A DNA stretch of 64,000 nt. Origin: Nitrospinota bacterium (GTDB lineage Bacteria > UBA8248). Positions 1 through 64,000 of this stretch are shown in pieces (positions within the stretch are counted from its first letter, which is position 1; each line of letters starts with the position of its first letter). The stretch lies in NCBI GenBank assembly GCA_036231405.1, contig JAZAHK010000003.1, positions 160,001 through 224,000 of the forward strand. The letters are read 5' to 3'. The translations under genes were made by a program, and so were the position numbers. The notes beneath the pieces are model-generated. The model ran no database searches. It was not told where the DNA came from and was given only the letters and a program-made list of their open reading frames with translations.

Positions 1-261
1 AATACACTTGATAGGGCACTTGATAATGAACAAGTTGAAAAAAGAGATTTGATTAAAACTTTTCAATACCCTGGTTCTGGGAACGTAAGAGTTGTTGGAA
101 ATCCAATCATGGACATCGGCAGTGAAAAGAGTTCCACATGTGAACCTGCCCCATTACACGGTGAACACACAATACAAATCTTAAGAGAGACTCTCGGATA
201 TGAAAAAGAAAAAATTGATACTCTTATAAAACAAAATATCGTCCTAACCACAAAAAAATAA
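1..261 (+). CDS. CoA-transferase family III (CaiB/BaiF), C-terminal part; gene begins before the window
   Basis: Frame open from base 1; ends with the PAPLHGEHT..IL..LGY tail typical of family III CoA transferases and similar to the end of 10641-11834. Confidence 0.8.
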   Translation, partial: NTLDRALDNEQVEKRDLIKTFQYPGSGNVRVVGNPIMDIGSEKSSTCEPAPLHGEHTIQILRETLGYEKEKIDTLIKQNIVLTTKK

Positions 262-285
262 ATTTACAAAAATTCAACTTAATAT

Positions 286-711
286 TTATCCTTGAGGCAC
301 CGCAATTAGTGTGCCAGTTACGAGCCTTGTACTTACATGATTCAGTACCTCTGTGTCCATTTCAATTAAATTTTCACCTGATTCCTCATATTGTTTCGTT
401 ACTGTGGCTTTACAAGTTAAGATATCTCCCGGCCAAGCCTGCGAAACAAAACGAACTTGAAATTTCCGAAAAGATGTAGGACCAAGATTCTGATTTAACA
501 TTCTTGAAAGATACCCTACTGAAAGCGGTCCCATGGCAAACACCTTGTCAAAACCACTTTTGATCGCAAAAATTTCATCATGATGATTAGGATTAAAATC
601 CCCTGAAGCACCTGCAAATCGAACAATATCTGTTCGTGATAAAGGCCCCACATTCAATTGAAGCTCCGAACCTGGCGTAAGTTCATTCCACTTTTTATAT
701 GCATATGGCAT
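286..711 (-). CDS. MaoC-family (hotdog) dehydratase
   Basis: FAGASGDFNPNHHD hydratase motif; ATG at 711 follows GGGAG. Confidence 0.85.
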   Translation of the reverse strand: MPYAYKKWNELTPGSELQLNVGPLSRTDIVRFAGASGDFNPNHHDEIFAIKSGFDKVFAMGPLSVGYLSRMLNQNLGPTSFRKFQVRFVSQAWPGDILTCKATVTKQYEESGENLIEMDTEVLNHVSTRLVTGTLIAVPQG

Positions 712-726
712 AACTATCTCTCCCAA

Positions 727-1176
727 TTAAACTGTTTCAATCAAAGTGCGATAATCAATTTGAACAAGTTCTCCATTTTCACTTCTAAACTCAGTCTTGA
801 TGACCACAAAAGTCATTTCGCCGCCTTTTCTTCCTTTTTTTACTTCCGAAGAGATAACAGAATTTTTCCCAATCAGGGTCATACCAGCAAAAATTGGTTT
901 GAAGTATTCAAAACTATATCCTCCTAATAACCTTCGGCCTAAGTCAAAACCGAGATGACGCATTGGATCGTTGTCATCATTATCAAACCAAAATTGTCTA
1001 GTAAAAGTCGGAGGAGCAACTAAATTTGGGAATCCGGCTTTTTTTGCAGCCACCACGTCAGTATAAACAGGATCCTCTAAACCTAATGCCTTAGCATATT
1101 CACGAATCTTTCCAGTCTCTACAACAAACTCAAACTCCTTAAAATCTCTCTCCATTACTGATTGATCAAAAGACAT
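727..1176 (-). CDS. MaoC dehydratase N-terminal-like (hotdog) partner subunit
   Basis: VETGKIREYAKALG..DPVY..A...G...APPTF pattern; adjacent to MaoC gene. Confidence 0.8.
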   Translation of the reverse strand: MSFDQSVMERDFKEFEFVVETGKIREYAKALGLEDPVYTDVVAAKKAGFPNLVAPPTFTRQFWFDNDDNDPMRHLGFDLGRRLLGGYSFEYFKPIFAGMTLIGKNSVISSEVKKGRKGGEMTFVVIKTEFRSENGELVQIDYRTLIETV

Positions 1177-1222
1177 ATATAATTCCTTTCTTACAAAATC
1201 AGGTTACCCTAATTACTCAAGA

Positions 1223-1771
1223 TTAATCAGAAAGACTTACGATATCTCCGTTAATTTCTAATGTGCTGTCGATATCTATCGGATTTTTTAACGTCCACTC
1301 CGCAAAACAACCACCCTTTGCATTTTTAGCGAGTTTCGTAATTTCTTCGAGAGAAGCATCAGTATCAATCGACAAAAAAGAACGAAAACCCGTACAACCA
1401 CTTTCCACCGTACCTTTTAGAACAGATCCACGGAGAAAAAAATCATATTCAATTCTACATTTCGCTTTTTTGAAAGATATTTTCATCATGTGCGCGTACC
1501 GCGCAACTTGTGTTAAAAGTCAAAACCCAACTCCAAGAGCAAAATAATTTAACGGTTGTGGATACTCTCCATCACCACCCAATCTTGCCGGTTCATCGCA
1601 ATAAACCTCAAAATCTCCACTCTTTCCAATTTTCAACTGTCCTTTCCCTTCTATCGTTTCTACTTCTGCCACTATTGTATTCATATATCCTTGAGGTGGA
1701 TGCTCAGGTTGATCAATAACTCTCTCTCCCGGAATACTACTTTGCTCTGATGCAGTCGTAGGTTTAACCAT
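1223..1771 (-). CDS. OsmC/Ohr-like selenoprotein (Sec84), 182 aa
   Basis: ORFs 1520-1771 and 1223-1489 are in one frame, joined by TGA (1520-1522) plus LLTQVARYAH; DEP..LGG...P.P motif, TGA at the first catalytic Cys position, second Cys in GGCFAE; AGGAGG RBS. Confidence 0.85.
1491..1505 (-). promoter_or_regulatory. Putative SECIS hairpin of the OsmC-like gene
   Basis: TGCGCG-GTA-CGCGCA perfect 6-bp GC-rich stem starting 14 nt after the TGA. Confidence 0.7.
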
Positions 1772-1812
1772 ATAACCTCCTTGTTTTTAAAAGATTTACA
1801 AAAAACTTCCCT

Positions 1813-2301
1813 TTAATTTTTCCTTCTGAATTTTCTCCATTTCCATGGGGCTATAGAATCACTCCTACTCCAAACCCCTATCTTTTTTGCTCTTGCATCT
1901 GACTCTGCACCTTTTAAAGCAAGATCATGTCTTGCATATTTTTTATACCACCGACAAAAACCTTCAGAAACAAGCTTTAAACCAAGGTCAATATCTCCTT
2001 CGACAAAAACTCTTCCCACCATTCTTCCATAACGGTCATATCCCTTGTTCTCAACAATTATCTTTTTGTTAGAGATTAATTCCTTGGCCCTCTTTTTTGC
2101 ATATATTCCGCCTGGCTGCTTAATCTCAGGACAATCAATTCCATACAATCTAATTTTGATCTTTTTAAAATTTTTGTTAATGTGAATGGTATCCCCGTCT
2201 GGAACATGCAACACATATGCAGATGTAGGCTCACAAAAAATAAAGGTTGAAGGAAAACAAAAGAAAATCAATACAATAAGAATAAATATTTTTTTCATCA
2301 T
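1813..2301 (-). CDS. Thermonuclease (SNase-like) family protein with signal peptide
   Basis: DGDTI, IRLYGIDCPE, DRYGR motifs. Confidence 0.9.
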   Translation of the reverse strand: MMKKIFILIVLIFFCFPSTFIFCEPTSAYVLHVPDGDTIHINKNFKKIKIRLYGIDCPEIKQPGGIYAKKRAKELISNKKIIVENKGYDRYGRMVGRVFVEGDIDLGLKLVSEGFCRWYKKYARHDLALKGAESDARAKKIGVWSRSDSIAPWKWRKFRRKN

Positions 2302-2473
2302 ATCTCCCCACAAATAGAAAAGATTCAAAAACTAATCTTTATATAAATATTAAATACCTCACTCAAACTAAAAAGAAAAGAGCCCGAGTAGGGGAAAAAT
2401 TGACAAAAAAATTATGTCAGGTATTCTGTGAAATAGTTATTGTAGACACATTAAATAATTACAGGAGGAAGTC

Positions 2474-2959
2474 ATGAAATTGTATAAGTTCACTTTTTTG
2501 ATTTTTTTATCCCTTACTTTCATAGGAAATTACTTCATTGCCGAATCTACATTCGCTCATAAAAGAACCAAAAAATACAATAAAAAACATTGGAAAAAGG
2601 GGATCCCTCGTAAAATGCTTTTTGATCGCGTGCTATTACACAGGATCAGATTAGGTCTTAATAAATCTCAAATCTCAAAATTAGAAAATATAAAAACTAA
2701 TTACATAAAAAATAGGTATATGAATAGAGCAAAACTACGAATCAACGGTGTAGATTTAAAAATGGCAATACGCGCAGAGTCTATTAATATGAAAGTAATT
2801 GAAAAACTAGTAAAAAAAATGACGTCACAAAGGGAAACAATGTGGCTGTCCGCTATTAGCGCCATTGCAAAAACGAAAACGATTTTAACTAACAAACAAT
2901 TAGAAAAAATGAAAAAGATTAGGCACTCTAGAATGATGAGAAGAAAATCTCGTAGGTAA
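2474..2959 (+). CDS. Secreted Spy/CpxP-like helical protein
   Basis: Signal peptide; LGLNKSQ and ILTNKQ (LTxxQ-like) motifs; AGGAGG RBS. Confidence 0.6.
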   Translation: MKLYKFTFLIFLSLTFIGNYFIAESTFAHKRTKKYNKKHWKKGIPRKMLFDRVLLHRIRLGLNKSQISKLENIKTNYIKNRYMNRAKLRINGVDLKMAIRAESINMKVIEKLVKKMTSQRETMWLSAISAIAKTKTILTNKQLEKMKKIRHSRMMRRKSRR

Positions 2960-3052
2960 TGTAAAATAAATTTTTAAAAATAATAAAGTGTAACTAGGCA
3001 ATTACGTATTTGTTTTGCTCATGTTCATAAACTCTAATTCAATGGAATCTTA

Positions 3053-4747
3053 GTGAATACAGAAATCAAAGAAATTTCGTGTGACGTTCTCGTCATCGGT
3101 GGAGGTGTAGCAGGAATGCTCGCCTCAATTGAAGCCAAAAAAGAAGATGTCGAAGTTATTCTTATAACTAAAGCAACCTTCCCTTCCGGAAGTTCTTCAA
3201 TGGCTAGAGGTGGATTCTCAAGCGCTTTAGGACATGAAAATAAGAGAGATAACCCGAGAGTACACTGGCATGACACCATTAAAGGGGGGTACGAAATTAA
3301 CAACCCCAAACTAGTTAAAGTTATGACTGAAGAAGTGATCGAACGAACGTACACCATAGATTCTTGGGGCTTAGGTTTAATTAAAAAAGAAAATGGAAAC
3401 TATGATCAACGAAAAAATGCAGACGACACATACGCTCGTTTCCTGCATTGCGCAGGAATGATTGGGAAACCTCTCATGTCTGCTTTATCAAAAAAAGTAA
3501 AAGAACTAGGCGTGAGAGTTGAAAGTAATGTTTTTATTATTGATTTAATTTTAGAAAACGATGGATCAATTGCAGGAGCATGGGGAGTAAAGCATAAAGA
3601 AGACATTGCAGTGATGATTTCTAGTAAAAGCACAGTCCTTTGTTCAGGAGGAGCACCACAATTACATGAAGTCAATGATTCTCCCCCACAGGTAACTGGA
3701 GATGGATATGCAATGGCTTTTAGAGCAGGCACAGAACTACTGGATATGGAAATGATTGACTATCAACTTATGACTGGATGGCCAAAAAAGATGATCGGAT
3801 ATAATCCTTACGCCACTGGTTTCATCAGAATTGGATCCCACCTGAAAAACAAAGATGGATTTAGATTTATGCAAAAGTGGAATCCTAATGCCCCTAATCA
3901 GTGTTATGAACAAACTGCGCGTTCTCTTTTCAATAGAGGAGTAGGTTTTGAAATTTTCGAAGGTAGAGGAACAGAACACGGGACAGTATACATGGATGCT
4001 TCCCATTGTATGAATATAGACCACGGAGGAGAAATAGAAATCATCAAAAGAGCTTTTAAAAATGGAGGCGTGGATATCACAAAAGAATCCATGGAAGTTT
4101 GTAGTGGGCCACATACTTTTCTAGGAGGCATTCGCATAGACGAATTTGGGAGAACAAATGTTCCTAGTCTTTATGCAGGAGGTGAGGCAGGAGGAGGTAT
4201 CCATGGTTCAAATCGTCTTTCTGGAGCTGCACTAGCGGATAGTTTCGTTTTTGGTTCACGTTCAGGGAAAAATGCAGCCAAAGATTCAAAAAGAAGAAGA
4301 TTGGCAAAACCAAAAAAATCAAACATTTTAGATAGACTCTCTTCTCTTTTCAACCGAATTCAAAATTCTGGAAATTTGACTGCCAAAGAGTACCGTCTTT
4401 CTCTTCAAAAAAATGTTTTCACTAATATTGGACAAATACGGTCTAAAGAAAAATTACATATTGGGCTCGAAAAACTAGATGATTTAAAGAAAAATTCTGT
4501 TTCAATTTTAAATGAGAAAGAAAAGCCAATATCTAAAATCAATGAACTAAAAAGCATTGTTGAAACTGATAATTTAATAGAAGTAGCGAAAATGCTTGCG
4601 ATCTCAGCACTAACAAGAGAGGAAAGCCGCGGAGGTCATTATAGATGCGACTTTCCGGAGACAGATAACGACAACTGGAAAGCGAACATTGTCATTTCCA
4701 AGAAAATTGGCACGGAAGAAATTCAAACAAGAGTGAATCAAATATAG
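3053..4747 (+). CDS. FAD-binding protein, SdhA/FrdA/NadB superfamily (orphan)
   Basis: DVLVIGGGVAG, TGDG, HTFLGGI, LYAGGE, HGSNRLSG, REESRGGHYR..FP. Confidence 0.85.
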   Translation: MNTEIKEISCDVLVIGGGVAGMLASIEAKKEDVEVILITKATFPSGSSSMARGGFSSALGHENKRDNPRVHWHDTIKGGYEINNPKLVKVMTEEVIERTYTIDSWGLGLIKKENGNYDQRKNADDTYARFLHCAGMIGKPLMSALSKKVKELGVRVESNVFIIDLILENDGSIAGAWGVKHKEDIAVMISSKSTVLCSGGAPQLHEVNDSPPQVTGDGYAMAFRAGTELLDMEMIDYQLMTGWPKKMIGYNPYATGFIRIGSHLKNKDGFRFMQKWNPNAPNQCYEQTARSLFNRGVGFEIFEGRGTEHGTVYMDASHCMNIDHGGEIEIIKRAFKNGGVDITKESMEVCSGPHTFLGGIRIDEFGRTNVPSLYAGGEAGGGIHGSNRLSGAALADSFVFGSRSGKNAAKDSKRRRLAKPKKSNILDRLSSLFNRIQNSGNLTAKEYRLSLQKNVFTNIGQIRSKEKLHIGLEKLDDLKKNSVSILNEKEKPISKINELKSIVETDNLIEVAKMLAISALTREESRGGHYRCDFPETDNDNWKANIVISKKIGTEEIQTRVNQI

Positions 4748-4789
4748 AAACAAAATAACATCTAAAAAATTTCTTATAAATCAAAATAT

Positions 4790-5866
4790 TTATCTATTTT
4801 TTTGAATGAAATTGCAAAGTACGTCTCCAACTTCTCTCGTATTTAATTTGCCCCCAAGATCTCCAGTAACTGAATTTTCTGCAATTGCGTTTTTCACAGC
4901 ACTCAGAATAATATCTGCCGATGCATCAAAACCAAGTGTCCCAAGTAAAATACGTGCGGTAAGAGTTGTTGCGAAAGGATTTGCAATACCTTTTAACGCA
5001 ATATCAGGAGCAGTTCCATGAACAGGTTCGAACATTGAAACTTTCCCCGGATGTATACAGCCTGAAGGAGCCATTCCTACTCCGCCAACTAATCCAGCGC
5101 ACACATCACTCAAAATATCTCCATACATGTTATTTGTAACAATTACCGAAAATTTTTCAGGATGCTGTATCAAGTCCAAACATAAAGTGTCTATGAAGTA
5201 GTGTTCCCCTTCAACTCCTGGGAAATCTTCGTTAACTTGCCAAAAGACTCTCTGCCACAAATCATGCGCATGGACCAGAGAACCAAATTTATCCGCCATC
5301 GTTACTTTTGGATAATTTTGTTTTTTTGCATATTCAAATGCAAATCGACATATTCTTTCTACTCCTTTATAGGTATTCACATCTTCCTGAATAGCCACTT
5401 CATCACTTGTTCCCTTTTTAAAATTTCCTCCAAGTCTAACCATCACTCCTTCCGTATTTTCACGTATTACTGTCAAATCAATAGGGACTTCTTTTCGAAG
5501 TGGACTAAAGCTTGGATCAAATAAAAAAGCAGGACGTAAATTTACATAAAGATCCAATTCTAGTCGAAGAGCTCTAAGAAGATCTCTGCAATTAACATCT
5601 GGAGGAATACGAGGATCTAAACCCGCACTCCCGAATAATATAGCATCATGTTTACTAGCGAGATCACGCACTAATGCAGGGACATCATCAGGAAGAGGAG
5701 ACCCTTCCTCAAGATATCTTAGCGCTCCATAGTTGTATATTGTAGGCTCTACTTGCACTTCGTCCGCCAGTGCTGCTTCTTTCAAAACTTCTGTTACAAC
5801 AGGCAATACATCATGACCTACACCATCACCTAAAATAACTGCTAAAGAAAGTTTCTTATCATTCAT
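4790..5866 (-). CDS. Isocitrate/isopropylmalate/tartrate dehydrogenase family
   Basis: GDGVG, RENTEG, NMYGDILSD, FEPVHGTAPDIA. Confidence 0.9.
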   Translation of the reverse strand: MNDKKLSLAVILGDGVGHDVLPVVTEVLKEAALADEVQVEPTIYNYGALRYLEEGSPLPDDVPALVRDLASKHDAILFGSAGLDPRIPPDVNCRDLLRALRLELDLYVNLRPAFLFDPSFSPLRKEVPIDLTVIRENTEGVMVRLGGNFKKGTSDEVAIQEDVNTYKGVERICRFAFEYAKKQNYPKVTMADKFGSLVHAHDLWQRVFWQVNEDFPGVEGEHYFIDTLCLDLIQHPEKFSVIVTNNMYGDILSDVCAGLVGGVGMAPSGCIHPGKVSMFEPVHGTAPDIALKGIANPFATTLTARILLGTLGFDASADIILSAVKNAIAENSVTGDLGGKLNTREVGDVLCNFIQKNR

Positions 5867-5980
5867 TATTTTTCTCTCTAAAAGATGTCTGACAACTTTC
5901 ACTCTTTGTACTTCATCACTACCTAAACACCCTCGTTTACCGCTACAACCATATTGGCATGTGGAACACGAGCATTTTTA
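5867..5980 (-). pseudogene. Possible acyl-CoA dehydrogenase deletion remnant
   Basis: Reads KNARVPHANMVVAVNEG, then in another frame GSDEVQRVKVVRHLL, resembling the mid-protein and C-terminal ACAD motifs. Confidence 0.4.
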
Positions 5981-5983
5981 AAA

Positions 5984-7585
5984 CTAACTAGATAAAGATG
6001 GAGCGGAAACTGGTGTCCACCATTTATCAATCTTCAAATCTTCACATATCGCATTTGCCGCATTATAACCAGGCGCGCCATTAAGACCACCCCCATGACA
6101 ACTAGAACTACATAAATAAAATTTCTCCAATGGAGTCCTCATTCCAGAAAGTAAGGGATGGGGTCGATTAACACCTAATTGACTTGGCGTATAGGCACCC
6201 ATTCTCACAGCACCCTCTACGATATTTTTGTTTCTGCGGTTTAGATCATTGGGAGAATACAATTTTGCAGCCCTTACGACATCACCTTGTAAATTAGGAG
6301 CGTATTCTCTCCAAATATCAAGCAATTGTTGAGTCATTGGTTCTTTTATTTCATCCCATTTCGATGGATCATCTCCATCTATTCTATAAGGAGCACCAGG
6401 CCACCAAAATGCAACATGACCATCCTCAGGTGCATAACTTGAGTCAAAAAGACTATTACAAGAACCATTGCCCATAGGCATTGAAGGAAATTTTCCGCTT
6501 CGTCTTTCATCAGTGTTATTCGTAACCTCTTCATCTGTATCAGCACCAAAAATTATGTTAAACGATTTTCCTACATCAGGGTCATAATTCTCAGCCAAAT
6601 ATTTCGGTGGCTCACTTAAAGCTAAGTGCAGGGTCATCAATGAATGAAATCCCCAATCCCAATTCCTCATTTTTTCATTTACTTCCTCTGGGAAAGCATC
6701 TTCTCCTGCAATACGGATTGAAGTTGGAGCATTTAAACCACTTGCAACAAAAGAATTGGCAGATATCTTTGAACCATCAGAGAGAATAACTCCCGCAGCA
6801 TGTCCATTTTCTCGATAAATTTCTTCTACCTTGCAACCTCTAAAAACCTCCCCACCATGAGACCTAATCAAATTCTCAAGAGATTTTGGTAATTCACGTG
6901 CACCTCCAACAGGAAGGCCTAAAGTTGTCTGCGATGAAAAAAGGCTAGGCAAAAACATCCCTGTTCCTGGCTCATCTTCTACGGTTATTGCATGTGCAAA
7001 CAATTTAAACAAAGTTCTCATTTTCGAATGTTCAAAATAAGTATCTATTGCCTCTCCGATACTCATTTTAGCAAAGGAAAGTAACTCTTTTCCTTTTTCT
7101 CCAGTTATCCTATTACCAATTTCTTCTGGAGGAAGTGGGACATGAAAAAGAAAACTGCGCAAAAGAGGGGCTAATTCTACTGCGTAACGGTTAAATAAAT
7201 ATCGATAAGATTCTGCATCACTCTTTGAAATTCGAGAAATAGAAGAAACACTTTTTTCTACATCTCTATGGAGAACTACTGATGTACCGTCCCTAAAAAC
7301 TGCAGCATGTTGCACCTCTGGTGTTACCGATTTAAAACCATAATTGGATAGTTCCAAATCACTAACTATCGGAAAATCTTCTAATCCGATAAAGAAGTTC
7401 GCATGCATATTCGACTTATATCCGGGCAAAAGAAATTCTTCAGTCGATGCAGCACCACCTATTTCTGATTCTGACTCATACACGGCTACCTTCAGACCAG
7501 ATTTCGCCATATATGCTGCACAAACTAAACTGTTGTGACCAGCTCCAATCAAAATACCATCATACCTATCCACTTTAACCTCCAT
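5984..7585 (-). CDS. Phytoene dehydrogenase-like NAD(P)/FAD oxidoreductase
   Basis: IGAGHNSLVCAAY, IGG..STEE, RTPLEKFYLC..GGG..GAPGYNAA. Confidence 0.85.
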   Translation of the reverse strand: MEVKVDRYDGILIGAGHNSLVCAAYMAKSGLKVAVYESESEIGGAASTEEFLLPGYKSNMHANFFIGLEDFPIVSDLELSNYGFKSVTPEVQHAAVFRDGTSVVLHRDVEKSVSSISRISKSDAESYRYLFNRYAVELAPLLRSFLFHVPLPPEEIGNRITGEKGKELLSFAKMSIGEAIDTYFEHSKMRTLFKLFAHAITVEDEPGTGMFLPSLFSSQTTLGLPVGGARELPKSLENLIRSHGGEVFRGCKVEEIYRENGHAAGVILSDGSKISANSFVASGLNAPTSIRIAGEDAFPEEVNEKMRNWDWGFHSLMTLHLALSEPPKYLAENYDPDVGKSFNIIFGADTDEEVTNNTDERRSGKFPSMPMGNGSCNSLFDSSYAPEDGHVAFWWPGAPYRIDGDDPSKWDEIKEPMTQQLLDIWREYAPNLQGDVVRAAKLYSPNDLNRRNKNIVEGAVRMGAYTPSQLGVNRPHPLLSGMRTPLEKFYLCSSSCHGGGLNGAPGYNAANAICEDLKIDKWWTPVSAPSLSS

Positions 7586-7635
7586 TTGATTAATTTAGAT
7601 CAAATACAGTTGGAATCTAGATATAGGTTACACAG

Positions 7636-8760
7636 CTATTTCGTAAGTTCAGACTGCAACTCTTCAGGATCGATTGGAAGGGCCAAGGGCGCCTCCATTT
7701 TGGCAGACAAATCACAAGCCATCGTCAACATGAGATTCCTGTGCCCTTCTTCAGCTGTACAATGAGGGGTATTTACTCCCGCATAAATTCTCGCAAGCCA
7801 AGAATTAGTTTCCTCCCGCATAGGACCCCAGAATTGACCTCTAGAAATATCGCCAGGAGGATAACTTGCAAGAAAATTGACATGTCTTTCGTCCCCACGA
7901 TGAGCAACCCAAGGTTTCTCCGTAGCCATAACCATATCTCTATGCGTATCATCTATAGTAAGAACACCGCCCGTTCCAACTATCCCAATCTCAAGACTGT
8001 AAGTTGATGCAGGCCAGACAACGGGTAAACCCCAACTGCAAGACATACTCCATAGAGTTCCATCTTCAAAAGTAAAGATACTAAATGTAGAATCTTGTGT
8101 CCCCAGTCCAGTAAGTGCTTTTGCAACCGAGCGGGCATAAATCTCAACTGGTTTTTTACCCTCGCCCAAAACCCAGAGAATAACGTCTAGCGCGTGAGTC
8201 CCCGATATAACCATTGGCGTTAAAAATGAACGATCCTCGTTAGCCTCTAGACGCGTAATTCCTACCATACGATTTAAAAAAGCTCTTGTTGTGGCCGAAG
8301 TGATATCCCCCAACTGACCCGAAGCGACTTGCTCTCTTGCAACTAACCATTTCCTTCTAAATCTTTGTGTATAACCAACAACAAGATCTATATTTTGATC
8401 TTTAGCTGCTTTAACTATATTTGCAGATTCTACTACATTTGTGGCTAGTGGCTTTTCTGCAATAATCCTATGTCCATGTTCTATAGACTCGAAAAGTGTC
8501 TCTGCATGTACGTTTTCATCCGTTGCTAGAACAGCAGAGTTCACTTCTGATCGTCTCAGTAGTTCTCTATAGTCGGTAGTAAAAAAATCGGCATTTAGAT
8601 CTTCAGCTAATTGTTTTCCTTTTTTTTTGTCAACATCACAGCAACCGATCCATTCTGATCCAGGATATTCTAATGCACAACGACCTCGGATCCTTCCCAC
8701 ACGCCCACAACCAACTATTCCTAATCCGATTGGTATCTTTTCTTTATCATTCCCATGCAC
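7636..8760 (-). CDS. Gfo/Idh/MocA family oxidoreductase
   Basis: GIVGCGRVG, AEKPLA, VGYTQRF, GTHALD. Confidence 0.9.
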   Translation of the reverse strand: MHGNDKEKIPIGLGIVGCGRVGRIRGRCALEYPGSEWIGCCDVDKKKGKQLAEDLNADFFTTDYRELLRRSEVNSAVLATDENVHAETLFESIEHGHRIIAEKPLATNVVESANIVKAAKDQNIDLVVGYTQRFRRKWLVAREQVASGQLGDITSATTRAFLNRMVGITRLEANEDRSFLTPMVISGTHALDVILWVLGEGKKPVEIYARSVAKALTGLGTQDSTFSIFTFEDGTLWSMSCSWGLPVVWPASTYSLEIGIVGTGGVLTIDDTHRDMVMATEKPWVAHRGDERHVNFLASYPPGDISRGQFWGPMREETNSWLARIYAGVNTPHCTAEEGHRNLMLTMACDLSAKMEAPLALPIDPEELQSELTK

Positions 8761-8915
8761 TTTCTTTTTCCTTCATTTTATGCAAAGAAATATATATACA
8801 TTTTTCAACACAAGTTTGAGTTTATTGGTAATATTTATGTTACAAGTATATTGCAAATCTCACACAAAATATAATTAAAAGTGGGAAAATAAGTTTTATT
8901 TCAGAGGAGAGGACT

Positions 8916-10589
8916 ATGTCTGAGATGATAGGAGCGAGATATATTGGAGAGTTCTTAGTTAAATACGGTGTTAGCACCTTCTTTTTCAAACCATCGATAC
9001 TCAGTAAAACACTAGCACAGATGGATGATTTGCCAATTAAAAGAGTTTTAACTCACGGGGAAAAAGCTGCTGCTTATATGGCAGATGGGTACGCAAGAGC
9101 AAGTGGAAAACCAGGGGTGTGCGGTGCACAAACAGTGGGTGCGGCAAATTTGGCTGCTGGACTTCGTGATGCCTATATGGAGAATAGTCCTGTTATCTCA
9201 TTGACAGGAGGAAGATTCTCACATTCAAAGCATAAAAGACCATATCAAGAAATAGACGACTATCCATTATTCGAACCACTTACAAAGGCAAATTTACAAG
9301 TAGACCAAGTTGAGAGAATACCAGATCTCATGAGACAAGCATTTAGAGAAGCTACTTCAGGGACTCCAGGTCCAGTGAATCTTCAATTTTTGGGAAATCA
9401 TGGAGAAATTGAAAACGATATTGCAAACCTTGATATGATTGTAGAAGAAGAATACAAACAAACACCCTCTTTCCGATCGAGACCAGATCCAGAATTGCTT
9501 GAAAAACTAATCGTCAGATTGGACAATGCCAAACGACCAGTAATCATAGTGGACTCAGAGGCAAGAAGATCTGGTGCGGCGAAAGAACTATGTGATCTTT
9601 CCTCTAAACTTTCTATCCCAATTGCAACCTCTACTGGAGCTTATGCGCTTGTACCTGAGAATCACCCCAACTATATAGGTGTACCAGGCACTTATTCACG
9701 ATCATGCACGAACCAAGTACTCTCAAAATCTGACCTGGTACTATTCGTAGGCAGTGAAGTCGGAGGACAAGTAACACACTTTTGGAAACTTCCTGCTGCA
9801 GGAACAGATGTAATCCAGATTGGGAACGATAGCAACGAGTTTGGAAGAACTTATCCAAATTCACTTTCCATCTTGGGAGATGTAAAAGTTACAATTCAGG
9901 AGTTGATAAAGAAGATCCTTAAAGACAAAGAACCTACTTCCTGGCTTTTAGAAACAAGAGAAATTGTAGAAAAATGGAAAAAAGAACAATCTTCCCATAG
10001 GAACTCGAATGCTTCGCCTATAAGACCTGAAAGAATTATGAAGGAACTGAGTCAGTCCCTTCCTGAAAACGTCCTCTTCGTTTGTGATACTGGACATTCG
10101 GCCTTATGGGCAACACAACAATTATGGATAAATAGTGAATCCTGGGATATGATTCGATGCGCTGGTTCTCTCGGTTGGGCATTTCCCGCATCCATAGGAG
10201 CAAAATGTGCCTTTCCAGAACGTCCAGTAGTCTGCTTCACTGGAGACGGTGGTTTTTGGTATCACCTTCAGGAAATTGAAACTGCTGTAAGATGTAAAAT
10301 CCCGTCTGTAACAATCGTAAATAACAACCATTCAATGAACCAAGAAAAAAATGTTTATACGCCTGCATACGATGGAAATCCATCTGACAAATGGGGAGAT
10401 ATGTGGATCTTTTCTAAGGTTAACCTCTCTAATATCGCAGAAGAAATGGGGGCCCAAGGTATACGTATTGAAGACCCAGGACAAATATCATCTGCTTTAG
10501 AAAAGGGGTTTAATTCGGTTGACCGCCCAACAATTATAGAAGTAATTTCAGATATAGATGCAATGGCACCAAAAACATGGATGCCATAG
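8916..10589 (+). CDS. Thiamine pyrophosphate enzyme (acetolactate synthase-like)
   Basis: HGEKAAAYMADGYAR, GDGG...NN TPP motif. Confidence 0.9.
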   Translation: MSEMIGARYIGEFLVKYGVSTFFFKPSILSKTLAQMDDLPIKRVLTHGEKAAAYMADGYARASGKPGVCGAQTVGAANLAAGLRDAYMENSPVISLTGGRFSHSKHKRPYQEIDDYPLFEPLTKANLQVDQVERIPDLMRQAFREATSGTPGPVNLQFLGNHGEIENDIANLDMIVEEEYKQTPSFRSRPDPELLEKLIVRLDNAKRPVIIVDSEARRSGAAKELCDLSSKLSIPIATSTGAYALVPENHPNYIGVPGTYSRSCTNQVLSKSDLVLFVGSEVGGQVTHFWKLPAAGTDVIQIGNDSNEFGRTYPNSLSILGDVKVTIQELIKKILKDKEPTSWLLETREIVEKWKKEQSSHRNSNASPIRPERIMKELSQSLPENVLFVCDTGHSALWATQQLWINSESWDMIRCAGSLGWAFPASIGAKCAFPERPVVCFTGDGGFWYHLQEIETAVRCKIPSVTIVNNNHSMNQEKNVYTPAYDGNPSDKWGDMWIFSKVNLSNIAEEMGAQGIRIEDPGQISSALEKGFNSVDRPTIIEVISDIDAMAPKTWMP

Positions 10590-10640
10590 AATAGGTGCTT
10601 ATAATAAATAATTTAAATTAAATTTCCATACGAGGGGAAA

Positions 10641-11834
10641 ATGTCTGAATCTAGTCTACCATTATCAAAATTTAAAGTTCTCGATCTAACAACAGCTCGA
10701 TCAGGTCCAACGGCAGTTAAACAGTTGGCTGATTGGGGTGCCGATGTCATTAAAATAGATCCTTCAAGAAAAATTATAGATTCTGGTGGCGGAGCAATCC
10801 AACGAGATAGACATGGATACGAGATGCAGAATCTTCATCGAAACAAACGTGGAATGACACTGAATCTGAAGAGTGAAGAAGGTAGAGAGATTTTCTACAA
10901 ACTTGTTAAAGAATCGGATGTTGTCATAGAAAATTATCGACCGGACGTTAAAAATCGTCTCAAAATAGATTATGAAACCTTAAAATCTATTAATGAAAAA
11001 ATAATACTAGGCAGTATCTCAGGTTTTGGTCAATCTGGACCATACTCTAAACGTCCAGGTTTAGACCAAATCGCCCAAGGACTGAGCGGACTGATGTCTG
11101 TCACCGGCATGCCTGAAAATGGACCAACCAGAGTAGGTGTTCCAATTGGGGATCTAACAGCCGGAATGATGCTTGCGCAAGGCGTTCTTATTGCTTTGCT
11201 CGAAAGAGAAACATCAGGTAAAGGACAATGGGTACACACATCTTTATTAGAGGGGTTAATTCAAATAATGGATTTGCAAGCAGCTCGTTACCTCATGGCA
11301 GGAGAGGTGCCTAAGCAAGTAGGTAATTTACATCCCGTATATCTTCCAACTGGAGTTTTTCCCACTTCAGACTCTTCTGTGAATATACAATCCCCTGGCC
11401 AACTTTTCTGGAAAAGATTAAGTACTGCTCTTGGAAAGCCTGAACTTTTTGACGACGAAGATTTCAAAACCCCAGAAGACCGTTGGGAAAACAAAGACAG
11501 ACTAAACAAAGAAATTTCAGAACTAACTATGCAAAAGACAACTGATGAATTGGTTCAGATCCTAAATGATGCTGGAGTACCTTGTGGTCCAATTCATAAA
11601 GTTAACGAAACGTTTGCAGATCCTCAAGTACAACAATTGAATATGAATCCGGAAATTGAGCATCCAGTAATTGGGAAAATAAATGTCGTAGGCCAAGCTT
11701 TTAAACTAAGTAGGACTCCTCAAAAAATGCGATTTCCCACACCAGAAATTGGAGAACACAACGAAGAAATATTGTCTGGATTAAATTATAGTGAAGAAGA
11801 AATTGAAGAATTAAAACAAAAAGATATTCTATAA
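10641..11834 (+). CDS. CoA-transferase family III (CaiB/BaiF)
   Basis: LADWGADVIK, RNKRG..LNLK, ENYRP, ISGFGQSGP, GDLTAG. Confidence 0.92.
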   Translation: MSESSLPLSKFKVLDLTTARSGPTAVKQLADWGADVIKIDPSRKIIDSGGGAIQRDRHGYEMQNLHRNKRGMTLNLKSEEGREIFYKLVKESDVVIENYRPDVKNRLKIDYETLKSINEKIILGSISGFGQSGPYSKRPGLDQIAQGLSGLMSVTGMPENGPTRVGVPIGDLTAGMMLAQGVLIALLERETSGKGQWVHTSLLEGLIQIMDLQAARYLMAGEVPKQVGNLHPVYLPTGVFPTSDSSVNIQSPGQLFWKRLSTALGKPELFDDEDFKTPEDRWENKDRLNKEISELTMQKTTDELVQILNDAGVPCGPIHKVNETFADPQVQQLNMNPEIEHPVIGKINVVGQAFKLSRTPQKMRFPTPEIGEHNEEILSGLNYSEEEIEELKQKDIL

Positions 11835-11838
11835 AAGA

Positions 11839-12609
11839 TTAGACCATAACAATGCCGCCATTAACGTCCAAGGTTACGCCTGTAATGTAACCTGATTCTC
11901 GACTGCATAAAAACAGAATAGGCCAAGCTATTTCCTCAGGGTCACACATTCTACCTAGTGGGGAATTTGCCTTAATTTTATTCATTTGTTCTTCCGTCCT
12001 CATTGCAATGGTCCGTGGGGTATTAACATTCGCAGGAGCAACAGAATTTACAGTGATTCCATACGGGCCGAATTCTTTTGCAGCCTGCCTTGTAAGAGAA
12101 AGTATCCCGCCCTTAGAAGCCGTATAATGTGGGGAATGTGCAGCTGAACGTGCCGCAGCACTAGAGAGAGAAATAATCCGCCCGTAGTTATGTTTCTTCA
12201 TGACTGGAGTAACCGCTTTGAGCAACAAGAAAAAAGTTTTCAAATTGTTATCAACAATGCCATCCCACTGATTGACGGGAAGATCTGTAAGAGAGATATA
12301 TTTAGGAAAACCACCTGCACTATGCACTAGAGAATGAATTTGTCCTATCTGGTTTTCAATTTTCTTTATGGCGTCTTCTACAGCTACCCAATCTGTTAAA
12401 TCAACACTGGAAATTATTGTCTCTCCTCCAGAACCAGAGATTTCATTTGCAACTCTACTTACGCCTTCTTTATCGAAATCCATAAGAACAACCTTGGCAC
12501 CTCGTGAAGCGAATAATTTTGCACACATCTCCCCGATACCCGTTGCCGCACCAGTAACAACTGCACACTCTCCATCAAAGTTCATAACTGATGAACCAAT
12601 TTTTTTCAT
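11839..12609 (-). CDS. Short-chain dehydrogenase/reductase
   Basis: TGAATGIG, YTASK, TG..LDVNGG. Confidence 0.9.
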   Translation of the reverse strand: MKKIGSSVMNFDGECAVVTGAATGIGEMCAKLFASRGAKVVLMDFDKEGVSRVANEISGSGGETIISSVDLTDWVAVEDAIKKIENQIGQIHSLVHSAGGFPKYISLTDLPVNQWDGIVDNNLKTFFLLLKAVTPVMKKHNYGRIISLSSAAARSAAHSPHYTASKGGILSLTRQAAKEFGPYGITVNSVAPANVNTPRTIAMRTEEQMNKIKANSPLGRMCDPEEIAWPILFLCSRESGYITGVTLDVNGGIVMV

Positions 12610-12621
12610 AATACTCTCTTT

Positions 12622-13515
12622 CTAATCAAACCTCTCTGGCAAACCCGCCATTTTTCTAAGAACTTCAAAAACTGCTACAGAATCTCTCTCAGCGTGACCA
12701 TTTTCATACGCATTTTGGGCCAATTGCGACCATATACCTGTCATTAACATAGGAGAACCGAATCTTTGTCCTTGTTCCAGCATCAATCTTGAATCCTTTA
12801 AGGAAATCTTTACTAGCCCTTCCGGACTATAGTCCCCATTTATCATCTTTGGCCCTTTATCAACCATTGTTTTTGAAGAACAAGCACCATCCTGCAGTAC
12901 CGCTAGCAAGTTATTCAATTCCATTCCCGCTTTTGTTCCTAAAGATAATCCCTCGGCAAGTGCAAGTCGATTTCCTGCAAGCACTAAGTTAATGATTAGT
13001 TTCGTAAGAGCACCTGAACCGACCGGACCCATCAAATAAGAAGCACGACTAAAACCATCAAAATATGGCTTGCAAGCCTCGAAATCTTCTTGGTCACCTC
13101 CTGCAATAATAATCAAATCTTTTTTCCAGGCCATTGCACTTGTCCCGCTAACAGCAGCATCCAGAAAACGAATTCCTTTTTCTGCTAATTCACTCCCTAG
13201 ACGCTCTGAATCCTCAGGCCTAGAGGTGGTGGCATCTGCTAGGATTAAACCATCTTGAGCACTTGCCATAATTCCCTTATCACCAAAAATGACTTCACGA
13301 ACTATATCGCTTGTGGGAAGCGAAGTTATTAACCAACTAACTCCACTTGCAGCAGCAGAAGGAGACTCTGCAGGTATTCCACCTCTCTCTACAAATTCAT
13401 CAACTCTTTTCCCGTCTATATCAAAACCTTGCACTTCATAACCAGCCTCAAGAAGATTTCCGGAAATAGCTGAACCCATCAATCCGATTCCAACTATACC
13501 AACTCGTTCTGACAT
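12622..13515 (-). CDS. 3-hydroxyisobutyrate/beta-hydroxyacid dehydrogenase family
   Basis: GIVGIGLMG, FLDAAVSG, KLIIN, KD. Confidence 0.9.
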   Translation of the reverse strand: MSERVGIVGIGLMGSAISGNLLEAGYEVQGFDIDGKRVDEFVERGGIPAESPSAAASGVSWLITSLPTSDIVREVIFGDKGIMASAQDGLILADATTSRPEDSERLGSELAEKGIRFLDAAVSGTSAMAWKKDLIIIAGGDQEDFEACKPYFDGFSRASYLMGPVGSGALTKLIINLVLAGNRLALAEGLSLGTKAGMELNNLLAVLQDGACSSKTMVDKGPKMINGDYSPEGLVKISLKDSRLMLEQGQRFGSPMLMTGIWSQLAQNAYENGHAERDSVAVFEVLRKMAGLPERFD

Positions 13516-13566
13516 ACGTTAACCTCCAAGTATAAGAAAGCTTTCAAAAAAACTTTAAGAAGGGAC

Positions 13567-15195
13567 CTATCTAGGAATAAAAGGAATAATTAATCTGGAC
13601 TGATCCTTCCCCGTTAAAATAATGTTAGTAACTGTCCTGGGAATTGGATCATGCGTGTAAATTAAATTTGTGACAGGATCGCAAGATGAAATCTCCAACT
13701 TTAGTGAATGTCCCTCAAGGAACAAATTACATGTAGGCACAATTTCAATCTCATATTCATACACTTCCCCAGGTTCTATCAATTCTACCTTGTCATGAGG
13801 ATGCCATGGCCTCCAATTTTTACTTCTTTCTGAATCTAACGCTCTGTGTGAAGCTTTTAAAAAACCACGAGTTAGGATTTTTTCAGAACCGTCTGGAGAT
13901 TGATCTTTGATAAAGACAAACCAATCGGTATCATCCTGATCGGAAACTGCAAATAATTTTAGAACTAAAGGACCCGTTATTTCAAAAGGTTTTTCGGCAG
14001 GGGTCGTTTTGAAAACTAACTTTGGTTCCCCAAGCTTTGCTTTTGGAGTCCCGGGGACAAATTTATAAACTCTTTCTCCCGAAGAAGAAACATTTTCAGT
14101 AAGCTTTTCGCCGTCAAGATAGAGTTCCTTCCATGTTGTTCTTTCTAATGGCCACTCTTTCTCAACTCTCCAAGTATTTTCTCCTTGGATAAATAAATTA
14201 ATTGGAGGGCCGTCATTAACTCCCGTATCTAACCCTTTTAAGTAATGGTCATACCAACGAAGAGCTTCAAAATGGTAAACTCCAAAAGGTCTTCTTGGTT
14301 GAGGTTCAGGACCAATAAGCATCCTTTTTGGTGTACTTTCAGGAATTAAATCCCACCCCTCGAACGCACCTCTCAAATGAAGACCATAAAAATTCCAATC
14401 ACATCCAAGATATGTAGGGATTTTTATTTTCGGCAAGTTCCGCCATGAAGATCGCTCTTGAAAGTACTCCCCATCAAGAGAATCCTTCCCGCTAAGAACA
14501 CGATTAAAGTGATAATTAAAACCTGAAAGATCTTTGACACGACCACTAGTATGATTTAAAAACATTAAACTCGTGAACCAAAAACGAGCCCAAGCAGAGT
14601 AAATCCCGCCATGATAGTACGCATCACGATATAAATCAGTCATTGCGTCATATGGGAAAATTGCTGAAAGTCCTTCTGGTTGTTGTTCGGCTCCTAGCAA
14701 TTGACTCATCCCAAAATATGAACAACCAATCATACCTACCTTTCCATTACACCACGGCTGATTTGCAATAAATTCAATCATCTCTTTTAAATCTTTTTGC
14801 TCTTCAGGACCCCAATGATCCCATGAACCACCAGAATCATTAGACCCTCTAACATCAGCAATAACTTGTACATACCCCCTAGGCACCCAAAATTCTGTCA
14901 ATCCTGCTTCGTTTTGTCCTATAGGGACGACCGTTGGTTGCAACTGCCTTGTATAAGGGGACCAAGAAAGAAGCGTAGGAAATTTCTCGCCTGAGACATT
15001 GGGTCGATAAATATCATAATAGAGGTCTATACCATCTCTAACTGTAAATTTTTTAGAATTTTCTGTAAAAATAGAGTATTTAGGTTCAGAAGTTTCCCTG
15101 GTAAGAGGAACTTCATTATAAGGATATTGTGGCCAGGAAGATGGATTTACAGTTCGAATACTTTCAGGATTAACTATCGGAGTTGGACTCACCAC
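13567..15195 (-). CDS. CocE/NonD family serine hydrolase
   Basis: DVRGS..SGG, QPWCNGKVGMIGCSYFG nucleophile motif. Confidence 0.9.
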   Translation of the reverse strand: MVSPTPIVNPESIRTVNPSSWPQYPYNEVPLTRETSEPKYSIFTENSKKFTVRDGIDLYYDIYRPNVSGEKFPTLLSWSPYTRQLQPTVVPIGQNEAGLTEFWVPRGYVQVIADVRGSNDSGGSWDHWGPEEQKDLKEMIEFIANQPWCNGKVGMIGCSYFGMSQLLGAEQQPEGLSAIFPYDAMTDLYRDAYYHGGIYSAWARFWFTSLMFLNHTSGRVKDLSGFNYHFNRVLSGKDSLDGEYFQERSSWRNLPKIKIPTYLGCDWNFYGLHLRGAFEGWDLIPESTPKRMLIGPEPQPRRPFGVYHFEALRWYDHYLKGLDTGVNDGPPINLFIQGENTWRVEKEWPLERTTWKELYLDGEKLTENVSSSGERVYKFVPGTPKAKLGEPKLVFKTTPAEKPFEITGPLVLKLFAVSDQDDTDWFVFIKDQSPDGSEKILTRGFLKASHRALDSERSKNWRPWHPHDKVELIEPGEVYEYEIEIVPTCNLFLEGHSLKLEISSCDPVTNLIYTHDPIPRTVTNIILTGKDQSRLIIPFIPR

Positions 15196-15222
15196 GCAGA
15201 CCCTTCAAAAATTTAAGTATTT

Positions 15223-16911
15223 CTAAAATTCAGAATATGCTCCAGGAGCAAGTGCTTTAATATCTGTAACAACATCGACAATAACTGGACCAGTTTTTGT
15301 TTTTAAAGCAGTTTGAAGTTTTGTCTTCAGATCTTTTGCTCTTTCAATTCGTATTCCATTTGCGCCCATAGATTTTGCGACTTGGACGAAATTCGTTTTT
15401 TCAAAATGCCATAATTCATGTGCTTTTCCATGTTGTTTTCCTCCATAGGCATTATCGAAAATTTTCGTTTCCTGGTTTTGAGAACTATTATTGTTCACAA
15501 GGAGAACAATGGGGATCTTCCACCTCACAGCAGTTTCAATTTCCCCAATGTGATACCAGAATCCAGCGTCTCCAGTAAACAGAACAACTGGACGATTAGG
15601 AGCAGCGCATTTCGCACCCATAGCAGCAGGAAAACCCCATCCTAGATGACCTGCAGCACGAATGAAACTCTGTTTATCTCCGTTTAAATCTAAAAAACCC
15701 CCTGTCCACATCCCAGAGTGTCCTGTATCAGACAAAAGAATTGCATCATTAGGCAGAATATCAGAAAGAACCTGGCATACCCTTTCAGGTCGTATCGGAT
15801 TCTTAGACGAATTTAATAAGGGAGAAAACTCTTTTCTCCAGTCGGAGACAATTTTTTTAACTCTTTTATTCCAATAAACTCTCTTCTCGTTCTGACCATC
15901 ATCACAAAGGTCAATCAATTTCGACAAGGAGACTTTTGCATCTCCTTGTAAAGAAGCTTTTAACGGATAATTTCTTCCAAGTTCTTCGGGATCAATATCT
16001 AATTGCATGGAGGGAACCCCAATCTTAGGGACCTTCCAGAAATGTGTTGTCATCCCACCAGTTTGTGTCCCTACAAAAAATACAAAATCTGCTTCTGAAA
16101 CCACCTGATTAGCACTTCTTCTAGAGTAACTACCAACCACACCAACAGATAAATCATGGTTTCCTGGGATTATTTCTTTACCATTCATAGAAGTAGCAAC
16201 TGGGATAGAAAGTTTTTCTGCAAGTTTGACCAACTCATTATGGGCACCAGAAACACGTACCCCTCCGCCACATACAATGACAGGCTTTTTACTAGAAGAA
16301 AGTATTTTTACCGCTTTTTTTAAGGAATCAATACTAGGTTCAGGACGATAGGCGGGGGTACTTGTGAAATCCTCCTCAACGACAAGTTTAAGATTAGCTA
16401 TTTTCTGTTCAATTTGCCCTAAATTACCTGCAAATCTTAAATGGACTGGGCCGGGCGTACCGGAGGTTGCCACTCTAAAAGCTTGTCTTAATAAATCTGG
16501 AAATCTTTCTACATCGTCGACATATGCATTGAACTTTGTGACCGGATCAAAAGCAGAAATATCCTCTACCTCTTGATATGGATTCCTGTAACGGCTCGAA
16601 GGAGTTGTCCCACCAGTAAAAGCTATTACTGGAGAGCAGGCCAAATAAGCCTCCCTAAGTCCTGCTGCAAGATTTACTCCTCCCACAATCTGTGCCATAC
16701 AAATACCGGGTCGTCCAGAAATACGTGCATATGCATCAGCCATATATGCAGCAGATTTTTCCCCATGTGTGAGAACTCTAGAGATACCTGTATTTTTTTT
16801 GTCCATTTGTGCCAAAGAATGACTCAAAATTGTAGGGACGAAAAAAATATGTGTTACACCGTATGCCTTCAAAGCATCTGCTATAAATTCGGCACCAGAC
16901 ATCCTTGGCAT
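15223..16911 (-). CDS. Thiamine pyrophosphate enzyme (acetolactate synthase-like), paralog of 8916-10589
   Basis: HGEKSAAYMADAYAR, GDAG...NN. Confidence 0.9.
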   Translation of the reverse strand: MPRMSGAEFIADALKAYGVTHIFFVPTILSHSLAQMDKKNTGISRVLTHGEKSAAYMADAYARISGRPGICMAQIVGGVNLAAGLREAYLACSPVIAFTGGTTPSSRYRNPYQEVEDISAFDPVTKFNAYVDDVERFPDLLRQAFRVATSGTPGPVHLRFAGNLGQIEQKIANLKLVVEEDFTSTPAYRPEPSIDSLKKAVKILSSSKKPVIVCGGGVRVSGAHNELVKLAEKLSIPVATSMNGKEIIPGNHDLSVGVVGSYSRRSANQVVSEADFVFFVGTQTGGMTTHFWKVPKIGVPSMQLDIDPEELGRNYPLKASLQGDAKVSLSKLIDLCDDGQNEKRVYWNKRVKKIVSDWRKEFSPLLNSSKNPIRPERVCQVLSDILPNDAILLSDTGHSGMWTGGFLDLNGDKQSFIRAAGHLGWGFPAAMGAKCAAPNRPVVLFTGDAGFWYHIGEIETAVRWKIPIVLLVNNNSSQNQETKIFDNAYGGKQHGKAHELWHFEKTNFVQVAKSMGANGIRIERAKDLKTKLQTALKTKTGPVIVDVVTDIKALAPGAYSEF

Positions 16912-16959
16912 TAACTACTCCTTAAAATTACAAAAAATTTCATAATCTTTAATTTACAC

Positions 16960-17754
16960 TTACAGACCTATCATTGCCTTAGCTTCGTCAACTGTAGCAA
17001 TTTCTCTTCCCAATAATTTTGACACATTTGCTATTCGTGAAACATGTTCGGGATTATCTCCAAAAACACCAGAACTTAGAAATGGTTCATCTTCTGTACC
17101 AACACGAACATGACCACCATGCATAACTGCCATAGTCTCTAAATGAAGATGGGTATTCCCTGTCACACTAGTTATATAAATCGAATCCTCAGGCAAAGCT
17201 GAAACTCTGTGCAAGAATTCTCGCATAGTAGCTGGAGACCATGCACCACCAGGCCTTCCGAAAAATACTGTCATTAAAACTGGTGTTTGTATAAGGTCTT
17301 TCTCTAACAAATCATTAATCATCCATAATTCTCCAATACTAAAAACTTCAAACTCTGGCTTTACATTGTAATCAGTGCAAAGCTTCATCATATCTGCAAT
17401 TTCCTCACGGGGATGTAACATCATTACATCTCCCTGAATGAAAGCCATGTTATGAGCACCTACAGCGACAGACATCATTTCAGGTTGAAATTTTACAACC
17501 TCACGCCTTTGTTCAAGGGTCTGCGTAGAAATTCCGTATTGCAACATCACAGGGCAACAATCACGAATTGCCTTGGTATGATTTTCCCATGCTTCATAGT
17601 TTGTAGGAGGCGCATGAATGTGTGCAATACAAGACCCTTGCTCCCATCCTTTTTTAACTGAAGTCGCTAAAACTTCTGAATCATGGAATCTCTTCTCTAC
17701 ACCTTCGTGCATAGAAGTATCCGCAGCACAATTCACTATCATAAGCTTTGACAT
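16960..17754 (-). CDS. Beta-keto acid cleavage enzyme (BKACE/DUF849, Kce-like)
   Basis: AHIH metal motif, KPEFEVF, GGHVRVGTED, GREIAT. Confidence 0.88.
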   Translation of the reverse strand: MSKLMIVNCAADTSMHEGVEKRFHDSEVLATSVKKGWEQGSCIAHIHAPPTNYEAWENHTKAIRDCCPVMLQYGISTQTLEQRREVVKFQPEMMSVAVGAHNMAFIQGDVMMLHPREEIADMMKLCTDYNVKPEFEVFSIGELWMINDLLEKDLIQTPVLMTVFFGRPGGAWSPATMREFLHRVSALPEDSIYITSVTGNTHLHLETMAVMHGGHVRVGTEDEPFLSSGVFGDNPEHVSRIANVSKLLGREIATVDEAKAMIGL

Positions 17755-17775
17755 TAAAAATTCCTCATCTTTAAA

Positions 17776-18579
17776 TTAATTAAGTCCTAGAATTTTTTTT
17801 GTTTCCTCAACAGTTGCAGGTTCTCTTCCAAGTTCTTTTCCAATCCTAACCATTCTTGAAACTAATTGGGCATTATCTTCCGCTAGAACACCTTTCGTAT
17901 AATAAGGCTCATCTTCTGTACCAACACGAACATGACCACCTTGGATAATGGAAACTGTTTCTAAAGCAACATTACTTAACCCAGCAGCGCTTACTGAAAA
18001 AACAGAATTGTCAGGAAGATGTTCTATGCGATGCAGAAGTTCTTTTAATGTGGCAGGAGACCAAAATCCACCAGGCCAACCAAAAAAAATTGTTAATACG
18101 ACAGGGCTTTTCACTAAGTCCTTCTCTAAAAGCCATTCCAGATTCCACAAATGACCTAAATTGAAACATTCAAATTCTGGGTGTACACCATTATCATTAA
18201 ATAGTCTGACTTGATCTTCAATTTCCTGCCTTGAATGTTCGACTAAAAGATCAGCATCCACAAACGCAAAATCATGTGAGCCCAAAGCAATCGAAGCCAT
18301 ATCAGGTTTTAAATGGACTATTTTTTTTCTTCCTGGAAGTCCCATAGCAGCAATTCCAAATTGGATTAAAATCTCTGGACAGGCTTCGCGAACTGCATTC
18401 GTAAAAGGCTCCCAACTTTCTAGTTGCATAGGAATCCCATGAATATGAGCTATAGAAGCACCTGCTTCATAACTTGCTTTAATTTCACTCGCAAGAGTAT
18501 CAGCAGTTTGGAGACGCTTAGGTACACCAGGGTGCTTACGACTATCTGCCGCACAATTAGTTATTATTAACTTTTCGAT
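17776..18579 (-). CDS. Second BKACE/DUF849 enzyme, probable ATC start
   Basis: Frame stays open 50 codons upstream of the first ATG (18429) and encodes IEKLIITNCAAD...AHIH, matching the paralog N-terminus MSKLMIVNCAAD. Confidence 0.85.
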   Translation of the reverse strand: MEKLIITNCAADSRKHPGVPKRLQTADTLASEIKASYEAGASIAHIHGIPMQLESWEPFTNAVREACPEILIQFGIAAMGLPGRKKIVHLKPDMASIALGSHDFAFVDADLLVEHSRQEIEDQVRLFNDNGVHPEFECFNLGHLWNLEWLLEKDLVKSPVVLTIFFGWPGGFWSPATLKELLHRIEHLPDNSVFSVSAAGLSNVALETVSIIQGGHVRVGTEDEPYYTKGVLAEDNAQLVSRMVRIGKELGREPATVEETKKILGLN

Positions 18580-18620
18580 CTTAGCTTCCCCCTGAAATAA
18601 AAAAATTGATAATAGAATAA

Positions 18621-19391
18621 TTAATCAATACTACTTTCCGCGTACAACAAACCTCTAATTTTCTGACTCAAAGCAACGAATGCAGGATCTCCCATTGTTT
18701 TAAGATCTCGGGGCCTTTCAATATCTACGGTTATTACCTCTGCAATTTTCCCTGGTCTGGCAGTCATCACCACAACGCGATCTGCCAAAAATACAGCTTC
18801 TGGGATACTATGAGTAATGAAAAAAACCGTTTTTTTACTTTCTAACCAGATCCTCTGGAGTTCAAGATTCATTTGTTCTCTCGTCATAGCATCTAGCGCA
18901 CCAAAAGGCTCATCCATAAGTAAGAGACTGGGGTCATGTATTAAGGCTCTAATTATAGCGTTACGCTGCCTCATTCCTCCAGACAATTCATGAGGATACT
19001 TGTCTTCGAATCCGTCTAAACCAACTAACTTAATCAATGCTTTTGCTCTTGGAATTGTGACATTAGAATCAAGGTTTAAGATTTCAGAAGGAAGAAGCGT
19101 ATTTTGCAGAACAGTCCTCCATAAAAGAAGAACAGGATCTTGGAACACAATCCCTACATCATTTCTTGGACCTTCAATTGGAGTATTTTTTAGACTTATA
19201 CCCCCCGAGGTCTTCGTTAATAGACCACCTAAAATTTTTAATAACGTACTCTTGCCACATCCACTAGGGCCGACAACTGAAACAAATTCACCTTCAAAGA
19301 TTTCCAAGTTTATATCAGACAAAGCGTGAACAATTTCACCACTAGCAGTAATGTATTCCTTCTCTAAATTTTTTACAGATATATAGGACAT
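18621..19391 (-). CDS. NitT/TauT-family ABC transporter ATP-binding protein
   Basis: GPSGCGKST, LSGGMRQR, LLMDEPFGALD. Confidence 0.95.
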   Translation of the reverse strand: MSYISVKNLEKEYITASGEIVHALSDINLEIFEGEFVSVVGPSGCGKSTLLKILGGLLTKTSGGISLKNTPIEGPRNDVGIVFQDPVLLLWRTVLQNTLLPSEILNLDSNVTIPRAKALIKLVGLDGFEDKYPHELSGGMRQRNAIIRALIHDPSLLLMDEPFGALDAMTREQMNLELQRIWLESKKTVFFITHSIPEAVFLADRVVVMTARPGKIAEVITVDIERPRDLKTMGDPAFVALSQKIRGLLYAESSID

Positions 19392-19426
19392 TTTTCATTT
19401 TCAAAAATTAAGTTTTATAAGTAAAA

Positions 19427-20380
19427 TTAAGACCCCATGGTCTGTTCTGTTTCAGGAGCCCAAAAAAGAATTTTCTTTTTTGTGACCTGGACTATTTTAT
19501 GCATTCCCAAACCCATGAAGGAAAGTAAAATTAAAACAGCAAATGTTCCCGTCGTATCTGCAGAAAAACTCATTTGCATCAAAAGAACACCTAAACCGCA
19601 TTGTCCTCTTCCGCCCCACATACACATTCCAGCTCCTACAAATTCTCCTAAAATTGCCCCAAGCAAACTAAAAACAACGGCTATCTCAAGTCCCGCGAAG
19701 ATAAAAGGAAGGGCATTTGGAAATTGTAGTTTTCTAAAAGTGGTCCACCTTGAAGCCGATAAAGAACGAAGCAAGTCTAATTGATCCTGGTCAGCAGATC
19801 TCAGCCCTACCATGGTATTCACTAAAAGAGGGAAAAATGCTACTAATCCTGCAAGAAAAACCTTTGACTCAACTTCATATCCAAACCAGATAATAAAAAG
19901 AGGCGCAATAGCTAACTTAGGGAGAGTTTGAAAAGCTACGACATAAGGCATAATAATAGCCTCTATCCATTTAGATTGCATAAAAACTAGGCCAAGCCCA
20001 AGACCAATAATACTCCCTATGATAAAACCAAGGACTGCTTCAAAGAGAGTATGACTGATATGCAGATAGAAACTGTGTTGCATAACACTAGAGAAATCTG
20101 CAGTACCTGACTGTGGACCCGTTTCGATGAAAACCAAACCTCTCAGGAGAGCTTCAGCTACATCAGATGGAGCTGGAAAGATGAAATCATCAATATCAAA
20201 ATAAACAACTATCCACTCCCAAAGACTAACGAATATAATGAAAGAAACGGGAAAAAGCCATAGATTTCTCTTGTTAAAAAGAACGGTCGAAAAAGAAGGC
20301 TTAACGGACTCCACAACGTCCTGCGAAGGATTTGTGGAGTCCGTTTTTACACTATCAGGTTCATTGATTTTATTTTGCAT
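19427..20380 (-). CDS. NitT/TauT-family ABC transporter permease
   Basis: Multiple TM segments, PKLAIAPLFIIWFG, EAA-like loop. Confidence 0.92.
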   Translation of the reverse strand: MQNKINEPDSVKTDSTNPSQDVVESVKPSFSTVLFNKRNLWLFPVSFIIFVSLWEWIVVYFDIDDFIFPAPSDVAEALLRGLVFIETGPQSGTADFSSVMQHSFYLHISHTLFEAVLGFIIGSIIGLGLGLVFMQSKWIEAIIMPYVVAFQTLPKLAIAPLFIIWFGYEVESKVFLAGLVAFFPLLVNTMVGLRSADQDQLDLLRSLSASRWTTFRKLQFPNALPFIFAGLEIAVVFSLLGAILGEFVGAGMCMWGGRGQCGLGVLLMQMSFSADTTGTFAVLILLSFMGLGMHKIVQVTKKKILFWAPETEQTMGS

Positions 20381-20390
20381 TTTCTTTTAA

Positions 20391-21539
20391 TTACTTATAC
20401 TTTTTCATTAAAGCTTTATATTTCTTAAGCTCTTTTTGGATATCAAATTTTTTAGCTCTTCTAATTACTGCTTCTTTATCGAAATTATTGACTTCAGCAA
20501 TAAGATCATTAGTCCATAGTTTACTTACTTGCGCATCAGACAATTTTTTGTCTAAACCAACAAACTTGACGTACTCGGACCATTCACCTGCATGGTGAGC
20601 CCCAAATCGCTTATCCTTCTCATCATCAACTCTTAACTTAGGTGCACGTGCTCTTAAAACTTTAATCATTTTCGCCGTTGCAGCCTTACGACTCATCCCC
20701 TTAGGGATAGACTCAGGATAAAGAACCCAGTGCGCTTCTAATGCAGCATCTGGATTCGTATAAAAGAAGAGACTTCCTTTCGCAAGTCCTTTCAAGAAAC
20801 CTACAACAGTTTTTCTGTTATTTTTTAGAAACTTAGTATTAAGCCACACCACATTCCCAAATAAATTCTTTGTCCAGCTTTTTTGATAAGGGATAATATT
20901 AAATTTGAAGCCCGCAGCTTGAGCAAGAGTATACTGAACATCTACATTTGCCCAAGCTTCAACTCTCTTCATTTTCATGGCAAGTGCAGCTTTATTAACA
21001 GGACCTACTGGTAGGTACGTAACATTTTGCTTGTTTAAAGGTATCCCACATGTTTCAAGAGCTTTCCTAACAAAGTATGGACCTGAATCTCTTGCACTCA
21101 TAACACCTATTTTTTTCCCATTAAGATCACAAACAGTTTTGATAGGACTGCCAGGAGGAACAGCAACACCATCTGCATAAATAGCATCTCTATTTAGAAT
21201 ATAGACACCTGTAACTGGAGGCCATTTTTTACCTCTTGCAGCCTTAAAAAGAATAGGAATAGGCCTAGGAAGACCAACGTGTGTTCTGCCAGCTAGAACC
21301 CAGCCCATTGCTTGCGCCCCACCCTGAGCAGCTACAAATTGTGCATCTACACCCTCTTCTTGGTAGTACCCAAGAAAATTACCTATCCACAAAAAAGAAA
21401 TCCCAGGATTAAAAAGTGGATTAGCCATTGTAACTTTTATGTTAGAAAGCTTTTTTGCCGCAAAAGAATTGCCACCTGGTACAAGAAAAACAAAAAACAA
21501 ACTAAGTACTAGAAAAACTCTTAAAAAATACTTACTCAT
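20391..21539 (-). CDS. ABC transporter substrate-binding protein (NMT1/THI5, SsuA-like)
   Basis: Signal peptide, GYYQEEG, DLNGKKIGV; in operon with permease and ATPase. Confidence 0.85.
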   Translation of the reverse strand: MSKYFLRVFLVLSLFFVFLVPGGNSFAAKKLSNIKVTMANPLFNPGISFLWIGNFLGYYQEEGVDAQFVAAQGGAQAMGWVLAGRTHVGLPRPIPILFKAARGKKWPPVTGVYILNRDAIYADGVAVPPGSPIKTVCDLNGKKIGVMSARDSGPYFVRKALETCGIPLNKQNVTYLPVGPVNKAALAMKMKRVEAWANVDVQYTLAQAAGFKFNIIPYQKSWTKNLFGNVVWLNTKFLKNNRKTVVGFLKGLAKGSLFFYTNPDAALEAHWVLYPESIPKGMSRKAATAKMIKVLRARAPKLRVDDEKDKRFGAHHAGEWSEYVKFVGLDKKLSDAQVSKLWTNDLIAEVNNFDKEAVIRRAKKFDIQKELKKYKALMKKYK

Positions 21540-21578
21540 AATCACCCCCCTTTATGAAATGAGAAAATCAATTGAAAA

Positions 21579-22346
21579 TTAATCTTCAATAATCGCAACA
21601 GGTCTAACCCAAGCACCACTTGCATCCTTAATATTTATTGGAAAACAACAAAGCTTAAAACCATGAGGTTTAGGAATTGCACCAATGTTTGCTACCTGCT
21701 CTATTTGAAAATACTCACGCTTTCTTCCTAATATATGGTGACATGGCATCAATGACTCTCTTTTGCCAGCTTTAAATTCAGGGATTTGATTATTAAATGG
21801 TCTGTCAAATCCAAATGCATCAATACAAATCACTCTGACTCCACGATCTAGTAAAAATTCGGTAGATTCAATACTCATACCAGGGTGTAATTCTGAGTAA
21901 TTTGGGTCATCTCTTTTTTCATCAGTACCAGTCCAAAGAAGAACTATATCACCCTCTTTTACTTCATATTCTATTTTCGTTAAACATGACCCAATATCAC
22001 TTGCTGTAATCCAATCCCCTGTATTTTTATGACGCAGATCTAGTACGACGCCATCACCGTAACACCACTCTAAGGGTATCTGATCTACTTTTCTAGAAAC
22101 CTCTCCCGCAACAGTTGGGCCATAGTGCCAGGGGGCATCCATATGTGTAGCAGAATGAGTAGATACGGTTACCATTTCTGCTGCACCACCAACTCCGTCG
22201 TGTATATCTTCTAAATTAACACCCCATTTTTTTGCAGAGTTAGTTCCAAACTCCTTATGGTCCATGTAGGTTATTTCTGGTGGACGAGGTTCATAAGAAC
22301 CATTCATCATCGGAGTACTAAGATCAATGAATTGAGTTGCACACAT
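21579..22346 (-). CDS. Cyclase family metal-dependent hydrolase (kynurenine formamidase-like)
   Basis: HSATHMDAPWH motif, GAWVRPVA. Confidence 0.9.
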   Translation of the reverse strand: MCATQFIDLSTPMMNGSYEPRPPEITYMDHKEFGTNSAKKWGVNLEDIHDGVGGAAEMVTVSTHSATHMDAPWHYGPTVAGEVSRKVDQIPLEWCYGDGVVLDLRHKNTGDWITASDIGSCLTKIEYEVKEGDIVLLWTGTDEKRDDPNYSELHPGMSIESTEFLLDRGVRVICIDAFGFDRPFNNQIPEFKAGKRESLMPCHHILGRKREYFQIEQVANIGAIPKPHGFKLCCFPINIKDASGAWVRPVAIIED

Positions 22347-22383
22347 AATTTTTTCCCTTATTTCTAAATATGATCAAAAAATT

Positions 22384-23619
22384 TTAAACTACCCAAAGCT
22401 TTCTTTCTTGTGGATATATAAAATCATATCCATCTTTTGTAACCACTACAGTCTTTTCAATTTGCGTTCCACCAACACCAAAAACCTGACAAGGATTTTC
22501 AATGCAAATAGTAGTTCCCTCTTCAAGGGGGAAATCACTGGAAGATGGAAGGAAAGGACTGTTCATTGGAGAAGGATCAGAAAGAACATAAGGAACTTCT
22601 CTTTGCTCAAGACCAATCGCATGACCTGCAAAATTTCCATTATGTTCTAGCAAACCGCCATCTTTTGTCCCCTCAAGCAGTGCCCTATAAATCTCAGAAC
22701 CCAAAACACCAGCTTTCACTTTCAAAAGACCTGCATCAAATCCCGCTAATGTTGCCTCCCATATTTTCAATTGCTCACTTGTAGGTTCACCAAGAACTCC
22801 ACCCCAACCAGTATCAGACTGATAGTTTCCAAGCACCAGTCCTGCATCAAATTTCCACATTTCTCCTTTATTTATTTTCTTATCAGTCGGAGGGAAAATT
22901 CCTGTTGCACGCCTACCTGAACAAAAATGAAACCATTGCCAAATTCCACCACCTCTCCCAACCTCACTTCGGAAGACAGAAGCAACTTCTTGCTCAGTCG
23001 CTCCTTCCTTTACAGCATTAGATGCCGCAATACATGAACTTTCATTTAAAGCGGCGGCCGCTTTCATAGCATTAATTTCATCTTTCGTTTTCACCATTCG
23101 AATCAAACGGAAAAGATCACTAGCCTCGATTATTTCTGCCTCAGGAAGAGCAACTTCAATTTGCTTTCTAACAGTCGGATTTACCCTCTCTTGATCAAGA
23201 GCCAATCTTCCTTTATCAAGACCTCGATCGCGTAGAGCCATAGCAAGAGACGACCCTGGACTCTTTTCCCTTTTCGAATCATTGTTATACATTCCTAAGT
23301 ACGTCTCTTCTTCTAAGGTTTCAGCCTTTTTATCAGGAGGTTGAATAAGCGCACTTTTTCCTCCAAAAGTGTAATGTTCCTTGATCCATGACTGTTGCAT
23401 AGAAACATACGTCACCTCCTGGCCTGGCACTATCAAAGCAGGAGATATAGATTCATCAACTGCAAAAAGTGCAAACATATGAACCGAGTACGCATATACT
23501 TTATTAGACCAACCTACGGTTCCAGCAAGATAAGTAACATTTTCAGGAGTACTGGCAATCAGGACGTCAACATCAAATTCCTTCATCAACTTTCTTGCAC
23601 GACTTTCGTTCAAATACAT
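22384..23619 (-). CDS. M24 family Xaa-Pro peptidase/creatinase-like protein
   Basis: ENVTYLAG, RMVKTKDEI, D..YQSD, GHAIGLE, IEN, IEKTVVVT. Confidence 0.88.
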   Translation of the reverse strand: MYLNESRARKLMKEFDVDVLIASTPENVTYLAGTVGWSNKVYAYSVHMFALFAVDESISPALIVPGQEVTYVSMQQSWIKEHYTFGGKSALIQPPDKKAETLEEETYLGMYNNDSKREKSPGSSLAMALRDRGLDKGRLALDQERVNPTVRKQIEVALPEAEIIEASDLFRLIRMVKTKDEINAMKAAAALNESSCIAASNAVKEGATEQEVASVFRSEVGRGGGIWQWFHFCSGRRATGIFPPTDKKINKGEMWKFDAGLVLGNYQSDTGWGGVLGEPTSEQLKIWEATLAGFDAGLLKVKAGVLGSEIYRALLEGTKDGGLLEHNGNFAGHAIGLEQREVPYVLSDPSPMNSPFLPSSSDFPLEEGTTICIENPCQVFGVGGTQIEKTVVVTKDGYDFIYPQERKLWVV

Positions 23620-23804
23620 AGGAACAACTCCAAAAAAAACCCCTAAGCAAAGATGCTAAATGGGAAAAATATGTAGAATTTTTTAATGTTTTTAAATTAT
23701 CACTTTTTTGATTACTTCGTAAATACGAAGTAGATAAAAAACTTAAAAAATGGTAGTTATTGTCCTCTATAGAAATAAAAATTCTCACGATAGGATGCGC
23801 AGAA

Positions 23805-24986
23805 ATGCAGTCAAATATACCACGAGTTAGTAGTGAATTAGAAAAATGGCTCGAAATTTCAGATAAACTCAGTAGAAGCAGATTTGCCTCACGAGCAAAG
23901 GTTATAGATGAAGAATCTCGTTTCCCAGAAGAAAATTATAATGATTTAAAAGAAACAGGGCTATTGGCCCTTTCTGTTCCTAAAGAATATGGGGGAATAG
24001 GAGCAGATGCTCTCACTTATGTAAAAGTGTTATCAAATATAGCACGAGGATGTGCCTCGACCGGTCTTACTTTTAACATGCATAGTGCAGTTGTAGATTT
24101 CATGAAACAGCTTGCATCTCCAGAACAACAAGAGGAGTATTTCAAAAAAGTCGTAAATGACGGGGCGATTTTTGCTTCTATTACGAGTGAACCAGGAAGT
24201 TCTTTCAGAGACAAGTTATCCGTACGCACTTCAATTAGAAAGTTCTCAGATAATAAGTACAAGATTCATGGGAAAAAACATTTTTGTTCTTTATCTACCG
24301 GGGCAGATTTCTACTTCACATGGAGTTTTTTAGATGGTTCGAAAAACATAGAGGATGGCCTATACAATGTAATGATTCCATCTACTCGAAGTGGAATTGA
24401 AATATTAGATGACTGGAATGCCATTGGAATGAGAGGTACTGCATCTAATTCAGTGATGTTTAATGATGTAGAAATTTATGAAGAAGAAGTGATTGGGGAT
24501 CCAGGCAGCATACTTGGCAAGGACATGAGTATGTGGTCTCTGGGTTATACTGCGGTCTATATAGGCATTGCAGAAGCTGCTTATGAATTTACATTAGACT
24601 ATGCCATGAATAAAAAATCTGGATTGGGAGTTCCCTTGCCTGAACTTGAGAGAACTCAGAGACAAATTGGAGAAATGTCAATGATCCTTGAAAATGCACG
24701 AAGAGCTGCTGAAAAGCTTGGAATGCTTAGAGGAAATATGAATAAAATGGAATTAACTTTTATGTTAAATCAGGCAAAATATTTAGCAACTGAAGCCGCT
24801 AGAGAATTAGCTGAAAAAGGTATCCGTTTATGTGGTGGTCTTGGTCTCCAGCGCGACCTCCCACTAGAACGACATCTCAGAGATTCAATTGCAGGAATTG
24901 TCATGCCACCATCCAATGATCGTTGCCTTGAAACAGTTGGACGGATCGCTCTTGGACTAGAAGCGAAAACACTTGATTTTCAGTAA
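23805..24986 (+). CDS. Acyl-CoA dehydrogenase family flavoprotein
   Basis: VPKEYGG, SEPGS, GKKHFCS, WNAIGMRGTAS, LERHLRD. Confidence 0.9.
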   Translation: MQSNIPRVSSELEKWLEISDKLSRSRFASRAKVIDEESRFPEENYNDLKETGLLALSVPKEYGGIGADALTYVKVLSNIARGCASTGLTFNMHSAVVDFMKQLASPEQQEEYFKKVVNDGAIFASITSEPGSSFRDKLSVRTSIRKFSDNKYKIHGKKHFCSLSTGADFYFTWSFLDGSKNIEDGLYNVMIPSTRSGIEILDDWNAIGMRGTASNSVMFNDVEIYEEEVIGDPGSILGKDMSMWSLGYTAVYIGIAEAAYEFTLDYAMNKKSGLGVPLPELERTQRQIGEMSMILENARRAAEKLGMLRGNMNKMELTFMLNQAKYLATEAARELAEKGIRLCGGLGLQRDLPLERHLRDSIAGIVMPPSNDRCLETVGRIALGLEAKTLDFQ

Positions 24987-25059
24987 GATGCAAAATAGTC
25001 CGAAGAAATAAGAAAAATTCTGATTAAAATTTCTTTATCAAAAAGGAAGTTAATACCTT

Positions 25060-25929
25060 TTGCCCATTGAAACTCTTGCTATTATTTCAGGCTTTTTTTA
25101 CGCGGTAAGTGCGGTTTTAACTCGTTTAGGACTTGATAAAAGTACAAGCCAAACAGGAAGTTTTGTGGTAGCAGTAACGTATCTTGTAATTACTATACTT
25201 GCTCTTCCTTTAGATAGCAGCCCACTATCACAATTATCTTTGAACGACATATACTTTCTCGCCGCAGGTATTTCATCCCCTGCTTTTTCTGTGCTCTTTC
25301 TTTATCGTTCTATAAGTTTTATCGGTGTTGCTCCAACGACCGCCATAGTGAATACGAATGCCATATTTGGAAGTTTCCTCGCTTTTTTTATTCTCCAAGA
25401 ACGTCCTTCAGATTTGTTTTGGATTGGGCTTGTCATTGTTCTTTTTGGAATCTTTTTAATTTCAGAAGGTCTGGATAAAATGCAAGGAAAATACAAATAT
25501 ATACTTATCCCACTTTTGTCAGCAATTTGCTTTGGACTAGCTCATACCTTTAGAAAACTTGGGTTTGAAAACAGCCAATCGTCTTTCTTTACAGGTGCTT
25601 TTTTACAGGGGCTATCAGCATGCATTGTTTTGCCTTTGATACTTAGAGTCAGTTCAAATAAAAATACTAAAACTTATGTTTTTAATTTAAAATCTCTTAA
25701 ATATTTCATTCCTGCTGGTGTTGCGGTAGTACTTGGTCAATTCTTAATTCTCTATGTCATCAAGCACGGACAAGTATCACTTGTATCTTCCATATTAGCA
25801 ACCAATCCACTTTTTGGTTTGTGGTTAACTCATCTTTTCCTAAAGAAGAAGGAAAAGTTAACCCCTAAGATTATTTTTGGCGTCTTAACAATAGTCTCAG
25901 GAGTAGTAATTCTTACATTTTCAAAATAA
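25060..25929 (+). CDS. EamA/DMT family transporter
   Basis: About 10 TM helices in two repeats, LQER and KEK repeat ends. Confidence 0.85.
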   Translation: MPIETLAIISGFFYAVSAVLTRLGLDKSTSQTGSFVVAVTYLVITILALPLDSSPLSQLSLNDIYFLAAGISSPAFSVLFLYRSISFIGVAPTTAIVNTNAIFGSFLAFFILQERPSDLFWIGLVIVLFGIFLISEGLDKMQGKYKYILIPLLSAICFGLAHTFRKLGFENSQSSFFTGAFLQGLSACIVLPLILRVSSNKNTKTYVFNLKSLKYFIPAGVAVVLGQFLILYVIKHGQVSLVSSILATNPLFGLWLTHLFLKKKEKLTPKIIFGVLTIVSGVVILTFSK

Positions 25930-25955
25930 CTTTTTTTATTTTTAAAGGGGATTCT

Positions 25956-26127
25956 ATGGAATGTCAAAATAATTTTTGGCCATGGTTCTCAAAAAATGAG
26001 TATGAAGCCAGATATGCGAAAATAAGAAAAGAAAGGGGTATGGATAGGCGACACTTCCTTGGTAACTGAAGGAGGGGTAGAGAATTTACATAAATACCCT
26101 TTATCGGAATTGCATATAATTTCCTAA
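25956..26127 (+). pseudogene. Internally deleted M24 peptidase/creatinase-like gene
   Basis: AAGGGG RBS + ATG, MECQNNFWPWFSKNEYEARYAKIRKE joined out of frame to GVWIGDTSLVTEGGVENLHKYPLSELHIIS-stop. Confidence 0.65.
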
Positions 26128-26270
26128 ACATTTCAAAAGTAAAACTATACAACCAAAACATCTGACAGAACTGAATTCATGTTCTATTCATAATTGCTTC
26201 ATCATCTCTCTTTGAAAAGAAAATACAATTTGAAAGTGAAAATTTATTTCTTTTACGAAGGAGAGCCAAA

Positions 26271-27668
26271 ATGGGAGGAGCACTTGCTATATTCTTGTTC
26301 TTAACTGCACTACAATACTTAGAAATTGATTGGGATACAGGCAAAGAAAGGACTTTCATAAATACAGAAAAAAGAAAAAAGATTTCGAAAAACGAGTCTT
26401 TTAAAATCGCAGAAATAATCAATAAAACAAAAAAAAATACAATAAACAAGAAAGAGATTAACAAGCAGACTGCCGCGTTTAAAGAATTAAAAAAATATAT
26501 ATACCTCTTGAATGCTATTTCAGGGAAAGCTGAAACAAACTATTGTTCAAAAGAAAGCTTATCTCGAGCAGAGATAGGCCCTGAAATCGAATCTCTTCTG
26601 TCACGACCCGAAAAAATAAAGATAAATAGAAAAAACAAAAAAATATTAGAAATACTGTCTAAGGAAGAGCCGAAAAATATTCTATCTAGCAATGCAATTA
26701 AACATCAGATCATGGGAGATTACATGAGACTATGGTCTAATGAGTACCAATGGAATCGAGTTAGATATGAAGAAATAATAAAAGCCTACTTAAATTCTTT
26801 CATAGAAATAAAAAGCCATTTTTCTTCCGTACATAAAATGCCGGGGCAAGAAGCATCCCTCCAATCTATCAATCTTCTCAACAGAGTTTTATCTAGTAAT
26901 ACGAACTCCTACCCACGGAATTCAGGAATCCACTATTTAGGAATGTTTGCCCCGGTAAAAAAGCTTACAAAAGACCCAATATATCTCTCTCTCACCTCTC
27001 AAAAAATTGATCCAAAAGTATGGGTAAAACAAGCTGATTCTCTATTTGATAGAAGTATATTCAGTAAAAGAGAAGCTCTTAAAATTTCTCTTCTCAATAA
27101 TCAACCAGTTGAAGTAATCAATTGGTTAATTAGAAAAGGAGCGCTTGAGGAAAACAAAGCAACTTCGAAACAAAGTACCGAAAATACAACCCGCAAAGAA
27201 GAAACTCCTATCTTCTACGCTATTCACTCTTCTGCTTTTACAAAATTAATTCTAGAAAATCAAAAAAATGTGAGAGATTCAAATCATTTCAACAAGTCTG
27301 CTCTGCATTATGCGATTCAATTTGAAAATCAAGAAACAACAAAATTACTCATAGACCATGGGTTCGATATAAATCAAAAAACGACAAAAATTGCAAAGTG
27401 GCCAGAATGCACGAAATCTTCTAAATTGTACTCCCTTACTCCAATAATGTACGCGGCCAATCATAATAAAACAGATAAAATAATAACCTTATTACTTAAT
27501 GCTGGAGCACAAATAAAGCATAAGGATTCTACAGACAGAAAATTTTCAGATTACCTAAAAGAAAATAAAAATATCTCGTTAGATGCAAAGAAGAAAGTTT
27601 TAAATAGAGTTAATAGAAAAATGGAAATACAGCTAGGGAAGATGATTAATATGGAGAAACAAAGATAA
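26271..27668 (+). CDS. Ankyrin-repeat protein with N-terminal hydrophobic segment
   Basis: TPIFYA, SALHYA..LLIDHGFDIN, TPIMYAA..LLLNAGAQI. Confidence 0.8.
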   Translation: MGGALAIFLFLTALQYLEIDWDTGKERTFINTEKRKKISKNESFKIAEIINKTKKNTINKKEINKQTAAFKELKKYIYLLNAISGKAETNYCSKESLSRAEIGPEIESLLSRPEKIKINRKNKKILEILSKEEPKNILSSNAIKHQIMGDYMRLWSNEYQWNRVRYEEIIKAYLNSFIEIKSHFSSVHKMPGQEASLQSINLLNRVLSSNTNSYPRNSGIHYLGMFAPVKKLTKDPIYLSLTSQKIDPKVWVKQADSLFDRSIFSKREALKISLLNNQPVEVINWLIRKGALEENKATSKQSTENTTRKEETPIFYAIHSSAFTKLILENQKNVRDSNHFNKSALHYAIQFENQETTKLLIDHGFDINQKTTKIAKWPECTKSSKLYSLTPIMYAANHNKTDKIITLLLNAGAQIKHKDSTDRKFSDYLKENKNISLDAKKKVLNRVNRKMEIQLGKMINMEKQR

Positions 27669-27738
27669 AAACGCCCTAAGCGACATAATCACAATTTTTG
27701 AGACATTTATCATTCGGTTTTTATATTTTTTTACTGGA

Positions 27739-27777
27739 TGAGGGGGTAGACAATAAGGCTGTCCCCTCACCTTTTTT
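27739..27777 (+). terminator. Putative intrinsic terminator or attenuator
   Basis: TGAGGGG...CCCCTCA stem followed by CC and T6. Confidence 0.5.
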
Positions 27778-27819
27778 AAAATAAACAAATATTGTATGTT
27801 GTATTTTAGGAGAAAATAA

Positions 27820-28524
27820 ATGCCAAAGATTTTGGTTCTAGAAGACGACAAAGAACAGTTAAACGACCTAGTTACCTATCTGGAAACATGGGATTTTGAG
27901 GTGATACAATTCGATAATTTAAAGAGCGCGAAAAATAAAATTAAAGATACAATTGATTTTGACCTAGCTATTGTTGACGTAATGCTGGACTCAAACGATC
28001 AAGGGAATAAAGACGGATTCAGATTCGCAAAAGAACTGCGGTTAAAATCCAAAACTATACCTATCATATTCATTACAGCACTTGAGAGTGATATGAATAT
28101 GATTTCAGGCCAAAAAATTGTATGCTGGAACTATATAGTCAAACCCTACAATCCAGAACTGGTGAGGACTTCTATACATTCAGCCCTAGAGTACGCAGAT
28201 GGTTTTAAGACAGACAATCTCGAAGCACAAGATATCGTATACGGTGACTTGATCTTCAGAAGATCTGAAAGTGAAGTCGAATGGAAAGGAAAAACAATCG
28301 AACCCACAATCACAGAAAGTTTGATTTTAAGTAAGCTTTTAGTTAATCCTGGAATTGTAATAAACACGGAAACTCTCTTAGATCATCTTATAGAATCAGA
28401 TAACTACAGTGCCGTTCACGCACAGATTAAGAATATAAAGAAAAAATTCAAAACCGTTGATCCAGAATTTGATCGCATAAAAACTATCTATGGCGCCGGT
28501 TATAAATGGGTCAAAGATTCATAA
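27820..28524 (+). CDS. OmpR-family response regulator (ChvI/PdsR-like)
   Basis: LEDD, IVDVML, IIFITA, KP; C-terminal IKTIYGAGYKW. Confidence 0.92.
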   Translation: MPKILVLEDDKEQLNDLVTYLETWDFEVIQFDNLKSAKNKIKDTIDFDLAIVDVMLDSNDQGNKDGFRFAKELRLKSKTIPIIFITALESDMNMISGQKIVCWNYIVKPYNPELVRTSIHSALEYADGFKTDNLEAQDIVYGDLIFRRSESEVEWKGKTIEPTITESLILSKLLVNPGIVINTETLLDHLIESDNYSAVHAQIKNIKKKFKTVDPEFDRIKTIYGAGYKWVKDS

Positions 28525-28548
28525 GATCCAATTTCTTGGAAGTAAACT

Positions 28549-30525
28549 ATGAAAAAATTTGGCTTCCACACCTCCAGCATTACCTTTAAGGCTCTATGTG
28601 TCTTCCTCCCAATACAAGTCATTATTCTTGTTGCAGGATATGTTTTCGTTAGCGATTTAATTGTTCAAACAAAAAACGAACGGAAGGAAAAGTTTGCAAT
28701 CAATAGAAATTCACTAGAGAAAACATTAAAAGAAAATCCATCTTTACGACTCACAAAATTTAGTAACCCAAAAGACATTTCTGCTCCAAATACGTTCCCA
28801 ATTTTTTTGAGAACAAAGAAAATAAGAAGCGGGCCTGATATTCAATGCAAGGATCAGCAAAGCGCTTCAATGACCGATAGGTACTCGTACAAAAATAAAT
28901 TTAAATTTAGAGTTTCTATTATCGGAGACCTGCTCATCTTCTTCGGAGGTTTCGAAGGTTATGACGTACACTCTGAAGAACATTTCCTGAAAATCGATTT
29001 TTTAGATAGAAATAAAAATTCCTCCACAATTAAGGCTATTTTTGTAGCCAAAGATTCTGACGATTCTGAAAATCAAATTAAGCAAATTAAGGGAAATTTT
29101 GTTTTAGAAAAAGAAACAGAGTGGTCTATCAATCAAGACAGATCATATTGGAAAAGAAATGGAGCAGATGGAGAATTCGTTTATGGAACATTTAGTCTTT
29201 TCTTAAAAAGAAAGGAAATTCTTAGGAATATACAAAACATTAGATTCTCTTTACACGAAGACAATAATATCCTCTGCCAGACTTCTCCTAGATATAAAGT
29301 TTCCTTCTTCTTAACTGATTCGTTACAAGAAAAAATGAACAAGATACAACAAATGAAACATGGGATTCTATTTAGAGACTTGAATGAAAATATTATTTTC
29401 AAAAAAGAAGAATATAATCTACCACTTCGAGAGAGATTAGAAAAACAATCGTTTTTTGAATGGGTTGGAGAAAAAATTGTAGGTAGGCAAAAAGCTGGAC
29501 TACCGAGCGTGTGTGCTAAGTTGCAAAAAATCTTAAAGAAAAACCTAAGCGAATTATCAATGTGTTCATCTCTTTTCGATGAAACAGTTTACATCTGGTC
29601 CCAAGAGAGGAACTGGCAAAAGGAGAGCCTATACCCAATTTACAATATAGCAGCTATTGGATTTATAATCGTTTTACTCACGATTTTCCTACTCTGCAGT
29701 CTAATTTTTTATCTCAAAAATCGCTTGAGCAATTTACAAAGAGAAATAGAAAAACACGTTTCTAGCGACGGAGAAATTCTTCCAACCATAGAAAAAATGA
29801 AAGGTACCCAAAATGACGAATTAGGACTTTTAACAAAACTACTCCAATTAAGTTTTTTAAAAATTAGGGATCGAAATACATTTTATAGAAAAATGTCGGA
29901 TTTTCTAAGACACGAACTCGGACAACAATTCTCTAAATTACGTCTTAAAATAGCGAATATTAATTCTAATCCGGAACAAGTAGAAATCAATAAATCATTA
30001 ATAAAGACTTTAGAATTATCGGAAAAAACTCTCCAAGATTTCACAAGTGCTAGTAACATTATTTCCGCACTCAACGCAGGGAAAAGAGAACAGATTGATC
30101 TATGTTCGTTGATGAAAGAATTTGTCGAATATTTCGAAACACCCGATTCTAACATAAGACTAGAAATAAGAACGGAGAATGTTTTTGCAGAATGCGTCCC
30201 TATTGCACTAGAACGTGCATTCTCTTCTATATTTGAAAACGCAAGTGATTTCAGGAAAAAAGGCACAGAAATTACATGTATTCTAGAAACAAAAGATTCT
30301 GGGAAAAGAATTACTATAAAAAATGAAGGTAATTTAATTGATGAAAAAAATTTAACGAATATTTTTGATCTTGGATTTTCAATAAGAGAAACTCAAACCA
30401 AGGGAATACACCAGGGATTTGGTCTTTTCCTTGTGAAAGCAGTCATAGAATTTCATGGATGGAATATATCTGCAAACAACAACTCGGAACCTCCTGGGGT
30501 CGAATTTGTTATAGAAATACCCTAA
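28549..30525 (+). CDS. Membrane sensor histidine kinase
   Basis: Two TMs, HAMP-like DELGLL, HEL H-box, ENA N-box, GFGLFLV. Confidence 0.88.
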   Translation: MKKFGFHTSSITFKALCVFLPIQVIILVAGYVFVSDLIVQTKNERKEKFAINRNSLEKTLKENPSLRLTKFSNPKDISAPNTFPIFLRTKKIRSGPDIQCKDQQSASMTDRYSYKNKFKFRVSIIGDLLIFFGGFEGYDVHSEEHFLKIDFLDRNKNSSTIKAIFVAKDSDDSENQIKQIKGNFVLEKETEWSINQDRSYWKRNGADGEFVYGTFSLFLKRKEILRNIQNIRFSLHEDNNILCQTSPRYKVSFFLTDSLQEKMNKIQQMKHGILFRDLNENIIFKKEEYNLPLRERLEKQSFFEWVGEKIVGRQKAGLPSVCAKLQKILKKNLSELSMCSSLFDETVYIWSQERNWQKESLYPIYNIAAIGFIIVLLTIFLLCSLIFYLKNRLSNLQREIEKHVSSDGEILPTIEKMKGTQNDELGLLTKLLQLSFLKIRDRNTFYRKMSDFLRHELGQQFSKLRLKIANINSNPEQVEINKSLIKTLELSEKTLQDFTSASNIISALNAGKREQIDLCSLMKEFVEYFETPDSNIRLEIRTENVFAECVPIALERAFSSIFENASDFRKKGTEITCILETKDSGKRITIKNEGNLIDEKNLTNIFDLGFSIRETQTKGIHQGFGLFLVKAVIEFHGWNISANNNSEPPGVEFVIEIP

Positions 30526-30571
30526 GTTTTTTCCTTTAAGTCACGGAAAAACTTCTATGTTCATAAAAAAA

Positions 30572-31114
30572 TTATTTCAAAAAACTTGCGATAAAGTCTG
30601 GATAGACTGCCTCAACCTTTTCCCTTATTTCAGCCTCTTCAGAAACGGCCACTGGATGCTGAATCGCAATAAATGGAAGTTCAAGGTACCCCATTGCCTT
30701 CTGTTGTGCTTTAGCAATTGCTAAAAAGGCGGTGGTAATAACACACACCGATGGAATCCCTGATTTTTCTAAATTTACCGCATCCCTGAAACTCCAGGCT
30801 GTACAACTACCTCATTCTCCAAGACCTGTAACAGCGGCATCGGCATGTTCAACAACTTGTTCCAAAATATCAGGTCTGGCTGGACGAGTAAAAAAAGGTT
30901 TTTTCACGTGTATAACGTCTTTAACCCCATTTTTTGCCTTGAGTAAATCTCCCATCAAAGAAAAATATTTATTGTAAGGCTGGAGTTTATTATTATCTAA
31001 AAAAACAATAGTCTTACCTTCAAGGGTATCCAGTTTAGATGAAACGGACCCTCCTTCAGGAAATTTTTCTGCCATAGGATTTAGAACAAAGAAATTACCC
31101 TTATCTTTTGGCAT
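30572..31114 (-). CDS. UGSC-motif selenoprotein (Sec101), 180 aa
   Basis: GGAG RBS + ATG 31114; TGA at 30812-30814 reads GLGE-U-GSCTAWSFRDAVNLEKSGIPSV...QHPV and stays open to TAA at 30572-30574. Confidence 0.9.
30785..30798 (-). promoter_or_regulatory. Putative SECIS hairpin of the UGSC gene
   Basis: CCTGG-AGTT-TCAGG stem starting 13 nt after the TGA. Confidence 0.5.
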
Positions 31115-31133
31115 TTTTGCTATCTCCAAGCAA

Positions 31134-32180
31134 TTAGAAAATGATTTTCTTCGTGACTGCACGAGTTCCCCAACCAGGCATAAAAACTGTATGACGTCCT
31201 TTCCCACCAGCAACTAAAACTAAAATATCATCAGGAGTTCTAACTATAGGGATAAGTGTCTCTTCATTCTCTCGATCCACCCAGCGAGGCCAAAAATTTT
31301 TCTTATACTCTTTTCCATACATCCCATTATATTTAAGTTCACGAATTGGTTGCCGAGCATTTTCCCACAAAAAATATTTAACGTCTTTTTTTTTCCATCC
31401 CGCACTTGCAATACTTTCCGCATGTTCAGGACAAAGTACAACCATTGTATCCCCCATTACGTAGAAATTGTTATGGCCTGTCCCTTTCATTGCCCCAGCT
31501 ATCCCATACAAAATACCGAAAGGATCTCCTTCAGCATGGTTATTTACATTATGGGGTGGTTCACAAGAGTACGCGGTAATCGTACTTTCTTCAGAGTCAT
31601 AACCAAGATCAACATGTAAAGGATCCCATGGAGATTCCTCTTCATTTTCGGCAAAAAGATATGAAAACTTTCCAGGATGGCCAAAGGTCGCCTTATCTGT
31701 TTCTCCTGGTATTCCACCACCTAGATTCATCATGATAAGTCTCAATGCACGACCGATTGTTGCGTTTGCACGAAAACCACTACCCAAACAACCCGACTTT
31801 GAATTCACCCCTAGTTCATTGGCAATCGGGCCGTTGACTATAAATGCTGGCGTACTCATATGTGTTGTAGACTGTACACCTTGCAAGTTGAATTTTTCGT
31901 CAAGCATAGTCTTTAGACCGGCAACTACCAACGGCATATAGCTCGGGATACAGCCAGCCATAACGGCATTTATTGCAATTTTTTCAATTGTCGCACCTCC
32001 TTGCCCCGGAGGGACAAACCCTATAAGTTCAGTTGGTTCACGATCCCCAACCATAGAACGAACAAGTTCCGGAGTTGGTGGAATGATTGGCAACCCATCC
32101 GACCACCCTTTTTCAAAAAAGAATTCAACAGCCTCGTCTGGGTTCTCAAGTGAAATTATCTCTGATTCGAAATCGTTCAT
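31134..32180 (-). CDS. Uncharacterised protein of the family typically paired with UGSC proteins
   Basis: GWSDGLPIIPPT, IAINAVMAGC, FRANATIGRALRL motifs; 19 nt upstream of the UGSC gene. Confidence 0.75.
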   Translation of the reverse strand: MNDFESEIISLENPDEAVEFFFEKGWSDGLPIIPPTPELVRSMVGDREPTELIGFVPPGQGGATIEKIAINAVMAGCIPSYMPLVVAGLKTMLDEKFNLQGVQSTTHMSTPAFIVNGPIANELGVNSKSGCLGSGFRANATIGRALRLIMMNLGGGIPGETDKATFGHPGKFSYLFAENEEESPWDPLHVDLGYDSEESTITAYSCEPPHNVNNHAEGDPFGILYGIAGAMKGTGHNNFYVMGDTMVVLCPEHAESIASAGWKKKDVKYFLWENARQPIRELKYNGMYGKEYKKNFWPRWVDRENEETLIPIVRTPDDILVLVAGGKGRHTVFMPGWGTRAVTKKIIF

Positions 32181-32236
32181 TTCAAAATGCCTTTTGATAA
32201 GAAACAAAAAAAACAAGCTTTGAAATTATATATTGA

Positions 32237-33553
32237 TTAAGAATATAATCTTCCTTCTTTGAATATAAAAGTCAACTCATCTCTAAAATTGGGATGCGCA
32301 ATCTCTATTAAAGCAGAAGATCTTTCCCTTAAAGAAAGACCTCTCAAGTTTCGTGACCCATATTCTGTAACGATCCATTCTACGTCGGATCTAGGTATAG
32401 TGACTGCAGTTCCTGGTTCGAAAAATGGAACAATGCGAGAAACTTTTCCTCCAAGTGCGGTACTTGGAAAAACTACAATGTTTCGTCCACCACTACTATG
32501 AGACGCCCCTCTGACAAAATCCAAAAGCCCTCCAGTTCCAGAAATCTGATGGAAGCCCAAACTTTCTGAATTTACTTGCCCTTGCAAATCAACTTGAACA
32601 GCACCATTGATTGCAACAAAACTATCTATCTGACCTATTACAAACGGGTCATTTGTATGTTCAATAGGATAAAATTGAATCATAGGATTTTCATGAATAA
32701 AGTCGTAGAGTTTTTTTGTCCCTCTACAAAAACTTGCAACAGTCTCGTTTCGATGAATTTTTTTTTTCGAATTATTTATACAATTTTTTTGAACTAGATC
32801 CATCATCCAATCCGTAAAAAGCTCTGTATGCACTCCTAAATCTCTATGTGAACTTAAAAATTCAGCCACCGCTGAAGTAGCACTGCCAGCACCAACCTGA
32901 AGACAATCGCCATTTTTTATAAGATTGGCTACATTTTCACCCATTTTTTTTTCGACCTCTGAAATTTCAGGCCTTGATTCCTCAGGAAGTGAGTGATTTG
33001 ATTCCATAACGGCAACGGCCTCTTTTAGAGGAAATCTTACAGAACCAAAGGTTTGTGGCATTTCAAGGTTCACTTCTACTATCACTTGTTTCGCAATTTT
33101 TGATACAGTATCCATAAATCCTATATAAGTTCCATAACTACACGTACAGTCTTCTGTAGGTGCAGCTAACGCGATAACTGCCAAATCTAAATCACGATAT
33201 CCTTTAGAAAAAATTTGACTGACTTGATGGAAATGAGCTGGTGTGTGATCAACAAGTCCACGAGAAAATCCATCCCTAAGATCCTTCGATACGACTATAG
33301 GGTTAAACCTAATTTGCTTTGCGGAATCAGTTGTGATTTGAGGAAGATTGCCTAGTAAACGCATGTGGGTAATCTCAACATCCTCAAGCTCATGCGCTCG
33401 TCGAAATAGAGAATCAAGAAATGTCGTTGGGGTATTCGCATTGGCACTCACTATAATTCGAGATCCAGATTTGACGAAATTTGCGGCTTCACTGGGAGAC
33501 GCTAGATTCAAATCAGGAAAGTTTGTCAAATTGAAATATTTTTTTTTAACCAT
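32237..33553 (-). CDS. Acetyl-CoA hydrolase/transferase (4-hydroxybutyrate CoA-transferase-like)
   Basis: DLGVHTE, QVDLQGQVNSE, SGTGGLLDFVRGA, VTEYG, IAHPNFR. Confidence 0.92.
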   Translation of the reverse strand: MVKKKYFNLTNFPDLNLASPSEAANFVKSGSRIIVSANANTPTTFLDSLFRRAHELEDVEITHMRLLGNLPQITTDSAKQIRFNPIVVSKDLRDGFSRGLVDHTPAHFHQVSQIFSKGYRDLDLAVIALAAPTEDCTCSYGTYIGFMDTVSKIAKQVIVEVNLEMPQTFGSVRFPLKEAVAVMESNHSLPEESRPEISEVEKKMGENVANLIKNGDCLQVGAGSATSAVAEFLSSHRDLGVHTELFTDWMMDLVQKNCINNSKKKIHRNETVASFCRGTKKLYDFIHENPMIQFYPIEHTNDPFVIGQIDSFVAINGAVQVDLQGQVNSESLGFHQISGTGGLLDFVRGASHSSGGRNIVVFPSTALGGKVSRIVPFFEPGTAVTIPRSDVEWIVTEYGSRNLRGLSLRERSSALIEIAHPNFRDELTFIFKEGRLYS

Positions 33554-33686
33554 CGAAAAAACCTTTAATAAAAAACAAGGTTAACCCCTATATGAAATAA
33601 TTAATAATGTTTAAAAATCATATTTGAGAGATGTCAAACAATCAAGTAATCTGAATATCTTAAAACAACCTATTCAATCAGGAGAA

Positions 33687-34073
33687 ATGATGAAACTTTC
33701 ACACGATCATATCCACTGTGTTCATAAAGACGTAGAAGCAGCTGTAGATTTTTATAAAACTATTTTGGGTGCCGTGGAAACTAGTAGAATAGAAAGGGGA
33801 GGGGCGCCTCAGATAACTCTCAATTTACAAGGTGCAGACATAATCCTTCGAGGAAGAAGAGACAATGAAGACCTCGCAAACACACCATTAGAATGGCCTA
33901 GATATGGGATAGACCACTTTGCCTTTAGAGTCGAAGAAAATCTAGGAACTGCGCTTAACAATATAAAGGAAAGAGGCGGGATTGTCCTAGCCGAGGGAGA
34001 AGTAGAAGAACTTACTTTTGCCTATATTCAGGGACCTGAGGGAGTTGTAATCGAACTCCTCGAACTTAAATAA
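33687..34073 (+). CDS. VOC/glyoxalase family protein
   Basis: DHIH, FY..LG, DHFAF, GPEGVVIEL. Confidence 0.88.
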   Translation: MMKLSHDHIHCVHKDVEAAVDFYKTILGAVETSRIERGGAPQITLNLQGADIILRGRRDNEDLANTPLEWPRYGIDHFAFRVEENLGTALNNIKERGGIVLAEGEVEELTFAYIQGPEGVVIELLELK

Positions 34074-34097
34074 AAGCTTCAACAAGGAGATTAGTAA

Positions 34098-35087
34098 ATG
34101 CCGAAAGAAATAATTTGGGTGGGAACACCTTTTGTCCTAAATTTTAAAGACCAAAGACAGTTTTTTCGTTCTCTTGAAAGCCAGGGATATGAAGTACTTA
34201 TTGATGATTGCCCTGCGTATCTTTCGGAGGATGAATTAATTAAAAAAATTGAAAGCGCAACCGCCGTCATTGCAGGAGCTGAGCCTTACACAGATAAAGT
34301 GATGGGGAAAACTCCTGACTTAAAAATTATTGCACGTGCAGGAGTCGGTGTTAACAATATAGATATACCATCTGCTACAAAAAACAATATTGTCATTACC
34401 AATGCTGAGGGTCAAAATTCTTCCTCCGTTTCAGAACATTTTTTTGGATTGTTGATTAACTGTACAAGAAGAATACATTGGATGAATGAGAAAATAAGAA
34501 AAGGGGCTTGGAGGGAAATCCAACCTGCTCTTGTACCCCTTAAAGAACAAATACTAGGGATAATAGGTTTTGGAAATATTGGAAAACTCGTGGCTAAAAG
34601 GGCAAAAGCATTCGAGATGAAAGTGATTGCATACGATATAGTTCAAGATCAACAAACTGCCAATCAAATAGGAGTGAATTTCGTTTCCCTCGATGAGTTA
34701 GCCAAACAGTCAGACTTCCTAACGTGTCATGTCCCCCTCACTCCTGATACCAAACATATCGTGGATAAAGAATTGTTAGAAAAGATGAAACCAGAAGCTT
34801 TTGTTTTTAACACCTCGCGCGGTCCAGTATTCAACCTTGACGACGTTACAGAAGCTTTAAAAAGTAAAACAATTCAAGGTGCGGGAATAGATGTTTATCC
34901 TGAAGAACCGCCTGATTACTCACATGAAATATTTACTATGGAAAATGCAGTACTCACTCCTCACATGGGAGGACGTGGAGTGGATGCAGTTCGAGATACA
35001 ATTAACCATGCTGTAAACTGCGTAGACGATTTTTTGAAAGGAAAAAAGCCATCCACAGTCATAAATCATGAAATCTATGCTGATTAG
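34098..35087 (+). CDS. D-2-hydroxyacid dehydrogenase (phosphoglycerate dehydrogenase-like)
   Basis: RAGVG, GIIGFGNIG, NTSRG, DVYPEEP, TPHMGG. Confidence 0.92.
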   Translation: MPKEIIWVGTPFVLNFKDQRQFFRSLESQGYEVLIDDCPAYLSEDELIKKIESATAVIAGAEPYTDKVMGKTPDLKIIARAGVGVNNIDIPSATKNNIVITNAEGQNSSSVSEHFFGLLINCTRRIHWMNEKIRKGAWREIQPALVPLKEQILGIIGFGNIGKLVAKRAKAFEMKVIAYDIVQDQQTANQIGVNFVSLDELAKQSDFLTCHVPLTPDTKHIVDKELLEKMKPEAFVFNTSRGPVFNLDDVTEALKSKTIQGAGIDVYPEEPPDYSHEIFTMENAVLTPHMGGRGVDAVRDTINHAVNCVDDFLKGKKPSTVINHEIYAD

Positions 35088-35102
35088 TGAAAAAGAGAGA
35101 CG

Positions 35103-35870
35103 ATGGAAATAAAAAATGAACCATCCCTAAAAGATCAGGTTGCATTTGTAGCTGCCGGTGCTGCTGGCATTGGCTTTTCTTGTGTTGAACGTTTCACTAG
35201 AGAAGGTGCAAAAGTAGCTTTTATGGATAGAGATAATCATGAAGGTGAAAAACGAGCAAAGGAGATGAGAAATTTGGGGATGGAAGTTCTTTTTCTTCAC
35301 GGTGAGTGCACATCAAATGAAGATGTGGAAAAATCGGCAAAGAAAACCATCGAGAAGTGGAATAAAATAGATATTCTAGTTAACTGTGCAGGAGGGTTTC
35401 ACACCACGAACAATGTCGAGGAAATTGATGAAACAGAATGGAAAAAAATGCTCGATTGGAACCTCACGGCAACCTATTTGTCTACAAAAGCGATAGTTCC
35501 AAATATGAAAAAAAATAATTATGGACGCATAATAAATGTTTCTTCTCTAGCTGGTCGTACAGGTATTGCCTTTACTTCTATAGACTACGCAACTGCAAAA
35601 TCAGCTGTCATAGGTTTCACTAGAAGACTTGCTGTTGAATTAGCTCCATTCGGGATTACCGCAAATGTTGTCACTCCAGGAACAGTCTGGAGTCCTCGAG
35701 TAGCTAAACTCCACAAAGATCGAATAGAGCAAATTCGTGAAACAATTCCAGTGGGAAGAGAAGGAACAACAGAGGAAATCGCTGATGGCATTTGGTATCT
35801 AGCAACTCCCGGCGCAAGTTATATCACAGGAGCAACCTTGGACATTAATGGCGGGATGTGGTTTGGTTAA
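35103..35870 (+). CDS. Short-chain dehydrogenase/reductase
   Basis: AAGAAGIG, YATAK, ITGATLDINGG. Confidence 0.9.
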   Translation: MEIKNEPSLKDQVAFVAAGAAGIGFSCVERFTREGAKVAFMDRDNHEGEKRAKEMRNLGMEVLFLHGECTSNEDVEKSAKKTIEKWNKIDILVNCAGGFHTTNNVEEIDETEWKKMLDWNLTATYLSTKAIVPNMKKNNYGRIINVSSLAGRTGIAFTSIDYATAKSAVIGFTRRLAVELAPFGITANVVTPGTVWSPRVAKLHKDRIEQIRETIPVGREGTTEEIADGIWYLATPGASYITGATLDINGGMWFG

Positions 35871-35888
35871 AATTGAAAGCCCTAATTC

Positions 35889-35957
35889 ATTGGGAAAAAG
35901 AATTTTGGCATTGCAGTAGTTGGATCTGGAAGAATAGGAACTATTCCTCTAAGTTGA
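35889..35957 (+). pseudogene. N-terminal remnant of a Gfo/Idh/MocA-type oxidoreductase
   Basis: Reads IGKKNFGIAVVGSGRIGTIPLS-stop; GxGxxG segment like the start of 7636-8760. Confidence 0.5.
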
Positions 35958-35977
35958 AATCTTTGGGTTGAAAGTCC

Positions 35978-36778
35978 ATGACTAAATCCACTACAAAAAT
36001 TCCTACACAAAAAAAAAGACCTTTTTTTATAACCTTCAAAACCTATTTTAAATTCTTTATTTTTTTCATCCTTATTCTATTGGCTAGATGCATCACGATT
36101 GCATACTCTTCTCAAAATTTCGTCATTTATTCAAAAAAAAACTCTCCGCTTCAGGGATACCTATGCAAACCAAACGGCAAAGGTCCATTCCCTGCTGTGA
36201 TATATAACCATGGAGGACTAGGAAATATTGTTGGCGGCGCCCCTAAGGAAACCTGTACAGCACTTGCAAAAGAAAATTTTGTAGGATTTTCACCTATTCG
36301 GAGAAAAACGCGCCAATTAAAAGGACATCTAGTAGATGTAATAGACGCAATACAATTTACAAAAAAATTGCCTTATGTTGATAGAGACAGAATGGCGATG
36401 ATGGGATTTTCGAGGGGTGGGTTGTTAACATATCAGATTGCCGCATCTACAAACAAATTAAAAGCATTTATTTTAATGGCACCAGCAATCGGAAAAAGAA
36501 GGTATAGACTCCGACTAGAAGATGCGAACAAAATAGATTCCCCCGTTCTTTTATTAATTTCGAAAAATGATACAGGATCTTTTAGAACTCACGGCACAAA
36601 TCTTTTGGAAGAAATAAAAAAAATAACCATCGCGCTGCAGAGAAATAAAAGAGCAGTAAAACTGATTATTTATCCTCCCTATGAAAGTGATGGACATACC
36701 ATGTTCTTTAGAATTGGCAATTACTGGAAAGATATTGTCCTATTTCTGAGGAAGAATCTCAAAAGAAGGAAGTTATGA
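35978..36778 (+). CDS. Dienelactone hydrolase-like alpha/beta hydrolase, membrane-anchored or secreted
   Basis: GPFPAVIYNHGG, GFSRGG, GH. Confidence 0.8.
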   Translation: MTKSTTKIPTQKKRPFFITFKTYFKFFIFFILILLARCITIAYSSQNFVIYSKKNSPLQGYLCKPNGKGPFPAVIYNHGGLGNIVGGAPKETCTALAKENFVGFSPIRRKTRQLKGHLVDVIDAIQFTKKLPYVDRDRMAMMGFSRGGLLTYQIAASTNKLKAFILMAPAIGKRRYRLRLEDANKIDSPVLLLISKNDTGSFRTHGTNLLEEIKKITIALQRNKRAVKLIIYPPYESDGHTMFFRIGNYWKDIVLFLRKNLKRRKL

Positions 36779-38076
36779 AAATCTTGACGAAAAAGTTCTT
36801 TGTCTGTTTTTCGTTACTCGTACTAACAACAGGTTGTCAAACAACAACTAGTATGAATTATAAAGCTGGTTTTTCCTTTGGGCCTGCATCTTCCCAGATA
36901 ACTACAGCGACAGCTAGTATATGGCTTCGAACCAAAAATGAAGAAAATTTACAAGTTGCATATTCTAAAAGTAGGAATTTTTCTCGTTCAAAGTTTACTA
37001 AAATTATTAGATCAACATCACAAACAGATTTTACTTCAATACATAATTTAAAGAGATTACTTCCTGATACAGAATATTTCTACAGAGGTGTAATAAGGTC
37101 AAAAAATATTGCGTATGGTGATATCGGTCGTTTTAGAACTCCCTCTGAGAAATTGCTTTCTTTTAGATTTGCTGTCAGCGGGGATACGCGTGCTAAGTAT
37201 CAGCCATTTGATTTGTTTAACAAAATAGGGCAGAAAAAACCCGATTTCTTTATTTATCTAGGCGACACTATTTATGCAGATTATCCCTCAAAAGAGTTTT
37301 TTGCAGATCTTAGTCATTACCGGTGGAAATACAGAGAAAATCGAGATGACAAGCCTCTTCAAGAATTTCTGAAAAAGATTCCAGTCTATGCTGTCTGGGA
37401 TGACCATGAAGTCGAAAATAATTTCAATAGTTCCTGGGGGCCACAAATCGCTACAGCTCGCCGTGCATTTCGTGAATATTGGCCGGTTAAGTCAAAAGAA
37501 AAAAAAATCCTTTATTACTCCTTTTCCTGGTCTCCATTGGCAGATTTTTTCATTTTAGATACAAGACAATTTCGTAGTGCTAAAACTGATGAAAATGGTG
37601 AAGCACCGGATGCAACAATGCTTGGTAAAAAACAAAAAAAATGGTTCAAGAAAGCAATATCTAAATCCAAAGCACCTTTCAAATTTATAATTTCATCCGT
37701 TCCATTCAATACTTATAAAAATGTAGATAAATGGTCCGGCTATGTGACCGAAAGGGATGAGATTAAAAATCATATTACAAGGAATAATATTAGAGGAATT
37801 GTCACTATAAGCGCTGATATACATCGGGCAATAGCATTTTCCAATAGTTCAGGAGAACCCAGAGAATACATAGTTGGTCCTATTGCGGCGAATATTAAAT
37901 GCAGCAAAAAGAATTTTTATGAGTCATTAGGTTATTTTTTTATGTGTGATAGCTATAATTACTTAACTATTGACGTCACAGTTGAACATGGAAAACCGAC
38001 TGCCGAGATAAAATACTTTGACGACAAAAATAAATTGAGATATCGAGAAAAATTCAAATCAAATAAGCGAAATTAG
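36775..38076 (+). CDS. phoD: PhoD-family alkaline phosphatase/phosphodiesterase
   Basis: LGDTIYAD, WDDHEV.NN, LDTRQFR, SADIH. Confidence 0.88.
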   Translation: MKILTKKFFVCFSLLVLTTGCQTTTSMNYKAGFSFGPASSQITTATASIWLRTKNEENLQVAYSKSRNFSRSKFTKIIRSTSQTDFTSIHNLKRLLPDTEYFYRGVIRSKNIAYGDIGRFRTPSEKLLSFRFAVSGDTRAKYQPFDLFNKIGQKKPDFFIYLGDTIYADYPSKEFFADLSHYRWKYRENRDDKPLQEFLKKIPVYAVWDDHEVENNFNSSWGPQIATARRAFREYWPVKSKEKKILYYSFSWSPLADFFILDTRQFRSAKTDENGEAPDATMLGKKQKKWFKKAISKSKAPFKFIISSVPFNTYKNVDKWSGYVTERDEIKNHITRNNIRGIVTISADIHRAIAFSNSSGEPREYIVGPIAANIKCSKKNFYESLGYFFMCDSYNYLTIDVTVEHGKPTAEIKYFDDKNKLRYREKFKSNKRN

Positions 38077-38127
38077 AAAAGGAAAATCGATTAAATTAAA
38101 AAAACACAACTTTTACTCTTTAAAACT

Positions 38128-39000
38128 CTACTGGGAATTATAATTTACTAGGGCAACACCGGCCAAAGTTATAATCGCTCCAATTGGAACACGCAAGGAA
38201 ATATTTTCAATTTTTCTAAGAAAAATAAAAGAGAAAAAGACAGTTATTAAGGGAGAAATCTGAACTAAAGAAGAAATTCGATACACGTTCCCCTTTTGCA
38301 AGGCGGAAACCAAGAGGAGTATACCCACTGCAGCAAAAAATCCCATCAAAAAAAACGGTTTCCAAGCAGCCTTTATTCCAGGAACCATAGATTCCCTCTT
38401 AAAAATGGAAGTAAAAGTCACTACAAGTACAAATGCGGAAAATGTGCCTATGAAAGTAGCGGCAATAGGTTCTTTAAAAATACTCATCGTATATCGCCAA
38501 GTAACTGAACCAATTCCCGACACTATAGCTGCAGAAATTGGCCAAATAATATCTCTCCTTTTCCATACACCCTTAGTTGGAGAAAAAGAGATCAACATTA
38601 CCCCTGAAACTACAAAAATCACCCCTAGTAAATGGTACCAGGTTGGTTCTTCCCCTAGAAAAAGAATTGCGAGGAAAGATGCAAACAAGGGAGAACAGCC
38701 CTTAATAGGAACCGCTCTAGAAACTCCAATTTTTAAAATAGATGTTAATAACAAAAGAGAAAAAAGCCCTGGTAAACAAATACCTGCTAACATTGCCCAA
38801 AAATAATGGGGTCCAAAGGCAGGAAATTCTACTCCAATTACAATTATCGCAACAAAAAGAATTACGGATGCAACTCCTCTAGTCATGGTCGTACCAACAA
38901 AAACATTCGTCTTATGTACCCCAAAACGACCGGCAAAATCTGCCATAGAAAATATAAAAGCTGATAAAATCGCATAGTAAAAAGCTAAATCAAGGACCAA
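38128..39000 (-). CDS. EamA/DMT family transporter
   Basis: About 10 TM helices, IGVSRA..PLF..FLGE. Confidence 0.85.
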   Translation of the reverse strand: MVLDLAFYYAILSAFIFSMADFAGRFGVHKTNVFVGTTMTRGVASVILFVAIIVIGVEFPAFGPHYFWAMLAGICLPGLFSLLLLTSILKIGVSRAVPIKGCSPLFASFLAILFLGEEPTWYHLLGVIFVVSGVMLISFSPTKGVWKRRDIIWPISAAIVSGIGSVTWRYTMSIFKEPIAATFIGTFSAFVLVVTFTSIFKRESMVPGIKAAWKPFFLMGFFAAVGILLLVSALQKGNVYRISSLVQISPLITVFFSFIFLRKIENISLRVPIGAIITLAGVALVNYNSQ

Positions 39001-39133
39001 AACTCTCTCCGATTAAATTTTATACATAATTAAATTGGTCACTTAACAAACGGACTTGAAGTCTAACATTTTAATCAATATCATTCCCATATCATCGATT
39101 TATTTTTGAAACAATTTCAATTTGGGAGAGAGC

Positions 39134-40177
39134 ATGAAATTTTCACTTTTTTATGTTCATGAAACAACAAGTGGAAAATCTGAAAAAGAATCATTTGATG
39201 AAATGATGGAACAGTGCCAGCTTGCTGACGAACTAGGCTATCATGGTGTCTGGTTTGCTGAACATCACTTTTCCAAAGCAGGAGTTATGCCTGATCCTCT
39301 TCTCTGGTGCGCTTCAGTTGCACAGAAAACAAAAAATATTCGCTTGGGTACAGGTATTTCTATAATGTCTTTCCATAATCCCATACGCCTTGCAGAACAA
39401 ACGGCTATGGTCGACGTTTTAAGCAATGGGAGAGTAGATTTGGGGATAGGCCGTGGTTCTCAACCAAAAGAATTCAAGTCTTTTGATGCCAAACCATCAG
39501 AGAGTCGAAAGAGATTGCAGGAAGGAGTGGCAATAGTAGCAAGATTATTGGAAGGAGAAAAATTAACCTACGATGGAGAATTTTTTAAGTGCAATGAAAC
39601 CGAGATTTTTCCACATCCGATCCAAAAACCCCGGCCACCCATTTGGATCGCAGGAACCAGTCCCGAAACTTACACCTGGGCAGGAGAAAACGGATATAAA
39701 GTGATGGCTTCAGCAGGATTTAAAGGTCCAGAAATTTTTAGAGAAAAAATGCAACTTTATATTGATGCCATTAAAAAAAGTGGGGGTGACACATCCGATA
39801 TTAACTATGCACTACTTCACCGTTGTATTGTCTGCGAAGATCTCAATAAGGACAAATATATTCAAAATTTTGAAGAAAGTATGTCTTCATATTTGCGTTA
39901 CAGGGCCGACGTTAATAAGGTTGATTTTCCAGACGAAGAATCAAAACATCTTCAAAGAAATTGGAGTTATACATTCTCAGTAAACGACCTTCTCGATGGA
40001 GGTGGAGTAATTGGAAATATTGAAGACAATATCGATGAAATCAATCGTTTGAAAAAAGAATTCGGGTTAACAGATATTTTGATGGGCATGTACGGTATAG
40101 GTGCAACACACAAAGAAAAAATGGAGATTTTGGAAAGATTCGCAAATGAAGTCATGACAGAAGTTTCAACTACATAA
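39134..40177 (+). CDS. LLM-class flavin-dependent oxidoreductase (luciferase-like)
   Basis: WFAEHHF, IRLGT, AEQ..MVDVLSNGR, PIQKPRPPIW. Confidence 0.92.
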   Translation: MKFSLFYVHETTSGKSEKESFDEMMEQCQLADELGYHGVWFAEHHFSKAGVMPDPLLWCASVAQKTKNIRLGTGISIMSFHNPIRLAEQTAMVDVLSNGRVDLGIGRGSQPKEFKSFDAKPSESRKRLQEGVAIVARLLEGEKLTYDGEFFKCNETEIFPHPIQKPRPPIWIAGTSPETYTWAGENGYKVMASAGFKGPEIFREKMQLYIDAIKKSGGDTSDINYALLHRCIVCEDLNKDKYIQNFEESMSSYLRYRADVNKVDFPDEESKHLQRNWSYTFSVNDLLDGGGVIGNIEDNIDEINRLKKEFGLTDILMGMYGIGATHKEKMEILERFANEVMTEVSTT

Positions 40178-40180
40178 AGT

Positions 40181-40217
40181 TATGGCCTCTATAATCAAGT
40201 TTGAAAAAGAGGCCATA
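40181..40217. terminator. Inverted repeat between convergent genes, possible bidirectional terminator
   Basis: TATGGCCTCT ... AGAGGCCATA perfect 10-bp inverted repeat. Confidence 0.5.
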
Positions 40218-40245
40218 CAATTCAAAGAATCTTTATGATTAGCTT

Positions 40246-41538
40246 CTAGATAGAGTCAAGTGCCTGCGTTAAATCCGCTTTTATATCGTCTATGTGCTCG
40301 ATGCCAACTGAAAGTCTCACGTATCCCTGGGTCACACCCGTAGCTATCTGTTCTTCTTCTGACAACTGGGAATGTGTAGTACTAGCAGGATGTATTGCTA
40401 AACTTCTTGAATCCCCGATATTAGCAACGTGATAGAACATATTTAGAGAGTTAATAAACTGTTGACCTGCTTCGAGACCATCTTTCAACTCAAAACCAAC
40501 TAAACCTCCATAAGTACCATTCAAATAGGTATCAGCACGTCTCTTAAACTCGCCGTCCATAAGACCAGGATAAAAAACGGTTGATACTTTTTCATGACCA
40601 TTTAAGAAATTCGCAACTTCAGATGCATTACTACAATGTCGTTCCATTCTTAGTGGTAGAGTCTCAAGTCCTTGAAGAAATAAAAACGCATTAAAAGGGC
40701 TTGTCGCTTGACCTGAATCTCTCAAAAGAGTCACTCTAGCCTTAATGATATAAGCAACTGGACCAAGAGGAGCAGTAGCCTCCGTCCAAACAGCACCATG
40801 ATAACTTGGATCTGGCTGATTCAGATAAGGTTGTCTTTCAGGATGAGCTTTCCAATCAAAATTGCCACTATCAATTATAATTCCACCGATAGAATTTCCG
40901 TGCCCTCCGATATATTTCGTACAGGAAGAAGCAATCACTGCTGCACCATGTTCAAAAGGTTTACAAAGACCATGCGCTGCGGTGTTATCCATTATCAAAG
41001 GGATACCAACTTCTCTTCCAATGTCAGCCACTTCCTTAATTGGAAAAACTCTTAGTTTTGGGTTTGGAAGAGTTTCTGCGTAAAATGCTCTTGTCTTATC
41101 GTCAATTGCATTTTTGAAATTTTCAGGATGTTCAGGATCCACGAAACGTACCTCAATCCCCATTTGCTGAAGTTGATTCGCAAAAAGGTTCCAAGTCCCC
41201 CCATATAAATCAGTTGAACTAACGATATTATCTCCTGACTGGGCAACATTCTGAACCGCCATCATTGACGCAGATTGACCAGAAGATACTGCCAACGCAG
41301 CTACTCCACCTTCAAGTGCAGCCAAACGTTTCTCAAGAACATCGTTTGTAGGATTCATGATACGCGTGTAAATGTTTCCAAGTTCTTTCAGTGCAAATAA
41401 ATTTGATGCATGTTCAGTGTTGTCGAATTGAAAAGAGGTGGTTTGGTAAATTGGAACTGCAACTGCATTGGTAGTGGAATCACTCCTGTGACCTGCATGT
41501 AAAACAATCGTTTCATTATTATTCGATTCAAAGGTCAT
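40246..41538 (-). CDS. metY: O-acetylhomoserine aminocarboxypropyltransferase (sulfhydrylase)
   Basis: PIYQTTS, YTRIMNPT, TKYIGGHG, QGLETL.LRMERH, ANIGD.RSL.IHPASTTH. Confidence 0.93.
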   Translation of the reverse strand: MTFESNNNETIVLHAGHRSDSTTNAVAVPIYQTTSFQFDNTEHASNLFALKELGNIYTRIMNPTNDVLEKRLAALEGGVAALAVSSGQSASMMAVQNVAQSGDNIVSSTDLYGGTWNLFANQLQQMGIEVRFVDPEHPENFKNAIDDKTRAFYAETLPNPKLRVFPIKEVADIGREVGIPLIMDNTAAHGLCKPFEHGAAVIASSCTKYIGGHGNSIGGIIIDSGNFDWKAHPERQPYLNQPDPSYHGAVWTEATAPLGPVAYIIKARVTLLRDSGQATSPFNAFLFLQGLETLPLRMERHCSNASEVANFLNGHEKVSTVFYPGLMDGEFKRRADTYLNGTYGGLVGFELKDGLEAGQQFINSLNMFYHVANIGDSRSLAIHPASTTHSQLSEEEQIATGVTQGYVRLSVGIEHIDDIKADLTQALDSI

Positions 41539-41708
41539 TTAGATACCCTCCCATGAATTAGGATCAACAAAAATTAAGGGCGCAAAAACTCCCTAATCAT
41601 GTAAAAAAGCTATTTGTAAAATGTTAATGAGGATGTAACACAACCGATAAAGTTAGTCAATTAACAATTTATTGGAGATAAAAGAAAATTTCTACGGTTA
41701 GTTAAGAC

Positions 41709-42875
41709 TTATTTCGACATTAGCCATTCTATCCAGCTTAATGCAGGGATATCTTCGGGAATAATCAAAGAAGCAGATGTGAGAAGTCTCCCATTCATGG
41801 TGACCTTAATTTCACCAACTTTCTGCCCTTTTTTCAGTGGTGCTTTTAAAGATTTAGGGAGAATTACTTGCGTCTTAAATTCTTTTAATTTAACCCTCTT
41901 AATAACAAGAGAGATCGATTTTGAAACAATTGCTTTTATTTTATTTTTCCTGCCCCAAGAAACAGATACTGTTTCACCAACTGGTTGATGTTTAGTAAAT
42001 AAATTGTGTTTTTTGTAAACCCTAAAACCGCCAAGCAAAAGTTTCTTCGTTTCTCTATTTCTCGCCGTTTTAGTGGGACTACCTAGGACTACTGAAATTA
42101 ATCTCATTTTTCCCCTTTTGGCAGTAGCACATAAATTAAAACCAGACTTGACATAATATCCAGTTTTCAAACCGTCAAGACCTTTAAAAGTCTTCAGTAG
42201 TTTTCGATTTGTATTGTAGAGTACGAATTTCCCATCTCTAAAAGAATCAATTTGCCTTTTTGAGAAATCCAAAACTTCAGGAAATTTGACTAATTCGCGA
42301 GCTAAAATAGCTGTGTCAAAAGCCGTTGTGTAGTCCTCTTCTCTTGAAGAATCGTTAGGAGGAAGACCATGAACACTAGAGAATTTGGTATTTTGCATAC
42401 CTAACGATCTAGCGCGTTCATTCATTAATTTGACCATTTCTTTCTCATCACCAGCAATATGCTCAGCTATCGCGTAGGCGGAGTCATTAGCCGAAGCGAT
42501 AGAAACCGTTTTCACTAGTTCTCTGAGTGTAAAAATTTCTCCTTCTTTGAGATAAACCTGACTCCCACCAATCTTGCTTGCATCAAGGCTTACATGAACT
42601 TTTTCGTCAAATGAAAAAGTTCCCTTTTTTTCAGCTTCATAGACTAAAAGGAGTAACATCATTTTAACTATGGATGCAGGGATCAATTTTCTACTAGATT
42701 CATATTCCTTTAGAATTTTTCCAGTTTCTGCCTCCATTAAAACTAAAGCTTTGTATTTTAGTGGATCTTTTGTTTTATTTTTTGAAAATGAAAAATTAGT
42801 AAAAACCAAAATAGAAGAGAAGCATAGAAAAAAAATACTTATCTTTTGGAAAGAGTTTTTTTTGAAAATTTTCAA
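41709..42875 (-). CDS. D-alanyl-D-alanine carboxypeptidase (peptidase S11, DacA/DacC-like)
   Basis: PASIVK (SxxK), SAND (SxN), KTG. Confidence 0.93.
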   Translation of the reverse strand: MKIFKKNSFQKISIFFLCFSSILVFTNFSFSKNKTKDPLKYKALVLMEAETGKILKEYESSRKLIPASIVKMMLLLLVYEAEKKGTFSFDEKVHVSLDASKIGGSQVYLKEGEIFTLRELVKTVSIASANDSAYAIAEHIAGDEKEMVKLMNERARSLGMQNTKFSSVHGLPPNDSSREEDYTTAFDTAILARELVKFPEVLDFSKRQIDSFRDGKFVLYNTNRKLLKTFKGLDGLKTGYYVKSGFNLCATAKRGKMRLISVVLGSPTKTARNRETKKLLLGGFRVYKKHNLFTKHQPVGETVSVSWGRKNKIKAIVSKSISLVIKRVKLKEFKTQVILPKSLKAPLKKGQKVGEIKVTMNGRLLTSASLIIPEDIPALSWIEWLMSK

Positions 42876-43023
42876 AATTAATAACCCAAATTTAAATTAA
42901 AATTTAATCACACGAAGAAAAATCATTTCATTTTTTTGCAGAGAACTATTTACAAAAAATTAACAAGAAAATCTGAAAGAATATTAAACAAAAAGAGCTA
43001 AAATGATGAAACTTGAATTCTAA

Positions 43024-43314
43024 CTATTTCTTTTTTAAAGAACCTCCATAACCTTCAGCAACTAGAGCATCTATCATTTTTTTTACATTTATTTTCTTTT
43101 CATTAAAATCGACCACGGCCTCTTTCAGCTGAAAAGATACTCTTGCCTTTTTTACTCCATCGAGTTCTTCCAGAACTCTTCGAACCGTTACTGGTCATGA
43201 AGAAGGTCAGGTCATCCCCGTAATATTTAAAATAAGTTCAGCAGCAAAAAGTGAAACACTCATAGCGAAAGTGACGAAAATAAAAGTGAGATAAAATGGA
43301 AGTTTTTTCAACAT
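43024..43314 (-). CDS. Exported MerP/HMA-domain protein with two in-frame TGA codons (GMT-U-PSS-U), 96 aa; absent from the ORF track
   Basis: MLKKLPFYLTFIFVTFAMSVSLFAAELILNITGMT-U-PSS-U-PVTVRRVLEELDGVKKARVSFQLKEAVVDFNEKKINVKKMIDALVAEGYGGSLKKK; TGA at 43207-43209 and 43195-43197. Confidence 0.85.
43162..43178 (-). promoter_or_regulatory. Putative SECIS hairpin of the HMA gene
   Basis: GAGTTCT-GGA-AGAACTC perfect 7-bp stem starting 16 nt after the second TGA. Confidence 0.7.
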
Positions 43315-43376
43315 TAATTAATCAAACCTTTCAAATTAAAAATGAATAATTTTACTAAAGTTAGAAATCATTCCGA

Positions 43377-44186
43377 CTATATCAGACTTCTTAAGTAATC
43401 AATGCCAAGTTTTGCGGCTGTTTCAAAATCAGGATCCATTTTTATTTGCAAAGATAAAAAACCTTCATAATTAATTGCCTGCAGAGAACTTATTAAATCG
43501 CGCCAAGGGATGTGCCCACTGCCAGGATACTTTCTATTGCTATCAGCGATATGGAGAATTCCGAGATGATCTTTGGAATCAAAAATACTTGCAGCAAATG
43601 AAGTATCTTCCACATTCATGTGAAAAGTGTCCAGCATAATTCCAAAACCAGGACTATTAATCTCTTCAATGAATCGTATGCCGTCCTGAGTAGTAAAACC
43701 AAAATTAATACTGAACCTATGTTGAGGCTCAAATAAAACTCTAGTTCCTTTGCTGGCAGCATAATCAGATGATTCCTTAAAAGCATCATACATCCACTTT
43801 AATGATTCTTCACGTTCTTCCCCTTCGCTCAACTTCCCCCTAAAAGAGCCTACAATTACTTCTACACCATAAAAAGATGCGGCATCACAACATCCTTTTA
43901 GACGTTTCATAGCAACCTTTCGTATATTTGGGTCGGGATGACACATCCATACTTTATCTTGAAACCCAATTCCAGCAGTATGAACAGCAGACACCTCCAT
44001 CCCACGGCTTTGCACTTGCTTTTGAATTAGGTCAAAATCTAGTTCCTCTGGTTTTCTCATAGAGATTTCTATTCCATCATAACCAAGCTTTGAAAGCACA
44101 TCTAAATTTTCTTCAAAATTACCTTGTATAGCTGGAAGTAGAGGGGTATTTACATCAATAGTTGCAACCTGAAAGCTTATCTTCAT
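43377..44186 (-). CDS. Sugar phosphate isomerase/epimerase (xylose isomerase-like TIM barrel)
   Basis: GYDGIE, EPQHR, LDTFHMNVE, HIADSNR..PGSGH. Confidence 0.88.
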   Translation of the reverse strand: MKISFQVATIDVNTPLLPAIQGNFEENLDVLSKLGYDGIEISMRKPEELDFDLIQKQVQSRGMEVSAVHTAGIGFQDKVWMCHPDPNIRKVAMKRLKGCCDAASFYGVEVIVGSFRGKLSEGEEREESLKWMYDAFKESSDYAASKGTRVLFEPQHRFSINFGFTTQDGIRFIEEINSPGFGIMLDTFHMNVEDTSFAASIFDSKDHLGILHIADSNRKYPGSGHIPWRDLISSLQAINYEGFLSLQIKMDPDFETAAKLGIDYLRSLI

Positions 44187-44281
44187 ACGAACACCTCTAT
44201 AAAATAGTGAATTTCCTGCAAACCACAAATAAGATATAATTCCAACAAACATAATTAAAATATGAACTTACGAGATCGATT

Positions 44282-45655
44282 ATGCCAAACAATATTGAGT
44301 TTGACCAACGAATCGAACAGAAACTATCTATCAACCCAAGAATGATTCAAAGAATTAATCTTCTTTCTTCAACTAGTGCTGAACTTGGGGAAATGATAGC
44401 AAACGAATTAGATAATAATCCTGCTTTGGAAGAAGACAATTTAGAAATAGAGAAAGAACTCGAAAACTTACCATCTGACCTTGAAAATTATGCAAATCAG
44501 TACGACGACGACTATCGAGAAAAAACAATTTCTAAAAAAATAAATCTTTATGACTTTCTCGAAAAACAAGTAGGAGAGTTGAAAGTTCCTGATGAAAAAA
44601 GAAAACTTCTTACAGAATTGATACATCATATTGATGAGAGTGGATATTTTCCTCCTGATTTCAATACTTTTGAAATTGCTAAAAAAATTGACCTCTCAAC
44701 TAAAGTTTTAGAGGATTCAATAAAAATCTTACAGGATTTAGAACCCACTGGTGTTGCTGCACGAAATTTAACGGAATGCTTAAGTATTCAAATCGATCAT
44801 TTAGAAATTAACGTCCATTCTTCTAAAACTATTCGAATTGCGAAAAGGCTCATAAAGGATAATTTGCAAAAATTGAAAAGAAAGACCACTAAATCTTTAG
44901 CTAAAGAATTTAAAGAACCTGAAAAAGAAATACAGAAATCAATAGACCTCATAAAAAATTTAAAGATTACCCCTGCAGAAGAATTTATAACCTATGACGA
45001 AGAACTGAAGATTCCCGATATATTAGTTTCTATAAAAGATAAAATTATGAAAGTTGAACTAAACGAAGAGAAGTTTAAGAACGATGGAATAAGACCACTT
45101 GTATGCAGTCAAGAATATATTGAACTCTCAACAAAATTAGGGGAATTAAATACTACAGATCAGAAACATATTAAAGAAAAATTAGAACAGGCAAAAAAAT
45201 TTATAGAAAATGTAAAAAACTGGAAAGAAACCCTTCTAAAAGTTGGACTTGTTATCGCAAAAAAACAAAAGGAATACTTCCAATTTGGGATTCAGAATAT
45301 AAAACCTATGAAATTACGAGACGTTTCAAACGAAACCCATTTACATATTTCTACAATAAGTAGAACGATCAAAGGAAAGTTTTTAGAAACTCCCTCAAAT
45401 GAAGTACTATCGCTGAAGTACTTTTTTCATAATTCGCTACAAAATGTTCATGGTGAAGAAATTTCTTCACGATATATTCAAGATAAAATTCAGGAATTTG
45501 TTAATTCAGAAGATAAAACGAAACCTCTCAGTGATGAAAAAATTAAAAAAATTCTAATTGAAATAGGAATTTCAATTTCTAGAAGAACCGTATCTAAATA
45601 TCGAGAAAATTTAAAAATACTCTCTTCTCCAAAAAGAATTGAAAAAAAATATTAA
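44282..45655 (+). CDS. rpoN: RNA polymerase sigma-54 factor
   Basis: NPALE, EPTGVAARNL.ECL.IQ, HISTISR, PLSD, SRRTVSKYRE RpoN box. Confidence 0.95.
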   Translation: MPNNIEFDQRIEQKLSINPRMIQRINLLSSTSAELGEMIANELDNNPALEEDNLEIEKELENLPSDLENYANQYDDDYREKTISKKINLYDFLEKQVGELKVPDEKRKLLTELIHHIDESGYFPPDFNTFEIAKKIDLSTKVLEDSIKILQDLEPTGVAARNLTECLSIQIDHLEINVHSSKTIRIAKRLIKDNLQKLKRKTTKSLAKEFKEPEKEIQKSIDLIKNLKITPAEEFITYDEELKIPDILVSIKDKIMKVELNEEKFKNDGIRPLVCSQEYIELSTKLGELNTTDQKHIKEKLEQAKKFIENVKNWKETLLKVGLVIAKKQKEYFQFGIQNIKPMKLRDVSNETHLHISTISRTIKGKFLETPSNEVLSLKYFFHNSLQNVHGEEISSRYIQDKIQEFVNSEDKTKPLSDEKIKKILIEIGISISRRTVSKYRENLKILSSPKRIEKKY

Positions 45656-45746
45656 ATTATTAAAAAATAAATTATAATCATCATAAATACCTAAAAAATA
45701 GTTCTAGGCTTTGACATTTCGACCACAATAAAAAGGGAGGTGTCCG

Positions 45747-47477
45747 ATGATCATTCAACGAGATTTACCAATCAAAATGGATGATGGATTAGTACTGCGT
45801 TGTGACGTTTTTAGGCCAGAAACTAAAAAGAAGGTTCCTATTGTGATGGCTGGCGGCCCTTATGGAAAAGGAGTCAAATATCAAGAACATTATAAACCAC
45901 TTTGGGATTCGCTAGTTAAAATGCACCCCGACATTCTTGCTGGTTCAAAGCATCGTTGGTTAACATGGGAAACAGTAGATCCTGAAATTTGGGTGCCATG
46001 GGGTTATGCCTGTGTCCGCTTTGACTCAAGAGGAGCGGGTCGTTCCCCTGGATATCTAGACATTTTCTCTCCGCGTGAAACAAAAGATTACGCTAATGCA
46101 ATCGAATGGGCTGGACGTCAGAGATGGTCAAACGGAAAAGTAGGCCTCAATGGCGTCAGTTATTATGCGATTAATCAATGGCAAGTTGCCGCACTACAAC
46201 CAAAACATCTGACTGCGATGATACCTTGGGAAGGAGCTGCAGACCACTACAGAGATTGGGCACGACATGGAGGAATTTTATCAAATAAATTTATGGAGAT
46301 TTGGTATCCGCGACAAGTAGAAGCAGTTCAATACGGGAACCCAAAAGGACCTCGAGACCATTGGATGAAAACTAGAGCAACAGGGCCTGCCAATCTAACT
46401 GAAGAAAAGTTAAAAGAGAACCGAGCAGACACACTCGAAAACTTCCTTGTCCGTGAGATGGACGATGATTGGTATCAATCCCGTTCACCAGATTGGTCTA
46501 AAGTTACTGTGCCATTTCTAAGCGCAGCAAGTTGGGCTGGTTTTGGTCTTCATCCTCGCGGTAATTTTGAGGCTTTCATACAAGCTGCATCAAAGGAAAA
46601 ATGGTTAGAATGCCACCCGGGACGTCACGAAGAATGGTTTTATCTCGAATATGGAATGCAATTGCAAAAACGTTTTTTCGACTATTACCTAATGGGCAAA
46701 AGAAATGGTTGGAAAAAAGAACCAAGGGTATGGATAAATCTTCGCAGACCTTTTTCTCAGGAAGTTTCCTTACGAAAAGAAAACACTTGGCCACTCAAAA
46801 ATACAAGATGGACTAAATTATTTCTAAACGTTAGCGGAAAGGGAAAACTTGAATGGACTGCTCCTAAATCAAATCGTTCCAAAACATTCCGTGCAAAAAC
46901 TCGTGGAATAACAATTTTATCCCCTCCTTTAAAAGAGCAAACCGAAATAACTGGACCTTTGGTTGCAAAGCTTTTCATCTCTTCAACCACAAAGGATGCT
47001 GACTTATTTGTTACTATGCAAGCTTTCTCTCCAAAAGGAAAAGAAGTATTTTTTCAAGGAACAGTCGATCCTAAAACACCACTTGCACAGGGTTGCTTGC
47101 GTGCATCACATCGCAAACTTGATCATAAGAAATCTACACCTTGGCGTCCATATCATACACATGACGACAAACAACCCTTAAGTCCAGAGAAAATTTACGA
47201 ACTTGATATAGAGATTTGGCCTCAATCTATCGAATTACCAAAAGGTTTTCGTATTGCATTAAATATCTCAGGACAAGACTTTGATAGACCAGGTCCTGCC
47301 GTAGAGGCTTATGTCCCCTCTCGTGGATCTGGACCATTTCTCCACGACCATCCTATCGACCGATCTAACGAGGTTTTTGGAGGTAGGACAACACTCCATA
47401 CAGGACCTAAGCAAACTGCATATTTATTACTTCCAATTATCCCAAAGAAAAAACGTAAAGTTTCAAAAAAAAAGTGA
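45747..47477 (+). CDS. CocE/NonD family serine hydrolase
   Basis: DSRGAGRSPG, WSNGKVGLNGVSYYA. Confidence 0.9.
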   Translation: MIIQRDLPIKMDDGLVLRCDVFRPETKKKVPIVMAGGPYGKGVKYQEHYKPLWDSLVKMHPDILAGSKHRWLTWETVDPEIWVPWGYACVRFDSRGAGRSPGYLDIFSPRETKDYANAIEWAGRQRWSNGKVGLNGVSYYAINQWQVAALQPKHLTAMIPWEGAADHYRDWARHGGILSNKFMEIWYPRQVEAVQYGNPKGPRDHWMKTRATGPANLTEEKLKENRADTLENFLVREMDDDWYQSRSPDWSKVTVPFLSAASWAGFGLHPRGNFEAFIQAASKEKWLECHPGRHEEWFYLEYGMQLQKRFFDYYLMGKRNGWKKEPRVWINLRRPFSQEVSLRKENTWPLKNTRWTKLFLNVSGKGKLEWTAPKSNRSKTFRAKTRGITILSPPLKEQTEITGPLVAKLFISSTTKDADLFVTMQAFSPKGKEVFFQGTVDPKTPLAQGCLRASHRKLDHKKSTPWRPYHTHDDKQPLSPEKIYELDIEIWPQSIELPKGFRIALNISGQDFDRPGPAVEAYVPSRGSGPFLHDHPIDRSNEVFGGRTTLHTGPKQTAYLLLPIIPKKKRKVSKKK

Positions 47478-47540
47478 GCAAAATTTTAAAGTGATGACTT
47501 TCAACTAATTAGGAGTCATCACTTTTTGGAGGATTCTAAA

Positions 47541-48794
47541 ATGATTACAAGCGATCAGAATACACATTTACTGGGTATGTCACCACGTTTTCTTAATGGC
47601 GTGTTGGAAGTACCCGTCTATCATATGCGTGGAGGCACTTCGACGGGCATCGTTCTTTTAGAAGATCATTTGCCAAGCGATCTCAAACTGCGGGAAGAAA
47701 TCATCAAACGTATTATGGGCGTCCCAATAAAAGGAAAGGTGGAGTTAAACACCCAAGTCTCTGGGCTCGGGCGTGGAATTCCACAAAGTTGCAAGGTTTT
47801 TATTGTAAAATCGTCAGAACGTGACGACGCAGATATTGACAGCACTTTGGCTCAGCTTGCGCCAACAAAAGCAGTAATTGATTGGAGTGTTAACTGTGGC
47901 AACATGTCGGCAGCGCTGCCAATCTTTGCAGAAGAGATGGGGTTGCTATCGTTGGAGCCAGGCCGATCAAAAATCCGCATTCACAATACTAATACTGGTG
48001 TAGTTGCGCATGCGTTGGTTGACATGCCGAAAGCAGGTGAACCTATGGATGCCTCAACTGAAATACCTGGTGTGTTGGGCGCATGGCCCGGAGTACAATT
48101 AGCTCTATTAAACCCAGTCGGAGCCAAGACAAGCCAATTGCTCCCCACAGGAAATGTGGTCGACATATTCGACGGCATTGAAGCCTCCTGTTTAGATCTC
48201 GCGGTCCCTATGGTCATTATCCGTGCCACTGATTTCAGTAAAACGGCAGCAGAGTCGCCCGAAGACTTGGATGCAGATGCAGCATTTAAGACAAAGCTAC
48301 AACGGGTTTGGGTAGAAGCAGGCATAAAAATGGGTCTCACAGGGACTGATGGGAAGTACTTAACCCCTGAACAATTAGCTGTCAGCGAAACTATTCCAAA
48401 AGCCTGCATAATCTCGCCGCCTTCAGAGGAGGAAAAAACTCTCGGTGCCAATATTAGAGTGCGTTACTTCACACCACAAGGCGCCCATAAGTCACTAGCG
48501 GTTACCGGAGGTGCCTGCCTTGCAGCCGGCTGTTTAGTACCAGGTACTGTGGCCCAAGAAATTGCTGAAAACATCTCAGTACTCGGTCAGGACTTAGCGG
48601 AACATGAGGTGAAAATGGCAAATCCGGCGGGTATTCTAAAAGCAACTATCGAAGGCAAGCAGGACGAAAATGACAATATATCGATGCCTAGTGCCGCATA
48701 CGAACGATCTACACAAATATTATTGCGAGGACATACGCCCGTATACAATGCATCAGATGCGCTTAAATCTTTCTATACAAAGCGCTTTCAATAG
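47541..48794 (+). CDS. PrpF/AcnD-accessory family isomerase
   Basis: MRGGTS, NCGNM, NTNT, LLPTG, HKSLAVTG. Confidence 0.88.
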   Translation: MITSDQNTHLLGMSPRFLNGVLEVPVYHMRGGTSTGIVLLEDHLPSDLKLREEIIKRIMGVPIKGKVELNTQVSGLGRGIPQSCKVFIVKSSERDDADIDSTLAQLAPTKAVIDWSVNCGNMSAALPIFAEEMGLLSLEPGRSKIRIHNTNTGVVAHALVDMPKAGEPMDASTEIPGVLGAWPGVQLALLNPVGAKTSQLLPTGNVVDIFDGIEASCLDLAVPMVIIRATDFSKTAAESPEDLDADAAFKTKLQRVWVEAGIKMGLTGTDGKYLTPEQLAVSETIPKACIISPPSEEEKTLGANIRVRYFTPQGAHKSLAVTGGACLAAGCLVPGTVAQEIAENISVLGQDLAEHEVKMANPAGILKATIEGKQDENDNISMPSAAYERSTQILLRGHTPVYNASDALKSFYTKRFQ

Positions 48795-48884
48795 CACCGA
48801 CAACAAGTATATTAGCAGCTGGATTTTGTGAAGCTGTCAGTAAAATTAAAGATAAAAACAACTAATTTTTCAGTAGCTATAAGT

Positions 48885-48961
48885 TGGTGGGCAGCGTGGG
48901 AATCGAACCCACAACCTACGGATTAAGAGTCCGTTGCTCTGCCTGGTTGAGCTAGCTGCCC
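48885..48961 (-). tRNA. tRNA-Lys(CTT)
   Basis: GGGCAGC/GCTGCCC acceptor stem, ACGGA-CTCTTAA-TCCGT anticodon arm, GTTCGA T-loop, encoded CCA. Confidence 0.95.
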
Positions 48962-48986
48962 AGATTGCTTAGGATAAAATTAGAGA

Positions 48987-50444
48987 TCAAACGGTTTTTA
49001 GATTTATCGATTCTTTCAAAGCGTTAAACTCATCTTCGAAAAAGAACTTTTCTTCACCAAAAGCAGGAGTCAAATCATTTAACCACTTTGCATCTTCATC
49101 ATATTTTGCAAAGAAAGGTTTTTGAACCCAATCAGAATTCCTTCCTTGTATAAATCTCAGCACAAAAACTTTTTCTCCATTTATATTAGAAACACCTTGA
49201 ACCTCGATTTTCCCAGGGTCAGCACTCATGCTTGGCCCTCGAACAGTTCTTCCTAAACCAGATACTTGTTTCAAAGCTTTTGTATAAATATCAGACGCCT
49301 TGACAAGTGGAATTTCAAAAAAACAACGAGCTCCAGTATCTCTTTCAACAAACATATAATAAGGGATAATTCCAAGTTTAACCTGAGTTCTCCAAGTTTG
49401 TGCCCATATATCTTCATGATCGTTTATATGAGCTAGAACAGGTCCTTGACTTCGTATAATTGCACCTGTTTCCTGAACTCGTTTTATCGCTTTACGTGCT
49501 ATATCGGTTTCCGTCTCACGCCAGTGATTATAATGTGCCATAAGAGCTACATGTTTTCCTGATTTTACCGAACGTTCTAGAAGACGAAGTAAATCATCAG
49601 AATCATTATCACTAACAAAACGTTGGGGCCAGAAAGTCAAAGACTTTGTGCCAATTCTAATGGTCTGAACATGCTCTAAACGAGGATCTTCACATAATGG
49701 ATCAAGATAATCTGATAGATTTTTAGTTTTCATCACCATTGGGTCTCCACCGGTGATCAACAAATCTGTAATACTCGTATTTTGGGACAAATACTCATGC
49801 AAATTCTTTGCCTCATGAGATGCAAATTTTAATTCTTTATCTCCCACAAACTGCGCCCATCTGAAACAAAACGTACAATAAGAATGACAAGTTTGGCCTT
49901 GACTTGGGAAAAATAAAACCGTTTCCTTATATTTATGCTGCACCCCTTCCAATATGTCGCCATTTAACCTGGGGACATTCAACTCCATCTGACCAGCAGG
50001 GTGAGGATTCAATTCACTACGAATTTTCTTAACAGTTTGATCGAGAACATCTCTCGCAGGATCTTTCGAAATGAGGGATGCAATTTCATCAAAATGTTCT
50101 TCAGAAAGCATTCCAACTTGAGGAAAAGTAAGTTGAAAAATCGGGTCATTTGGAACATTATTCCAATCGATCAAATTATTAATAACATATTCGTTCACTC
50201 TAAATGGAAGAACAGACGAGACTACCTTCATCGCGAAACGCACGTCACTAGACAAAGATTCAATCTGAGGGATCTTATCTATATGACGATTCGTATAAAC
50301 CTTGAAAGCCTCGCCCCCATAAATAGAAGGAAACTCAACGTCAGTTTTGTACTTTCTTGATAAATCCTCTGTATAAACCTCTTTCGACGTGGTAGATACC
50401 TTGGGGATTCTGAAAGCTTCATGAGAATCTACAGATCTAATCAA
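48987..50444 (-). CDS. KamA-family radical SAM protein (lysine 2,3-aminomutase-like)
   Basis: QHKY, CHSYCTFCFR (CxxxCxxC), TGGDP, IRIGTK, PYY. Confidence 0.88.
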   Translation of the reverse strand: MIRSVDSHEAFRIPKVSTTSKEVYTEDLSRKYKTDVEFPSIYGGEAFKVYTNRHIDKIPQIESLSSDVRFAMKVVSSVLPFRVNEYVINNLIDWNNVPNDPIFQLTFPQVGMLSEEHFDEIASLISKDPARDVLDQTVKKIRSELNPHPAGQMELNVPRLNGDILEGVQHKYKETVLFFPSQGQTCHSYCTFCFRWAQFVGDKELKFASHEAKNLHEYLSQNTSITDLLITGGDPMVMKTKNLSDYLDPLCEDPRLEHVQTIRIGTKSLTFWPQRFVSDNDSDDLLRLLERSVKSGKHVALMAHYNHWRETETDIARKAIKRVQETGAIIRSQGPVLAHINDHEDIWAQTWRTQVKLGIIPYYMFVERDTGARCFFEIPLVKASDIYTKALKQVSGLGRTVRGPSMSADPGKIEVQGVSNINGEKVFVLRFIQGRNSDWVQKPFFAKYDEDAKWLNDLTPAFGEEKFFFEDEFNALKESINLKTV

Positions 50445-50692
50445 AAATTACTCACATAAATTAAAAAAAAATGCAAATCCCTATCTCAAAATGAAGAAAA
50501 GGAGTTACTGTTAACAACAATGTATTATGGTCTGCTACACATATATAACAATTTTAAGCTAAAATCGCAATTATTTTAAATATAACTTTTACAAAAAAAT
50601 TTTCAAAATTCGATAACTATTTGTTTATATTATCCTTAACAATTTCTTCGAATTTTAAGTGTAAAATCAGGAAATGAGGATTTATTTAAAAA

Positions 50693-51592
50693 ATGATTAA
50701 CTCTGAACTCGCTCTGAGCATGAGTATAATTTTTGCAATTGCTTCCTCTTTCAGTTACACAGGTACGTTAATTCTACTACGAAAAGGTATGGAAAGTGGA
50801 AGTTCTACAGCAGCAATACTTTTCATCGATGTTATCGTTGGAACTGGAGGACTTTTAATCGCGTTGTATCTAGGTTCTTTTTCGAGCGTTTCGGTTTATC
50901 AAATATTTTGGTTCATACTCAGTGGTTTCTTTGGTGCCGGTCTAGGTACTATCACTCATTTCATTGGAATTCAAAAAATTGGAGTTAGTCGTGCAACTCC
51001 CATCCACTCTGCCTCTCCTGTTTGGGCTGTATTGCTCGCTATTTTTATTTTAGGGGAACGTCCTCAAAACATCGTCATACTAGGAACCACCTTAATAGTT
51101 ATAGGAGTCTTTCTCCTTTCACTTCCTGAACAAAAAGAATTTGGTAGTTTAAAAGGTTGGCTAAGTAGCGGATTCCTTTATTCTCTTCTCTCTTCAGTAA
51201 GTTACGGCCTCTCTCCTATCTTTGTTAAGTTCGCATTTTCCTACGGAAGGGTCCCTTTTTTAGGAATAGGAATTTCTTTCTGGGTAGGTCTTGCAACCAT
51301 GTTTTTTTATAGAAAATTCATGGAAAATGGAGGTGAAATAGTTGTAGATAAAAGAAGTTTTAAATTATTCACAATCGCTGCTCTATTTAATCTTGCCGCC
51401 TCTGGATTCCTATGGAGCGCATTTTCTTTGGGTGATATTACCATAGTTCTTCCATTAAGCAGGATTACTCCCTTATGGGTTATCATTCTAAGTATCTTTT
51501 TTTTAAAAAAACAAGAGAAAGTGACAATCAGAATTTTTTTTGCGGCAACTTTGATTGTTATTGGAGGCGTTTTAGTCACCTCTGTAACATGA
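50693..51592 (+). CDS. EamA/DMT family transporter
   Basis: About 10 TM helices, IGVSRATP, ILGER. Confidence 0.85.
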   Translation: MINSELALSMSIIFAIASSFSYTGTLILLRKGMESGSSTAAILFIDVIVGTGGLLIALYLGSFSSVSVYQIFWFILSGFFGAGLGTITHFIGIQKIGVSRATPIHSASPVWAVLLAIFILGERPQNIVILGTTLIVIGVFLLSLPEQKEFGSLKGWLSSGFLYSLLSSVSYGLSPIFVKFAFSYGRVPFLGIGISFWVGLATMFFYRKFMENGGEIVVDKRSFKLFTIAALFNLAASGFLWSAFSLGDITIVLPLSRITPLWVIILSIFFLKKQEKVTIRIFFAATLIVIGGVLVTSVT

Positions 51593-51646
51593 GGGGAAAA
51601 TTAAATTTAAAATTTTAACGCTATGCTGTCCATTTAAAGACTTAAC

Positions 51647-52537
51647 TTATAGAAACTTCTGAAACCAGTCAGTTGTCTCTTTCGCTGCCGTTTGAAAATG
51701 TTCGGAATTAGAAAATTCATAAATATGATTATGTCTAGCTTTCGGAAGAAAAACTAATTTCTTAGGTTCTAGACATTTCTCATAAGTTAAAATAGTCTCT
51801 TCGGGGGGAGACATAGTGTCTAGTTCGGCGCAAATAAAAAGAACTGGTCTTGGAGATATCCGGTCAACTACCCAATCAGGCTTATAGCGAAAACAAGCTT
51901 CTACACTCTGAAGATCAAGTTCTGTAACTTCTTCTGAACCATGCTCTTCTTTACTCATTTTTGGTTTTCCAAGTTCAGGATCCTGTGGATAAATGTCATC
52001 CCTAAGAATCATTGTTCTCTCACCCGATACAACACGTTTTCGTGCTTGTTCTCGTACGTAATCCTGGAACTTAAACCAGTCGTAGGGGCTTCGTAAAGAT
52101 TTAAGCCATCTTTCTCCATCGTGAACGCCAACTGCAGAAACAATCACTTTGATTCTCTCATCAAATGCGGCAGCCCAGAGTGCATTTGCACCTCCAAAAC
52201 TTGAACCATATACTCCGATTCGTTCAGAATCCACATATTCTAAAGTCTCTAAAAAAGTGACGGCATCATACGTGTCTTGTGCTTGCTCTAAAGGACGATG
52301 TCTTCCTCGAGTTCCCTCGCTATCACCATAACCTCTATAATCATGTGCAATAGTGATAAATCCTTCTTTTGCAAGCCTCTGTGGCATATCAATTGTCGCA
52401 ATATTCTTTCTTCCACTATAACCAGAAAGACAGATAACTGCAGGAAGAGGAGGATCCCCTTTTTTCCAATTGGAGGGGGTGTAAAGATGCGCGGCAATTT
52501 TAAGATCATCACTATAAAAAGTTACATCTTGTCTCAT
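51647..52537 (-). CDS. Alpha/beta hydrolase
   Basis: DYRGYGDSEG, GSSFGG, D and H of the triad. Confidence 0.88.
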   Translation of the reverse strand: MRQDVTFYSDDLKIAAHLYTPSNWKKGDPPLPAVICLSGYSGRKNIATIDMPQRLAKEGFITIAHDYRGYGDSEGTRGRHRPLEQAQDTYDAVTFLETLEYVDSERIGVYGSSFGGANALWAAAFDERIKVIVSAVGVHDGERWLKSLRSPYDWFKFQDYVREQARKRVVSGERTMILRDDIYPQDPELGKPKMSKEEHGSEEVTELDLQSVEACFRYKPDWVVDRISPRPVLFICAELDTMSPPEETILTYEKCLEPKKLVFLPKARHNHIYEFSNSEHFQTAAKETTDWFQKFL

Positions 52538-52698
52538 ATTATCGTCCTTTTTACACAGAAATAAGAAGAAATCTCAAAAACAATCACGATATAGATCAAA
52601 TGTTCCCTGATTGCTATAATCTGAGGATTACATTCTATTAACATCATACTTTTGCGTCAACTTTAATACCTATCATTGAAACTATTGAAGATATTTTT

Positions 52699-53781
52699 AT
52701 GACATTAAAAATTCATTCTATTATTGCTAGATCTGCCAAAGTACCATTAAAAAGGGAAATTGGTAGTGCTGGCGGGAACAAATCAGTTCTAGATTATCTA
52801 ATAGTAGAACTCAAGACTACAGATGGCATATCAGGTTTTGGATACACCATGGGATTGGGCGGTGAAGGTAGTAAAGCACTTGTCCCTTATATTCATAATG
52901 AATTGGCCCCCCTAGTAATAGGAAAAGACGTTTCAAATCCTGAAAGAATTTGGAATACGCTATGGAGCCCGAACAAAGCAAGAATGCGAGGTGGCTTAGG
53001 TGTCATGGCTATTTCGGCACTAGATACTGCTTGCTGGGATGCTTTTTCAAAAGCAACCTCTTTACCATTACATACAATTTTAGGAGGATTTAGAAAAAAA
53101 GTCCCGGTTTATGGAAGTGGTGGTTGGTTTACCTTTAGTGATGAAGACCTTATCAAAGAGTGTCAAGATTTTATGGAGAAAGGTATTAATGCATATAAAA
53201 TTAAAATTGGGACATTAAGAGACGAAGAACGAATAGCTCTTTTACGTAAAGAAATAGGAAGTGAAATTACTCTTCTAGTAGATGCAAATCAAAAATATAA
53301 TATAAAGGATGCGATTGAAGTTTCTTCAATGCTGGCTACCTATGATGTGAAATGGTTTGAAGAACCTGTCCTTGCAGATTCTATGGATGATTTAGCTGAA
53401 TTTTCTAGAAAAAGTGCAGTGCCAGTCGCAACTGGCGAAAATTCCTATATGCGTTGGGGATTTAGAGAAATTTGTGAACGTAAAGCGGCAGCATACTTAC
53501 AGCCTGACGTAGGAAGGTGCGGAGGGATTACTGAATTTCGTAAGATAGCTCATCTTGCAGAAACATTCAATTTAGACTTATGTAGTCACCTTTTAGAAGA
53601 AGTTTCTGTATGCTTAATAGGTGCAACATCTGCAGGATGTATGGTTGAATATGCAGATTTGCTTCCATCAAACACACTCACACACAACTTCAAGGTTCAG
53701 GACGGCCATATAGAGGTTCCAGAAAGTGCAGGACATGGGGTCTCGTTTACTGAAGATGCTTTAAAAAAATTTTGTGAATAG
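52699..53781 (+). CDS. Mandelate racemase/muconate lactonizing enzyme family
   Basis: KIK, VDANQ, WFEEP, ATGE, QPD, SH. Confidence 0.9.
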   Translation: MTLKIHSIIARSAKVPLKREIGSAGGNKSVLDYLIVELKTTDGISGFGYTMGLGGEGSKALVPYIHNELAPLVIGKDVSNPERIWNTLWSPNKARMRGGLGVMAISALDTACWDAFSKATSLPLHTILGGFRKKVPVYGSGGWFTFSDEDLIKECQDFMEKGINAYKIKIGTLRDEERIALLRKEIGSEITLLVDANQKYNIKDAIEVSSMLATYDVKWFEEPVLADSMDDLAEFSRKSAVPVATGENSYMRWGFREICERKAAAYLQPDVGRCGGITEFRKIAHLAETFNLDLCSHLLEEVSVCLIGATSAGCMVEYADLLPSNTLTHNFKVQDGHIEVPESAGHGVSFTEDALKKFCE

Positions 53782-53794
53782 TTTTAGAAATTAA

Positions 53795-53844
53795 TGGCAC
53801 GTCCAGTTGGAGTCGAACCTAATACCTTCGGATCCAAAGTCCGA
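53795..53844 (-). repeat. Degenerate copy of the 3' 50 nt of tRNA-Arg(TCG), att-like direct repeat
   Basis: 43/50 identity to 57987-58036 by manual alignment. Confidence 0.85.
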
Positions 53845-54048
53845 AGGTATAAGACATTCAATTCATAGAAACCCTTTTTTTAATTTCTATTTGAGACATT
53901 TCAGATAAAATTAATACTCGTGTAGCAAGGAGAGTTAGGTTCGAACATTGGATAAATTGGTTATAACTGCAATTAGAATTTGCTATAATACACTTAAGTA
54001 ATCAATTTTTTACGTATAATGCGATACAAACAAAAAGTGGCATAACAA

Positions 54049-54891
54049 ATGTCTAGTAAATTTAGTAAAGATCAGATAGTTGCGCGCCTCGGTGCTGAGC
54101 GGAGTGCCTCAAAGGTGATTTTTGACGCGCTCTGCGGGAGTGGAATAACGGCTAAACTTGCTTCCCAGGGTGGAGCAGATCTTGTTACCACCTTTAATCT
54201 TGCCCACTACCGGATGCAGGGGCTTAGTTCAATGGCTGGATATCTGCCCATAGGGGATGCGAATGCTACCACTCTTGAACTTGGCGAGCGTTTCATTCTT
54301 AATGTTGTGAAAGAATGTCCGGTGGTTGCTGGTGTGCTAGGGGTAGATCCGACTAGAGACATGTGCCGTTTTGTGGATCGTTTAAAGGATGCGGGATTTC
54401 ATGGAGTAATGAACTGTCCAACAGTTGCCCTGATTGATGGAAATTACCGTACTACCTTAGAAGAGACGGGAATGGGCTTTTCCCTCGAGGTTGACGTTCT
54501 TAAATATGCTAGCCAAATCGGCATGTTCACAAAAGCTTTTTGTACCACTCCTGAAGAAGCGCTTTCTATGGCAGAGGCTGGTGTAAACAACATCATCATC
54601 CATTTTGGAAATAGTTCAGGTGGCACTACCGGATCAAAGACAGTAATGGATATAGATGAATCTGCCCAACTAGCCGCAACAATTTTCGACGTCCTGTCTC
54701 CGAAGTATGCAAATTTGTTCTACACTTGTCATGGCGGTTCGATCGAAGATGCTGCGGGGGTAGAATCCCTTCTGGTGCGCGAACCTCGATTTGATGGCTA
54801 CGTTGGTGGCTCCTCGGTAGAGAGACTTCCTGTTGAAAATTCCGTACTTTCCGCTGTTGAGTCTTTTAAGTCTCTTAGACTTAAAAGATAG
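54049..54891 (+). CDS. PEP hydrolase-like TIM-barrel protein (TIM-barrel signal transduction family)
   Basis: GSGITAK..GGAD, GDAN, PTVALIDG..R..LEETGMG, CHGG, GGSSVERLPVE. Confidence 0.85.
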   Translation: MSSKFSKDQIVARLGAERSASKVIFDALCGSGITAKLASQGGADLVTTFNLAHYRMQGLSSMAGYLPIGDANATTLELGERFILNVVKECPVVAGVLGVDPTRDMCRFVDRLKDAGFHGVMNCPTVALIDGNYRTTLEETGMGFSLEVDVLKYASQIGMFTKAFCTTPEEALSMAEAGVNNIIIHFGNSSGGTTGSKTVMDIDESAQLAATIFDVLSPKYANLFYTCHGGSIEDAAGVESLLVREPRFDGYVGGSSVERLPVENSVLSAVESFKSLRLKR

Positions 54892-54919
54892 ACTCGTTTA
54901 CAAAGGAGAAAATTGTCGA

Positions 54920-56161
54920 GTGTCTGATACTGTTATCGCTGTATTAGCAACTTTGAATAGTAAAGAAAAAGAAATTCACTTTATATGCAAGTCTATTAAG
55001 GCATCCGCTGGCCGTCCATTGCTGGTGGATTTGTCTCTTCAGCCTCATAGGATACCAGGAGCAATGATTTCAGGAGGTCTTCTCGCCGAGGCAGGTGGCT
55101 CAGATTGGGAATCGCTAGCAGACATGGATCGCTTGAGTGCCGCTGAAGTCATGGTCTTGGGGGGAAAGAAAATTCTTTTGGAAGCTTACAATAAAGGAAA
55201 TATTGGAGGGGTCATTGGTATAGGAGGCGCTAACGGCTCCTCAATGGCATGTTCAATTATGAGGGCTCTTCCTCATATTTTTCCGAAAGCGATGGTTAGC
55301 CCAGTAGCCGCGACAGCGGCCGTTCAGTGGTATGTGGCGGAGAGCGATATAGTCATGTTTCCGTCGATTGGAGATCTGTCCTTAAATAGGATAACGCGAT
55401 CTGTCATGGAAAATGCAGCTTCTTCAATTGTCGCAATGGCTAAATTACAGGCTTCTCGAGCCAAGCATTCTGTGCAATCGTCACCACTGGTAGGTTTATC
55501 GTCATTCGGAGGAACGGCGGAATGCGTGGATAGAGTTACGAAAAAACTTGTCAGCCGAGGTTATGAAGTGATTCATTTTCATGCTTCCGGACCTGGTGGA
55601 AAAGCACTTGAATCTCTAGCATCTTCTAAAGAACTTGCTGGTGTTGTCGATTTGACTACACACGAACTAGCAGATCTGGTTGTTGACGGGGTCTATAGTG
55701 CCGGAGATGGGAGACTAAGGGGGGCGGGTCTGGCGGGTCTCCCACAAGTAGTTGTTCCTGGTGCAATTGATCATTCTAATTTTTGGGTTGGTATGGTACC
55801 CGAGCAATTTAAAAATCGAGAATTTATTCAGTACAACGCACAGAGTATTCTAATGCGAACAAGCGCCGAGGAGTTTATGACGCTTGGGCGTATGGTTGCT
55901 GAGCGACTTAATGAAGCCCGAGGGCCTGTTGCCATCCTAATTCCTCAAAGAGGTTACAGCGAACACACGAAGAAAAAAACTCAAAACCTTGAGGGACATG
56001 AAATTGGAAACTGGGCTCAGCCCGACGTAGATGGCGTTTTTTCATCATATCTGCAGAAGCATTTGAAGAAAGGAAAATTTACTGAGCTTGATCTACACAT
56101 AAACGATACAGAATTCGCCGATGCTTGTGCACATGCTTTTTTTGACCTAATGGAAATTTGA
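54920..56161 (+). CDS. UPF0261/Tm-1-like ATP-binding domain protein
   Basis: ATLNSK..E, DLTTHELAD, PQVVVPGAID, LHIND..FA; GTG start after AAGGAG. Confidence 0.85.
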   Translation: MSDTVIAVLATLNSKEKEIHFICKSIKASAGRPLLVDLSLQPHRIPGAMISGGLLAEAGGSDWESLADMDRLSAAEVMVLGGKKILLEAYNKGNIGGVIGIGGANGSSMACSIMRALPHIFPKAMVSPVAATAAVQWYVAESDIVMFPSIGDLSLNRITRSVMENAASSIVAMAKLQASRAKHSVQSSPLVGLSSFGGTAECVDRVTKKLVSRGYEVIHFHASGPGGKALESLASSKELAGVVDLTTHELADLVVDGVYSAGDGRLRGAGLAGLPQVVVPGAIDHSNFWVGMVPEQFKNREFIQYNAQSILMRTSAEEFMTLGRMVAERLNEARGPVAILIPQRGYSEHTKKKTQNLEGHEIGNWAQPDVDGVFSSYLQKHLKKGKFTELDLHINDTEFADACAHAFFDLMEI

Positions 56162-56202
56162 AGTTAACTGACAACCTAGCTATTCGGTTTTGGTGGTGAT
56201 TT

Positions 56203-57915
56203 ATGGATTTTCAGGTACCAATAGAAAATTTCGAAACGGATGTTCTAATTGTCGGAGGTGGTGCTGCGGGCACAATGGCTTCATTTGAGTGCGCGAAAAT
56301 GGGTGTCCAGAGTATTCAAGCGACAAAGGGTCGAGCAACGAGCGGAACAACTACTGTCGCTCGAGGCGGATTTGCCGCTGCTTTGGCAGATGGAGATAGT
56401 CCTGAACTTCACTTAGAGGAGATTCTAAAATTTGGTGGAGAACTGATAGACCCGTTACTAGCTAAGGTTTGGGTTTACGATATTGTAGATGTCGTGAAGG
56501 ATTTAATCTCCTGGGGAGCGGAATTTATCACTAATGATGAAGGGAAACTCGATCTTAAAATGTTTCCCAACCATACTTATTCTCGGGCAATCCACCATTA
56601 TGATACAACCGGAAACATGCTGACAAAAACGCTTTCTCGAAAGCTTCGGTCCAGTGACACTATAGGCCAACACCCGCACACTACCATTTTAGATCTTATC
56701 CTCAGGGAAGGAAGGGTTGTTGGCGCCTGGGGTGTTAACTATTCGAGTGGCTCTCTAGTCACGTATAAAACACGAGAGATCATTCTTGCAACTGGCGGTG
56801 GAAGTGGTTTGTTTTACGTAAACGATAATCCTCCGCAGGTTACTGGAGATGGTTATGTACTTGGCTTCCGAGCTGGAGTTCCGCTGCTGGGTATTGAAAT
56901 GATCGACTTCCAGGCAATGTGTTGCGCACCAGAGGAATTATTTGGTTTCGCCCCACATCCGACTGGATTTATTAACGCTGGGGCAGTTTTTCGAAACCGT
57001 CAAGGAGAAGAATTTCTGAAACGATACTTTCCAAATACTGCGGAAAAAAGCTCGCGAAGCGAAGTAATTCTTGCAATGGCTAAAGAAATTCATGCCGGCC
57101 GAGCCAATCTCACAGGTGGTATTTTCATGGATGCAACGAAGGTGTCCGAGGCTATAATTCAAAAACATATCCCTCATGTTCATAAATCCTGTCTCGCGCG
57201 TGGAATCGATATCATGAAAACCCCTCTTGAGGTAGCACCTGGAAGCCATACGTGGCTTGGTGGACTTAAAATTGACACAAATGGTAAAACGACAGTCTCG
57301 GGCCTGTGGGCAGCGGGAGAAACTGGAGGTGGAATACACGGCGGAAATAGGATTGGAGGTTCAGCCCTCTCTGCCTCCCTTGTTTTTGGCAGAAGAGCAG
57401 GTCAAGCAGCATCTAGATCGGTTAAGGATCATAGGGGAAACACTTCGACGTTTAAGATAAGTATCCCAGAGAAGGAGCGTGCTTGGTTGACCAGTTTGCT
57501 AGAACGTCAACAAGGTCCACTACAGGAAGATGTGCGAATGAAGTGCCGTATGCTTGCGCATGAAAAATTGGGCCCTATCCGAGAGAGCGCAGGAATATCT
57601 GATGCTGTTGCCGAGTACGAGCGCATCGAACATGAGGAAATCCCCAAGATGCGTCTCACGGACGCGGCTCGAAACTCGATTAAGGTCCGCTCTCAAGAGC
57701 TTGAAAGTGCATTTTCAGTACGCAATCTTGCTCTTCTAGGACGTCTATTAGGTACTGCCGCTTTAAATCGAACTGAAAGCCGAGGAATGCACTTCCGCCT
57801 TGACTATCCGAAACCTGATGAGGAGACATGGCGTGTGGTTACAAGGCTTGAGCGCGGGGATAGCAATAAAATCGAATTTCACACCGACCCGGTGAAGGAA
57901 CACACAAAAACCTAA
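56203..57915 (+). CDS. FAD-binding protein, SdhA/FrdA/NadB superfamily (orphan), paralog of 3053-4747
   Basis: DVLIVGGGAAG, NDNPPQVTGDG, HGGNRIGG, RTESRGMHFR.DYP. Confidence 0.85.
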   Translation: MDFQVPIENFETDVLIVGGGAAGTMASFECAKMGVQSIQATKGRATSGTTTVARGGFAAALADGDSPELHLEEILKFGGELIDPLLAKVWVYDIVDVVKDLISWGAEFITNDEGKLDLKMFPNHTYSRAIHHYDTTGNMLTKTLSRKLRSSDTIGQHPHTTILDLILREGRVVGAWGVNYSSGSLVTYKTREIILATGGGSGLFYVNDNPPQVTGDGYVLGFRAGVPLLGIEMIDFQAMCCAPEELFGFAPHPTGFINAGAVFRNRQGEEFLKRYFPNTAEKSSRSEVILAMAKEIHAGRANLTGGIFMDATKVSEAIIQKHIPHVHKSCLARGIDIMKTPLEVAPGSHTWLGGLKIDTNGKTTVSGLWAAGETGGGIHGGNRIGGSALSASLVFGRRAGQAASRSVKDHRGNTSTFKISIPEKERAWLTSLLERQQGPLQEDVRMKCRMLAHEKLGPIRESAGISDAVAEYERIEHEEIPKMRLTDAARNSIKVRSQELESAFSVRNLALLGRLLGTAALNRTESRGMHFRLDYPKPDEETWRVVTRLERGDSNKIEFHTDPVKEHTKT

Positions 57916-57986
57916 AAAAGTGCAATACTTAAAAACTTGCGTAGTAAAAAAATAGCCTAAAATTCCTTACAAACCCTTGTATTTAC

Positions 57987-58063
57987 TGGTACGCCCGGTA
58001 GGAGTCGAACCTACAACCTTCGGATCCGAAGTCCGACGCTCTATCCAATTGAGCTACGGGCGC
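57987..58063 (-). tRNA. tRNA-Arg(TCG)
   Basis: GCGCCCG acceptor stem, TCGGA-CTTCGGA-TCCGA anticodon arm, CCA. Confidence 0.95.
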
Positions 58064-58091
58064 ACAAAACAAATTTAAATCGTCACATAAG

Positions 58092-58168
58092 TGGGGTGAG
58101 TGAGGGGATTTGAACCCCCGACCTCCGGGGCCACAACCCGGCGCTCTAACCACTGAGCTACACCCACC
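58092..58168 (-). tRNA. tRNA-His(GTG)
   Basis: G-1 and C discriminator, CCGGG-TTGTGGC-CCCGG anticodon arm, CCA. Confidence 0.95.
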
Positions 58169-58264
58169 ACAAAGAAGTCTGAAAGTCCCAAGAATGCTAC
58201 CACCAAAAACATTAATGGAGAAATAAAAATATCTAAAAATTATAGTTAAACTCCATCAATTTTA

Positions 58265-58341
<77 letters not shown>

Positions 58342-58450
58342 ACAAAAAATAAATAACTTGCAAAAGAATTTTACAAGTTATTTAGACACAGCGAAAGGAA
58401 AGTACTGTATTTGTAAGACTAGATCAATTCTAAATATAATTTATTTAAAA

Positions 58451-59320
58451 TTACCCCTCCAAATGTGTTCTAGGTAAAAACTGTATTAACAAAGAACCAT
58501 AACGGCCAAACAAGATTGAAACAATATACATTAGACCAATTATCAGAATGATGGTTGGTCCTGTAGGAAAATCAAAATGGTAAGATAAGAGTAATCCTAT
58601 AATACCGCCTAACAACGAAAATAGTACCGAAATTAAGATAAGTCCTTGTACATTACGAGACCAAAATCTAGCAGCAGCCGCTGGAATTATCATCACTCCT
58701 ACTGATAAAAGTGTACCCAAAGCATGGAATCCAGCCACTAAATTTAAAACTGTCAAACTAAGAAAAAGGAAATGTGCCACTCCACTCATGGGACTTACAG
58801 ATTTTAGAAATGAAGAATCAAGACACTCCATAATCAAAGGCCTGTAAAACAAGGCTAAAACGAATATGGAAACGGTCGCAATCGAAGATAATAGAAAAAG
58901 AGTGGAATCATCCAGAGCTAGGATTGTACCAAACAAAACGTGCATTAGATCAACATTAGTTCCTCGTACAGTGACGATTAGAACTCCTAAAGCAAGTGAA
59001 ATAAGATAAAAAGATGCAAGACTCGTATCTTCTCTAAGAATCGTGGTCCGAGTCACAAATCCAGTCAAAAGAACAACTACCATTCCAGCAATAAGACCCC
59101 CTAAAGTCATTGCAGTAAGAGAAAGACCTGAAACAAGATACCCAACAGCTGCACCAGGCAAAATGGCATGCGCAATTGCATCTCCGGTAAGACTCATTCT
59201 TCGTAACATTAAAAAAACACCGACTGGAGACGCACCTAACGCAATAGAAAAACATCCTATAAGGGAACGTCGCATGAAAGAAAATTCAATAAAAGGTTCG
59301 ACTATGAGATCGTATATCAT
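58451..59320 (-). CDS. Zn/Mn ABC transporter permease (ZnuB/AztB-like)
   Basis: RRMSLTGDAIAHAILPG, LFG, IPAAAAR. Confidence 0.92.
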   Translation of the reverse strand: MIYDLIVEPFIEFSFMRRSLIGCFSIALGASPVGVFLMLRRMSLTGDAIAHAILPGAAVGYLVSGLSLTAMTLGGLIAGMVVVLLTGFVTRTTILREDTSLASFYLISLALGVLIVTVRGTNVDLMHVLFGTILALDDSTLFLLSSIATVSIFVLALFYRPLIMECLDSSFLKSVSPMSGVAHFLFLSLTVLNLVAGFHALGTLLSVGVMIIPAAAARFWSRNVQGLILISVLFSLLGGIIGLLLSYHFDFPTGPTIILIIGLMYIVSILFGRYGSLLIQFLPRTHLEG

Positions 59321-60072
59321 TATAAAATACTAGTTGGAATTCTTGAACAAATATCAGCATTTTCATTGAATACTTCGCAAAGTTTATGGGCACGAGATAA
59401 ATTTTCTTCAGTCAGTACTTCTTCAGTAAGTCCATGGGCAATTTTTTCACGTCCCAAAATAAGAGTTTCTGGAAAATTTAATCTAATATCTTCAAGATCA
59501 TGTAATGCAATAATTATTGTTCTCCCCTCACCATGCCATTCAAGAATCAGATGTAATAAGAAATCTGTTGTCTTCCTATCTATAGAATTAAAAGGTTCAT
59601 CAAGAAGTACCAATTCAGCATCTTGTAATAATAAACGAGCAAATAGGACACGTTGCATCTCACCACCAGATAAAGTTCCAATAGGTCTATCTTCATATCC
59701 AAAAAGACCTAGAGAAGAAATTGACTCATAGATTCTATCTTCCATAGAACTAGAGACACCAGAAAAAGAACCAATATCATTCCAAAGACCCATGGATATA
59801 AAATCAATAACAGTTACAGGGAAACTAGGGTCAACATCACTCTGTTGAGGCAAATATGCTATTTTCACAGGTTGTAAATTAGAAAATTGTAAATTTCCTT
59901 CTAAAGGTTGTAGTGAGCCTGCAATCCCTTTTAAAAGTGTAGACTTTCCTCCTCCATTAGGTCCCACTATTGCAGTTAAGGAACCAAACTGAAAATCAAA
60001 ACTTAAATGGTGAACCGCGGGATGACGGTCATATCCAAGTGTTAAATTTTCACATGAAACAATCTTTGGCAT
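59320..60072 (-). CDS. Zn/Mn ABC transporter ATP-binding protein (ZnuC/AztA-like)
   Basis: GPNGGGKST, LSGGEMQR, LLDEP. Confidence 0.92.
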   Translation of the reverse strand: MPKIVSCENLTLGYDRHPAVHHLSFDFQFGSLTAIVGPNGGGKSTLLKGIAGSLQPLEGNLQFSNLQPVKIAYLPQQSDVDPSFPVTVIDFISMGLWNDIGSFSGVSSSMEDRIYESISSLGLFGYEDRPIGTLSGGEMQRVLFARLLLQDAELVLLDEPFNSIDRKTTDFLLHLILEWHGEGRTIIIALHDLEDIRLNFPETLILGREKIAHGLTEEVLTEENLSRAHKLCEVFNENADICSRIPTSIL

Positions 60073-60084
60073 AAACACCCCTAA

Positions 60085-60216
60085 TTATTGTATTGACCAA
60101 AATACGCCCGCCCACAGTATCAAGGAAAGAACAACAGAGAAAAAAATCCTCAAGAAGGCTCCAGAACATAAAAGACTATAGGCAGTATATTTTACTTTCA
60201 TCTTTTGTCTTTCCAT
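60085..60216 (-). CDS. 43-aa single-TM microprotein inside the zinc operon
   Basis: MERQKMKVKYTAYSLLCSGAFLRIFFSVVLSLILWAGVFWSIQ fills the gap between the Fur-family gene and the ATPase. Confidence 0.6.
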   Translation of the reverse strand: MERQKMKVKYTAYSLLCSGAFLRIFFSVVLSLILWAGVFWSIQ

Positions 60217-60232
60217 TTGAATAAATTCCTAC

Positions 60233-60634
60233 TTAACTATCCATGCAATTCTGACATTGACCAAGAATTTCTACTGTAGTTTTTGTAATTTTAAAATTTT
60301 TTCTTTCTGTATTTCTATAAATCTGAGAAGAGATTTTCTCATCAGAATATTCTCTAGTTTCACCACAATGATTACAAATTTCAAATAAAACTGAATCCTT
60401 ACCCTCATGAGTATGATCGCAAGCTATAAATGCATTAAGACTTTCGATTTTATGAACTAAGCCTTTAGATATAAGGAAATCTAAGGCACGATAAACTGTC
60501 GGTGGAGCAGAAAAACCACTATCCCTTAGTTTATCTAAAATTTCATAAGCAGACATTTTAACACGTTCTTCTTTCAACAAATTAAAAACAAATTCTTGAT
60601 TGGCAGTAAGTGTAATATCATGAAGTTTATTCAT
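60233..60634 (-). CDS. zur: Fur-family zinc uptake regulator
   Basis: SAYEIL, APPTVYRALDFL...GLVHKIESLNAF, CxxC twice. Confidence 0.9.
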   Translation of the reverse strand: MNKLHDITLTANQEFVFNLLKEERVKMSAYEILDKLRDSGFSAPPTVYRALDFLISKGLVHKIESLNAFIACDHTHEGKDSVLFEICNHCGETREYSDEKISSQIYRNTERKNFKITKTTVEILGQCQNCMDS

Positions 60635-60659
60635 TTCTTCCCTTGAAATAGTGGAAATG

Positions 60660-61583
60660 CTAATTTAGGGCCTTTAAAATAGTCTTTACATTATAACGCA
60701 TATAATCTATATAGTTCCCAGCCATGCCATTTTTTTCTGAAAGAGCATCAGAATAAAGATTTCCCCCTATTTGCACACTTGTTTGCCTTGCAATTTGTTG
60801 AACTAATCTATTATCGGCAATATTTTCAAAGAAAATAGCTTTCACTGAAGTCTTTTTTATCTGCCGTATAAGTGTGGCAACCTTAGAGGCACTTGCTTCA
60901 GATTCAGTCGATATGCCCTGTGGAGATAGCATTTCAATTCCATACTCTCTTGCTAGATATCCAAATGCATCATGACTAGTAATGACTTTTCGATTTTTTT
61001 TTGGAATAGAATTTATAGAACTACGTATAAATTTATCTAAATTATCTAAATCTAACGTATATTTTTTTAAATTTTTCATATAATACTTTTTCGATGGAGG
61101 ATCAATTCGAGATATTCCTTCTGCAATATTAGCAACGTAAATTTTCATATTAGGCACACTAAACCAAACATGCGGATCCCATCCATCAGCATGATTAATG
61201 TTGTGACCATGATGTTCTTTTTGTCTTAATTTTTCAATATTTTTTGCTGCAATAAGGATTACGCCTTGATATCCAGATGCCTTAACCAATCTTTTCATCC
61301 AACCTTCAAAACCTATGCCATTCATCACTACAAGATCCGCCGAAGAAATTCTCCTCGCATCACTTGGAGTTGGTCTAAACATATGAGCATCCATATTCCT
61401 TTTCACAAGTGAGGTTACATGTACTTTTTTCCCTCCTATCACAGAAACTATATCTTCTAGAATAGAAAAAGTTACTACTATTTTTTTGCGATTACCTATA
61501 TCTTCCTTGACTGAAGCACTAGATAAATTTAAAAAGATGATACAAAAAAATCCTACAAAAAAAGCTAAACCCTTAAAAAACAT
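60660..61583 (-). CDS. Zn/Mn ABC transporter substrate-binding protein (ZnuA/AztC-like)
   Basis: DAH.F.P, His-rich loop, DPHVW, HDAFGY, SDAL. Confidence 0.92.
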   Translation of the reverse strand: MFFKGLAFFVGFFCIIFLNLSSASVKEDIGNRKKIVVTFSILEDIVSVIGGKKVHVTSLVKRNMDAHMFRPTPSDARRISSADLVVMNGIGFEGWMKRLVKASGYQGVILIAAKNIEKLRQKEHHGHNINHADGWDPHVWFSVPNMKIYVANIAEGISRIDPPSKKYYMKNLKKYTLDLDNLDKFIRSSINSIPKKNRKVITSHDAFGYLAREYGIEMLSPQGISTESEASASKVATLIRQIKKTSVKAIFFENIADNRLVQQIARQTSVQIGGNLYSDALSEKNGMAGNYIDYMRYNVKTILKALN

Positions 61584-61613
61584 GACGTAAACTACTCCAA
61601 AAAAAAATTAAGA

Positions 61614-61636
61614 GAATTGTTATATTATAACATACG
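61614..61636. promoter_or_regulatory. Zur box overlapping a sigma70 promoter
   Basis: Perfect 7-1-7 palindrome TGTTATA-T-TATAACA (61618-61632); TTGACA on the minus strand at 61642-61647. Confidence 0.88.
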
Positions 61637-61668
61637 AAAATTGTCAATTTTTAAAATGATTAAAAACT

Positions 61669-62442
61669 CTAAAGATTTAAACTTGAAAAACTTCTTATAA
61701 AAAGGACTATGGCGACAGCTATTAAAACAATTTTCACAAAAAATTCAAATCGATTTTGATTGATTTTTCTTCGTAATTTCAATCCAATCCAATACCCTAA
61801 GAAAACAGGAACAAGAACTAAAATTGCATGTAAAAAGAGAGTCTTTGTATAAATTCCCTGCGAAAAAAAACTCAAAATCAATAGTCCCGATATTAGAGCA
61901 TTAAAAACATTAACTAAGAAAATAAATGTATCTTTTTTCCATGAAAACATGGAAAAATAAATAAGTGTCGATGGTCCCGGTATCCCTATCATCCCTCCTA
62001 GAAATCCGCTTAAAAATCCAAAAACTCCTCCAAGACCCCATTTTCTCACCAAATTTGAATTCACTTTTGGGGTTGGAAAGATTCTTCTTAGAAAAACAAA
62101 AAGAGCAATAGCAAATGCTAAAATCAATCTCACAATATTTGGGTTCAACCAATTCAATAAAAAAACGCCTGCAGGAACACTACACAACCCAATAATCAGA
62201 AACGGGATAATATTTTCAAGATTTCTCCATTCTTTTAATCCTATTGTTACATTCATGACATTTGTAGAAAAAAGTGAAATTGACATCAATGCAACCGCAT
62301 GTACTGGACTAATGAATAAGGAAAGAAAGGGAATAGTCGCGATTGGAAGGGCAAAACCAATGGAACCCTTAACAATTCCTGCTATAAAGAAAAGAGGTGA
62401 AAAAACAGCAATCATATAAAAAGACATAAAAACCAGATACAT
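61669..62442 (-). CDS. TauE/SafE family (sulfite exporter-like) membrane protein
   Basis: AGIVKG..GF, SGFLGG..G.PGP; about 8 TM helices. Confidence 0.85.
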   Translation of the reverse strand: MYLVFMSFYMIAVFSPLFFIAGIVKGSIGFALPIATIPFLSLFISPVHAVALMSISLFSTNVMNVTIGLKEWRNLENIIPFLIIGLCSVPAGVFLLNWLNPNIVRLILAFAIALFVFLRRIFPTPKVNSNLVRKWGLGGVFGFLSGFLGGMIGIPGPSTLIYFSMFSWKKDTFIFLVNVFNALISGLLILSFFSQGIYTKTLFLHAILVLVPVFLGYWIGLKLRRKINQNRFEFFVKIVLIAVAIVLFIRSFSSLNL

Positions 62443-62484
62443 CCTTTTGGGCTAATAAAATATTGAAATTACAAAGTTCTCAAT

Positions 62485-63339
62485 CTAATCAAAAGGATCT
62501 CTTCTAACCTTAGATTCACCTAAAAGGCTAGCGCGAAGCAAGTGTATTAGTACATTTGTTTCAGGTATCAATTGTATAAAAAAATCTAACTTTTGGTTCA
62601 GTAACGAGATTTCATCATTACCAAGTTTTGTTCTATCAAGAACAAATTCATAAGGGAATTCCTGGGCAGCTGCAGCAGCAGCACCTTTTGAAAGATCAAT
62701 AGTTATCTTATATCCTTCATTAGACTTTTGCTCTGAAACAAAAGGAAAAACAAGTTCTATATATTCCGGATAAAACGACAGTGCTCTCCAAACATCAGGG
62801 ATCCCCTTGTTTTTATGCTGACCGAAAATCCCATCTAAAAAATTAGTAGACATATTCTTTGGATCTATTAATACTGGAAGGGGCATTCCCTCAGGAGGTC
62901 CTAAAGGAATAATCTCTAAATCAGTATCAGAACCAGGAGAAGTTCCACCAATACTCATCCCATTCAAGGAAGCTTTTAAAGCTATTGCTAAAATTAAATC
63001 TTTCGGCCCCAAATAATTATACATATCCAGAATACGAGAAATAGAAAGTATCTTTTCCTGATCATATCCGTTGTCTAACAATTCTTCACCAAAATCAGGA
63101 ACATCTTCCGGCATTGGAGGGATCATCCTCATACGAACATTTTGGGCACACCTTTCAAAATACTGGGCGGTCAAATTATTACGAATTTTCTCCCAAAAAA
63201 AATCAAGAAAATTTTCGTGAACCGCAAGTGTCCTAAACATTAAACCTATTTTCGTTGAACGTATAACCGATTGAATATCAGTAAAAATTTCCTCGACTCT
63301 ATCACTTGCTTCTTCTTCTCTAACTTCCAAAAATTCCAA
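62485..63339 (-). CDS. DehI-family (group I haloacid dehalogenase-like) protein
   Basis: VREEEA..V..IF.DI...R....LMFRTLA..E.FL...W, with an internal repeat (VWRALSFYPEYI). Confidence 0.6.
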   Translation of the reverse strand: MEFLEVREEEASDRVEEIFTDIQSVIRSTKIGLMFRTLAVHENFLDFFWEKIRNNLTAQYFERCAQNVRMRMIPPMPEDVPDFGEELLDNGYDQEKILSISRILDMYNYLGPKDLILAIALKASLNGMSIGGTSPGSDTDLEIIPLGPPEGMPLPVLIDPKNMSTNFLDGIFGQHKNKGIPDVWRALSFYPEYIELVFPFVSEQKSNEGYKITIDLSKGAAAAAAQEFPYEFVLDRTKLGNDEISLLNQKLDFFIQLIPETNVLIHLLRASLLGESKVRRDPFD

Positions 63340-63370
63340 ATTACAACTCCCTTTAAAGGTCGTATGATTT

Positions 63371-64000
63371 TTACTGTGTAGGATCAGTAGAATCAGGAAC
63401 AGGGAATTCGGTTGGCCAATTTTCTAACATTGTCTCCATGAAAGCTTTTACTTTATCTGGACTCAAATAGACTGACTTTTTTATTTTATCTACCTCAGAC
63501 TGATCTTCAACTTGTATTCCAAGTGAATCCATGAATCGGTTCCACAAGTTAAAGGTTCCACTCATAAGCGTAAGTTCTACAATCTCATTATCAGAAAAAC
63601 TATTTTTGACTTTTTCAAAAACATCGTCTCTGGAACGTGCTGTATTTTTTGTTACATGTTCTGCCCATAACACTGCAGCTTTCTCACGAGCTGATAAAAT
63701 AGAGGAATCCATATAATCATCTCTAACTATAGCTGCAACCTGTTCATCAGTTATTCCTGCCGCTTGTCCAAGCGAAGTATTATGCGCAAGTCAATAATCA
63801 CACCCGTTAACCTGACTCGTTTTAATAATTACCATTTCCTTAATTTTCGATGAGAGACAACTCCCTGCACCTTCTCTTTGCATAACTGCAGTAAAAAGAA
63901 GAAAAAACTTCGATACCATTGGGATATTCCCTAAAACTCTTACAGAGTGAGGCACTCTCCCAATCATTGCCGTGCTTGCGTCATACAAATCTTTAGTAAC
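63371..64000 (-). CDS. AhpD/carboxymuconolactone decarboxylase-family selenoprotein (CxxU); starts beyond the window
   Basis: ORFs 63791-63988 and 63371-63712 are in one frame, joined as TSQVNG-CDY-U-LAHNTSLGQAAGITDEQV; frame open to base 64000. Confidence 0.9.
63761..63774 (-). promoter_or_regulatory. Putative SECIS hairpin of the AhpD/CMD gene
   Basis: CGCTT-GGAC-AAGCG stem starting 16 nt after the TGA. Confidence 0.65.

Follow-up and report, generated by a model that had tools for sequence, protein, structure and literature searches.

Selenoproteins in which an HMA domain carries selenocysteine (Sec) at both metal-ligand positions have been catalogued before: excerpts of two reviews (PMC9312934; PMC13188914) list a UxxU metal-binding family with a UxxU motif and two Sec residues, NCBIfam holds a model for such proteins (NF041115, UxxU_metal_bind), and the GOS survey lists two Sec-containing 'MerP' sequences (PMC2398784). 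The main text of Zhang and Gladyshev (2007) contains no passage on a UxxU 'mercuric reductase' family. For the UXXU hydrogenases, decoding of both UGAs by a single SECIS was raised as a possibility, with no experiment reported in the excerpt of that study (PMC13582414).

Here we describe a 96-codon gene in a 64,000-nt stretch of DNA (the window) from a marine Nitrospinaceae-like genome (2.09 Mb, GC 0.37, 92% complete), in which the two Sec codons of an HMA domain stand three residues apart. Most probably the frame is a true gene whose product, a small HMA protein closest to MerP, is predicted to be exported, carries two UGA-coded Sec ligands and would bind soft metals, Hg(II) being the likeliest. 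Since double-Sec HMA proteins are already catalogued (NF041115 and the reviews), the kind is not new; the three-residue spacing (U-P-x-x-U-P), together with the stand-alone marine form, is a new variant that current models miss. The preliminary description of this DNA, which knew of no double-Sec form with this spacing, had implied a novelty that narrows to the spacing itself; a full-text literature search for 'UxxxU' returned no selenoprotein paper.

A hidden reading frame with an HMA fold

The coding sequence occupies 43024..43314 on the minus strand (ATG at 43314-43312, TAG stop at 43026-43024), with 96 codons before the stop when TGA is translated as U. Under table 11 there is no ORF of at least 40 aa within 42901-43376 on either strand, so that the gap looks empty, and a plus-strand reading of the coding coordinates is full of stops and was rejected. 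The protein begins with MLKK, a hydrophobic stretch and SLFA/AE (the slash marking the predicted cleavage site), continues as LILNITGMT-U36-PSS-U40-PVTVRRVLEELDGV, and ends in GYGGSLKKK. Codons 1–24 (43243..43314, minus strand) read as a signal-peptide-like N-terminus that would direct Sec-type export, with cleavage predicted after A24. This N-terminal arrangement of MLKK, hydrophobic stretch and SLFA/AE is conserved and lies, in the alignment, over 'SAHA/AE' of a relative from the same phylum (G006), and the MerP model TIGR02052 aligns from residue 14, which is profile position 12. A possible ribosome-binding site, GAAAGG, stands 12 nt before the ATG (43327..43332, minus strand), and the upstream stretch TTTGAAAGG is kept in same-genus loci, where it was seen as '*FER'. 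A simple scan of the minus strand yielded neither a sigma-70-like promoter nor a terminator, Rfam returned nothing relevant (two chance-level matches, E 0.46 and 0.75), and no RNA run is among the public sequencing runs listed as holding the stretch.

With C substituted for U, residues 29–89 (43048..43230, minus strand) match the Pfam HMA family PF00403 at 39.4 bits (cut-off 24.8, E 7.7e-10). In the translation and in alignments with solved HMA domains, both TGAs fall on the ligand cysteines, with one extra residue between them: TGA1 (43207..43209, minus strand), encoding U36, occupies the first metal-ligand Cys column, and TGA2 (43195..43197, minus strand), encoding U40, the second. In place of the GMxCxxC loop of HMA domains, the protein thus has GMT-U36-PSS-U40-P, in which both ligand codons are TGA, 12 nt apart, and three residues separate the Sec positions (U-P-S-S-U-P). 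An AlphaFold2 model of residues 25–96, for which 11 aligned UxxxU sequences were the input, has a mean pLDDT of 94.4 and a beta-alpha-beta-beta-alpha-beta topology; it places U36 in the first loop, and U40 within the first turn of helix 1. Spaced three apart, the two Sec residues could pair as a diselenide under the oxidising conditions of a periplasm, a point against the metal-binding reading.

MerP emerges as the nearest known structure. The best PDB match by Foldseek is MerP of Cupriavidus metallidurans (1osd; TM 0.93, 38% identity); the Tn21-type MerP 1afi shares 40% identity, and CopZ and ATPase HMA domains come next. Foldseek gave 55 PDB matches at E <= 0.001, and those listed are HMA domains. 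MerP chains are also the best single-domain PDB matches by sequence (E 4.4e-13 and 7e-13). Among NCBIfam models the best score is that of NF041115, at 66.8 bits against a cut-off of 95, and the MerP model TIGR02052 likewise stays below its own cut-off (64.1 against 92.55 bits). CopZ models reach 49.3 and 43.2 bits, compared with 64.1 for MerP, and NF045683 (MerT_CopZ_Se) scores 44.6 bits against a cut-off of 375, with only its HMA part aligned. The preliminary description had proposed, from the letters alone, a hidden 96-codon frame in an apparently empty gap, encoding an exported-looking HMA/MerP-like protein with TGA at both metal-ligand positions. The frame stands, on the minus strand, which had been left unstated; the profile search with U translated, the fold and the alignments to solved domains agree with the assignment, and the signal peptide is a prediction read from the sequence.

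Conservation and proposed decoding of the two UGAs

Both TGAs are present in all three of the other genomes of the genus (protein identity 76–82%), where the frame is full length at 95–96 codons. Such recurrence is more than chance or assembly error would produce. A search for related loci with the single protein as query had returned six, namely these three same-genus MAGs and three unrelated or ordinary Cys forms. Across the six genome pairs, dN/dS for the whole coding sequence is 0.065–0.167 with dS up to 0.94; for the part 3' of TGA2 it is 0.059–0.180 in all six pairs (dS 0.37–0.83), and 5' of TGA1 it is 0.08–0.34. The locus order is common to the genus, with a xylose-isomerase-like TIM-barrel gene upstream and a PBP5-type carboxypeptidase and a Cys/Met PLP enzyme downstream; the neighbours in the window are the TIM-barrel protein, PBP5 and sigma-54. 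Both TGA codons are covered, without a differing letter, by contigs from four public runs (four studies); one of the runs may represent the source sample, and two of them, whose contigs are of equal size, may be duplicate filings of a single data set.

The gene also turns up in disguise. A large protein database stores eight close relatives with W at the TGA positions, presumably because they were called under a code in which TGA is Trp; seven of these read W..W and one reads W..C. The latter, P0007 (91% identity, on a single 571-nt contig), has Cys at the second ligand and is, judged by its sequence, a natural Sec/Cys exchange at that position. Metagenomes were searched with a DNA pattern of 25 fixed bases, which found 37 contigs, all translating to complete HMA domains with U-P-x-x-U-P (GC 0.32–0.71; 19 motif variants) and three of them from this genus. 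Many of the GC-rich copies have twin-arginine-type leaders, and other copies are fused to MerT-like membrane parts.

The genome is equipped to insert Sec. It encodes SelA (568.6 bits) and SelB (391.8 bits), both above curated cut-offs, and SelD (334.7 bits, above its cut-off), whose gene carries one in-frame TGA of its own; a tRNA-Sec scores 75 bits, again above cut-off. In the 92%-complete assembly ARAGORN identified 30 tRNAs, which include a single tRNA-SeC(UCA) and one ordinary tRNA-Cys (GCA, 74 nt) but no further selC-like tRNA. Genome-wide reassignment of TGA (code 4 or 25) was rejected, since this codon ends 254 of the 1300 ORFs of at least 250 aa.

Downstream of the second UGA lies a SECIS-like hairpin (43162..43178, minus strand), which is present in the MFE fold and consists of a 7-bp stem, GAGUUCU/AGAACUC (43178-43172 and 43168-43162), and a GGA loop (43171-43169). 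Counted from UGA2, the stem begins after 16 nt and the loop after 23 nt; counted from UGA1, the loop begins after 35 nt. The bacterial SECIS model, as given in an excerpt of PMC13188914, specifies a stem of 4–16 bp, a UGA-loop distance of 16–37 nt and an MFE of -7.5 kcal/mol or lower; by the loop, stem-length and distance values stated there, the GGA loop, the 7 bp and the 23 and 35 nt agree with it for both UGAs. The stem-loop alone folds at -6.2 kcal/mol, weaker than the model's -7.5, and a 40-nt window at -9.6 kcal/mol (z -3.6 against shuffles); at 96 nt the fold does not outperform shuffled sequences (z -0.22).

The evidence from comparison among relatives is stronger. We assembled 37 distinct HMA motif instances from relatives' loci, comprising 11 Ux3U, 3 Ux2U, 1 Ux2C and 22 Cx2C, in which Sec (15) and Cys (22) forms occupy the same motif columns and every Sec-form domain has TGA as its first ligand codon. 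At the position of the hairpin, 14 of the 15 Sec forms and two of the 22 Cys forms have a stem of 6 bp or more whose loop opens with G, and in 13 of those Sec forms the loop starts exactly at +23; the contrast gives a Mann–Whitney p of 1.6e-5 among relatives that are not independent, the 15 Sec forms representing about eight different hairpin sequences. Measured from the second UGA, the position of the hairpin is the same whether the form is UxxU or UxxxU. RNAalifold recovers the 7-bp helix with four pairs showing compensatory changes, pair counting finds 93% of cells paired and five pairs altered on both sides, and the covariation score was reached by none of 500 shuffles and drops sharply if the partner strand is slid. 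Because the hairpin overlaps the conserved coding motif ALExLxGV, part of its conservation is protein-driven; the compensatory changes, which read GUU..GAA (V..E) in this genus and GCC..GGG (A..G) in GC-rich relatives, alter amino acids and so argue for a constraint on the RNA beyond that motif. At least six of the seven hairpin pairs are retained in 36 of the 37 metagenome copies, for which the search pattern itself had fixed five hairpin positions. A second small helix at UGA2 (GACC..GGUU) is 77% paired without compensatory change and was not taken as part of the SECIS.

From these features one hairpin would appear to serve both UGAs, recruiting SelB with Sec-tRNA(Sec) for each. Since its loop lies at 35 and 23 nt, within the 16–37 range, and its stem begins 16 nt past UGA2, the hairpin should stay folded while either codon is being decoded.

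Two rival accounts dispute that the protein carries two Sec residues. According to one, the frame is non-functional, either an HMA pseudogene in decay after two nonsense mutations or a frame that arose by chance, as might be thought of a stretch with no ORF called under table 11 and no minus-strand sigma-70-like promoter or terminator in a simple scan. It is effectively refuted by the persistence of both TGAs and the full frame in all three congeners (dS up to 0.94, dN/dS 0.06–0.17) and by the recurrence of U-P-x-x-U-P and the hairpin in 37 metagenome contigs that range in GC from 0.32 to 0.71. The other account accepts the gene and has one or both UGAs read as cysteine through a SECIS-dependent tRNA(ReC)/SelC*-type tRNA, leaving the protein partly or wholly a Cys form. 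An excerpt of PMC13582414 states that genomes with UxxU motifs have such tRNAs more often and that these may decode one UGA or both, and our assembly is 92% complete with only 30 tRNAs found; the presence of selA and selD, and of one tRNA-SeC (UCA) and one ordinary tRNA-Cys with no second selC-like gene found, nevertheless makes cysteine decoding very improbable. The gene almost certainly encodes a genuine two-Sec selenoprotein. On each of the points that the preliminary description had named as able to overturn it, the outcome was favourable: selA, selB, selC and selD are all present above cut-offs, the orthologues keep TGA/TGA in three of three same-genus genomes rather than being Cys forms, and purifying selection extends past the TGAs (dN/dS 0.059–0.180).

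Gene neighbourhoods and the likely metal

Outside the genus, the company kept by these genes has a mercury character. Mer-type neighbours are found in all four of the non-genus phylum relatives examined and in three of the six metagenome loci examined. In the phylum, the gene of G006 adjoins a zf_CopZ protein and a MerR regulator, and that of G042 adjoins MerF; G011 has zf_CopZ, a MerT part before the first U-P-x-x-U-P HMA domain, a second such HMA gene and a 448-aa MerA-like pyridine-nucleotide disulfide oxidoreductase; and G038 has ArsR and a pyridine-nucleotide oxidoreductase. Among the metagenome loci, L095 is flanked by MerC, MerE and a redoxin, L104 by MerC and an oxidoreductase, L113 by an oxidoreductase and an AhpC/redoxin gene, and L100 by DUF3179; L119 and L121 have no mer gene within 1.5 kb.

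The window's own genome is different in this respect. Its neighbours being the TIM-barrel protein, PBP5 and sigma-54, the earlier statement that no mer or cop genes are adjacent was correct. Within the 92%-complete genome, the window protein is the only HMA domain detected; MerT and a CopA-type ATPase were not found, nor were homologues of the relatives' MerT, MerF, zf_CopZ and MerR, and the only counterpart found of the relatives' mer-type genes is a pyridine-nucleotide oxidoreductase that is about 30% identical. A link to Hg methylation through hgcA was rejected for this assembly, HgcA having no match in it. With no mer partners found in its own genome, the assignment to Hg is borrowed from the relatives, and with none found in the genus the protein probably acts alone.

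We propose that the protein is exported by way of its N-terminal signal peptide and that in the periplasm the selenolates of U36, a loop residue, and U40, where helix 1 begins, would hold a soft metal ion between them in linear Se-metal-Se coordination. The mer-type neighbours of relatives (a MerT fusion, MerC, MerE, MerF, a MerA-like reductase and MerR) make Hg(II) the likeliest candidate. For Hg and similar metals, a pair of selenolates should be a far tighter binding site than a pair of thiolates. Here, working without a dedicated transporter or reductase, the protein probably serves on its own to trap or buffer metal very tightly in the periplasm. Its most likely function, on our analysis, is that of a periplasmic diselenolate trap or carrier of soft metals, probably Hg(II). 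The preliminary description had offered either a metal scavenger or a diselenide redox protein; the gene context of the relatives favours Hg-type metal handling, and the function itself is still assigned by analogy.

Two other functions can be set against this one while the gene and its Sec decoding are kept. The metal might be Cu(I) (or Ag or Cd), with the protein serving as a periplasmic CopZ/CusF-like copper buffer or as a chaperone for periplasmic cuproenzymes. CopZ models score nearly as high as the MerP model, CopZ resembles the protein closely in structure, as do ATPase HMA domains, mer genes were not found in this genome, and the gene is chromosomal, sits among conserved housekeeping neighbours and lies outside any resistance island; yet neither a CopA-type ATPase nor another HMA protein was found to receive the copper, no single-domain protein matches better than MerP in fold and identity (38–40%), and elsewhere the family adjoins MerT, MerC, MerE, MerF and MerA-like genes, not cop genes. 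We regard the copper reading as unlikely but not negligible. In the second alternative the Sec pair is a redox-active diselenide/diselenol couple, and the protein is no metal binder but a periplasmic oxidoreductase that uses the HMA scaffold. In its favour, redox proteins with UxxC/CxxU motifs make up the majority of predicted bacterial selenoproteins, according to excerpts of PMC9312934 and PMC13188914, Redoxin/AhpC-type genes flank two of the six metagenome copies (L095 and L113), and the spacing is not that of the canonical metal loop. That the fold is HMA and not thioredoxin-like, that the Sec residues take exactly the ligand positions of the metal site, and that mer transporters and MerA-like reductases are commoner as neighbours make a redox role improbable.

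Distribution of the three-residue spacing and comparison with known systems

A two-TGA HMA domain is encoded in 15 of 51 genomes of the phylum, 12 with U-P-x-x-U-P and three with UxxU, and in none of the 23 genomes of its largest genus. A tree of 37 domains places all 15 Sec forms to one side of a branch (support 93/94) and gives no firm order of the UxxU and UxxxU forms among them; in our reading, the U-P-x-x-U-P proteins belong with the catalogued UxxU metal-binding selenoproteins as their sister group. The spacing is not tied to Sec across the HMA superfamily at large, to judge from the best 150 database representatives, in which 92 Cx3C motifs (of the 'GMMCQKNCG' type) stand against 546 Cx2C. 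The underlying profile search of 1.84 billion representatives was dominated by multi-repeat HMA proteins, and no orthologue census was drawn from it.

None of the 21 UxxxU forms scanned reaches the cut-off of NF041115: 20 score 58.7–90.7 (phylum forms 58.7–74.7; 14 of 15 metagenomic forms 64.9–90.7), and the metagenomic form L100 gives no match at E <= 1e-15. UxxU forms score 94.6, 98.1 and 99.3, so that two of the three pass. With the three-residue form falling short of this cut-off, a whole selenoprotein subfamily is invisible in marine and other genomes; at the level of annotation, the gene is either missed, leaving an empty gap under table 11, or stored with Trp at the TGAs. The natural series of UxxC, UxxU and UxxxU, together with U..C within one genus, all on one fixed hairpin, offers a convenient system for learning how a single bacterial SECIS serves two nearby UGAs.

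For the organism, a small oceanic genome without the other HMA, mer or CopA-type genes searched for, this may be the only dedicated soft-metal-binding protein. It is possible, if doubtful, that several features hold jointly, such that the Ux3U proteins form a distinct, widespread and uncatalogued subfamily with a selenolate-adapted site, a single SECIS for both UGAs and, here, the role of a partnerless trace-metal trap. In that case the extra loop residue, along with the two prolines, would have fitted the metal site to two larger selenolates, and the protein would be a self-sufficient diselenolate trap for trace Hg or other soft metals in a streamlined marine genus. If true, this would amount to a selenium-based metal defence in oceanic relatives of nitrite oxidisers.

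Set beside the described systems, the window protein shares with NF041115 an HMA domain with Sec at both ligand positions and differs from it in having three rather than two residues between them. It resembles MerP (TIGR02052; 1osd, 1afi) in its layout of a signal peptide, predicted here, followed by a single HMA domain, and departs from it in having Sec for Cys at both ligands, in one extra loop residue and in its surroundings: MerP keeps mer-operon company, whereas no merT, merA or merR was found in the window genome. The MerT part that characterizes the MerT-HMA fusions (NF045683, 'MerT/CopZ fusion-like heavy metal transport selenoprotein'; MerTP, NF033556) is missing from the window protein; in genomes of the same family (G004, G005, G007, G011, G012, G018 and G019) a MerT-like part is fused to or precedes the U-P-x-x-U-P HMA domain, and the fused relative in G018 fails NF045683 too, at 38.2 bits. 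Finally, as described in an excerpt of PMC13582414, the UXXU Group 4 [NiFeSe] hydrogenases have in common with the window gene two close UGAs at metal ligands and a single downstream SECIS-like hairpin with G in its apical loop, in an unrelated protein family with an unrelated metal site and a two-residue spacing.

Genomic setting and selenophosphate synthetase

The selD gene of the Nitrospinota genome (G000:C3:154791-155753; 334.7 bits) lies ~4.2 kb ahead of the window's first base and has one in-frame TGA of its own, so that its product is predicted to be a Sec-containing selenophosphate synthetase. Within the window, the minus strand carries a single tRNA-Lys-CTT (window 48885-48961) and a tRNA cluster of Arg-TCG, His-GTG and Arg-TCT (window 57987-58341). 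Neither a second HMA domain, besides that of the gene for the putatively exported MerP-like protein, nor a P1B-type (CopA-like) ATPase was found by whole-genome search of this assembly, which is 92% complete.

Gene neighbourhoods of U-P-x-x-U-P proteins

In the phylum relative G011, two tandem U-P-F-T-U-P HMA domains occur in a mer-like operon on the minus strand (locus L033, G011:C16, about 1477-2647), in the order zf_CopZ, a MerT part ahead of HMA domain 1, the second HMA gene and, last, a MerA-like oxidoreductase of 448 aa. On the metagenome contig L100, the U-P-x-x-U-P HMA gene is flanked by DUF3179 genes; DUF3179 appears as a separate selenoprotein family in review lists (PMC9312934, PMC13188914).

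Variation within the family and Cys-only counterparts

Public gene calls of close relatives (P0002-P0009) store Trp at the TGA positions, presumably because a TGA=Trp table was used on short contigs. One of them, P0007, reads W..C at the two ligand positions: at the second, Sec and Cys are naturally exchanged. Several GC-rich metagenomic members (among L088-L121) carry twin-arginine-type N-terminal leaders, e.g. RRR-x-F/V-L, whereas the genus of G000 has a Lys-Lys Sec-type leader; the export route may vary within the family. Three-residue spacing also exists in Cys-only form: such HMA motifs number 92 among the 150 best database representatives, with 'GMMCQKNCG' or 'GMSCAKNCA' in many multi-repeat HMA proteins (P0015-P0158).
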